Assembly (NCBI GenBank): GCA_016180105.1
Contig: JACPBZ010000005.1
Span: 1 to 42,545 of the forward strand
From: Candidatus Woesearchaeota archaeon
Lineage (GTDB): Archaea > Nanobdellota > Nanobdellia > Woesearchaeales > UBA10216
DNA length: 42,545 nt
Direction: 5' to 3'
Of this stretch, positions 1 through 42,545 are shown in pieces. Each line of letters begins with the position of its first letter. Positions within the stretch are counted from its first letter, which is position 1. The notes beneath the pieces are model-generated. The model did not search any database, was not told the origin of the DNA, and saw nothing but the letters and a program-made list of their open reading frames with translations. Both the position numbers and the translations under genes were made by a program.

Positions 1-366
1 GTGAGGAATGCATTTTTTAAAATCGCCGCTGAAGTAGAGGTCATCTCCCATAAGGGCGAGAAACTTTTTTTCGCCGGCCAGGAATTTCTCAGCCTGCAAG
101 AGCGCGTGTCCTGTTCCGAGCTGCTCTGTCTGGAATGCGTAGGCCAGCTTTATCTTGCCGTAGTGGTTGCCGAACTTTGTCATTACCTCTTCGCTGCCGA
201 AGCCTACGACGATTACCGCTTCGTCAATTAGCTTCGTTTGTTGAAGCTGCTGCAAATTATATTCGAGAATTGTCAAGTTTGCTACAGTCAGCATTACCTT
301 TGACCTGTTGACTGTCAGTGGGTGCAGCCTTGTTGACTTGCCTGCCGCGAGTATTACTGCCTTCAT
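1..366 (-). CDS. Sugar-phosphate nucleotidyltransferase (GlmU-like), N-terminal part; runs off the window edge
   Basis: Not in ORF track. Manual translation from ATG at 366 (ATGA overlap with the yvcK stop) gives MKAVILAAGKSTRLHPLTVNRSKVML...EQLGTGHAL...LMGDDL, the NTP-transferase signature. Confidence 0.9.
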   Translation of the reverse strand, partial: MKAVILAAGKSTRLHPLTVNRSKVMLTVANLTILEYNLQQLQQTKLIDEAVIVVGFGSEEVMTKFGNHYGKIKLAYAFQTEQLGTGHALLQAEKFLAGEKKFLALMGDDLYFSGDFKKCIPH

Positions 367-1322
367 TTTGCCAGCTCCATTATTGCGGCCGCGACCTTGT
401 CGCTGTCATACACAACTTGGCCGCTTTCTTTCAGCAGGTCCTTGCCAATGAACTTTGCCGCATTTAAGCCTTTGCCAATCCTGACAGGCTCAAGCTGTGC
501 TGGCTCCTCTTTTTTATGGGCTTCGAGTCGTTTTGCGTCAGGCAGTTTGGTGTTGTACAGGACATAGTCCAGCTTGCCTGCGTATTTTTCCGCTTCTGCC
601 GCGAAATCCTCGACTGTGAACCCTTGTGTTTCGCCAAGCTTTGTCATGGCGTTGCAAACAAGGATTTTTTTTGCTTTGCTGGCTTTTATGGCTCCGGTTA
701 TGCCTTGCGGGAGGAAGCAGGGCAGTGATGACGAGTAAAGGTCTCCTGGGCCTATTGCTATGATGTCAGCCTCTTTTATTGCACTTACTGCTTGTGGGTA
801 AGCTGTTGCTTCCGGTTTTACGAATATTCTCTTGATTTTCAGGCTTGGATTGTGCTTTCTGGGCACGTCAATTTCGTCCTCGCCTTCAATTGTCTGGCCG
901 TTTTCAAGCTCTGCGTAAACATTTATCTTGTCTGTTGTTGCCGGCAGGCATCTTCCGTGGACTTCAAGGAAGTCGTGTGCTATTTCCAGGACTTTTCCAT
1001 AGTCCCGTAATGAGTTCTCAAGCCCTGCGAGGAAGGCGTTGCCGAAGCTATGCCCCCTGTGGCCCTGGTCAAAGACCTCGTGCCCGAACCTGAATGCGAA
1101 CAGGTCTTTTTTCCATTGGGGAGCTCTTGACAATGCCAGCAGATGCCTTCTTATGTCTCCAGGCGGCAGCACGTTGAAGTCCTTCCTGAACTGGCCGGTA
1201 GAGCCGCCATTGTCAACCATCGAGGTTACTGTTGTTATTTCCACTGGAAGCTTCGTCAGGCCTGCAAGGAGTGCCTTTGGCATGGCGTTCCCCCCTCCGA
1301 ATGCGACCAGTTTCAATGTCAC
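363..1322 (-). CDS. yvcK: YvcK/GlmR (CofD-like) UDP-GlcNAc-binding protein
   Basis: FGGG, DNGGSTG, PPGDIR, GHSFGN and GPGDLYSS motifs. Confidence 0.9.
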   Translation of the reverse strand: MTLKLVAFGGGNAMPKALLAGLTKLPVEITTVTSMVDNGGSTGQFRKDFNVLPPGDIRRHLLALSRAPQWKKDLFAFRFGHEVFDQGHRGHSFGNAFLAGLENSLRDYGKVLEIAHDFLEVHGRCLPATTDKINVYAELENGQTIEGEDEIDVPRKHNPSLKIKRIFVKPEATAYPQAVSAIKEADIIAIGPGDLYSSSLPCFLPQGITGAIKASKAKKILVCNAMTKLGETQGFTVEDFAAEAEKYAGKLDYVLYNTKLPDAKRLEAHKKEEPAQLEPVRIGKGLNAAKFIGKDLLKESGQVVYDSDKVAAAIMELAK

Positions 1323-2887
1323 TCTTTCACCTTATCCAGCACTGCCTTGACTATTGCCTTGTTCCCGGCGATTATGCCGTTTTCCGTGAATGGCGTCCAT
1401 TCTTTTCCGTTTATGTCCAGGGCCAATCCTCCTGCCTCTCTCACTAAGAGGGTTGACGCGGCATAGTCCCACGATTTGCTGCCGTAGTGAATGTAGCACT
1501 CTGCGTTGCCAGCGGCAACTTCGCACGTCTCTAGCGCGCCGCTTCCCTTGTGCCGTATGCTTTTGGCTTCTGTCAGTTTTGAAAGGGTGTTTATCATTTT
1601 TTTTCTTCTGTCTGTATGGTAGCCGAAATCGCAGTAAATGTATGATTCCGTGAGGGCGCTAATGCCCGAGACTTTTAGGCGCTTGCCATTGAGGTATGCG
1701 CCGTTTCCTGCTGTCGCTGTCCACAATTCATTGTTGAGCGGGTCGTATATTGCACCCACAAGAAGGTCATTGCCTTTTGCCAGGGCTATTGAAACGCAAA
1801 AGTATCTTCCTTTTCTGCTGTAGTTCGTGGTGCCGTCAAGCGGGTCAACGTACCAGGTGAGGCCGTTGCCTTTTACTGGCTCGCTTTCCTCGCTTACTAT
1901 GCCGTATTCTGGGAATTCCTTGAGAAGTTTTTTCGTTATGGCCGCATCGCATTCCTTGTCGGCATTGGTGACTATGCTCCTGATATTGTTATTCTTGAAG
2001 TCTATCTGGAGCTCTGACTTATAGTGCCTTAAAAGTATGTTGCCCGCTTCTTTTGCTGCGGCAATTGCTACGTCCAGGGCCTTGTTTAGGAACCCTTCAG
2101 TTTCCAATTTGCCAGCGGCTTCCCTGTCCAGCAGGATTTCTGTTTTCTCCATGGCATTCCAAAGGAAGGTGATGGGCCATTGCTTATCGAACTTTCTGGC
2201 AGAAAGAAGCCTTTGGGTGATTTTGGCCTTGCCCTCTCCGAAAGCTATGAAAATGAGTTTTCTTGACTTTAGAATCGTGGATAATCCGATGGAAACCCCG
2301 AATCTTGGGACATTGTTAATATCATTGTCAAATTCTTTTTTCATTTTTTCAAAATTATATTCAATCACAGTCTTTGGAAGTGCAAGAACCCTTGTTCCCA
2401 AGCTTAGGGGCGTGCCAGGGCCGTTCTGTGCAACGTGGCCGTCGTGTGCGCCTGTCGCAATTATGAAAATGTCCACTCCGCCAAGGCTGTCAATCAATGA
2501 CTCGAACCCTTGGGGGTCATTTGGGTCTGGAAAATGCGTGTTTTTGCGAAACTGAGCAGCCTGCTTTGAAGGGAGCTTTTTCAGGAGGTCTTTTTCCCAA
2601 TGGTAGCGGCCTGACACTGGCCAATTGAGGTCAACGAAGGAGTATGTTGAACCTGACTTAACAACATATTCGTCCATCATGACTGCGTGAAAGTTTGCAA
2701 GGTCTATCTGCTCGTCTTTGACAATTTTGGCAAAAGCATCAAGAATGGGAACTGGCGTGGTTCCCCAGGGAATTCCCAAGACTAGTTTGCCTTTCTGCTT
2801 ATATTCAGCGATGATTTTTTCAGCTGCCGCCTTTCCAAGCTCTTCGGGATTATCGAAGACTCTTATTTTTGGAGAGGTAAAAACCAT
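1319..2887 (-). CDS. Fusion of a glucosamine-6-P deaminase (NagB)-like domain and an inositol monophosphatase/FBPase domain
   Basis: N-half has GTTP, MDEY and DGHVAQN; C-half has SEE, VDPLDGTTNY and WDYAA. Confidence 0.85.
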   Translation of the reverse strand: MVFTSPKIRVFDNPEELGKAAAEKIIAEYKQKGKLVLGIPWGTTPVPILDAFAKIVKDEQIDLANFHAVMMDEYVVKSGSTYSFVDLNWPVSGRYHWEKDLLKKLPSKQAAQFRKNTHFPDPNDPQGFESLIDSLGGVDIFIIATGAHDGHVAQNGPGTPLSLGTRVLALPKTVIEYNFEKMKKEFDNDINNVPRFGVSIGLSTILKSRKLIFIAFGEGKAKITQRLLSARKFDKQWPITFLWNAMEKTEILLDREAAGKLETEGFLNKALDVAIAAAKEAGNILLRHYKSELQIDFKNNNIRSIVTNADKECDAAITKKLLKEFPEYGIVSEESEPVKGNGLTWYVDPLDGTTNYSRKGRYFCVSIALAKGNDLLVGAIYDPLNNELWTATAGNGAYLNGKRLKVSGISALTESYIYCDFGYHTDRRKKMINTLSKLTEAKSIRHKGSGALETCEVAAGNAECYIHYGSKSWDYAASTLLVREAGGLALDINGKEWTPFTENGIIAGNKAIVKAVLDKVKE

Positions 2888-2903
2888 TTTCTTCAGCCAA
2901 ACC

Positions 2904-3566
2904 TTATTTTATCTGCTGGCCGAGCTTTGCCCAGTCGTCGAGGAATTGCTTCAGGCCTGCGTCAGTCAATGGGTGCCTGTAAAGCTGCTCTATTACCTTG
3001 AAGGGGATTGTGGCTATGTCCGCGCCTATCATTGCGGCTTGCTTCACGTGCACCGGGTTTCTTATGCTTGCGACAAGGATTTTAGTCTCGAACTCATAGT
3101 TGTCGTATATTTCCCTTATTTCCTCAACAAGTTCAATGCCGTCGTGGCCCGCGTCATCAAGCCTTCCTATGAATGGGCTTATGATGTATGCGCCTGCTTT
3201 TGCCGCCAGCAAAGCCTGGTTTGCGGAGAAGCATAGCGTGACGTTGGTCCTTATGCCTTCTGCCTTGAGCGTTTTCACTGCCTTCAGGCCATCAGGTGTC
3301 AATGGGACTTTCACGACAACATTTTTGTGGATTTTGGCTAGTATCCTTCCTTCGTGAAGTATGTCTTCGTATTTTGTAGCCACTACTTCTGCAGAAATGT
3401 CGCCGTGGACTATCTCGCATATCTCCTTCACTATTGCCTTGAAGTCCTTGCCCTTGTCCTTTTCCTTCGCGACAAGGCTCGGGTTTGTCGTGACCCCATC
3501 AAGTATTCCCCAGTCATTTGCCTGCCTTATCTCATCAATGTTCGCTGTGTCAATGAATATTTTCAT
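2904..3566 (-). CDS. tal: Transaldolase (short TalC/FSA family)
   Basis: [19 protein letters not shown] and NVTLCFS; SAEV and SPFIGR match transaldolase rather than FSA. Confidence 0.88.
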
Positions 3567-3590
3567 TTTCTTTCCCCCCCTTCATTGGAT

Positions 3591-4274
3591 TTAATTGCGC
3601 TGGTGGCTGTTTTTATTGTTTGTGCTCAGCAGTTCGAGGTTCGCGTTCATCAGTTCTGAAAGGCTGCTCACAGTCGTGTTTGCAATTGAAAGGTCGTGGT
3701 TCCTCGTCGAATCTGTTTTTAGTGCGACACAGGCCATTCCGGCAGATTTGGCCGCGGTTATGCCTGGCTTGGAATCCTCGATTACGAGGCATTCTGCTGG
3801 CTGAAGGCCAAGCTTCCTTGCAGCGAGGAGGAAAACATCCGGGGCTGGCTTTCCGTTTGTCACGTCCTCGCACGAGACTATGTGGTTGAAATAGTTGCTT
3901 ATCTTGAGCTTGGCAACGACGGCATCAATCACTTTCCTGTATTGGCCTGATGCAATGGCTAGTTTGTAGCCCTTTTTGCTGAGCAGCCCAAGTAGTGGAA
4001 TTAGTCCCTCGCTTGGCTCAATGCCGTCCTGTTCAATCATCCTTATCACAGTGTTGGTCTTTTCTTCGGCAAGCCACTGCGCGGCTTCAGGGATTTTGAA
4101 CGTCTCCTTGAACAGTTCCCAGCTTTTCAGGGTGGACACGCCAATGAGCTCAGAATTCTCTTTTTCGGAAACGTGCGCCCCGTATCTTGCAAGCACGGCG
4201 TTGTCGGCCTTGGCGTGCAGCGGCTCTATGTCTGCTATGACGCCGTCGTGGTCAAAGATGATTCCCTTTATCAT
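3591..4274 (-). CDS. HAD-family phosphatase/phosphomutase (beta-PGM-like)
   Basis: FDHDGV (DxD), GKPAPDVF and IEDS motifs. Confidence 0.85.
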   Translation of the reverse strand: MIKGIIFDHDGVIADIEPLHAKADNAVLARYGAHVSEKENSELIGVSTLKSWELFKETFKIPEAAQWLAEEKTNTVIRMIEQDGIEPSEGLIPLLGLLSKKGYKLAIASGQYRKVIDAVVAKLKISNYFNHIVSCEDVTNGKPAPDVFLLAARKLGLQPAECLVIEDSKPGITAAKSAGMACVALKTDSTRNHDLSIANTTVSSLSELMNANLELLSTNNKNSHQRN

Positions 4275-6082
4275 TTCACTGTCACGCTTTTTGCGAGGTT
4301 CCTGGGGTAGTCTGGGTCCCTTCCCAGGAGCAAGGCTATGTTGTACGCGAGTATCTGCACAGGGATAATGTTGACGATTGGCGATGCATTTCCGGCGTCA
4401 GGCACTTTCACCCAAAAGTCAAACACCTCGTCGTTTTCAGGTGAAATCCCTATTATGAAGCCGCCGCGGGCCTTGACTTCTGATGCGTTGTTCAGGATGT
4501 CCTGTTTCGCATCATCGTTTGCCACGAGGACTATGCACGGTGTGTCCGGGCCAACCAGGGCCAGAGGCCCGTGCTTTAGCTCACCGCCCGCAAAGCCCTG
4601 GGCGTGGATGTTGCAAGTCTCTTGCAGCTTTATTGCGGCTTCCAGTGCTATTGGGTAGTTCAGGCCCCTTCCGATGATGAAGATGTCTTTCTTGTCCTGA
4701 AGTATGAGGGCCAGCCTTTTCAGGTGTTCTTCATATCTTGGGTTTAGCATATCGTTGACTGAGCTTGCGGCATTCATTAGCAGTAGTTTCCCTTCCTGCA
4801 GCCGTCCGGCTGCCGCGTAAGCAAGGAGGCTTAGGACTGCGAGCTGCGCCGTGGTTGCTTTCGTGCTGACAACTGCCCTTTCGGCACCGGCGTTTGTGAT
4901 GAAGAAGTCATCGCTTACTCTCATCATCGTAGAGCCAAAGACATTGAGAAGCGAGACTATTTTTGCGCTCTTTGATTTCGCAATCTCTATGGCTTCGAGC
5001 ACGTCTGCTGTCTCCCCGCTTTGCGAGACTGCAACTACGAGTGTTTTAGGTGTCAGGTAATGCTGGTAGCCTGAAAATTCGGATGCGACCACGGAGTTCA
5101 CGTGCTTCTTTGCGATTTTTGAGAAAAGGTATTCCCCGGTCATGCAGACCTTTCCGGCAGTTCCGCACCCCACTAGGAAGGTGCCGAATGCCCCCTTGAT
5201 TGCGTCGGCGACATCTTGTATTTTCTCATCGTCCTGGTTTATTGCCGCGGCAATGGTGTACTTTTGTTCCATTATCTCTTTTATCAGGAAATGGTCATAG
5301 CCTTCCTTTTCCAGGTTTGCCTTGCCGTGCCAATGTATGTCAACCACCCGTTTCTGCTTAGGCGCCCCTGTTTCTATGTCAAAGAAGTCTATCTTTCCGT
5401 TTGATATGGACAATCCCTCGTTGTCATCAAGGTACATTACCTTGTTTGTGTGGTCAAGGAATGCTGTCAAGTCGGATGCGATGAAGAATTCTTCGCTGTT
5501 GTTCTCGTGTATGCCCACGATAAGGGGCGCTCCCTTCCTGGCTGCGAACATCTGGCCTGTTTCTGAGTTGAGCGCGACAAAGGCTGACCTTCCCTTGATG
5601 AGGATTGCCGCCTTTCGCGCGGCGGTCAGGAAGTCGCAACCCTCCTTTTGCATCAGGTGCTCGATGTAGTGGGGTATGACTTCCGTGTCGGTCTGCGACT
5701 TGAACTCGTGTGCTTCGCCCGGGGTGTTGAGGCTGTTGCGTATGCCTTGGTAGTTCTCGATAATGCCATTGTGGACGACTGCTATGGTAAGCCGGCAGTC
5801 CAAATGCGGGTGGGCATTCTGCTCTGTCACTCCCCCGTGCGTGGCCCATCTTGTGTGCGCGATTGCCATGTGGTTTTGTTCGGGAATTGCTTGCTTGACG
5901 AATTCGCTGTTAGTGGCGCCAATCTTTCCGACTTTCTTTATTACCGAGAAGGCTTTTTTTCCATTGGCCAGGAGCGCAGCGACGCCCCAGGAATCGTATC
6001 CCCTGTATTCGAGTTTTTTCAGGCTTTCAAAGGCGAGGATGGCTGCATCCCCTTTTCCAGAATATGCAATTATTCCGCACAT
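4271..6082 (-). CDS. glmS: Glutamine-fructose-6-phosphate transaminase
   Basis: MCGI start, EYRGYDS, HTRWATHG, SQSGETAD, ELKHGP and C-terminal PRNLAKSVTV. Confidence 0.97.
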   Translation of the reverse strand: MCGIIAYSGKGDAAILAFESLKKLEYRGYDSWGVAALLANGKKAFSVIKKVGKIGATNSEFVKQAIPEQNHMAIAHTRWATHGGVTEQNAHPHLDCRLTIAVVHNGIIENYQGIRNSLNTPGEAHEFKSQTDTEVIPHYIEHLMQKEGCDFLTAARKAAILIKGRSAFVALNSETGQMFAARKGAPLIVGIHENNSEEFFIASDLTAFLDHTNKVMYLDDNEGLSISNGKIDFFDIETGAPKQKRVVDIHWHGKANLEKEGYDHFLIKEIMEQKYTIAAAINQDDEKIQDVADAIKGAFGTFLVGCGTAGKVCMTGEYLFSKIAKKHVNSVVASEFSGYQHYLTPKTLVVAVSQSGETADVLEAIEIAKSKSAKIVSLLNVFGSTMMRVSDDFFITNAGAERAVVSTKATTAQLAVLSLLAYAAAGRLQEGKLLLMNAASSVNDMLNPRYEEHLKRLALILQDKKDIFIIGRGLNYPIALEAAIKLQETCNIHAQGFAGGELKHGPLALVGPDTPCIVLVANDDAKQDILNNASEVKARGGFIIGISPENDEVFDFWVKVPDAGNASPIVNIIPVQILAYNIALLLGRDPDYPRNLAKSVTVK

Positions 6083-6132
6083 GCAATTGACCCCAAAAGG
6101 CTTGTTTATCTAGCTTTTGCTGTTAAGATTTC

Positions 6133-6190
6133 AGGCGGCGAGCGCGAATTCTTCGAGGTGTTGAGGCTAGAAGCGTGACACCCGCCACCT
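6133..6190 (-). ncRNA. Candidate structured RNA or glmS leader hairpin
   Basis: 12-bp stem AGGUGGCGGGUG/CGCUCGCCGCCU with three G-U pairs valid only on the minus strand; starts about 20 nt after TTTTAAATA (6219-6211). Confidence 0.45.
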
Positions 6191-6301
6191 TTAGAGTGCA
6201 ACGATGCCCATATTTAAAAGTATTGCTAAAATGCTAATAGAACCATTAAAGATATATTTGTAATAGAGCCTATATATGGCGGTTGCGATAGTGCTGCCAG
6301 C

Positions 6302-6862
6302 ATGAAAAGGGAAAGCCGGATTTTGGGCATTGACGACAGCCCTTTTGACAAGTTCAGGGATAAGCGCGTTCTTCTGATAGGCGTTTTTTTCCGCGGCGGG
6401 AGCAGTCTGGACGGCGTCATGACGACAACTGCTGCAGTTGACGGCAGCGATGCAACAGCAAAAATAGCTGCCCTGGTAAAGAAGAGCCATTTTTACACCC
6501 AGATAAGGGCAATAATGCTGAATGGGATAGCCGTCGCCGGTTTCAATGTTGTGGATATTCAAAAATTGGCGGCCGTGACTGGAATTCCGGTTATTGTCGT
6601 GATGCGCGGCTATCCAGAGGTTGACAAGATGAAGTCCACGCTTCTTAAGCTTGGCATGAAAGGCAAGGCAAGGCTTATGGAAAAAGCAGGGATTATTCAC
6701 AGGGTGGGCAATATTCACGTCCAGTTCTCAGGCTGCAGCCTTCAAAGGGCAAAAGAGTTTCTCAGGATATCCTGCACGCGCTCCAACATTCCTGAGCCAG
6801 TCAGGGTGGCACACCTCATCGCTGCTGGCGTGAGGCTTGGGGAAAGCAAGGGAAGAGCCTAG
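6302..6862 (+). CDS. DUF99 family (endonuclease V-like) protein
   Basis: ILGIDDSPF, VDGSDAT, AGFNVVD and PEPVRVAHLIA. Confidence 0.85.
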   Translation: MKRESRILGIDDSPFDKFRDKRVLLIGVFFRGGSSLDGVMTTTAAVDGSDATAKIAALVKKSHFYTQIRAIMLNGIAVAGFNVVDIQKLAAVTGIPVIVVMRGYPEVDKMKSTLLKLGMKGKARLMEKAGIIHRVGNIHVQFSGCSLQRAKEFLRISCTRSNIPEPVRVAHLIAAGVRLGESKGRA

Positions 6863-7920
6863 AAAACAAAAGGTATAAACCGGTATTTTACTTTTTTGCA
6901 GTATTCCTGGTATTCCTTGTCGGCTATGAGGTGCCGCTCTTCGGTCACTGCCCTGAGAAAGTAGATGAATGCCCACGCGCCTGTTGTCGCGATTATGATA
7001 GCGCTCTGAATGGGGTTCGTGAATGACAGCAATGGCAGCACTGTGACTGCCCAGGCGAGGTTCTTTGAAACGTATGCCGGGTGCCTCACGAACCTGTATG
7101 GGCCTCTCGAGACGATTCCCCTGTTTGTCAGGTTGGAGCATTTTGCGCCAAGGGCCAGGGTTGCCCACACGTATATCAGGAAGAAAATAATGACGAGGAT
7201 TCTCAGCACGAGGGTGAGCCCTTCTGTTGGCATCCGGGCATAGTCATTCGCGTACCAGCCAAGATAGTTCCCGAGGAAGCTGTTGAAAGGAGGGTAGCAA
7301 ACCAGGGTCACTATCCAGCCAAGGAAGGTTGGTTCGACGGATCGTACTGTGTTGCGCAGCCAGGAAGATTCTATCGCATAGCCAAAAGTAAAATAAGCAG
7401 TGTCAACCGCGAAAAGGAGTGAAATAATGGCAGGATATGCCAGGTAATTGAGGGATTCTGCCGTGAGTGCGAACCCGCGGGCTTGCCAGCTCCCAAGCGT
7501 GCTTTGAAGGTCGTAAAGGCTGCCGAACAGGAAGTTTATCATCAGCGGCAGGAAAAAAATCTTTACAAGCACGAAAAGCAGCACTGTTTTCTCATACGGG
7601 TCTATTCTCGGCAGGGGATGGCCTGGATTCAGCGTGAAGTTTGCAATGTATGCTTTTGTTTCGCGGGAAAGCCGCCAAAGCGTTTTTATGAGCGTGGCTC
7701 CCTTTGATTCGCGAACCTGCCCGAATGGCAGGACGATTTGGAACAGGAAGCCAAGCGCCGTGTATGCGATTGCCATCCACAGGAGGACTTGTTGTGTTTC
7801 AGGCCTGAGGAAGCCGGCATAGTAGCTGTTTGCGCGGTAAAATGCCAGGGCAAGCCATATGAGCGCCAGGTTGGAGACGTATGATTCAGCCCTGTGCCGA
7901 AGCCCTGAGTGAGCTAGCAT
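6859..7920 (-). CDS. Membrane protein, isoprenylcysteine carboxyl methyltransferase-like
   Basis: Multiple TM segments, GPYRFVRHPAY, EERHL and YQEYCKKVKYRF; ATG at 7920 follows a TTTATAAA box. Confidence 0.75.
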   Translation of the reverse strand: MLAHSGLRHRAESYVSNLALIWLALAFYRANSYYAGFLRPETQQVLLWMAIAYTALGFLFQIVLPFGQVRESKGATLIKTLWRLSRETKAYIANFTLNPGHPLPRIDPYEKTVLLFVLVKIFFLPLMINFLFGSLYDLQSTLGSWQARGFALTAESLNYLAYPAIISLLFAVDTAYFTFGYAIESSWLRNTVRSVEPTFLGWIVTLVCYPPFNSFLGNYLGWYANDYARMPTEGLTLVLRILVIIFFLIYVWATLALGAKCSNLTNRGIVSRGPYRFVRHPAYVSKNLAWAVTVLPLLSFTNPIQSAIIIATTGAWAFIYFLRAVTEERHLIADKEYQEYCKKVKYRFIPFVF

Positions 7921-8122
7921 CACGGGACTGCCCTGAAGGAAATTTATAAAGTCTGCGCTTTTCCCATGCAAGAATATTTTCCGCCTTTTCCGTTTTTTTT
8001 CCAGGAATTTGGCGTTTTTGGGCAAAGTTTCCGGCTGCTGCCGCAACTGATTCGGAGATGCCGGAATTCCGACGGCAAATTGGCAGAAAGGCATTTTAAT
8101 TCTGAATTTCAGAGTTTGCCGT

Positions 8123-9364
8123 ATGACAAGAAAGTTTATGATGGCGGCAGCGGCGATTCTGTTGCTTTTCCCCGTGATCGTGGCAGCCGAGAATGCAGTC
8201 ATCATCTCACAGGTGATTTACAGTCCTTCAGGCACCAATTCCGGCGGGGAGGCGGTAGAGCTTTACAACCCCCTGGCTTTTTCTGTAAACATCAGCAATT
8301 GGGTTGTGGCAACCGAAACCTCCCTAACGGATGCGATGCTTCCGCAGGGAGCGATGATTTGCGGCGGATGTTATTATCTTGTCGCTGACGCCAATTGGTC
8401 AAATGCGAAGGATGATGCTGGCTGGCCAAATGCGGATTATGAGGAGGCGATTACCCTGGCTAATTCAGATGCAGGCGTCGCCCTCAAGGACTCAAATGGC
8501 ACGGCAATGGACGCCGTGGGCTGGGGCAATCCCGCAGGCATAGGCTCCGGCCTCTTTGAGGGCTCACCCCACTCTGGCAGCAGCGCAGGCAATTCCCTTA
8601 TGAGAAAGACTGTAAATGGAAGCTATGCTGACAGCAGCAACAATTCAGGGGATTTCATCGACTCTGCTCCAAATTTCCGTAATTCGAGCTCTGTTTCTGC
8701 AGCCGCCAAAGGCGGGGAAATAGCAGTTATGATTGTGGTCGGCGGTTCGGCACCTGTCATCAGTTCCCTTGCCATCTTGGTAGATGATGATTCTTTCATT
8801 ACAGGAAATCAGATTGTCCCTGTTCCGGGAAATAACAGGACAGTAAGCATTGAAGCAACTGTGCACGATTCCAATGGCGCTCCTGACATTGCATCCGTGG
8901 CAATTGCGTTCAACGGCTCTGTCTTCGCAATGTCGAAAAAGGCTGAAGTCAACTCGACTGCGGCAGTTTATTCTGCATCCCTTAATCTTTCAAGCAGCTT
9001 TCCGGCAGGCAGTTACGCCGCAGAACCCGGCGGGACCTATGAGATATCGGGCGACGACTCAGTCTCCACGGTGTCAAACATTACTCTCACTAATGAGGGG
9101 AATGTTCTGTTGGATTTCAATATCTGGGCCACGAATTTCACTTCCGGAAGCAGCCTCATTGAGGCTTCAAGGTTGAGGTATGCCTTTAATGGCAACTACA
9201 ATGATGCCAGCAGTGCAGGTGTGATGTCGAATTCGAAAGTGCAGAAGGACATTAACCTTAAGCCAGGTGCCCGCACGGGCCTGAGCCTTATGCTGGACGT
9301 GCCAATGGCAGCTTCGTCCGGGAACTACTCTGGGAGGATATCGCTGGTCGCGGTGAATGGGTAA
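8123..9364 (+). CDS. Secreted lamin-tail-domain protein
   Basis: Signal peptide followed by VIISQVIY, EAVELYNP, LANSDAGVALKD and DAVGWG. Confidence 0.75.
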   Translation: MTRKFMMAAAAILLLFPVIVAAENAVIISQVIYSPSGTNSGGEAVELYNPLAFSVNISNWVVATETSLTDAMLPQGAMICGGCYYLVADANWSNAKDDAGWPNADYEEAITLANSDAGVALKDSNGTAMDAVGWGNPAGIGSGLFEGSPHSGSSAGNSLMRKTVNGSYADSSNNSGDFIDSAPNFRNSSSVSAAAKGGEIAVMIVVGGSAPVISSLAILVDDDSFITGNQIVPVPGNNRTVSIEATVHDSNGAPDIASVAIAFNGSVFAMSKKAEVNSTAAVYSASLNLSSSFPAGSYAAEPGGTYEISGDDSVSTVSNITLTNEGNVLLDFNIWATNFTSGSSLIEASRLRYAFNGNYNDASSAGVMSNSKVQKDINLKPGARTGLSLMLDVPMAASSGNYSGRISLVAVNG

Positions 9365-9873
9365 TGAATTTCAGCTTTCTTATTTATTTTTTTCTTTTGC
9401 TTGTTGCAACAGCGGGTAATGCCGGTGCTGCTGGCTTTGGCGTTTCACCTTCCAGCCTTGAATTCAGCCTGAGTGAAGGCTCGGAAGCGTCGCGTCAGCT
9501 CGTGATATTCAACACAGGCAAGGATTCTGTTGATTTCAGCATCTTGGCCTCTCCAAGCATTCGCGTCCGGCCTGAAAGCGGCGAGATAGGGGGCGGGAAA
9601 GCTGCCGCCGCGACAGTAACAGTGATTGGCACAAAAGCTGGTGTTGCAAATGGCGAATTGGCAGTGAGCCTTGGCAGCAGCCGCAATGCCGAAAACCGGG
9701 TGAGCCTTTCATTGGGAACTTCAGTGCCGGTCACGGTGCGTGTTGTCAAGGGCGTGCCGGCCGCAAGCGCTTTTGTTGGCATTCTCGTCTCGGTAGTGAT
9801 TGTTGTTGCCGGATTGGGGGTGTGTATTCCTCTAAGGCAGAATTTGCTTGGCAGGGCCGCAAGGTTTATATAG
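9364..9873 (+). CDS. Secreted, membrane-anchored Ig-like protein
   Basis: Signal peptide, GFGVSPSSL, C-terminal TM helix; TAATG coupling to the upstream gene. Confidence 0.65.
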   Translation: MNFSFLIYFFLLLVATAGNAGAAGFGVSPSSLEFSLSEGSEASRQLVIFNTGKDSVDFSILASPSIRVRPESGEIGGGKAAAATVTVIGTKAGVANGELAVSLGSSRNAENRVSLSLGTSVPVTVRVVKGVPAASAFVGILVSVVIVVAGLGVCIPLRQNLLGRAARFI

Positions 9874-9896
9874 ATATTCATATGTATATCTATATT

Positions 9897-10142
9897 ATGG
9901 CGAGGACTATAATGATTGCTGACAGGGTTTATGAGGAACTGAAGAGGGCTAAAGGCAGTGATAAGAGCTTCAGTGAGGTTATAGCTGAGGCGCTTGAGGC
10001 GTCAAAGCCTAAAAAAACCATAGCTGGAGTTTTGAAGTATGCTGGCATCCTTAAGGGTGATACAGAGTACGACGAACTGATGAAGTGGTCAAGAAAGAGA
10101 TGGAAAGAATGGCAGGACAGATCATGGAAAAAATCTGTTTAG
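9897..10142 (+). CDS. vapB: VapB-type antitoxin (DUF217-like)
   Basis: MARTIMIADRVYEELKRAKG..SFSEVI; overlaps the PIN gene. Confidence 0.8.
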   Translation: MARTIMIADRVYEELKRAKGSDKSFSEVIAEALEASKPKKTIAGVLKYAGILKGDTEYDELMKWSRKRWKEWQDRSWKKSV

Positions 10143-10498
10143 ATATCTCCGTATGCATTGATTTGATAAAACGAGGCAATGACGAGGCATTATCTTCTTT
10201 TTCAGCTGCTGAAGCTTTTTTGAGTTCGATGACTCTTTTTGAGTTAAGGCTTAGGACGCGCAACTTGGAAGAGGCCGAATTATTCATTAGTGCATTCGAA
10301 ATATTGGCGTTTGACAAGAAAGCAGCCGAGGAGGCGAGCAACATAGAAAAAGACTTGAAAGAAAGGGGCGCACTGATAGGACGCCAGGACATCTTCATAG
10401 CCGCAACTGCTATGGTAAACAACTGCGCCCTTGCCACATTAAAAGTCAAGGACTTCTCAAGGATTAAGGGGCTCAAGCTAGTTAAACTTCAAGAATAA
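10124..10498 (+). CDS. vapC: VapC PIN-domain toxin
   Basis: CLDISVCID, TLFEL, DIFIAATA and LATLKVKDF. Confidence 0.85.
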   Translation: MEKICLDISVCIDLIKRGNDEALSSFSAAEAFLSSMTLFELRLRTRNLEEAELFISAFEILAFDKKAAEEASNIEKDLKERGALIGRQDIFIAATAMVNNCALATLKVKDFSRIKGLKLVKLQE

Positions 10499-12276
10499 TA
10501 GTATTTGCCTTCCGCTTTCTGTTCCCTGTCGAGCCTGGAGTCTGGCGTGTTTATCCTGGGCCTGTTGGAGTCCTTGTCCCTTCTCAGGGTGATGTTGAGG
10601 CTTTTCAGGAAGTGGTTCATTCCAGTCTCCATCTGGAAGGGGCCGTGCGCTTCCCCATTGACTGCGGGCTCGCCTGAAAACACCATTAGCGTGTCTGAGA
10701 CGTAGTCTATGAGGAGCAGGTCGTGGTCAACCACCACTGCAGTTTTGCCCTGCAGGCTCATCCTTTCCCTGATTGCCTTTGATGCGGCGATGCGCTGCTC
10801 AACGTCGAGGTATGCTGATGGCTCGTCCAGGAGGTATAAGTCTGCATCCTCGGCCAGGCACTTTGCTATCATGACGCGCTGAAGCTCGCCTCCGGAGAGT
10901 TCCTTGAATTTCTTGAGCAGGAGGGGCTCTATTTCAAGCCTTGCCATCAGCTGGGTGTCATTTTGCGCCTTGTCCAGGAAGTTTGTCACCTGGTCTTCTG
11001 GGTTTTGGATGGCTGCGTTTATGTACTGCGGCTTGTATGAAATCGTGACGTTTGCATTCACGTTTCCGGAATCTGGCTTTATCTCGCCCGTAAGCAGCTT
11101 CACGAAGGTTGTCTTGCCAAGCCCGTTTTCGCCCAGTACGCCTGTGACGTGCTTCTTGGGCAGCTCCCCTGCTGGTGCGAGGAGAGTGAATTTTCCAAGT
11201 TTTGTTCTTATGCCATCCCATTTTACCAGGCTCTCCCTCCCGCCGAGTTTTTCTGGTGGCTTTGACTCGAATTTTATTTCGTGCTGCCTGAACCTCATGT
11301 TCTCATCGCGCAAGAATCCCTCGAGGTATGCGTTTATGGCGTTTCTTGTGGGCTTGGGCTTGCTAACTATGCCGTATGCTCCTGATTCGCCGTACATTAT
11401 GTGCACGGTATCGGCCAGGTAATCGAGTATTATGAGGTCGTGCTCTGCCGCCACAACCGAATTTTCCGGCTTGACCAGCGCCCTGATGAATTTTGCCGTG
11501 CTTATTCTTTGCTTTATGTCAAGGAATGATGTTGGCTCGTCGAATATGTAGACGTCTGGGCTCGCGTTGTCTTTTAGCGCGGCTGCGGCGATTGCTATTC
11601 TCTGGAGCTCTCCGCCTGAGACTTTGCTTATGTCTGTGTCAAGCACGTTGGTGATTCCAAGCTCGGCAGTGATTGCGGACGTTTTTTTCTCGTCCTTGCA
11701 CACTGCCTGGAGGAGTTTTTTGGCAGTTCCCTTGAACGTGGCTGGAATTGAGTCGACGGCTTGTGGCTTGACTGAGACTTTCAGTTTGCCATCTCGGATT
11801 CTTTCAAAGAATGCCTGGGCTTCTGACCCCCTGAACATCTGGATAAGGGCGTTAATGCTTTCGGCAGCGCTCTTTTTTTCAGTTGCTTTCCCGAAGTTGG
11901 GCTGCAGCATCTGCGCTATGACTTTTATTGCTGAGCTTTTTCCTATCCCGTTGATGCCCAGTATGCCGTTGACTTGGCCAAATAATGGCGCGGGCAGGCT
12001 GAAGAGCTCAAAGCCGTCTGTGCCGAATCGGTGTATGGGCTTGTCCGTGAGTTTCTCCGGCAGCTTGACCATGTGGATTGCGTTAAACGGGCATTTTTTT
12101 ACGGTGATTGATTCTGCATCAGTGCAGACTTCCTCGTTGACCTGCGCCTTGCCATCCGGGCCTATGACGAAGACTTCCTTGCCCATCCTGTTTCCAGGGC
12201 TCACCCTAAGGCAGAGATAACCTCCGCATCCCTGCGGGTTGCACTTGTCCTTCTCGATTACGGCTATGCGTCTCAT
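10489..12276 (-). CDS. rli: ABCE1/RLI ribosome-recycling ATPase with a degenerate Fe-S domain
   Basis: Two NBDs (GINGIGKS, GENGLGKT, SGGELQR twice) and C-terminal RPRINTPDSRLDREQK. Confidence 0.95.
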   Translation of the reverse strand: MRRIAVIEKDKCNPQGCGGYLCLRVSPGNRMGKEVFVIGPDGKAQVNEEVCTDAESITVKKCPFNAIHMVKLPEKLTDKPIHRFGTDGFELFSLPAPLFGQVNGILGINGIGKSSAIKVIAQMLQPNFGKATEKKSAAESINALIQMFRGSEAQAFFERIRDGKLKVSVKPQAVDSIPATFKGTAKKLLQAVCKDEKKTSAITAELGITNVLDTDISKVSGGELQRIAIAAAALKDNASPDVYIFDEPTSFLDIKQRISTAKFIRALVKPENSVVAAEHDLIILDYLADTVHIMYGESGAYGIVSKPKPTRNAINAYLEGFLRDENMRFRQHEIKFESKPPEKLGGRESLVKWDGIRTKLGKFTLLAPAGELPKKHVTGVLGENGLGKTTFVKLLTGEIKPDSGNVNANVTISYKPQYINAAIQNPEDQVTNFLDKAQNDTQLMARLEIEPLLLKKFKELSGGELQRVMIAKCLAEDADLYLLDEPSAYLDVEQRIAASKAIRERMSLQGKTAVVVDHDLLLIDYVSDTLMVFSGEPAVNGEAHGPFQMETGMNHFLKSLNITLRRDKDSNRPRINTPDSRLDREQKAEGKYYYS

Positions 12277-12355
12277 GGTGTTTTTCGGAAGTTTGCGCCT
12301 TTTTAAATTAATTGTGGGCAGTAGATTTTTATATTCCTTCCAGGCATAAGGGCGT

Positions 12356-13246
12356 ATGAAGCGCTCCTTGATGGATCAGGTTGGCATTCTGCTGCTGAGG
12401 CACGGCTATACTGTCAAGACACTGACTGGCAGCAGCTTTGACATTGTCGCAAGGAGGGATGCCCAGGTAATGCTGATTAAGGTGCTGGAAGACGCGAACA
12501 GCATTACAGAGGACTTCGCGGTCTCGATGCGCAACCTGAGCAGCCATATTGATGCTGCTCCTGTAATCATTGCGGAGAAGGCAGGGCGCAAGCTTGAGGA
12601 CGGTGTTGTTTATTCGAGGTTTGGTGTTTATGCTTTCAATTACGGCACTTTTGGCAGCTGCCTTGCGAGCAGGTTCCCTATCGTGATAAGCACCCGAGCC
12701 GGCTTCACGGCGTCTGTTGTGGGCGAGAAGCTTCGCCATCAGCGTGAAGCGAGAGGTTACTCTCTCGGCGCATTATCCAGGAAGGTAGGCGTTTCAAGGA
12801 GGATGATTTCAAAGTACGAGTCTGACCTCGCCGATGTTTCCCTGAGGAGTGCCATTGCGCTTAACAAGCTTTTTGGTTCTGGCATTTTCAATAAGGTTGA
12901 TGTTTTTGCTGCCGCAAGGGACTCCATTGAAGGGAAGCCCTCCCAGATTGCGCGCAAGTATGGCGAGCTTGGCTTCAGGGCGGCTGACACCAGCAAGGCG
13001 CCCTTTGATGTCGTGGCAAGGCTGCAGCACGAGCTTATCTTGACAGAAGTATCCCCGAGGGTCAATCCCAATCTCGAGTCAATCCAGCAGCTTCTTGGGG
13101 CTGATGCGCTGCTCATAGTTGACCGAAAGTCTGAGTCAAGGGTTCCCAAGGCACAAAAGGCGCTTCCCCTGATTCAGAAGGGCGACTTCCTGGAGATGAA
13201 GTCTGCCAGGGAGCTTATCAGGTTCTTGAGGGAGTTTGAGGACTGA
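12356..13246 (+). CDS. Archaeal Cro/C1-type HTH transcriptional regulator
   Basis: SFDIVARR, YSLGALSRKVGVSRRMISKYE and APFDVVA. Confidence 0.8.
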   Translation: MKRSLMDQVGILLLRHGYTVKTLTGSSFDIVARRDAQVMLIKVLEDANSITEDFAVSMRNLSSHIDAAPVIIAEKAGRKLEDGVVYSRFGVYAFNYGTFGSCLASRFPIVISTRAGFTASVVGEKLRHQREARGYSLGALSRKVGVSRRMISKYESDLADVSLRSAIALNKLFGSGIFNKVDVFAAARDSIEGKPSQIARKYGELGFRAADTSKAPFDVVARLQHELILTEVSPRVNPNLESIQQLLGADALLIVDRKSESRVPKAQKALPLIQKGDFLEMKSARELIRFLREFED

Positions 13247-13636
13247 ATGAAGCAGGATTATGTTGCCGGTCAGCACGGCCATGTTTTTACATTGACCGGA
13301 GTCGCGAAGGATGGCCTGGACGCCGTGGTTGAGGGGTTGGCGCCAGTAATCGAGATGGCGTCAGTGAGGGATGACGGACGGTCCGTCAATTATCATCTCA
13401 GTGGCAGGGTTGGAAGGAATGGCGAGGGCCATTTTGACCTGACTATCCTGCATAGGAAAATCCCGCAAGTGCAGAATACGATGGTAATGGTCACGTCTGC
13501 TTCTGTCAGGGCAGGAAGTTACGTTGTGGGCAGGGTGAGGCAGGCATTGTCAGATGTTAAGGAGCTCAATATGCCAAGTGACGTGTACTATAGTGAGCAT
13601 GTGCGTGGATTGTTCAACCCTAAGAAAGCTTTATAA
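13247..13636 (+). CDS. Hypothetical protein
   Basis: 129-aa ORF abutting the upstream stop, same strand as neighbours. Confidence 0.6.
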   Translation: MKQDYVAGQHGHVFTLTGVAKDGLDAVVEGLAPVIEMASVRDDGRSVNYHLSGRVGRNGEGHFDLTILHRKIPQVQNTMVMVTSASVRAGSYVVGRVRQALSDVKELNMPSDVYYSEHVRGLFNPKKAL

Positions 13637-13659
13637 AAACAATTCTTTTGTGCCAGTTT

Positions 13660-15513
13660 ATGGCAAAATCCTCAAGCAAGGGAGAGAGGATAGAAAAGCT
13701 TGTTCCCGACACGTCAGTAATCATAGAGGGTATGGTGAGCCGGAAGATAAAGTCCGGTGAGATTAAGCCCGCAACAGTTCTCATTCACGAGGCCGTGATT
13801 GCCGAGCTTGAGCACCAGGCCAATATGAACAAGACCATTGGCTTTCTTGGCCTTGACGAAATCAAGCATCTGAAGGAGCTTTCTGCGAAGTTTGAGTTTG
13901 AGCTTGCTTTTGCAGGGTTGAGGCCTCACGCTTCTGAGATAAGGAATGCTAGGCTTGGCGAGATTGACGCCCTGATAAGGCAGCTTGCCTTTGAGCAGGA
14001 CGGCACGTTGCTGACTGCTGATAAGGTCCAGGCTGAGGTTGCAAGGGCAAAAAACATTCCTGTCATCTTCGTTGAGATTGAGCAGCTGCAAAGGACCATA
14101 CGCCTTGAAGGCTATTTTGATGATTCCACGATGAGCGTTCACCTTCGCGAGAATGTCGTGCCCAAGGCCAAGAAAGGGATGCCGGGCAACTGGACGTTTG
14201 TCGACATAGGGCCTTCCCAGCTTGCAAGGGAGGAAGTGAAGGAGATGTCCAGGGAGATTATCGAGGAAGCTGGAGTGAGGAAGGATGGCTTTGTGGAGAT
14301 TGAGCGCCCAGGCTCCACCATTGTTCAGCTCGGGGCTTACAGGATTGTCATCACCAGGCCTCCGTTGTCTGATGGCTGGGAGATTACGGCTGTTCGGCCT
14401 GTGAAAAAGCTTTCTATGGATGATTACAAGCTTTCTGACAAGTTAAGGCACCGCATTAAGGAGCAGGCTGAAGGCATACTCATTGCAGGAGCTCCGGGAA
14501 TGGGTAAGAGCACGTTCGCCCAGGCCCTTGCAGAGCATTACGCCGAGCAGGGCAATATAGTGAAGACGGTTGAGGCTCCCAGGGACTTGATGCTGCCTGA
14601 TAACATCACTCAGTATGCCATCAGCCACGCCACGCCGCAGGAAATTCACGACATCCTTCTCTTGTCGAGGCCGGACTACACCGTATTTGATGAGATGCGC
14701 AATACTGCTGACTTCCAGCTTTTTGCAGACCTTCGCCTGGCAGGCATTGGCCTTGCCGGTGTGGTGCACGCGACCAACCCGATTGATGCAATCCAGCGCT
14801 TTGTGGGCAGGATTGAGCTTGGCGTCATTCCCCAGATTGTTGACACCGTGATTTTCATAAGGAACGGCTTTGTCGGAAAGGTCCTCAGCCTGAAGATGAC
14901 TGTCAAGGTGCCGGAGGGCATGACCGAGGCAGACCTGGCGAGGCCGGTTGTCGTGGTGAATGATTTTGAGACAGGCAAGCTTGAGTACGAGCTTTACAGC
15001 TATGGCGAGGAAACAGTTGTGATTCCGGTAAGCAGCCTTGCCAGGAGCAAGAGCCCTGTCCAGCAGTTTGCGGCTTCCGCCATTGAGGCGAAAATGAAGG
15101 AATACGTCAGCAATGCCAAGGTCGAGATGGTATCTGACAGCAAGTGCATTGTTTACGTTCCCGAAAACGAGATTGCGAAGCTGATTGGCAAGGAAGGCAA
15201 GAACATTGCCTCAATTGAGGACCGCCTTGGTGTTGGGATTGACGTGCAGGCCCTCGGGAGCAAGATGGCTGCCGAGGGGGAGGAACGTGACATTGCCTTT
15301 GATGCCAAGATAAGCAAGAAGCACATTGTCTTTTCGGTTGACGGGATTTTCGCTAACAAGAATGTCAATGTCTATGTTGATGGCGATTATGTGATGACGG
15401 CCAATGTTGGCAAGGACGGGGTTTTCAAGATTTCCAGGAAGAACAAGATTGGAAAGCTAATCACCGACGCGGCCAGCACGGGAGATGGGTTGAAGGTTAC
15501 GGTTTCTGGGTGA
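13660..15513 (+). CDS. PINA-type ATPase (PIN, PilT/VirB11-like ATPase and KH domains)
   Basis: VPDTSVII, GAPGMGKSTFAQA, FDEMR and LIGKEGKNI (KH). Confidence 0.9.
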   Translation: MAKSSSKGERIEKLVPDTSVIIEGMVSRKIKSGEIKPATVLIHEAVIAELEHQANMNKTIGFLGLDEIKHLKELSAKFEFELAFAGLRPHASEIRNARLGEIDALIRQLAFEQDGTLLTADKVQAEVARAKNIPVIFVEIEQLQRTIRLEGYFDDSTMSVHLRENVVPKAKKGMPGNWTFVDIGPSQLAREEVKEMSREIIEEAGVRKDGFVEIERPGSTIVQLGAYRIVITRPPLSDGWEITAVRPVKKLSMDDYKLSDKLRHRIKEQAEGILIAGAPGMGKSTFAQALAEHYAEQGNIVKTVEAPRDLMLPDNITQYAISHATPQEIHDILLLSRPDYTVFDEMRNTADFQLFADLRLAGIGLAGVVHATNPIDAIQRFVGRIELGVIPQIVDTVIFIRNGFVGKVLSLKMTVKVPEGMTEADLARPVVVVNDFETGKLEYELYSYGEETVVIPVSSLARSKSPVQQFAASAIEAKMKEYVSNAKVEMVSDSKCIVYVPENEIAKLIGKEGKNIASIEDRLGVGIDVQALGSKMAAEGEERDIAFDAKISKKHIVFSVDGIFANKNVNVYVDGDYVMTANVGKDGVFKISRKNKIGKLITDAASTGDGLKVTVSG

Positions 15514-17221
15514 CTGCCTGGGTTAGGTGGCCATTGCGCTCAAGAGCAGCATTGCCGTGAGTTCCATTTGCGGAATTGGTTTCTTTAATTCTCCAGGCAA
15601 CAGTCATATATTGCCGCAGCATTCTGGTGCTGTGGTACGTTGGTCCAAGTGTGCTTACAATGTATGGCGCCATAGCTTGTTGTCTTCCGGATGAAAAGGC
15701 TTCCTCAGCTCTTCGCAGGCTGGCAACTGTTTCCACGGCATCGTGCCTGTTGTCGCCATTTGTGCTTATGGTGAAGCCCGTGACCCCGTCAATAAGTGGC
15801 CCTTCGAACAGCCATCCTTCCCTGGGGCTGATATTTGGGAGGCCGTTTAAGGCGCCTTTCATGCCGCTTGTGCCTGAAGCTTCCCTTCCAGGCGCCGGAA
15901 ACTGAACTCGGCCATCAACCGCCTTTAATTGGAGTTGGGAGTTTGCTATGCCGTATTCAGGAAGAAACACGTAGGTTATTTTGCCTCCTGTCAGCCTGGT
16001 CAGGGATGCTCCTGCCTCTTGTGCCCTTTGAAGCGACTCCCTTCCTGCAACGTCATTGGGATGCGCTTTTCCGCCCTGAATCACGTTTAATGGCCTGCTG
16101 AGGTTGTCAGCGAGGTATTGCACGAAATCAGGGTTGAATAGTAGGTCGTGCCTCTTGTAAGGTGTTGCCCTTCGTGCGATGTCCACTGTGAACGCATCAG
16201 GGTTTAGATGGATTCCTGTCAGTTCTTGGATTTCCATAAGCGCAGCTTCTTTGCCTTTCACGTGCGCATTCCACATATCAGCCGGGCTTATCCTGCCTGC
16301 AGCCACAAGCGCATCAGGGTCATCGCGCCATCCAGGTCCAATCTTGCTGTCATAAAGCTCAGCCATCTCAGGGGTTACCCAGGTCGGCGGATGAACTGCG
16401 TTGGTTATGTGTCCAAAGTTTCTTCCCGGAAACAGTTGGTTTAGGATAAGCGAATGCTGAAGCGATACTCCAAAGCTGGCCCTGCTGTGGCGCGCGGCCA
16501 GCCAGTTAGTTACCAGGTTTCCGTTTTGGACGCATTCCCAAACTGTTTTGTGGCCATTCATTAGCTGGGGAACTTTCGACCTAAGCATCTCAGCAGAGAC
16601 CATTGGCATTGTGGCTTCCTCAATGCTGTGGTTGAAGAAAATGTTTCGTTCTATCACGTCATCCAGGCTGCCTGATTCCATTAATTGCGGCAGCACAAGC
16701 AACCCTGAATGCCCTTCATTCATGTGATACGTGGCAACCTGAATTCCCAGCCTCTGGAGCATTTTAAAGCCGCCCACTCCAAGCACCAGGCGCTGCAAGT
16801 CACCAATGCTTACACCATTGACTGAGCCATTGTCGTATAATCTATCCGTTATCCTCTTTGCCCAGTCTGGGTTGCCATCAACATCTGTTGTAAGGAATAG
16901 CGTCGTGACCTTGGAACCCTTGCCTGGGATGCCACTTTTAATTTCCAACGTGTATGCGCCGACTTTGAGCTCTGTGCCATCAAAAGGCACGCTTACTATT
17001 TCGGGCTGCTTTACAAGCCCTTGCTCTTCCAGAATCCAGTCTTGGGGCTCTCCAGATTGAGTTGCGTAGCCTTTCTTGGAAAGTTGCGTGAGAAAAATCA
17101 CGTCTGCGCCGTTGTCTGCTGCAGCCTTTTCCGTGTCCCCGGCCAAGATTCCAAGGCCGCCGGCGTAAGTGGGAATCCCCTGCTTAAGGCCTATTTCCTG
17201 GCTTAAGTAAGCTACCGTCAT
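15497..17221 (-). CDS. glgP: Alpha-glucan phosphorylase (GT35), compact form
   Basis: YAGGLGILAGD, HMNEGH, ARRATPYKR, GKAHP and the PLP motif EASGTSGMK. Confidence 0.85.
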   Translation of the reverse strand: MTVAYLSQEIGLKQGIPTYAGGLGILAGDTEKAAADNGADVIFLTQLSKKGYATQSGEPQDWILEEQGLVKQPEIVSVPFDGTELKVGAYTLEIKSGIPGKGSKVTTLFLTTDVDGNPDWAKRITDRLYDNGSVNGVSIGDLQRLVLGVGGFKMLQRLGIQVATYHMNEGHSGLLVLPQLMESGSLDDVIERNIFFNHSIEEATMPMVSAEMLRSKVPQLMNGHKTVWECVQNGNLVTNWLAARHSRASFGVSLQHSLILNQLFPGRNFGHITNAVHPPTWVTPEMAELYDSKIGPGWRDDPDALVAAGRISPADMWNAHVKGKEAALMEIQELTGIHLNPDAFTVDIARRATPYKRHDLLFNPDFVQYLADNLSRPLNVIQGGKAHPNDVAGRESLQRAQEAGASLTRLTGGKITYVFLPEYGIANSQLQLKAVDGRVQFPAPGREASGTSGMKGALNGLPNISPREGWLFEGPLIDGVTGFTISTNGDNRHDAVETVASLRRAEEAFSSGRQQAMAPYIVSTLGPTYHSTRMLRQYMTVAWRIKETNSANGTHGNAALERNGHLTQAVTQKP

Positions 17222-17339
17222 TTTCCCCACAGACTCACTTCTGTCCTTTACGCCACTGCTTGTTTTATAAAATTTGCGCATATAGTTTTCCCAAGTCTTC
17301 TGCAAAAGATTTATAATTGCCCTTCCAGCAACAGAATGA

Positions 17340-18620
17340 ATGCTCGATATCAGGTTTGTCAGGGATAACAGGCAGCTCGTCAAGAAAGACCTCGAGAAGC
17401 GCAACGACAGGGAGAAGCTTCCCTGGGTGGATGAGGCTGTTGAGAAGCACGAGGAGCTCACGGGGATAAAAGCTGAGATCGATAAGCTCAGGCACAGCCG
17501 CAATCTCATCAGTCAGGAGATTAATAGGCTTCAGAAGCAGAAAAAGGACATTTCCTCAAAGGTTAAGGAAGTTAAGGAGCTTCCCGGAAAGATTGCTGCA
17601 GCTGAAGAAAAATTTCAGAAGGTGGAAGATCGCATTAAATTTATTCTTCGAAGGTTGCCTAATGTTCTTCACGAGTCTGTCCCTGTTGGGAAGGACGATA
17701 CTGAAAACAATGAGGTTAAGCGCTGGGGCGCCATCAAGAAGCCCTCATTCCAGTTAAAGCCTCACGGCGAGCTTCTTGAGCAGCTTGGCCTTGCGGATTT
17801 CGAAAAGGCAGCTGAGATTTCCGGCACGGGCTTTCATTTTCTCAAGGGCGACCTCGTGAAGCTTGAGCTTGCCCTTATCAACTTCGCAGTTTCTGCAATG
17901 GAAAAGAAGGGCTTTACCCTTGTCGAGCCTCCTTTGATGCTTCGCCGTGAGCCATACGAGGGAGTTACCGACCTTGCCGCCTTCGAGAGCGTTATGTACC
18001 GGATTGACGAAGGCAAGAATGAAAACGAGAGCAGCTATCTCATCGCGACGTCCGAGCATCCCATTGCGGCAATGATGACCGGCGCTGTCCTGGATGAAAA
18101 GCGGCTGCCTCTGAAGTTTTGCGGCATAAGCAATTGCTTCAGGAGGGAGATTGGCAGCCACGGCATAGATACCAGGGGCTTGTTCAGGGTTCACCAGTTC
18201 AGCAAGGTTGAGCAGTTTGTGTTTTGCAGGCCTGAGGACTCCTGGAAAATTCACGAGGAGCTGTTGAAGAATTCAGAGGAGCTTTTGCAGCAGCTCAAAA
18301 TCCCGTACAGGGTCGTGAATGTCTGCACTGGCGACATTGGAGCCGTTGCAGCAAAAAAGTACGACATTGAGGCGTGGTTCCCGAGGCAGAACAATTACCG
18401 TGAGGTGGTCAGCTGCAGCAACTGCACTGCCTATCAGTCTACTGCCCTGAATATCCGCTTTGGCAACGGGAAGGCGTACGTCCACACCCTGAACTCAACC
18501 GCCATCGCGACTGGCAGGACAATGGTCGCCATCATCGAGAACTACCAAAACCAGGACGGCACTATAACTGTGCCTGATGTTCTCGTGCCTTACGTTGGAA
18601 AGAAGGTTATTGGGAAGTAG
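17340..18620 (+). CDS. serS: Seryl-tRNA synthetase
   Basis: MLDIRFVR, ATSEHP, FRREIG, RVHQFSKVEQF and HTLNSTA. Confidence 0.97.
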   Translation: MLDIRFVRDNRQLVKKDLEKRNDREKLPWVDEAVEKHEELTGIKAEIDKLRHSRNLISQEINRLQKQKKDISSKVKEVKELPGKIAAAEEKFQKVEDRIKFILRRLPNVLHESVPVGKDDTENNEVKRWGAIKKPSFQLKPHGELLEQLGLADFEKAAEISGTGFHFLKGDLVKLELALINFAVSAMEKKGFTLVEPPLMLRREPYEGVTDLAAFESVMYRIDEGKNENESSYLIATSEHPIAAMMTGAVLDEKRLPLKFCGISNCFRREIGSHGIDTRGLFRVHQFSKVEQFVFCRPEDSWKIHEELLKNSEELLQQLKIPYRVVNVCTGDIGAVAAKKYDIEAWFPRQNNYREVVSCSNCTAYQSTALNIRFGNGKAYVHTLNSTAIATGRTMVAIIENYQNQDGTITVPDVLVPYVGKKVIGK

Positions 18621-18621
18621 A

Positions 18622-18859
18622 ATGAAAAAAGTGATTAGCTCAACAGGGGCTCCAAAGGCGGCAGGGCCTTATTCCCAGGCAGTTCTGACTGATGCCAGAT
18701 ACGGGATGGAATTATCTGGGCAAGCTGGTTGAGGGCGGCATTGAAGCTGAGACAGGGCCCGAGAATCCGCCTGCGAGGGTTGCAGTTGCAGTAACGCAGC
18801 TTCCATTGGGCGCACTTGTCGAGATTGAATGCGAAGCGGCAGGCGACAAGATATCATAG
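18622..18859 (+). pseudogene. ridA: RidA (YjgF/UK114) pseudogene with internal deletions and a frameshift
   Basis: MKKVISSTGAPKAAGPYSQAV...SGQ, then in the +1 frame KLVEGGIEAET-GPENPPARVAVAVTQLPLGALVEIEC; the central part is missing. Confidence 0.8.
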
Positions 18860-19009
18860 AAGCCTTCTCACCAGCGAGAACAGGAACAGTATCAGGAATA
18901 TTATAAAAAGTATTTTTGCAATGTCTGCGGCAATTCCTGCTATTCCGCCGAATCCAAGCACTGCTGCAACAATTGCAATAATCAGGAACAGAATGGCGTA
19001 GTCAAGCAT
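18854..19009 (-). CDS. DUF1328/UPF0391 small membrane protein
   Basis: [35 protein letters not shown]. Confidence 0.88.
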
Positions 19010-19205
19010 TTTTCTCCCAGCAATCTTATGTTGTTTTATTTCGTCTTTTCGTTTTCTCTCGGTGGCAACGTTTAATTCCCCCAACGGCCTATTCAAGATG
19101 TTTAAATTGATAAGGCTTTCTTTAAAGATTATATAGAAAGATGGATGATGGCAAATTGGCCGCCTCACGAAAAACTATATATACCTTCCATCCGCTGCTG
19201 GCTTT

Positions 19206-20267
19206 ATGGCTTTTTTTGAGACAGGCGGCAGGTCCTTGTTCAGGAACCCGATTGGCTTGGATTATGATTACCAGCCTAAAGTGGTGAAGTATCGCGAGAT
19301 GGAAATGAGGCAGGTTGCTGCTGCTATTAGGCCGCTCTTCCAGAAGAGAAGCGGCAGGAATGTTTTCATTTTCGGCCCTTCCGGGGTTGGCAAGACCGTG
19401 GCGGTCAGGAATCTGCTCAATGAGCTTGAGCAGGAAACTGATGAAATCACCCAATTTTACATAAACTGCTGGAAGAGCGACACCACCTTCAAGGTCTTGA
19501 TTGAGCTTTGCAATACCATCAACTACAAGTTCACGCAGAACAAGAGAACCGAGGAATTGTTTGACATCGTGAAGAAGGATGTCAACAAGGGCGCTGCCGT
19601 CTTTGTCTTTGACGAGGTTGACAAGCTTGATGACATTGACTTCCTTTACAGCCTTGTCGAGGACGTTTTCAACAAGTCAATAATACTCATTACTAACCAC
19701 AAGGATTGGGTTGTGAATCTTGACAGCAGGATTAAGTCCAGGCTGACTGCCGAAATGCTTGAGTTCAGGCCATACGACCTTACCGAGACAAGGGGCGTGC
19801 TTCAGGAGAGGCTGGAGTTTGTCTTTGGGCCGAACGTGTGGGATGCCGATGCCTTTGAGGCAATTGTCCAGAAGGCTTTTTCTGCCCAGGACATTCGCTC
19901 TGGCCTTTACCTTATGAAGGAGGCTGCAAGCATCGCTGAGGAGCGAAACTCTGGCCGGGTAGAGGCTTCTGATGTCGCATCCGCAATGGCAAAGCTTGAT
20001 GAGTTCAGCATCAAGAGGACGGATGAGCTTGAGGACGAAAGCCGCTTTGTGCTCAATATAGTGAGGAAGAATAGTGGCAGGAAGATTGGTGAGGTTTACA
20101 ACGCCTACAGGGAGGCTGGCGGTGAGATGGTTTACAAGACATTCCAGAGGAGGATTACGAAGCTTGAGGAGGACCGCTTCATAGTCACCGAGAAGATAAC
20201 CGGCGGCGTGGAAGGGACTACTACCCTTGTGAAGTTCGGCTCGGAGAAGAAGCTGACTGAATTTTAG
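19206..20267 (+). CDS. cdc6: Cdc6/Orc1-family AAA+ ATPase
   Basis: YQPKVVKYRE, GPSGVGKT, YINCW, FDEVD and a winged-helix-like C-terminus. Confidence 0.85.
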   Translation: MAFFETGGRSLFRNPIGLDYDYQPKVVKYREMEMRQVAAAIRPLFQKRSGRNVFIFGPSGVGKTVAVRNLLNELEQETDEITQFYINCWKSDTTFKVLIELCNTINYKFTQNKRTEELFDIVKKDVNKGAAVFVFDEVDKLDDIDFLYSLVEDVFNKSIILITNHKDWVVNLDSRIKSRLTAEMLEFRPYDLTETRGVLQERLEFVFGPNVWDADAFEAIVQKAFSAQDIRSGLYLMKEAASIAEERNSGRVEASDVASAMAKLDEFSIKRTDELEDESRFVLNIVRKNSGRKIGEVYNAYREAGGEMVYKTFQRRITKLEEDRFIVTEKITGGVEGTTTLVKFGSEKKLTEF

Positions 20268-20557
20268 GAATATCTTATGTCAAATCCGTCAAATTCGCCG
20301 GTTGCCTGTTCTTCTTTCATCTGGACGTCTGTCACGAAAGCCATTAGCGGCCCTTTCCTGAATTTTTTTTCAAACTCGCCCAGTTTCCTTGCTTCCCCTT
20401 CTGCTACTATCTCGACGCTTCCGTCCTTGAGGTTGCGCACGAATCCCGACACGCCAAGGGTTTCAGCTTCCCTCCTTACAAATTCCCTGTAGAAAACGCC
20501 CTGCACCTTGCCTTTTATAATTGCCTGGACTCTCCCTGTTGCCATTTTCTCGCGCAT
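20264..20557 (-). CDS. acyP: Acylphosphatase
   Basis: GKVQGVFYR and GFVRNLKDGSVEIVAEG. Confidence 0.93.
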   Translation of the reverse strand: MREKMATGRVQAIIKGKVQGVFYREFVRREAETLGVSGFVRNLKDGSVEIVAEGEARKLGEFEKKFRKGPLMAFVTDVQMKEEQATGEFDGFDIRYS

Positions 20558-20649
20558 GGCTCCCGCCGATTTAAATTTTTCGGCCGTAATTTAATGGGGG
20601 AGCGATAATGTTTTAAACTCCAATGCCCACGGCTCTTTTGTGGGATTTT

Positions 20650-20778
20650 ATGGAGCTTGTGAGTTGCATCAGCTGTGGGATGGAGACGCCAAAAGGCATT
20701 CGCTATCCAAACCTGTGCCGGATGTGCGAGCGCTCGATGAGTGAAGAGGAGATTATCGCCATGATGGATTCCATCTGA
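20650..20778 (+). CDS. Small CxxC...CxxC zinc-finger protein (42 aa)
   Basis: Manual translation MELVSCISCGMETPKGIRYPNLCRMCERSMSEEEIIAMMDSI; TTTTAAA box at about 20611. Confidence 0.6.
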   Translation: MELVSCISCGMETPKGIRYPNLCRMCERSMSEEEIIAMMDSI

Positions 20779-20831
20779 AAGGGGCACTAAAAGTAAATTA
20801 TATATAGCCAATTGACGGGTTTTTCTTCATC

Positions 20832-21923
20832 TTGAAAAAGGGCAAAGAACTGAGATGGCTTGTTGGCCTCGTGGTTTCGGCGGTTTTCCTGCCGCTTGCA
20901 ATGTTTGCAGGGAATCTTGGGGCTGAAGGGCAGGAAGGGGGGCACGATGAAGCTCCTGAAACAGAATCATTTCCTGTTGCGCCTGAGCTTGCGGGCATTT
21001 CCGGCTGGATAAATTCAGGGCCATTGGCGATTTCCGAATTAAGGGGGAAAGTGGTGCTGGTTGACTTCTGGACTTACAGCTGCATAAACTGCATCCGCAC
21101 CCTGCCATACCTTAACTCGTGGAATGAGAAATACGGCGACAAGGGACTGGTAATAGTTGGCGTTCACTCTCCAGAATTTGGCTTTGAGAAGGACATTGAA
21201 AATGTAAAAAAAGCAGTGGCAAAGTACGGAATAAAATACGCTGTCGCCCTTGACAATGACCACTCAACCTGGAGAGCATTCAAGAATAACTACTGGCCAA
21301 GAAAATATCTCATCGACGCTAACGGAAGAATGCGTTATGACAGGATTGGTGAGGGCGGCTACGAGGAGACTGAAAAAAAGATGCAGGAGCTGCTCAGGGA
21401 GAGGTCTTCAAGGGTCAGGCTGCCTGATGAGATGGCTGTTCCAGTCAATGCAGTAGCCGTGAATTACTCTGCCATAGCCACTTCTGAAGTTTATCTTGGC
21501 TACGAATATGCCAGGGTTAACCTTGGCAATGAGGAGGGCTTCAAGCCAGGCAAGGATTTCAGTTATGCTCTCCCTCCCTATGACAGCCTTCGGAAGAACC
21601 TCGCTTACGTTGGCGGCACCTGGAAGGCCCATCCCGACGGCCTTGAGCTTTCATCTGATGAGGGCAGGATTGTCCTTAAATACACGGCAAAGGATGTCAA
21701 CATTGTCGCTTCCCCAGGAGGCCAGCCTTCCGAGCTGCAGGTAATCATTGATGGTGACTTTATCAGCGAAGGCGACAGTGGCAGTGACGTTGATGGTTCT
21801 ATGGCTGTCGTTAGTGAGCAGAGGCTGCATAACCTTGTTAGCGGCAAGGACTATTCAACCAGAACACTGGAAATCAACATAAGGGGAAAAGGATTCAAGA
21901 TGTACACGTTCACGTTTGGATAA
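20832..21923 (+). CDS. Exported thioredoxin-fold protein (DipZ C-terminal-like)
   Basis: N-terminal TM helix, LVDFWTYSCINC, VHSPEF, NNYWP and terminal YTFTFG. Confidence 0.85.
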   Translation: MKKGKELRWLVGLVVSAVFLPLAMFAGNLGAEGQEGGHDEAPETESFPVAPELAGISGWINSGPLAISELRGKVVLVDFWTYSCINCIRTLPYLNSWNEKYGDKGLVIVGVHSPEFGFEKDIENVKKAVAKYGIKYAVALDNDHSTWRAFKNNYWPRKYLIDANGRMRYDRIGEGGYEETEKKMQELLRERSSRVRLPDEMAVPVNAVAVNYSAIATSEVYLGYEYARVNLGNEEGFKPGKDFSYALPPYDSLRKNLAYVGGTWKAHPDGLELSSDEGRIVLKYTAKDVNIVASPGGQPSELQVIIDGDFISEGDSGSDVDGSMAVVSEQRLHNLVSGKDYSTRTLEINIRGKGFKMYTFTFG

Positions 21924-21981
21924 AGTAGAAAAGAAAAAATAAAGAAAGAAAAAAATACTACACTAGGAACGTAAAGGCTTA

Positions 21982-22125
21982 TTATCGCCTTGGAGTTCTG
22001 TGCTTTGCGTAGCAGTCCCTGCAATATACAGGCCTGCCTTCTGCGGGCTTGAAAGGCACTTCTGACTGTGCTCCACATTCAGAGCAAGTTATTGTGTGCA
22101 TTTCTCTCGGTCCACCGAATGCCAT
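21982..22125 (-). CDS. CxxC-x17-CxxC domain protein (47 aa)
   Basis: Manual translation MAFGGPREMHTITCSECGAQSEVPFKPAEGRPVYCRDCYAKHRTPRR; AGGTG SD upstream. Confidence 0.9.
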   Translation of the reverse strand: MAFGGPREMHTITCSECGAQSEVPFKPAEGRPVYCRDCYAKHRTPRR

Positions 22126-22398
22126 GTGCGATACACCTACTAATTGCTATTATCTGGTCTTTTTAGGACGTCTATAGCTTATTCTTCTCTACACGACCCC
22201 CACGATACTACTGTGAGACATTCTGTATGCTACTGTTGAACCAGCCTCGGTATATAAAGGTGATGGTTTTTGGAAAGGTTCGCTTAAGTCACTGGACACT
22301 GGACATTTGCCCGGACAGGGTATTTAAAGGGGTAAAGGTCGTTTTTGGTCAAGCTTTTGTTCGCCCGCAGGCGAATAAAAGGTTGTGAGGTGATTAGG

Positions 22399-22542
22399 AT
22401 GGGAATGCCAACTACATTCAGCGTGGGTATGGTGAACGACCTTTTTTTCAATCACGTGAAGGAGCTCAGCATCAGGAGCCTGAAGGAGCTCAGGGAAGGC
22501 AACCTGAGAAGGGAGATCAGGCTCGTTAAAGTCCACCTCTGA
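22399..22542 (+). CDS. Small hypothetical protein (47 aa)
   Basis: GAGGTGA SD before ATG, TATTTAAA at 22321 and a hairpin after the stop. Confidence 0.6.
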   Translation: MGMPTTFSVGMVNDLFFNHVKELSIRSLKELREGNLRREIRLVKVHL

Positions 22543-22628
22543 GGATTTCTGCACTGCTTCAGTTGCGGAGCCACCAACTATTTCTTTCCGCAACAAATTT
22601 TTTATACGATTTCAGCAATGTTCGTGGT

Positions 22629-23201
22629 ATGAGGGTAATCCAGAAGGAAGAGTTCCTGCTGCAGGAAGCAGCTTACCTGAGGCAGGTAAGGCAGGGTGCT
22701 GTCTTTATCCATCCAACAGACACTATTTACGGCATTGGCTGCGATGCGACGAATGAAGGTGCTGTCCAGCGCATTCGGGATGCGAAGCAGCGCGCCTCTA
22801 TGCCTTTTTCAGTCATTGCTCCTTCAAAAAAATGGATTCTGGACAACTGCGAAGTTTCCGGTGAAGCCAAAGAGTGGCTTGAAAAGCTTCCCGGGCCGTA
22901 CACTTTGATTTTCAAGTTAAAGAACAGGTCTGCCGTTGCCGCAGCCGTGAATCTTGGCAGTGACACGCTTGGAGTGCGCATTCCGGCTCACTGGATTTCT
23001 GAGGCGGTTGCCGATTTAGGCATCCCAGTAGTGAGCACCAGTGCGAACATCACCGGCCAGCCCTATATGACATCAATTGATGACCTTGATGGCAGCATTA
23101 AGGAGAAAGTCGACTTCGCCATCTACGAGGGCGAAAAGGAAGGAAGGCCTTCAACGATAGTGAAGCTGTTCGAGAATGAAGTTCAGGTTGTGGAGCGCTG
23201 A
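22629..23201 (+). CDS. tsaC: L-threonylcarbamoyladenylate synthase (TsaC/Sua5 YrdC domain)
   Basis: PTDTIYGIGC, PGPYTL, GVRIP and STSANITG. Confidence 0.92.
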   Translation: MRVIQKEEFLLQEAAYLRQVRQGAVFIHPTDTIYGIGCDATNEGAVQRIRDAKQRASMPFSVIAPSKKWILDNCEVSGEAKEWLEKLPGPYTLIFKLKNRSAVAAAVNLGSDTLGVRIPAHWISEAVADLGIPVVSTSANITGQPYMTSIDDLDGSIKEKVDFAIYEGEKEGRPSTIVKLFENEVQVVER

Positions 23202-23792
23202 TTCAGGCAGTTGATTGTGCCTGCATTGCTTTTCCCTCATAAAGTCTGGCAAAAGCGGCGTCGGTTGGTGTTACGTTAAGTACGTGATCATAAAGCTCTG
23301 TATCAACACCACTCTGGCCGGGAATCACTAGCTTAAAAGGCGCTTTCCTTGCAGCGCTCTCATAAAGCATCAAGGCAGTAGCAGCAAGAATCAATCCTTT
23401 CCGTGCCATGACTTCCTGAGGTGCTGTTCCGATTTGTATTGCTTGCCCATAATCGTGCTGAAGCTTTCTTAATCCTGGAATCATTTCAAGCGTGATGCCA
23501 AACCTGCCAGCCAATGCCTTGGCCTCTTGACTTACAAGACCGTCAATGGAATCAACAGGTTGAATTCCAAGGTCCCTGTCGTGCTGTGTTAATTGTGCCA
23601 TAGCCTGCTTGTCTGAAGGCGTACTATTTAAATCTTTCTATTTTTCACTACTCAAAAGTAATCATTTAGCTGCTGCGGTGAGTTTATTAGTTACAATTCT
23701 TCTGCCAAAAGTTATGAGGACTTACGGCAGGCTGCACAACGACACAAGCCATTGATGACCTTGATGGCAGCATAAAAAAGAAAGTCGACTTC
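23076..23792 (+). repeat. 42-bp imperfect direct repeat (23076-23117 and 23751-23792)
   Basis: ATTGATGACCTTGATGGCAGCATwAArrAGAAAGTCGACTTC, 39 of 42 positions identical. Confidence 0.9.
23203..23601 (-). CDS. Hypothetical protein
   Basis: 132-aa ORF with a TTTAAATA box about 25 nt upstream. Confidence 0.6.
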   Translation of the reverse strand: MAQLTQHDRDLGIQPVDSIDGLVSQEAKALAGRFGITLEMIPGLRKLQHDYGQAIQIGTAPQEVMARKGLILAATALMLYESAARKAPFKLVIPGQSGVDTELYDHVLNVTPTDAAFARLYEGKAMQAQSTA

Positions 23793-23797
23793 TACTG

Positions 23798-24307
23798 TCA
23801 AGCTCTATTGCGGGAATCTTGAGGTATTGGAACGTTAAGTGGTCCGCGCACATAACCGCAAGGCGGGTTTACCTCAAAAGTTTTTTTAAGATCAGGCACA
23901 TTCAAATCCAGGACTCCGCCTTTGACCCAGGAAATCATAACTTGATATGGGCCTGGAAAGTCAGGAGTTATGGTTAATTCCATAGTTGCATTTCCTGAAG
24001 GATTAAGAGGCGCACTGGTAACTTCAGTTAAAGTAACACCATCAGGGTATGTTACCGTGGTAGCAAGATGGTATTTTTTGCCGCTTTGGCCAGAAAGGTG
24101 CACCCTGACATACAAGGTGTTCATATCATTTTCGCAGGCTAGGACGCCATCATCAATGAAGCCTTCCAAGTCCTGGACTGGTGTTGGGGTGGTTTTTGCA
24201 GGGATTGTTGGCGATGGCAGTGGTGCTACGGTTGGCGCTACAACTGCTGGCGAACAGGACGCAGATATCAAAGTCCCTGCTATAAGCGCTAACAGTGCTC
24301 GTCTCAC
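23798..24307 (-). CDS. Putative lipoprotein with a Pro/Thr-rich linker
   Basis: Signal peptide ending ISASC, then PTVAPLPSPTIP; TTTAAATA upstream. Confidence 0.6.
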   Translation of the reverse strand: MRRALLALIAGTLISASCSPAVVAPTVAPLPSPTIPAKTTPTPVQDLEGFIDDGVLACENDMNTLYVRVHLSGQSGKKYHLATTVTYPDGVTLTEVTSAPLNPSGNATMELTITPDFPGPYQVMISWVKGGVLDLNVPDLKKTFEVNPPCGYVRGPLNVPIPQDSRNRA

Positions 24308-24419
24308 GATTTTTGTTAGCCTTGAGCTCTATTTAAATCTTTCCATTGTAGCTACTGTCCAGTGGTTGTTTTACTGAAACATCGATGCATTTATATAGTC
24401 TGCAATAATCACTTGCACG

Positions 24420-25022
24420 ATGAAAATACTCGCGGCAGGCTGCCTGCACAACGATGCCACCTTGATTGGGGGCTTGGCTGAGCAGGCTGAGAGGGAAAAT
24501 GTTGACTTGGTGGTGCTCTGCGGCGACCTTACGATGGGCGAGCAGACTACTGAGAACATAATTGGCCCCTTTGCAAGGAAGGGCAAGAAGGTTGCTCTTG
24601 TCCCAGGCAATCACGAGACTATTGCAACGGCTGATTTTCTTGCGAAGAAGTATGGCGCCACGAACCTTCACGGTTATGGCCTTACTCACGGCGAGGTTGG
24701 CCTTTTTGGCTGCGGCGGCGCAAACATCGGCCTTTTCCAGCTTTCCGAGGATGAGATTTTTTACCACTTATACAGGAGCCACAAGTATGTGAAGGACGCG
24801 AAAAAGCGAATAATGGTTACTCACGTTCACCCTGCAGAGTCTTTGATGGAGCAGTTTTCTGAGTTTGTGAGGGGCAGCACTGGCGTCACCAAGGCGATTG
24901 AGATGCTCAAGCCTGACCTTTTGCTGTGCAGCCACGTTCACGAGGCCTCCGGCCTGGAAGAGACTATTGGCACAACGAGAGTGCTTAACGTCAGCAAGAT
25001 TGGCAAGGTTATTGAGATTTAG
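24420..25022 (+). CDS. Metallophosphoesterase (calcineurin-like)
   Basis: GCLH, CGDL, PGNHE, THVHP and CSHVHE. Confidence 0.88.
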   Translation: MKILAAGCLHNDATLIGGLAEQAERENVDLVVLCGDLTMGEQTTENIIGPFARKGKKVALVPGNHETIATADFLAKKYGATNLHGYGLTHGEVGLFGCGGANIGLFQLSEDEIFYHLYRSHKYVKDAKKRIMVTHVHPAESLMEQFSEFVRGSTGVTKAIEMLKPDLLLCSHVHEASGLEETIGTTRVLNVSKIGKVIEI

Positions 25023-25023
25023 T

Positions 25024-25665
25024 TTAACGCCCGCTTGCCAAAATCTTCTCTTGCATGCGCATTGTGGCGTATTTCGCCAGTTCGAATGTTTTCAGTTCAG
25101 CTTCGCCCTTTGCGCTGCCTATTGTGCCGAGTGTGTAGCTGACAAAGGGTTCTTTGCCAGTGACAGTTCTATGGTTTCTTGTGTAAACGATGCCCAGTTT
25201 CCCGAGGAGCGTGTCGTACATTTGCGAGAACAGGTTTATTTCGCGTATTGGGAGCAGGAGTTGGCCGGTAAGGCTGGCTCCTTCGAGTTCCTCTCTCTGT
25301 GCCCTGCCGACTACCACTGCGTGCACTATGTAGTTTTGCTCTGACTCAGTGTAAACTATCCTGATGAGTCCCCTTTGCTTTTGTTCGGGAATTGTTTCTG
25401 CTCTTAGTGCGTGTTTGGCCTTGTCGTCTATGGCTGTGTGGTATTGTCTCAGGACAGCGTTTATGGCATTTTCGATGTTGCTGTTTGTTTTTTGCTGAGG
25501 GCGCTTGCTTTTGGCTGCTGAAGGCCCAGGCAAGGAGTCAAGCAGCTCCACAAACGCAGGGTCAGCGTATAGTTCTTCAAGAATTGGGTGTTCAGAAAGG
25601 CCTGCAACTTTTCTTGCAAATTCAGGGTCATCGTATAGCTCCTGAAGAATCGAGTCAACGGACAT
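25024..25665 (-). CDS. Hypothetical protein
   Basis: 213-aa ORF; the N-terminus has a repeated ILxELYxDPxF motif. Confidence 0.6.
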   Translation of the reverse strand: MSVDSILQELYDDPEFARKVAGLSEHPILEELYADPAFVELLDSLPGPSAAKSKRPQQKTNSNIENAINAVLRQYHTAIDDKAKHALRAETIPEQKQRGLIRIVYTESEQNYIVHAVVVGRAQREELEGASLTGQLLLPIREINLFSQMYDTLLGKLGIVYTRNHRTVTGKEPFVSYTLGTIGSAKGEAELKTFELAKYATMRMQEKILASGR

Positions 25666-25699
25666 TGGAAAGTGGGAACTTCAGAATGCTTTATATTTT

Positions 25700-27184
25700 T
25701 TACCCCTTCACTACGCCCAGTGGCACAAGCCGCGCAACAAGTTTTCCGAGCTTTGCCTCGTTTGAGACCCTGCAGACTTCGTCAACGTCCTTGTATGCGG
25801 GGATGTTTTCTTCCGCGATTCCTTTCCAGCTTGCTGCTTTTACGAGTATGCCGCGCTGCTCCAATTCCCGGGCAACTGTTTCTCCCCGGTATCTTTTTAT
25901 GGCTTCTGCCCTGGACATTTCCCTTCCGGCGCCGTGGGCGGTTGAGCCCCAGCTTTTTTCCTCTGACTCGTTGGTTCCGACAAGGACGTAGCTTGCTGTT
26001 CCCATCGTGCCAGGTATGAAGACTGGCTGTCCTGTGCTGCGGTAGAGCTCGTTGACTTCTTCCCTTTCGGGGCCAAAGCTTCTTGTCGCGCCTTTCCTGT
26101 GGACGCATAACTCTTTCATCTCGCCGTCAACCTTGTGCTTCTCTATCTTGCCGATGTTGTGGCACACATCGTAAACCTGCCGCATCCCATCATCCGAGCC
26201 CATTACTTTCTTGAAGCTGTCCCTTATCCAGTGGACTATCATTTGCCTGTTTGCGAAGGCGTAGTTCATTCCGGAGCACATTGCCTTGAAGTATTTCTGG
26301 CCGAGCTCTGACTGGAATGGCGCGTTGATGAGTTCCCTGTCCGGGATGTCGGCAAAGCCGTATTTTTTTTCCATATCGCGGATGTAGTCTGATGCGACTT
26401 GGTGTCCCAATCCGCGAGAGCCGCAGTGGACCATTACCGTGACTTGGCCTTTTCCTGTTATGCCAAAGGCGGCTGCTGTTTTCTCGTCGTAAACAGAGTC
26501 GACAGCTTGAATTTCAAGAAAGTGGTTTCCTGCTCCAAGTGTGCCGAGCTGCGGCTTGCCGCGCGCGATGGCCGTTGTAGAGACGCACTCCGGGTCTGCT
26601 TCTTTCATTGAACCGTAATCCTCTGTTGTTGCCAGGTCATCCTTGGTGCCGTAGCCCTGCTCCAGGCTCCACTTGCTTCCCTTTGCGAGTATCTCTTTCA
26701 TTTCAGAATCTGACAGCCTTGTGAGCCCTCCTCTTCCAACTCCTGAAGGCACTTCAGCGAACAAAGTATCGAGAAGCTGCTTCAATTTCGGATTGATGTC
26801 ATCAATAGTCCAGTCTGTACGGATGAGACGCACGCCGCAGTTGACATCATCTTAGGGAACAGAAGCCAGAGCTTCTAGTTCAATCCTATGCCACCTGGGC
26901 TGATAATTCCATCCTCGGTATCGAACGCTGCCACACCCCCTATTGGAAAGCCGTCAAAGGCCAAGCCAGCCTTAGCTGGACTGGAATCCTTCGTGGGCGT
27001 CTGGCATTACGTACGAGTACTTCTGTATGCCTTTTAAGTGGGCCACATTTGCAGCCTGCATCAAAGTCCTGTCCTGCTGAATCTTCTTCACCAGCTTTTC
27101 TGATGCGAAAATTCTCGCAGGCACTTTCATGCCGCCGTGCTTTGGTATTTCCCACTCGTATTCAGAGATTTTCTTGAGTTCCAT
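25700..27184 (-). CDS. rtcB: RtcB RNA-splicing ligase, spliced from 3 exons: 27184-26986, 26954-26883, 26850-25700 (473 aa)
   Basis: The spliced product restores [18 protein letters not shown]...SPGGIGYDVNCGVR. GNHFLE, HCGSRG, HN, HRKGAT, HGAGR and YKDV are intact. SD GGAGGTG at 27203-27197. Confidence 0.93.
26851..26882 (-). other. rtcB intron 2 (32 nt, bulge-helix-bulge)
   Basis: CA-UAGG-AU^U-GAAC...GUUC-CCUA-AG^A-UG; splits Tyr91 (U|AU) and contains an in-frame UAG. Confidence 0.9.
26955..26985 (-). other. rtcB intron 1 (31 nt, bulge-helix-bulge)
   Basis: CG-AAGG-AU^U-CCAG...UUGG-CCUU-UG^A-CG; splits Tyr67 (U|AC) and contains an in-frame UAA. Confidence 0.9.
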
Positions 27185-27235
27185 TGCCTGAGTTTTCACC
27201 TCCGCAGCATTTGGCGGTTGCAACTCTTTAAAAAG

Positions 27236-27970
27236 TTATTCGAGTGCAGAAATCACGGACTCCGCGAATTTCCTGGGATGGTGGAATGGCCAGTAGTGGT
27301 CGCCTTCCACTGTTATGAGGTTGGAGCCTTTTATCAGGCCATTGAGCGTCGGGGCGTGCGACACCGGGAACATGAAGTCGTCTTTGCACCAGATGAGCGT
27401 TGTTTTTGCGGGTATGTTGCCGAAAATGTGGCAGCCGTGGGTTTTCGCGCTTGCGCTTATTTCCCTGAAAAGGCTTCTTTTTTCAGGGCGTCGCAATGAT
27501 GCAAAGAAAGTTAATGATGCCCCGAATCTGTTGGCAACGTGCCTTAGGTCTCCGTGGAGCAGCATAAAGCCTGAGCTTCTTAGCAGGTTAACAAGCATTT
27601 TTGCGAATGAAGCGCTCCTTGGAACCCCTGCAGGGTTGACGAGCACCAGTCTCGAGACAAGTTTTTCCCTGGCGAGAATGCCGGCTATGGCTCCCCCAAA
27701 GGATGTGCCGACAACAATCACGTTTTTCAGGCCGAGCTTCTCAGTCAGTTCCCTGACGCATTTTGCGATGCAGAGCGTGTTGCCGCATTTCCCGTCGAAC
27801 AGGTAGGGGGCGTATACGGTGTAGTGCTGGGCAAGTGCCTTGAGCGAGGCTTCGTAAAGGTGTGGTGTTGTTGGCCAGCCGTGAAGGAAAATAAGCGTTT
27901 TTCCAGTTCCTCCTTGCAGGTACCTCATCTTGCAGCCGTTGACGATTGCTGTTTTTCTTTGGAGGATCAT
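27236..27970 (-). CDS. Alpha/beta-fold hydrolase
   Basis: FLHGW, the GTSFG nucleophile elbow, and later Asp and His (DDFMFP, GDHYW). Confidence 0.85.
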   Translation of the reverse strand: MILQRKTAIVNGCKMRYLQGGTGKTLIFLHGWPTTPHLYEASLKALAQHYTVYAPYLFDGKCGNTLCIAKCVRELTEKLGLKNVIVVGTSFGGAIAGILAREKLVSRLVLVNPAGVPRSASFAKMLVNLLRSSGFMLLHGDLRHVANRFGASLTFFASLRRPEKRSLFREISASAKTHGCHIFGNIPAKTTLIWCKDDFMFPVSHAPTLNGLIKGSNLITVEGDHYWPFHHPRKFAESVISALE

Positions 27971-28389
27971 ATGTCAATCACGACCTGGACTGTCCATTGC
28001 GGTCCTTCCTGCTTCACGAACATGCTGTTGTATGTGCACGCCTTTACCTGTGGGCCTATTGTCTCGTAGTTCCGGGCCTCATCGCCCATCACAACGGCAG
28101 AAAGGGAGTATTTCCCTTTGCGGTTGCTGATTTTTATTTTCCTGATTTTTGAAAGGAAGAAATTGTCAGTGTCGAGCAGTATGATGAACTGCTCAAGGAA
28201 CTGCTGCAGCAGGGATGGAAGGTCTTCGCCTTCTGCTTCTATGTCTTTCTTCACGACAGCCTCCACCTTGCTTGTCTCGACCATGACGTTTGATAGGGCA
28301 AATGCCGCATTGGAGAAAGCCTCCTCGAGTGTTTTCCCGTACGCCTTGAACTTCACGTCTGCCGTGTGTGGCAGGTATTCGTATTTCAT
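27967..28389 (-). CDS. Archease (RtcB activator)
   Basis: YEYLPHTADV, GKTLEEAFSNA, VKACTY and terminal VVIDI. Confidence 0.93.
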   Translation of the reverse strand: MKYEYLPHTADVKFKAYGKTLEEAFSNAAFALSNVMVETSKVEAVVKKDIEAEGEDLPSLLQQFLEQFIILLDTDNFFLSKIRKIKISNRKGKYSLSAVVMGDEARNYETIGPQVKACTYNSMFVKQEGPQWTVQVVIDI

Positions 28390-28494
28390 GCTGGCGGTGA
28401 TTCCCGCCTTCTTTTTTAATGTTTGCTGAAAGCGTGGGAAAAACGCAAAAATTAATAAACAGCAGTGATGGAATGGGAAGTAAAAGTGGTGTGA

Positions 28495-28779
28495 ATGAAA
28501 ATAAGCATAGACACGAAAGAGGATTCTCCTGAGGAGATAAGGAAGCTCATAAGGATGCTTTCCGCCCTGGTGGGCGACCCTGTGGATTTCCAGCATTCCC
28601 CTCCAGCTTCAGGTGAGGGCCTGTTTGATATGTTTGGCGACCCCCAGGCCTCGACTTCAGAACAGCAGCAGCTTGGAAAGCCTGGAGACGGCGGCACGGA
28701 CATCAATGATTTTCTTGACGGGGCAGATTCACGGCAGGATGCTGAAAGCAATGATGACATTAAGGTAGTGCCTTACTGA
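28495..28779 (+). CDS. Hypothetical acidic protein
   Basis: MKISIDTKEDSPEEIRK; GGTG SD; 2 nt upstream of rnhA. Confidence 0.65.
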   Translation: MKISIDTKEDSPEEIRKLIRMLSALVGDPVDFQHSPPASGEGLFDMFGDPQASTSEQQQLGKPGDGGTDINDFLDGADSRQDAESNDDIKVVPY

Positions 28780-28781
28780 AA

Positions 28782-29204
28782 ATGGCAGTTGAAATTTTCT
28801 TTGACGGCTTGTGCGAGCCCCAGCCGGGCGGCATTGGGACTTACGGCTACGTCATTTACCGTGATGGCAAAAAAGTCCGGGAGCACTGCGCATTCATTGG
28901 GAAGGGCGCGGGAATGACGAATAATGTTGCGGAGTATTCTGCCATAGTCGCTGCCCTGGAATGGGCAAGGGCTCACGACTTGCTTAAGGGAAAAGTGGTT
29001 GTGAAGGGCGACAGCCAGCTGGTGATAAGGCAGCTTCAGGGTGAGTACAAGGTAAAGTCGCTTACTTCCAAGAAGTTCTTTCCGGTGATTCAGAAGCTTG
29101 CGGAAGGAGCTGACATACGGTATGAGTGGGTGGCCAGGGAGGAGAATGGCGAGGCTGATTTTCTTAGCAAGAAGGCTCACAGGGAGTACGTTGCTTCCCG
29201 CTAG
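28782..29204 (+). CDS. rnhA: Ribonuclease HI (archaeal type)
   Basis: FFDG, TNNVAEY, GDSQLVI and WVAREENGEAD. Confidence 0.92.
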   Translation: MAVEIFFDGLCEPQPGGIGTYGYVIYRDGKKVREHCAFIGKGAGMTNNVAEYSAIVAALEWARAHDLLKGKVVVKGDSQLVIRQLQGEYKVKSLTSKKFFPVIQKLAEGADIRYEWVAREENGEADFLSKKAHREYVASR

Positions 29205-29590
29205 TCTTTCGCCCAGTAGTATAGCCTTACTATTTGCCTTGTTGAATTTGTCGTGTTACCTGCTATCATTATGGCATTGGCGTATATTCTTTTTTGCGGG
29301 AGCTGCGGGAGGGCAGAAACCCTGCTTTCAGAGACATTTGCCTTGAAGTCGTACTTGTCTTCCAGGTGGCTGTCGATGGTCTGGTTTATGCAGGTGTAGT
29401 TTTGCATTAGCACGCAGTTCCTGAACACGTCATTTCCTCCAAGGTTTCCGAGGACGCTTGGCGGCGCGGCGGGAAATGCCTGCTCTCTTTGTTGGGGTAT
29501 GAAGATTATCAGGAAGATGAATGTGATGAAGATTGCCATCAGGGCCTCAAGCGTGCGGATGATTGCAGTCTTGCTCTCGACGAGTTTCAT
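29201..29590 (-). CDS. Pilin-like membrane protein
   Basis: Class III signal-like KTA/IIRTLEALMAIFITF followed by a hydrophobic helix. Confidence 0.55.
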   Translation of the reverse strand: MKLVESKTAIIRTLEALMAIFITFIFLIIFIPQQREQAFPAAPPSVLGNLGGNDVFRNCVLMQNYTCINQTIDSHLEDKYDFKANVSESRVSALPQLPQKRIYANAIMIAGNTTNSTRQIVRLYYWAKD

Positions 29591-29591
29591 T

Positions 29592-30896
29592 TCACCAGCC
29601 TCTGATTCTCAGCCTGTGCCTTGACTTTATTCCGTACTTGTCAAGGATAAACACCTCGCTTTCCTTTGCGAAAACATTGGTTGCCCCGGCAAGCTGCGGC
29701 TGATAGTTGAAAACCGTGCCCCCGGTGTCGTTAAGGAGAGTGAAGCTGAAGTCTCTTGAGGAAGGGTACCTGAAGGCCGACTTTAGGGTATCGTAAGCAG
29801 TCTCATTTAGCTTCCTGTAAAGCGGTGTTGAAACTCCAGTGAGGTTTTCAATGGCTCCGAATGCTGTCCTGTATGGGGAAACATACCTCGTTGTCGCGTT
29901 ATGGTCTCCGGGATGGAATATGATGTCGTACCTGGACTCGTTTTGCAGGGCGAACTGGATGCCCATCCTTACGGTGCTGTTGCCTATGCAGAAGCTGAAG
30001 TTGCTGCCTTCGGGCGTGACGAAGGTGACTCCGCTTACGCCGTCGTTGAAGTCGATGTATCTGGAGGAGCCGCTTGTGCAGCCTCCTGCAGTATAGTTGA
30101 TGGTTCCTGAAAGGGCGTTAGTTACGTGGAAAAAAGTGTAGTTCCGCACGGTTGCTGAAACAACAATGTCGTGCGACTCCTTGGCGTCAGTGCCGACGTA
30201 ATTGAGTATCCTTGAAAATCCGGCAACGACGAAAGCCGTGTGGTTCGCCTGGGGATAGACCAGCTTGTATTTTGCCGACAGTGCGGAAATGTTGGCTTCC
30301 GTGCTGGCTGTTTCCGGCTTCAGTACAATGCCTGAGATGCTTATGTTGAACTCGTCAAGCCTTTCCTTGTCAAAGTGGCTTGCCCTTGAAAGGAATGCGT
30401 TGCTGAACTCCGCATTGAACCTCTGCGAGTCAATGGATGCTGCCGAGGGGCTTGCCTCAAGGTCAAAGTCCTCGCTGGGAAGGGTGTAGTTCTCGCCTGA
30501 GCTGGCGATTTCCAGCACGTTTTTTCCCTGGATTAGCTGCCTTGGGAATACAAGCTTGCTGTCCTTGATGTCAAAGCTGTGGTTGTCCTCAAATGTGAAA
30601 TTCTTCCAGTCGTACGGGAAATTTATTATCATTGGCTCCTTGCCTGAGATGTTTGAGTTTATGAACAGCGGAACCCTCTGCACGTTCCAGCTTGCCCTGT
30701 CAACTATGCCATCGTGCACGTTATCCAGGAGAGAGTCTGCTGGCGAGTCCTGGCCCGGTAGCTGCCTTATGAACACGAAAAAGGCGCCAAGGTAAATCAG
30801 GAACAGGCCAAGGCTTATTATCCAGTCGACGTCTATGGCAACCGCCTTCTTTGACAGCCCTATCTTTGGCATCCTCCTCTTTTTCCCGGCAATCAT
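29592..30896 (-). CDS. Large pilin-like or surface protein
   Basis: KKA/VAIDVDWIISLGLFLIYL N-terminus and many NxS/T sequons. Confidence 0.55.
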   Translation of the reverse strand: MIAGKKRRMPKIGLSKKAVAIDVDWIISLGLFLIYLGAFFVFIRQLPGQDSPADSLLDNVHDGIVDRASWNVQRVPLFINSNISGKEPMIINFPYDWKNFTFEDNHSFDIKDSKLVFPRQLIQGKNVLEIASSGENYTLPSEDFDLEASPSAASIDSQRFNAEFSNAFLSRASHFDKERLDEFNISISGIVLKPETASTEANISALSAKYKLVYPQANHTAFVVAGFSRILNYVGTDAKESHDIVVSATVRNYTFFHVTNALSGTINYTAGGCTSGSSRYIDFNDGVSGVTFVTPEGSNFSFCIGNSTVRMGIQFALQNESRYDIIFHPGDHNATTRYVSPYRTAFGAIENLTGVSTPLYRKLNETAYDTLKSAFRYPSSRDFSFTLLNDTGGTVFNYQPQLAGATNVFAKESEVFILDKYGIKSRHRLRIRGW

Positions 30897-30953
30897 CTGC
30901 AGTTGAAACTTCTGAGGGAAATTATTTAAAGGTTGTGCGGATTCTGGTTTTTC

Positions 30954-31589
30954 ATGAAAGCTTATGGGTTTTTGGCTGTGGCCATTGCTGCAACGGTTGT
31001 TGCTGCATTTTTGGGCGGATGCTCAAATGGAACAGGGAGCTCAAGCAGGGAAGTTGCCGCTCTGGTCAATGGGGAAAGGATTTACTTTGATGACGTTAAT
31101 GAGGAATACGCCTCTCTCTCCACTGAGCAGCAGGAGAGCATTACAAGGGCGGATGCTCTCTCGTTTCTCATTGAGCGGGAAATCCTTGCCCAGGAAGCGA
31201 AAAGGCAAGGCGTGACAGTATCAGAGAAGGAAGTTGAAGACGAATATGAATTCCTGCTTTTAGTGAGCAACCTGACAGGGCCAGGCTTGGAACTTCAGCT
31301 CAGGGCAAGAAACAGCTCGCTTGAGAAGTTCAAGGCAACCGTGAAGAAGCAGGTGATGATAGGCAAGCTTCTTGATAAGGCAGTCCCCAGGCAGTTTATT
31401 ATCAAGCACGACGATGTGGAAAGAATTTACAATGCCAGCAATTATGCTTCCCTTGGCATCACGTTCGAGCACGCGGAGAAAGCCATCGTTGACCTAATCA
31501 CTGGTCAACGGCAGGCATCTGAACGCGCCGCCTACATCGAGCGCCTCAAGGGAGAGGCTGACGTGCTGATAGTGGCTGTGCCTGGCTGA
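30954..31589 (+). CDS. SurA N-terminal-domain lipoprotein (chaperone-like)
   Basis: FLGGC lipobox, AALVNGERI and LIEREILAQEAKRQGVTVS. Confidence 0.75.
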   Translation: MKAYGFLAVAIAATVVAAFLGGCSNGTGSSSREVAALVNGERIYFDDVNEEYASLSTEQQESITRADALSFLIEREILAQEAKRQGVTVSEKEVEDEYEFLLLVSNLTGPGLELQLRARNSSLEKFKATVKKQVMIGKLLDKAVPRQFIIKHDDVERIYNASNYASLGITFEHAEKAIVDLITGQRQASERAAYIERLKGEADVLIVAVPG

Positions 31590-31591
31590 GT

Positions 31592-32983
31592 TTACAGTTC
31601 GCTCAGCGTCGCAACCGCAAGCCTCGTTTCTTCTGGCCTTATCTTGCTGTCCATCGCGACAACGCATTTCACGTTGGCCATTTCTGCAGCCTTTGCAAGC
31701 TCTCGGTCTATTGAGCCATCAAGGACGATTGCGTAAACATTATTCAGGCTTCTCAGTGTTGATTGCAGTTCAGCCAATGGGACTTTTCCGAGCACGTTGA
31801 GCTTTTCGTCAAAGAGGTATGCTCCTCGTGTGCCTATGAGTGTGCCTGAAATTTCCCGGAATACTGCTTTCTCGTTCTGGGAAAGCTGCTTCGGTTCCCT
31901 CGGCCCCCCGTCAGGCTGGGCTTCGAATCTTGGCTCCCTTGGCGGCAGTCTTCCGCGACTTTGCACCATTGGCGGTCTCCTGAAGCCGCCAGGTTGCTGC
32001 ATTGGAGGCCTCTCCTGCCTGAACTCCTCTCGCGGCCTGAATTCTGTTCGCGGCCTGAAATCTTCCCTTGGAAGCTGCGGGGATTGGCTGCCTGGCTGTG
32101 CAGCGGCTTCTGCCCTGTCAGCAGCCCTGCTGTCCTGCCGTTCTATCCTTTCTGCTTTTTCAAGCCTGAGCTGTTCAGGGACAACCCTGGAACGAAGTGC
32201 CTTGTGAATTTCCTTTTTCTCAAGCTCCTCGACTTCCTTTCCATCCGGGGCTTTGGTCACGTAATCGACTTCGGCAACATCGATGAGTTCCTTGAGTATC
32301 AAGTCCCCTCCGCGGTCGCCGTCAACGAATGCCGTGAGCACTTTTTTCTTGCTCAGCTCAACGATGGTCTGGGGCACGGATGTGCCGTTCATTCCTATTA
32401 CGTTCTTGAAGCCGTGCTTCAGAAGGTTCATTACGTCAGCCCTTCCCTCGCAGACTATTACTTCCTCGCTGTCCTCGATTCCAGGGCCTGCCGGGAGCCT
32501 GTCTGTGCCGTATTCAATGGCTTCCATTACCCTGACTGCCTTTGATACCTCGTCAGCGAGCTCTTGCGAGTCTGGCATTACTGTGTCGACCATTGTCTTG
32601 AGGAGTTCCTTTGCCCTGTCAATGACAAATGCGCGCTTGCTTGTCCTGACATCCTCAATGCTGTCGACCTTGAGCCTTGCGTTGCACGGCCCTATCCTCT
32701 GGATTATTTCCAGGGCTGCCGCGATGATTGCAGTCTCTGCCTTGTCCAGTGAGGAAGGGATGGTTATTGCGCCGGAGGTCTTTCCGCTTCTTATTTCCGT
32801 GTCGACCTCTATCCTTCCAATCCTTCCTGAGCGCTGGAGCTCCCTGAGCTCAAGGTCTGACCCGAGTAGGCCTTCTGTCTGGCCGAATATTGCGCCTATG
32901 ACGTCCGGCCTGTCAACAACACCTTCTATCTGGATTGTGGAGTGTATTATGTACTTTGCTGATACTGGACTAATCTTTCCCAT
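31592..32983 (-). CDS. dnaG: Archaeal DnaG (TOPRIM, exosome-associated)
   Basis: DVIGAIFGQTEGLLG, VCEGRADV, DGDRGG and APDGKEVEEL. Confidence 0.95.
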   Translation of the reverse strand: MGKISPVSAKYIIHSTIQIEGVVDRPDVIGAIFGQTEGLLGSDLELRELQRSGRIGRIEVDTEIRSGKTSGAITIPSSLDKAETAIIAAALEIIQRIGPCNARLKVDSIEDVRTSKRAFVIDRAKELLKTMVDTVMPDSQELADEVSKAVRVMEAIEYGTDRLPAGPGIEDSEEVIVCEGRADVMNLLKHGFKNVIGMNGTSVPQTIVELSKKKVLTAFVDGDRGGDLILKELIDVAEVDYVTKAPDGKEVEELEKKEIHKALRSRVVPEQLRLEKAERIERQDSRAADRAEAAAQPGSQSPQLPREDFRPRTEFRPREEFRQERPPMQQPGGFRRPPMVQSRGRLPPREPRFEAQPDGGPREPKQLSQNEKAVFREISGTLIGTRGAYLFDEKLNVLGKVPLAELQSTLRSLNNVYAIVLDGSIDRELAKAAEMANVKCVVAMDSKIRPEETRLAVATLSEL

Positions 32984-33217
32984 TCAAATCGCCTCGTGTT
33001 AGGCACGGCCAGAACTTTCTCAGAACAAGTCACAACTACGCTTTGGCCTTTGGTAGGGCCCTGCTAATCATGATAGCTTAACCAATGATGAATGTGAATT
33101 GCTGATTTTCGTGACGGCTTTTGCCGTTTTTACAAGTTGTGCCTTGTCTTGTTTTTTCTGGCACTGTGTGCCTTTAATCTTGCTTATGGTTCCAATGGAA
33201 CCGTTATGATAGTGAAA

Positions 33218-33420
33218 ATGTGGCCCGACACTAACCCCCGAATTCCTGGCCAGCCATTGGGCGAGCTTGTCCGGGTAACTCTGAGTCGGGCTGCGGAACA
33301 TTGTGGCTCACAGGCCTTGCCTGTGCCCCAATCGACACGTGTCAATGTGGGCCCGTTTCATCCGCGGCCATCGCGGCCGAGTCACGGAAGGACCGAAAAC
33401 GTCCGCGTGAATGACGTATC
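33218..33420 (-). ncRNA. Candidate multi-stem non-coding RNA upstream of dnaG
   Basis: GC-rich non-coding stretch with several stems, preceded by AAAAG-TTTATTAA at about 33453-33441. Confidence 0.45.
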
Positions 33421-33526
33421 CTTGCAGAGTGGCAAGCTTATTAATAAACTTTTGTGTAAGCGAGTATTCACTTAGAAGTGACAATAATAGAAAGATTTAT
33501 AAATAAGCTGTTTTCTTGCTTTGGTA

Positions 33527-33853
33527 ATGGCAGATTTGTACCTTCAATGCGTTGTCATTCCTGAGCGGCCAGGCTACCATCCGCAGTTTATTGTGGGCGA
33601 GCCAGGCATAACTGACCAGTTCGGCTTTCGGAGGAGAAACAAGGTACTTGTCCAAGGCGTGGTTGGAGTGACTGTCGAGTTTAACACGAGGCCGGAAGCT
33701 TTCAGGAAAGGGGTCGAAGCCATTGTCAGTGAGTTGGGAACACAGGTGACCCTAGACGACATTGCTGCTCGGCTTGAGCAAAGAGGCTATTCTACGCACG
33801 TTATTCCAGCGATGTATCACTTGAGTGGCCAGCCTCGAAAGGCAGGTAATTGA
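33527..33853 (+). CDS. Hypothetical protein
   Basis: 108-aa ORF; TTTATAAA about 25 nt upstream. Confidence 0.6.
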   Translation: MADLYLQCVVIPERPGYHPQFIVGEPGITDQFGFRRRNKVLVQGVVGVTVEFNTRPEAFRKGVEAIVSELGTQVTLDDIAARLEQRGYSTHVIPAMYHLSGQPRKAGN

Positions 33854-33897
33854 ATCCCTGCGAAAACTCTATAAACCAGGCTCTTTAGTTCTCGGTT

Positions 33898-34623
33898 ATG
33901 GCAAAGAAGCACCCTGAGCGGTTCAAGACCCTTAATGACGTCTTTGACCAGTTCACCATTCGCAACCTTTACGTTCTTACAACAAAGGACCATTTCGTGG
34001 ATGGCACGCTTGCTCCCTTGTCGATTGGGAAGGAGGCTAACGTCTTCAGTGCTGAGAGGAAGGACGGCAGCCGCGCAGTCGTGAAGATTTACAGGCTTGA
34101 GACTGCTGACTTTAACAGCATGTACAGCTATCTTGCCCTTGACCCCAGGTATCCGAGCATCAAGAAGAAGCAGCGTGACGTGATTTTTGCCTGGTGCCAG
34201 AGGGAGTATCGAAATTTGCTTGCTGCGCGGGAGGCTATGGTCAGGGCTCCCCTTCCCTTTGCATTCCTGAAGAACATCCTGGTAATGTCGCAGGTTGGCG
34301 ATGAGCAGCCTGCACAGAAAATCAAGGATGACATTCCTAAGCATCCGCAGAGGTTCTTCAACGAGATAGTTGGCGAGATGAAGAAGCTCTACCGCTTCGG
34401 CTTCATTCACTCTGACCTTTCCAAGTTCAACATCCTGAACCTTGACCAGCACCCTGTTTTGATTGACTTCTCCCAGATGCTGCCGGCGAATGCTGCCGGT
34501 GCGGAAGACTTTCTCAGGCGCGATGTGGAAAATGTTTCTGGGTTCTTCAGGAAGCTCGACGTGATGATTGACAACGAGAAAGTGCACAAGGAGATAGTTG
34601 CAGTCGGGACTAAGAAAGCTTAA
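33898..34623 (+). CDS. rio1: RIO1-family protein kinase
   Basis: GKEANVF, VVKIYR, IHSDLSKFNIL and LIDFSQ. Confidence 0.9.
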   Translation: MAKKHPERFKTLNDVFDQFTIRNLYVLTTKDHFVDGTLAPLSIGKEANVFSAERKDGSRAVVKIYRLETADFNSMYSYLALDPRYPSIKKKQRDVIFAWCQREYRNLLAAREAMVRAPLPFAFLKNILVMSQVGDEQPAQKIKDDIPKHPQRFFNEIVGEMKKLYRFGFIHSDLSKFNILNLDQHPVLIDFSQMLPANAAGAEDFLRRDVENVSGFFRKLDVMIDNEKVHKEIVAVGTKKA

Positions 34624-35030
34624 GCTTCGTAGAATTCAACGGCAGCCGCCGCTTTTTTCTTGATTTCCTCGTCAAACGTGACAAGCTTTGAGCTGGTTTG
34701 TTTTGCGGCGTTCACAATAACCGCATCTGCTCCTTTTAGGGCTGTTGAAACGGCCAAGTCGCTTGCCAGAGAGGCATCAGGATTGCTTATCGGGATTATG
34801 CTGATAATTTCCTCTCCAGCTATATCTTCCACAATGTTCTTGACTTGTGCTGCTTCCGCTTCGCCTTTGTTCCTCCTTATGACACCACAAAGCTCTACCA
34901 GTGACAACGCTGAAATGACTCCTCTGATTTCACGCCGAAGTATCCTGTCCCTCACCACTCTTGCCTTTTCGTGATGTGCGTCTGATATGAAAAAAGAAAC
35001 CAGGCAAGAGGTGTCAAGAAGTAAAGTCAT
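34620..35030 (-). CDS. vapC: VapC PIN-domain toxin
   Basis: LLDTSCL, SLVEL, GADAVI and LVTFD. Confidence 0.85.
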   Translation of the reverse strand: MTLLLDTSCLVSFFISDAHHEKARVVRDRILRREIRGVISALSLVELCGVIRRNKGEAEAAQVKNIVEDIAGEEIISIIPISNPDASLASDLAVSTALKGADAVIVNAAKQTSSKLVTFDEEIKKKAAAAVEFYEA

Positions 35031-35033
35031 CTG

Positions 35034-35282
35034 TCACCTCCTTTCCCTTCGCACTGCTTCCACGGAATCAAGCCCCTTCGGCCATTTAGCGGAAACTCTG
35101 GTTGCAAGTTCGTCGAATGATTTTATCAGCTTCTCTGCATTAAACGGCTTTATGAGTATCCCGTCCTTGGTCACTTGTGCCTCTACCATTTCCCCTTCGC
35201 GCAGTCCGGCTTCCGCCCTTAGCTTCTTCTTGAGCACAATCTGCCCCTTCGGCCCGATTTTACTTACCGCTGTCAGAGTCAT
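35034..35282 (-). CDS. AbrB/MazE/SpoVT-family antitoxin
   Basis: KIGPKGQIVL...GLREGEMV...GILIKP, directly upstream of the PIN gene. Confidence 0.85.
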   Translation of the reverse strand: MTLTAVSKIGPKGQIVLKKKLRAEAGLREGEMVEAQVTKDGILIKPFNAEKLIKSFDELATRVSAKWPKGLDSVEAVRRERR

Positions 35283-35407
35283 ACTAACTGAGAGGTTATA
35301 CTAATATTTAAGTCTTGCTATGTTTATGGTAGGAAAATAGCTCAATTATGATAGAAGAAGCAAGGCATATCTGACAAGAATTAAGGATTAAAGAGAAAAT
35401 TCAGAAT

Positions 35408-35460
35408 AAAAAAGAAAGGTCCCCAAGCTTTGGGCTTGAGGACGCTGTCTTTCCTTTCTT
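35408..35460 (-). terminator. Hairpin plus U-tract downstream of ftsZ
   Basis: GUCCUCAAGC-CCAAA-GCUUGGGGAC followed by CUUUCUUUUUU. Confidence 0.6.
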
Positions 35461-35541
35461 GCCTTCATTGTTGGTTGTTGGGGGTGGTAATGAAGGCAAA
35501 GAACTCACCTAGTCGGTGAAAATGATTTCTTTGCGCCCTGC

Positions 35542-36627
35542 TCATACTATCTCGATTCCGAGCTCGTCGTCGACCTGTCTCATCCCAAGGGATGGCCTGA
35601 CTCCTGACGCAGCGCGCTTGTCCACTTTTCCGAGTATCCACGGGCTCTTGACGCCTGTGATGATTGTCATCACGGTTATCTTGCCCTTCATTGACTCGGC
35701 TACTCTCGCGCCCCAGATGACGTTTGCGTCCTCATCGAGGCTTTCAGTGACCAGTTCGCCAATCCTGTTTATCTCGTCCAGTGTCATGTCAGGGCCGCCA
35801 GAGACGTGAATCAAGGCTCCGGATGCTCCCTTGTAGCTTATGTCCAGCAGTGGGTTGCTCAGTGCGCCTTGGACTGCTTCCTCAACCCTGTTGTTGGTGT
35901 CAGAGCTTCCTACTCCGATGGCTGCGACTCCTCCGTTGCTCATTATCGCCTTTACGTCCGCGAAGTCGAGGTTGACCAGTGATGGGACAGCTATTGTCTC
36001 GACTATTCCCTTTATCATTGTGGCAATGAGCTCGTTAGCCACCGCGAAAGCCTGTTCAATTGGCAAATTGCCTGCAATCTGGACAAGCCTGTTGTTGTCA
36101 ATCACGATTACTGTGTCTGACACTTGCCTTAGCTGCTGCAGCCCGAATTCGGCCTTGTCAATCCTTGCCCTTTCAATTTTGAAAGGCATGGTTACTGTGC
36201 CGATTACGATTGCGTCATTCTCCTTGGCGACCTTTGCCACGACTGGAGCTGAGCCTGTTCCTGTTCCGCCTCCCATTCCAGCGCAGACAAAGACCATGTC
36301 TGCCCCCTTGAGGGCTTCCTTGATTTCCTGGATTGTTTCCTTTGCAGCCTCTGCGCCCTTTTCTGGGTATCCACCGCAGCCCAATCCGCGAGTCAGGTCC
36401 TTTCCGATGAGAAATTTCTTGTCAGCAGTAGTAAAGTCGAGGTGCTGCTTGTCCGTGTTGCACGCAACGATTTCAGCGCCCTTTATTCCTTTCTTGTAAA
36501 GCCAGGAAACCATATTGTTTCCGGCTCCTCCGGCTCCTATTACTTTTATGTTGGCCTGTCCAACCATTGCCTGGGACACATCCAAATCCTGTGCACTTTT
36601 GAGTGCGTCTTGTACGATAAAGTCCAT
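35542..36627 (-). CDS. ftsZ: Cell division protein FtsZ (probably FtsZ2-like)
   Basis: GAGGAGNN, GMGGGTGTG and NLDFADV; GGGGTG SD. Confidence 0.96.
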   Translation of the reverse strand: MDFIVQDALKSAQDLDVSQAMVGQANIKVIGAGGAGNNMVSWLYKKGIKGAEIVACNTDKQHLDFTTADKKFLIGKDLTRGLGCGGYPEKGAEAAKETIQEIKEALKGADMVFVCAGMGGGTGTGSAPVVAKVAKENDAIVIGTVTMPFKIERARIDKAEFGLQQLRQVSDTVIVIDNNRLVQIAGNLPIEQAFAVANELIATMIKGIVETIAVPSLVNLDFADVKAIMSNGGVAAIGVGSSDTNNRVEEAVQGALSNPLLDISYKGASGALIHVSGGPDMTLDEINRIGELVTESLDEDANVIWGARVAESMKGKITVMTIITGVKSPWILGKVDKRAASGVRPSLGMRQVDDELGIEIV

Positions 36628-36770
36628 CTTATCCACCCCGCTTTCGCAGTTTTTTGGCTTTACTTTTTTTCCTCAAACACGCACAACCTGCTTTTTCATC
36701 ATATATTTTTGATAACAACAATGTTTAAATATTACGGTTGTGCATATCTTCAGCTAGAATAAGCGGTTTG

Positions 36771-36864
36771 TGTCCATCAAACTGTGTCCAACAATGATGA
36801 TGTCCGATTAAGGCCGGTCGTTGTCCAGACGAACGGATTTGATCCCGATTTCTGCTTTTTGTCC
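36771..36864 (-). promoter_or_regulatory. Array of five GGACA motifs upstream of the ftsZ TATA box
   Basis: TGTCC on the + strand at 36771, 36785, 36801, 36822 and 36860. Confidence 0.45.
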
Positions 36865-37021
36865 AGAAAAGCAAAAATTAACTGTTTTCCTGATATTAAA
36901 ACTATTTAAACATTTCGCAATTTAAATATATATACTACACATAATACTACTTTAGGCTTCACGAAAAAGTTCGCTTAAGTAATGCGAAAGGTTTAAAATA
37001 TGCAATATTCTCCAACCTGTG

Positions 37022-37271
37022 ATGGCAATTGATTACAAGGTAGCTGCAATCGTGATTAGCAATGCAATGAAGGGAATTGATTCTTTAGCCGGCGGCCCTT
37101 GGGCGGCTGCAACCCGCGTATGCTTTTGCAAATGCAACGCCTGATCCAGCCATTTACAGAAAGAATCAGCAGCCCAGCATTGATCAACGTTTGGTTGGGT
37201 ACAGTGCCCCTTCCGTATCAGCCAGCCCTATGACTGCTAAAGAGGCGTTGTATAAGCTTCTTATGTTGTGA
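37022..37271 (+). pseudogene. Small hypothetical gene with an apparent +1 frameshift
   Basis: TTTAAAATA about 25-30 nt before ATG; MAIDYKVAAIV...LAGG continues in the +1 frame as GRLQPAYAFAN...KEALYKLLML. Confidence 0.35.
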
Positions 37272-38037
37272 GATTACCACGTGAGCTTATTGGCAGAAAT
37301 GTAATGGTAGACCTGATTGATATTCCATCCGCTGGTTGATATTACGCTGCTTTTAATCCATTGGGCGAATTGCTGTGGCTGGTACCGCGTCGCCGAGGTA
37401 AGAAACGCTGTACCACATTCCATTTGGGTGTAGTTTGAAAGGGGCTTGGAATTGGAGGGAGTTGAGAGTGTCAAAGTATTCTTGAGTGTAAGTCATAAGG
37501 CGGGATTTGCCTTGTTAATGAGAGTATTTAAAGGATTGCCCGATGAAATGAAGAAAAACTTGGCTTCCAGCTGGCTGATGTCGGTTTTTATGTGGCGCTA
37601 TTTTTGTGAGCTTTCTGTGCGGCCCCGTTTGCGTTTCAGCAAAGGCCGCTATTCGCCCCTTTCGCCACCCGCATCGCTAGGCATATTGCCTGTCGCTTTC
37701 ACGGCTGGTAAGCCTTGTGTCCTGAAATGATTTTTCTCTTGACACTCTGGGCATCACCTCGCGGTATCCTTGTTCAGGACAAGTCATATGGAGCGTTTGA
37801 TTTATTTAAGGCTTTAGTATATACTTGCCATACTAAAGCACCACCCATCAAAGACTGGTGTGATTATTAGCTATTGTCAAGTGGTGCTTAGTGCTCAGAA
37901 CTTTCCTCAGTAAAACAACAAATTCTGTCACTAGTCCAAGGCTAGTGGGAAATGCTCAGAAACAGCTGTTTCTGGCACTCAGAAATCTGCGGATTTCTGA
38001 TGGTTCTGACATTTGTAACTGCCGCGGTAAGTTGTTA

Positions 38038-38193
38038 TCAGGGTCGTGCTGCTGTCTCTCTCATGAATTTCTCGACAAGCACGTTTGCTGAAAAGCCGTG
38101 CTTCGAGCACCATCTCATGTAGTCGTCATACACTGACCGTTCAACCACTAAGTCAAGCTTTATTTTTGATATTCCTTTTGGGGTTGCTGCCAT
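38038..38193 (-). CDS. Small ribbon-helix-helix-like protein (51 aa)
   Basis: GAGGTG SD; MAATPKGISKIKLDLVVERSVYDDYMRWCSKHGFSANVLVEKFMRETAARP shows a beta-alpha-alpha pattern. Confidence 0.65.
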   Translation of the reverse strand: MAATPKGISKIKLDLVVERSVYDDYMRWCSKHGFSANVLVEKFMRETAARP

Positions 38194-38324
38194 CAAATCA
38201 CCTCAATTGGTTGGCTATGATTCTCCTATAAAATAGCTTGTATTTGGTAAATCATTGCGATAGGGTTAAATATGGGCTTTGGCAGTTTAGTGCTTCTTAA
38301 ATCTGATACTTTTGAAGGTGTGCT

Positions 38325-38639
38325 ATGACTAATGGCTTGAAACTTTCAAAGCACGATCGTTATGTCGAGGAGCTTTGCGCCAGGATTAAGGGCGATTACG
38401 ACTCTGTTTCCAAGCACGTTACCGTGAGGGCAAAGAAGCGAATGCTCGCTGAGGTTGATGTTTTGGCCAAGAAGGGCGAGTCTGTTGACATTTACGAGGT
38501 CAAGTGCTCTCCCCGCGTTGTCAAGGCGAAGAGGCAGCTCAGGAAGCTCAGCCGCTATCTTGGCGGGAGTATGAACATTGCAAACTATTATTTCTATTGT
38601 GGCAGCTCTCACAGCTTAATGACGATATTTCTCAGGTAG
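38325..38639 (+). CDS. Small PD-(D/E)XK nuclease-fold protein
   Basis: EVDVLAKK...IYEVKC motif; AAGGTG SD. Confidence 0.65.
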   Translation: MTNGLKLSKHDRYVEELCARIKGDYDSVSKHVTVRAKKRMLAEVDVLAKKGESVDIYEVKCSPRVVKAKRQLRKLSRYLGGSMNIANYYFYCGSSHSLMTIFLR

Positions 38640-38844
38640 CCATTGCTGCGATTATCAGGCCAATAAGGATTCCTATTATCAGTCCCAGAAGGAAGTCAAT
38701 GACGCCTCTTGAGAAGAACAGGTGTGCGGTGTGAGGTCTTTCGACTGAAAAGTAGTCAGCGAGGAATTGCCTTGCCGTGGGCATATGCCCAGGCCTTGAG
38801 AGCCTTATCAGAGTTCTGGAGCCAGTTTTAGCCAGTTTAGCCAT
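38632..38844 (-). CDS. Small membrane protein
   Basis: C-terminal TM segment FLLGLIIGILIGLIIAA; AAGGTGA SD. Confidence 0.55.
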   Translation of the reverse strand: MAKLAKTGSRTLIRLSRPGHMPTARQFLADYFSVERPHTAHLFFSRGVIDFLLGLIIGILIGLIIAAMAT

Positions 38845-39287
38845 CTATTCACCTTCTTTTTCCTGATTCTCTTTGCTCCCTTGAGCTTTCTTGTTCGCTT
38901 ATTAACTTTTCTCTTTTGGGCAGCTGTCTTGGCTTTTCTCTTTACCGCCTTCGCCACGATTTTCGAGGCAGACCTCAAGGCAACCGCTTTCCTTGTCGTG
39001 CTCCCGATTGCCTGCGACTGCGCCCTTGCTATTGCGCTTTCGATTTCCTGCCTGGCGGCTAGCGCGTTTTGCACGTGCTTCCCGATGACTGCTGCTGCCG
39101 CGGCTGGAGTCCTTGCCTTCAATATCTCATCAGCCAGCTCAGTGTCCTGGTAGATGTTTCTTATCCAGCTGTGGAAGTCGTTGCTCAGGCTGTGGACTTT
39201 GTGATGAAACGCATAGTGCTCCCTAATCCTTTTCGAAGTAGTCTCTTGTTTTGATTTTCCCACGCTATTTGCCTCTTTTTCCCCCAA
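38808..39287 (-). CDS. DUF5752-like protein with a Lys/Arg-rich tail (start uncertain)
   Basis: NDFHSWIRNIYQDTELADEI motif and a highly basic C-terminus. Confidence 0.5.
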   Translation of the reverse strand: MGEKEANSVGKSKQETTSKRIREHYAFHHKVHSLSNDFHSWIRNIYQDTELADEILKARTPAAAAAVIGKHVQNALAARQEIESAIARAQSQAIGSTTRKAVALRSASKIVAKAVKRKAKTAAQKRKVNKRTRKLKGAKRIRKKKVNRWLNWLKLAPEL

Positions 39288-39295
39288 GGCCCGAA

Positions 39296-40993
39296 TTATT
39301 TCTTATCCTGGATGAACACCAAAGTGACCAGCTTCACTGGCACGCCAGCGTAGACAACAGGCTTTTCCGTCTTGATGACTTGCGATGCGGGAACATTCAC
39401 CGTTGCCTTCAGCTTCCCATACGGCGCACCCTCGCAGCACACCACAGCCCTGTTTCCGGGAAGGTCAGTGAGGCCGAAAGTGTCATCACAGGCTTGCCTC
39501 GTCTCCTCGCTGAAGAACCAGCAAAGGCCCTTTCCGTGGCAGTTTGACTCGCAAACGTTTGTGCCTACCTTGATGCAGTCGTCCTTGCATTCGCCTGAAG
39601 AGTGAACCAGTACAAAGTTAACAGTCGCAACCCCGCCATCAGGAACCAAGATGCTATTTTCTGTCCTGGCATCATAATCCGACTTGGCAGCAACAATATC
39701 ATAAGTGGTTGAAGGCACATTGTCAATCCTGTAAAAGCCTGTTCCATTGGTGGTTGCCGTGAATGCCGTGCCGAGAATCCTGACCAGGGAGCCCACGACT
39801 GGGCAACCTTCAGCCGGGCACGGTCCCTGGCTGTCAAAAGTGCTCACGTTCCTCACGTAGCCTTCTATGCTTCCTGAAGTGCCAAACCACTCTCCCGGGT
39901 CGCACACTTCCAAACCAGAACTTCCGCCAACGTTAGTGTAAGAGTCATACTTCCCGCCAGTCTGGATGTCAGCCCTCGACAAAGGCTTCGCGTGGCAACT
40001 GCTCAGGGCAACATTCCACGCGCACTTCGGATCATTCTCGCAAGGCGTTTGCTGCTTATTATCACAAACAATCTCAATAGAGGCAGTCTCGGCAGTTATG
40101 GCCACATCAACATCATAGTAGCACTTGTCATTATAAACACAATCCGACGACAGGTCACAACACGCATTATCGTTCAGGTCAGTTAAGCACGCCCCTCCTG
40201 AGCACTCCCTCCACCTGTAAGCTTCGCCGGCATCGTCTCCGCAGCAGGCGCCTCCTGCAACTTCGCCGCCAACACTCCACTTTCCACTGCCCACTGCGCT
40301 GTTGCAGCTTGCTGCTGAGGAGTCGCCGTCGTAGTACTGGCACTGGCTGTTGCACACTCCAGAGAGAACAAATCCGCCGGCAGAGACTTCATCGCACTGG
40401 CTGGCTGCGCCGCAGCTCGCCTCGCACTTCCCGCCGCCGTAACCTGGTGTTGGCTGTGTCTGGACGTCATTGGCGTCGCAGCTCACGCAAACGTTGCTCG
40501 TCGCATCGCACGTGGTTCCTCCGCAGCAGCCGCCCCCTCCGCCGCACGGGTTTCCCGCGGGCTGGCAGTTGACGCACGTTCCGCCGCTGCAGCCCCAGCC
40601 GCTCGGGTTGCATCTGGCACCGTCGCCGGCTGTCGCGCACGTCTTGCACTGCCCACCGTTGCAGAAGTTGGAGCCTGTGCACCCGGCAGGTTGGGAGCCA
40701 TCTGCCAGGTTACTGATTCCGCAGCCGCCTCCTCCACTCCAAGTCTGGCACACGCCAGGACTGGAAGAGCACGGGCGGCATTGAAAGTTGTAGCACTCCT
40801 CGCCTGCAAGGCAGAGAGGGTCACCAACATCTCCACACGTGCGCTTGCCAACATCAAAAGGTCCGGAAGTATACCATCCCTGTGCTGAAGCCTGCAAGCT
40901 AAACAGCACAGCCAAAAGCAATGCAATAAACAGCAACCGCAGCTTCACTAGTTTCACTTCCCTCTTTTTTAGGTGCTTATGCAGCCTTGTCAT
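39296..40993 (-). CDS. Secreted Cys/Gly-rich protein with a carboxypeptidase-regulatory-like domain
   Basis: Signal peptide ending QASA, dozens of Cys, and ATTNGTGFYRIDNVPSTTYDIVAAKSDY. Confidence 0.75.
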   Translation of the reverse strand: MTRLHKHLKKREVKLVKLRLLFIALLLAVLFSLQASAQGWYTSGPFDVGKRTCGDVGDPLCLAGEECYNFQCRPCSSSPGVCQTWSGGGGCGISNLADGSQPAGCTGSNFCNGGQCKTCATAGDGARCNPSGWGCSGGTCVNCQPAGNPCGGGGGCCGGTTCDATSNVCVSCDANDVQTQPTPGYGGGKCEASCGAASQCDEVSAGGFVLSGVCNSQCQYYDGDSSAASCNSAVGSGKWSVGGEVAGGACCGDDAGEAYRWRECSGGACLTDLNDNACCDLSSDCVYNDKCYYDVDVAITAETASIEIVCDNKQQTPCENDPKCAWNVALSSCHAKPLSRADIQTGGKYDSYTNVGGSSGLEVCDPGEWFGTSGSIEGYVRNVSTFDSQGPCPAEGCPVVGSLVRILGTAFTATTNGTGFYRIDNVPSTTYDIVAAKSDYDARTENSILVPDGGVATVNFVLVHSSGECKDDCIKVGTNVCESNCHGKGLCWFFSEETRQACDDTFGLTDLPGNRAVVCCEGAPYGKLKATVNVPASQVIKTEKPVVYAGVPVKLVTLVFIQDKK

Positions 40994-41101
40994 ATAAATA
41001 GGTTTTGGAAGGCTTCGGGGCAATCAGGAAGACAAAAACCAAAAAGCTTATATAATCTAAATACACCAAATAGGTTACACATTGAATCCAAGTGATTACG
41101 A

Positions 41102-41620
41102 ATGATTATTTGCGATAGTTCATCGTTGATTTTGCTCGCGAAAATAAGCAGGTTGGAAATCGCGCATAGCTTGTTCGGAACGATTTTGATTCCAAGAGCT
41201 GTTTATGATGAAGCTGTAGTCAGGGGCAAGGAGGAGCGCTACACCGATGCGTTCCTGATTGATAAGCAGGTAGGCGGGCTAGTAATGGTAAGAGAGCTCG
41301 ATAAGGCGCATATGGAAAAGGCTGAAAGCCTTAAAGCAGTCATTGGCAGAGGCGAAGCAGAAGCAATAGCGCTGTGCGCGCAGGAAAAGCAAAAAATTTT
41401 GCTCACGGACGATTTGGAGTCTGTCAGGATTGCAGAGTTGCACGGGATAAAGTGCAGGACGACGTTGGGGGTGCTGTACGAAGCCCTCAAGAAAGGGCTT
41501 CTGCAGCTAAAGGATTATGAGTCTGCCCTGAAGGATTTTTCCAGGAACGCGTGGGTTTCGGCCGAGGTCGTTGCGGAATTTTGGCAGGTGGGACAAAGGT
41601 TAAAGGGTGATAAGAGATGA
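41102..41620 (+). CDS. DUF3368-like PIN-domain protein
   Basis: ICDSSSLILLAKI, IPRAVYDE, GRGEAEAIAL and LLTDD. Confidence 0.85.
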   Translation: MIICDSSSLILLAKISRLEIAHSLFGTILIPRAVYDEAVVRGKEERYTDAFLIDKQVGGLVMVRELDKAHMEKAESLKAVIGRGEAEAIALCAQEKQKILLTDDLESVRIAELHGIKCRTTLGVLYEALKKGLLQLKDYESALKDFSRNAWVSAEVVAEFWQVGQRLKGDKR

Positions 41621-41925
41621 AACAGCAAAGGGTAAGCTTGACTTTGCCAAAAAAATTATTGGAAGAAGCGGAAAAAATGGCAGCGCAAAAATTTGAAGAC
41701 AGGTCAACAGCAATAAGGGAACTGCTGGCAATAGGAATAGCCAGTTACAAGGAAAATGAAGCGGTAAAAAACTATGCCGAAGGTAAGCTGTCACTCGGCA
41801 AAGCGGCAGAACTGGCAGGAGTTTCAACGTGGCGCTTAATAGACCTTCTAAGAGAAAAAAAAGTTCCATTGAGGTACGATCTTGATAAGCTAAGAGAAGA
41901 AATTAAAGCCTTAGTCGCCACTTAA
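41617..41925 (+). CDS. UPF0175-family antitoxin with an N-terminal RHH
   Basis: RVSLTLP, DRSTAIRELL and LSLGKAAELAGVS. Confidence 0.85.
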   Translation: MKQQRVSLTLPKKLLEEAEKMAAQKFEDRSTAIRELLAIGIASYKENEAVKNYAEGKLSLGKAAELAGVSTWRLIDLLREKKVPLRYDLDKLREEIKALVAT

Positions 41926-42130
41926 GCAAAAGCGCATTTTGATCTTGCCTCAGAAAACACTGAAATTCTCGTAAAGCGCGAGTTACAACAAAGTAGCAGT
42001 AGCAACAGGCAACTCAGTAGCAGTCGGAGTGGCAACATAAGCCGCACTCGTCGGGGTGGGAGTGTAAGTTACAATAACATTAGGAGATTGGCACGCAGCA
42101 GTTTAAGCGACATTTTAAGAAAAAACCAAG

Positions 42131-42526
42131 TTAGTTTTGCAAAACAGGCCTAGGACCAGAGTAATTCAAATCACGATTCATATACTGATTTCCATTCAAT
42201 GATTGCACACCACTTCCAGTAACAATTACAACAGCATGATCGCCTTTAGGCAACAGGGTTGTGTAAGAGCGTACCCCTACAGCCCTCAACAAAGACGTGA
42301 GCCAACTCTCTGTCATCCCACTGCCAGAGAAACCCACTTCCGCCACAGCCCACACAGGAGGATCCATGCTATTTTGCGGAAAAACAGCAGAATAAGTATC
42401 CGCATTTACCCCAGTCACATGCCTCAAGTTCTGCACAGCCCACGCTTTCAAGCCCTCAACCATCTCCACCTCACTCGGAACAGGCTTGCTCTTCCAGCCA
42501 GGACCCTGAACAATCGCCCTCGCCAA
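42131..42526 (-). CDS. Hypothetical protein (start uncertain, near the window edge)
   Basis: 131-aa ORF with no recognised motif. Confidence 0.45.
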   Translation of the reverse strand: MARAIVQGPGWKSKPVPSEVEMVEGLKAWAVQNLRHVTGVNADTYSAVFPQNSMDPPVWAVAEVGFSGSGMTESWLTSLLRAVGVRSYTTLLPKGDHAVVIVTGSGVQSLNGNQYMNRDLNYSGPRPVLQN

Positions 42527-42545
42527 AGTGTAAGAGCTGACAAAG

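Follow-up and report, generated by a model that had tools for sequence, protein, structure and literature searches.

The rtcB gene of a groundwater DPANN archaeon (Candidatus Woesearchaeota archaeon; assembly GCA_016180105.1, contig JACPBZ010000005.1) carries two inserts of 31 and 32 nt, each of which can be folded into a motif of the bulge-helix-bulge (BHB) type. With a probability of roughly 85%, we consider these inserts to be genuine BHB introns of the rtcB pre-mRNA, which the splicing endonuclease EndA would cut and RtcB together with archease would join, with RtcB most likely being needed for its own mRNA. The cleavage, the ligation, the identity of the acting ligase and any feedback are what we infer. 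The analysis started from a window of 42,545 nt (positions 1–42,545 of the contig), and was extended to the rest of the genome (89% complete, hereafter G000), to relatives and to metagenomes.

Layout of the interrupted gene and folding of the inserts

The gene occupies 27184..25700 on the minus strand. Exon 1 (26986..27184; 199 nt) begins with the ATG at 27184, covers positions 1–25 of the Pfam RtcB profile, and ends on the first letter of a Tyr codon. Intron 1 (site 1; 26955..26985; 31 nt, BHB type) splits this codon as T/AC within a His-Glu-Gly-Tyr-Gly motif. It is followed by exon 2 (26883..26954; 72 nt, or 24 codons counting both split Tyr codons), and by intron 2 (site 2; 26851..26882; 32 nt, BHB type), which splits a second Tyr codon as T/AT, the residue aligned to Asp95 of Pyrococcus horikoshii RtcB being encoded one codon later. 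Exon 3 (25700..26850; 1151 nt including the TAA stop at 25702-25700) carries the conserved active-site His residues, matches Pfam RtcB positions 52–426 (E 7.5e-138), and aligns to residues 100–481 of P. horikoshii RtcB (1uc2_A, E 1.4e-131) with the GNH, GHQ, HNI and HGAG stretches retained; the roles of the active-site residues were taken from the accessible part of PMC10630183. Both sites share the exon context AGGAU/A.

All three frames of the unspliced DNA contain stops in the region, and the genomic RtcB (PF01139) match reads through the inserts from position 1 to 426 (494 bits). Joining the exons by coordinates with a script gave a single frame of 473 aa, confirming the sequence, coordinates, insert lengths and frame reported by a first-pass annotation of the window. 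That annotation also expected automated annotation to label this gene a pseudogene, in keeping with the public gene calls, where 40 of the 120 nearest protein clusters are cut at the N terminus, with lengths of 333–435 aa. A gene for archease, the RtcB activator, lies two genes upstream of rtcB (27970..28383, minus strand; PF01951, E 2.9e-38), in an open frame that continues to 28596. Within the window, ARAGORN returned nothing. A group I or group II intron, or another known structured RNA, was rejected as the nature of the inserts, since no Rfam family reached its gathering score in the window and the inserts measure 31 and 32 nt as against hundreds.

The locus is present in seven listed sequencing runs, none of which is on record as RNA. 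Contigs from four DNA runs of one study extend across both inserts with 0 differences (record 5 of run X1 spans 26643-27133), in line with the DNA confirmation proposed as a check; misassembly of this MAG alone thus does not account for the inserts.

Around the inserts, the minus-strand transcript can form two similar structures. BHB 1 (26952..26993) has outer pairs of 26993-26992 with 26953-26952, a central helix of 26991-26988 (AAGG) with 26960-26957 (CCUU), a 5′ bulge at 26987-26985, a 3′ bulge at 26956-26954, and an inner hairpin at 26984-26961. BHB 2 (26848..26890) has outer pairs of 26890-26889 with 26849-26848, extendable to 26895/26843, a central helix of 26888-26885 (UAGG) with 26856-26853 (CCUA), a 5′ bulge at 26884-26882, a 3′ bulge at 26852-26850, and an inner hairpin at 26881-26857. 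In each case the central helix forms 4 of 4 base pairs, both bulges are 3 nt long, and the strong inner hairpin sits flush with bulge and helix. At both sites, the borders that restore the frame, which are also the only ones giving the product of intron-less relatives, fall after the second nucleotide of each bulge, and the helix, bulges, hairpin and borders are as the first-pass annotation described them. The available text of Yokobori 2009 (PMC2738675) places the BHB cut between the second and third bulge nucleotide.

The outer exon-exon helix has just two contiguous base pairs at each site; it can be extended to 6 pairs over 7 positions at site 2 and has no good extension at site 1. The minimum-energy folds from RNAfold lack the canonical 3′ bulge: at site 1 the helix is lengthened on this side, and at site 2 the bulge grows to 6 nt. 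Single-sequence fold z-scores were modest (−2.8 and −1.9, on pieces of 61–62 nt), in contrast to the comparative evidence, which argues strongly for the BHB structure.

Inserts in relatives and constraint on the gene

An insert was present at one or both sites in 13 of the 24 rtcB-bearing genomes of the organism's family, while close relatives lack the inserts precisely. The GTDB genome copies contain 18 inserts, 11 at site 1 and 7 at site 2, and all 18 show a central helix with 4 of 4 pairs, 3-nt bulges, a border after the second bulge nucleotide, and a flush inner hairpin. Metagenomes were scanned with a pattern in which only the exon flanks and the length of the gap were set, with no structure required. 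The scan gave 24 matches, 22 of which are rtcB, and all 22 can form a BHB (21 with 4 of 4 central pairs, one with 3 of 4); the other two are not rtcB and have no BHB. Pooling the site-1 inserts from genomes (11) and metagenomes (22) gave 33 copies, 29 of them distinct. Across lineages, rtcB introns occupy at least five different sites, with insert sizes of 12–37 nt. An order-wide Pfam census found RtcB in 388 of 401 genomes, and a DNA pattern that detects only site 1 with standard flanks matched in 6 of these 401 genomes, with 0 matches for the reversed control. A break in rtcB of G033 was rejected as an intron, being a scaffold gap of N.

Intron content differs between near-identical proteins: G021 has both introns and G023 has site 2 only, and the pairs G018 and G024, and G000 and G002, are likewise unlike. 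In run X1, one DNA contig represents an allele lacking insert 1 at exactly the site-1 borders. The introns of G000 are not repeated elsewhere in its genome (blastn-short gave only matches of ≤14 nt). In the family member G012, a 94-nt deletion with a frameshift lies over this region of rtcB, so some lineages may do without the gene or be losing it.

The site-1 alignment (A1) had 94.3% paired cells compared with 83.4% in shuffles, none of 500 shuffles reaching the observed value. Compensatory changes among relatives, named in the first-pass annotation as a further check, were found: seven pairs in this alignment are changed on both sides, and controls with the alignment slid reached only 19–56%. 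One coupled change links exon and intron, a synonymous GAA-to-GAG change in the exon accompanying CCUU-to-CCCU in the intron. Among the 33 pooled inserts, 96.2% of end-anchored pair cells are standard, compared with 20–61% when the partner is shifted, and over the 29 distinct copies each inner-helix position shows 3–5 standard pair types. The presence of coding sequence in the BHB helices constrains synonymous sites, since 0 of 28 exon columns flanking site 2 vary among the seven genes with intron 2; by comparison, 10 of 27 vary among 15 family alleles without it.

Removal of the inserts restored frames of 472–474 aa in all 12 full-length interrupted genes, with no other frame breaks, and the seven site-1 inserts with lengths divisible by 3 each contain an in-frame stop. 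Across 21 pairs of seven genus-mates (six interrupted, one intron-less), dN/dS was 0.024–0.058 at dS of 0.5–3.2, with synonymous sites near saturation, which argues strongly for strong purifying selection on rtcB. The combination of a missing endA and neutrally evolving exons, which the first-pass annotation held would speak against splicing, is not what was found, the genome also containing one endA.

Splicing machinery and competing explanations

G000 contains one rtcB, one endA and archease. The endA gene (G000:C28:678-1265, minus strand) encodes an alpha-type protein of 195 aa, of which the 6035 six-frame ORFs contain no paralogue, and several tRNA genes were detected only when introns were allowed. 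Six extra residues that precede the catalytic His in the alpha subunit of N. equitans are missing from this EndA. Cleavage of relaxed motifs and of non-tRNA substrates is linked to EndA with such extra loops or to heterotetramers, in the accessible parts of Kaneta 2018 and Yokobori 2009 (PMC2738675).

We propose that folding of the transcript would place each exon-intron border in a 3-nt bulge beside a 4-bp helix in which four nucleotides of the exon pair with four close to the intron's 3′ end. The single alpha-type EndA would then cut after the second nucleotide of each bulge, and pre-existing RtcB protein with archease would join the exons and probably circularize the introns. Since the residues aligned to Asp95 and Cys98 come immediately after intron 2, only the spliced message could encode active RtcB, which would make the enzyme most likely necessary for maturation of its own mRNA. 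That RtcB has to ligate this message is deduced only from the single rtcB and from the lack of any PF09414 RNA ligase match at E≤0.1 in G000; since the genome is 89% complete, the assembly could lack a further ligase or another endonuclease subunit.

That incompleteness, together with a search for alternative ligases that covered the PF09414 family only, leaves some room for a scheme in which EndA excises the introns and a different enzyme joins the exons, or their joining is only inefficient, with no self-dependence of RtcB. We consider this improbable, given the gene content of G000 and the presence of archease near rtcB in most of the family genomes tabulated. To our knowledge, RtcB is also the only archaeal enzyme family that joins 2′,3′-cyclic phosphate and 5′-OH ends. 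The inserts might instead stay in the RNA, with the protein made by translational bypass, by paired frameshifts, or from separately expressed fragments that assemble. The gap bypassed in phage T4 gene 60 contains a hairpin, as do the short rtcB inserts (29–34 nt), but bypass there is defined by matching take-off and landing codons flanking the gap. At each rtcB site the interruption follows the first letter of a Tyr codon, and the gaps have no repeated codon on their flanks, so matching take-off and landing codons are absent; moreover, the exact BHB geometry and the compensatory changes are conserved, neither of which bypass requires. Assembly from fragments is at odds with an exon 2 that has no start codon and an exon 3 whose frame begins past the residues aligned to Asp95 and Cys98. 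Retention of the inserts in any of these forms is therefore very improbable.

Least credible is decay of rtcB into a pseudogene that picked up insertions by chance, or an origin of the inserts in assembly errors. A gene caller does meet a broken frame at this locus, and the deletion in G012 falls in the same region. Against decay stand the low dN/dS and the 12 interrupted genes with no other frame breaks, as well as the recurrence of the same two sites in 13 family genomes and 22 metagenome contigs; against both decay and misassembly, independent contigs from four runs carry the inserts, and the genome has no other rtcB.

Comparison with known systems and implications

The closest precedent for the proposed splicing of the rtcB message by EndA and RtcB is the BHB intron in the cbf5 pre-mRNA of Crenarchaeota, reportedly described by Watanabe in 2002 and Yoshinari in 2006. 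According to the available text of PMC2738675, this intron of a pseudouridine synthase gene lies at a catalytic-center codon, has a patchy history of gain and loss, and is removed by the tRNA splicing enzymes. The rtcB introns similarly lie at catalytic-center codons and are patchy among relatives. They differ in that the host gene encodes the ligase of the pathway itself, that the lineage is DPANN (Woesearchaeota) rather than Crenarchaeota, and that one gene contains two introns, with at least five sites used across lineages. They also combine a canonical BHB core with one alpha-type EndA gene, whereas crenarchaeal cbf5, as far as the accessible sources describe it, combines relaxed motifs with a heterotetrameric enzyme. 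Splicing of cbf5 is backed by cDNA, while the rtcB introns are known here from DNA alone.

In three genus-mates of the organism, the catalytic Asp codon of cbf5 itself is interrupted by a BHB-like insert of 18 nt, at the established archaeal mRNA-intron position known from Crenarchaeota. By contrast, no interruption of endA, archease or fibrillarin was found in the 26 genomes of the family. Screens of G000 for frames bridged by a BHB (exons of at least 40–60 codons required, which would miss rtcB site 1) gave 231 candidates versus 196 in a parallel-pairing control, 48 versus 40 after an energy filter, and 109 versus 101 in a stricter screen, with no excess over the control and no convincing candidate by eye.

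The rtcB inserts share their motif, cut positions and similar size range with archaeal tRNA and rRNA BHB introns processed by EndA and by RtcB with archease (tRNA introns span 11–175 nt in the available text of Yokobori 2009, PMC2738675). The rtcB substrate, unlike those RNAs, is an mRNA, with coding sequence forming one strand of the central and outer helix. Splicing of XBP1 and HAC1, as outlined in parts of a review, is independent of the spliceosome and proceeds by a cyclic-phosphate-forming endonuclease, IRE1, followed by a tRNA ligase (RtcB or Trl1), restoring or changing the frame. The proposed splicing of rtcB mRNA would likewise restore the frame through an endonuclease and a tRNA ligase; the endonuclease and the RNA motif are different, and XBP1 and HAC1 are stress-regulated and do not encode the ligase. 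RtcB inteins occur in the same active-site stretch, beginning in G005, G010 and G020 at the Cys aligned to Cys98, four codons past site 2. An intein keeps the reading frame, measures several hundred codons and is taken out of the protein; the rtcB inserts, by contrast, span 12–37 nt, introduce stops or a frame shift, and have RNA structure as their defining feature.

We read the self-dependence of RtcB as a side effect that would arise when small introns settle in conserved sites of genes for RNA processing, rather than as a demonstrated regulatory circuit. The regulatory feedback loop suggested in the first-pass annotation is weakened by the intron-less sister alleles, by the use of at least five rtcB sites, and by the similar cbf5 insert in genus-mates, a pattern that looks more like intron colonization of conserved sites than a conserved control device. 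A more speculative proposal, which we regard as rather unlikely, is that mobile mini-introns prefer rtcB and spread by a reversed EndA/RtcB reaction into exon sites that pair with the CCUN strand of the intron. RtcB activity would then be self-sustaining and cytoplasmically inherited, and might switch tRNA maturation and growth in an all-or-none manner; a cell that lost RtcB activity could not regain it. The cbf5 insert would in that case imply either introns of ancient origin or repeated targeting of catalytic-site codons of RNA-processing enzymes.

Archaeal protein-coding genes are almost never interrupted. In the portion of Schwarz 2020 (PMC7714728) available to us, the only archaeal mRNA introns named are that of crenarchaeal cbf5, the sole coding-region example, and one 5′-UTR case in Haloferax, in agreement with the rarity that the first-pass annotation claimed. 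A full-text literature search, with subscription-only papers outside its reach, found no report of an intron in rtcB. The 29 distinct site-1 introns and the inserts of 12–37 nt make up a ready data set on what the endonuclease needs outside tRNA, and the movement of BHB introns becomes directly testable because near-identical species have gained or lost them precisely. As gene callers shorten the interrupted rtcB, an essential gene may count as broken when the metabolism and completeness of DPANN archaea are estimated from genomes. Confirmation of splicing would make rtcB the second host gene of such introns, the first in DPANN archaea, and the first archaeal gene with two of them; the enzyme completing the splicing reaction would then be translated from an mRNA that needs this reaction itself.

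Two inserts in rtcB and their predicted fold

The genome to which the window belongs (888 kb in 49 contigs, 89% complete, the window being its contig C37) has groundwater MAGs named Candidatus Woesearchaeota as its nearest public relatives. Its rtcB gene, encoding the RNA ligase RtcB, lies on the minus strand at 27184..25700, with a reading frame interrupted by a 31-nt insert at 26985..26955 (site 1) and a 32-nt insert at 26882..26851 (site 2). The first-pass annotation had proposed that removal of both inserts yields one 473-aa frame; scripted excision gave exactly this frame, and without excision stops occur in each of the three frames over the interrupted stretch. Exon 1 matched positions 1–25 of the Pfam RtcB family and exon 3 positions 52–426 (E 7.5e-138); exon 3 also aligned with residues 100–481 of P. 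horikoshii RtcB (1uc2_A, E 1.4e-131), retaining the conserved His-containing stretches. By this alignment, intron 2 lies one codon before the residue aligned with Asp95 and four codons before that aligned with Cys98, both given as metal ligands in the available portion of an RtcB review (PMC10630183). Because these two residues fall outside the exon 3 frame, an active enzyme could not be made from exon 3 alone.

The presence of the inserts in DNA was checked in sequencing runs. Contigs from four DNA runs, all of one study, covered both inserts with no differences (record 5 of run X1 spans 26643–27133), which excludes an assembly error; as the MAG may itself derive from that study, they do not count as independent occurrences. 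A contig from run X3 carries two extra A at window position 26867, giving a 34-nt intron 2 of the same length as the intron of relative G003, evidence that the loop of the hairpin differs in length between strains. One X1 contig holds an allele without insert 1, missing at exactly the predicted borders. Both variant contigs are strain or sister-species alleles present as DNA.

The inserts were examined for a bulge-helix-bulge (BHB), the motif that in archaeal introns is cut by the splicing endonuclease EndA, and the fold described in the first-pass annotation (4-bp central helix, 3-nt bulges, internal hairpin and the border rule) was found at both. Four exon nucleotides (AAGG at site 1, UAGG at site 2) pair with CCUU or CCUA, respectively, near the insert 3′ end, each strand has a 3-nt bulge, and the remainder of each insert forms a hairpin with both ends flush with bulge and helix. 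The frame-restoring borders fall after the second bulge nucleotide, the cut position also given in the accessible text of Yokobori 2009 (PMC2738675). The weak point of the fold is the outer helix, with just 2 contiguous base pairs at both sites; extension gave 6 pairs over 7 positions at site 2 and none at site 1. With this short helix, modest z-scores (−2.8 and −1.9) and RNAfold minimum-energy structures in which the 3′ side is drawn differently from the BHB model, the fold of the single sequences is no more than suggestive.

Recurrence and covariation of the inserts among relatives

We then read the state of both sites from fetched loci of the GTDB family, in which 24 of the 26 species genomes had an RtcB match. 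Both sites are occupied in four genomes (G000, which contains the window, G003, G008 and G021), site 1 only in six (G002, G004, G006, G018, G022 and G025) and site 2 only in three (G011, G019 and G023); ten have neither insert, three of them (G005, G010 and G020) carrying an intein. All 18 inserts at these sites, 29–34 nt long and mostly not a multiple of three, have four of four central pairs, 3-nt bulges and a flush hairpin. In the remaining genome, G012 (locus L040, contig G012:C61), rtcB is short of 94 nt, with a resulting frameshift; the missing stretch takes in the Pro-Asp-Ala-His motif as well as both intron sites. This genome has no endA match either; pseudogenization, misassembly or some other cause may lie behind its rtcB copy. 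The bin of G003 contains a second rtcB, 52% identical, on a small contig (L036, G003:C225, 1163 nt), with one insert at site 1 that resembles the main copy's and another, of 32 nt, at a third site that precedes the intein site by one codon. This second copy could be contamination by a different archaeon, or it could point to transfer of introns.

Compensatory changes, which the first-pass annotation had suggested looking for in relatives, were present. In an alignment of 11 site-1 inserts, 94.3% of pair cells were standard, compared with 83.4% in shuffles, none of 500 of which matched the observed value; both members of seven pairs had changed, and pairing fell to 19–56% once the partner was slid by 1–3 columns. 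One doubly changed pair joins exon and intron: a synonymous exon GAG (for GAA) goes with intron CCCU (for CCUU). As an independent test, we scanned metagenomes with a pattern fixing only the exon flanks and a 25–36-nt gap. Of 24 matches, 22 were rtcB by tblastn, 42–92% identical to the window protein over the aligned stretches, and every one had a BHB (21 with 4/4 central pairs, one with 3/4), whereas the two non-rtcB matches had none. In both the outer and the central helix, the exon strand was preset by the pattern; the intron side was free to vary and yet pairs. The pooled site-1 inserts (n = 33, 29 distinct, 27–34 nt), whose carriers include locus L065, had 96.2% standard end-anchored pair cells, against 20–61% with the partner shifted, and three to five standard pair types at each inner-helix position. 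All seven whose length is a multiple of three contain an in-frame stop. Two loci from metagenomes (L069 and L075) combine a site-1 insert with a break of >1 kb in the RtcB matches at the Cys98 intein position.

Across the order Woesearchaeales, the site-1 pattern occurred in 6 of 401 evenly sampled genomes (reversed control, 0), four in the family and two in two other families; none of the 15 genomes flagged as unpublished in this sample was among the six. Two genomes of other families, G093 (L091, G093:C114) and G135 (L090, G135:C6), carry an in-frame rtcB insert of 33 nt that contains a stop. It separates the His from the Trp codon, two codons upstream of site 1, and has a BHB-like core of 3/4 central pairs, with a compensatory change between the two genomes. 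G135 also carries, two codons upstream of site 2, an insert of 12 nt, which forms a 4-bp exon–intron helix without an inner helix; its excision at the borders set by the BHB rule leaves the usual Gly-Gly-Ile-Gly-Phe-Asp stretch. Inteins start at the Cys98-aligned Cys, four codons after site 2, in the family (L062 of G005, L063 of G020, L045/L046 of G010) and at the same position in G036 and G040. Thus rtcB is interrupted at no fewer than five positions over ~35 codons of its active-site region near the N terminus, next to a site that inteins commonly occupy.

Selection, gain and loss

The data contradict pseudogenization of rtcB. Once the inserts are removed, all 12 full-length interrupted genes have 472–474-aa frames that share the same C-terminal end, and among seven genus-mates, six interrupted and one intron-less (21 pairs, dS 0.5–3.2), dN/dS was 0.024–0.058, values so low that they would not persist in a pseudogene. 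Neutral exons in a genome lacking endA would have spoken against splicing; endA is present, and the exons are under this constraint. In the RtcB tree, intron content shifts between near-identical proteins, as in G021 (both sites) versus G023 (site 2 only), G018 versus G024, and G000 versus G002, so introns have been gained or lost precisely; barring synonymous differences, intron-less alleles equal the predicted spliced product. At site 2, 28 flanking exon nucleotides are invariant in all seven interrupted genes, whose proteins are only about 68–90% identical; in the 15 alleles of the family that lack intron 2, 10 of 27 of these columns are variable. The intron 2 hairpin itself varies, with compensatory changes. 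Rather than very recent transfer, the pattern points to a constraint, of structure or of recognition, that acts on the coding sequence.

The first-pass annotation expected automatic annotation to mishandle such genes. Judged by call length and start position, this fits 40 of the 120 protein clusters nearest exon 3, which are N-terminally cut calls of 333–435 aa beginning mostly at spliced-protein positions 60–64, 77–83 and 93–110. The contig bearing one of these calls equals in length that of L065, a locus with a site-1 insert. Six RtcB proteins (P0057, P0071, P0081, P0088, P0098 and P0102), 65–66% identical to exon 3, carry the bacterial labels Candidatus Aminicenantes or Saccharicenans, which could reflect lateral transfer or mis-binned contigs.

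Taken together, the comparative evidence strongly supports the reading of the rtcB inserts as BHB introns, to which we assign a probability of roughly 0.85.

Splicing machinery and implications

The genome encodes a single rtcB and one endA (195 aa, both Pfam domains), the closest solved relative of its EndA being the N. equitans catalytic alpha subunit (3iey_A, E 2.9e-36). A search of 6035 six-frame ORFs of ≥60 aa turned up no endA paralogue (next E-value 0.94), and each of the 24 family genomes with an endA match has a single uninterrupted copy. Archease, the RtcB activator, is intact in all 26 family genomes and near rtcB in most of those listed for both genes. In the window, its open frame (27970–28596, minus strand, 209 aa) is separated from rtcB by an alpha/beta-hydrolase gene (27239–27970); the Pfam match begins at residue 72, and an internal Met just ahead of it is a likelier start than the open-frame beginning. 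ARAGORN detected 19 tRNA genes with no introns allowed and about 14 more solely with introns, one of these an implausible 770 nt, so the cell needs the splicing pathway for its tRNAs; the tRNA set (ARAGORN list about 32) is probably heavily interrupted and incompletely detected.

EndA, probably a homotetramer, would cut both bulges of each BHB in the rtcB pre-mRNA, and RtcB already present, with archease, would join the three exons. A PF09414 RNA ligase had no match at E ≤ 0.1 in the 89%-complete genome; if no other ligase exists, RtcB would be required for its own synthesis. In the alignment, this EndA is without six extra residues that the N. equitans subunit has before the catalytic His. 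The consulted part of Kaneta 2018 links such added loops with a broad range of substrates and describes alpha4-type enzymes with a DPANN-typical loop. The canonical BHB core of the rtcB inserts fits a stricter EndA, the 2-bp outer helix being the weak point of this match.

An insert was also found in cbf5 of G001, G004 and G009 (L093, G001:C66; L092, G004:C75; L094, G009:C5), three of 18 genomes in the family that match TruB_N. It is 18 nt, in frame and contains TAA. Its BHB-like fold has an outer helix of 5 bp, a central helix of 4 bp (CUCU/AGAG), bulges of 3 nt and a minimal inner loop; borders placed by the BHB rule fall inside the catalytic Asp codon, behind its first letter. According to the accessible text of Yokobori 2009 (PMC2738675), the crenarchaeal cbf5 intron occupies the same position. 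The cbf5 of G000 itself (G000:C41:57218-57559) is uninterrupted, as are endA, archease and fibrillarin within the family. The regulatory feedback loop envisaged in the first-pass annotation is weakened by these comparisons: sister species lack the introns, the sites differ between lineages, and cbf5 of the genus carries an insert. None of the data show regulation, and we regard an autoregulatory reading as unproven and secondary.

On the simplest view, small BHB introns would lodge in conserved codons at the catalytic sites of RNA-processing genes, from which an imprecise loss kills the cell; inteins likewise settle in such codons. Both window sites share the exon context AGGAU followed, across the border, by A, and the intron supplies its own exon-pairing strand, which restricts the positions open to a working intron of this kind and gives a hint of its possible mode of movement. 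In the available part of Schwarz 2020 (PMC7714728), cbf5 is the sole mRNA intron previously reported, besides that study's own Haloferax 5′-UTR case. Our full-text search, mostly of main texts outside subscription journals, returned no report of an rtcB intron, and the terms "intein", "interrupted" and "bulge-helix-bulge" do not occur in the 2023 RtcB review (PMC10630183). Within the literature searched, and with that reservation, rtcB would add a host gene, and Woesearchaeota a lineage, to those recorded for this known intron type; notably, the gene so interrupted encodes the ligase of the splicing pathway itself.
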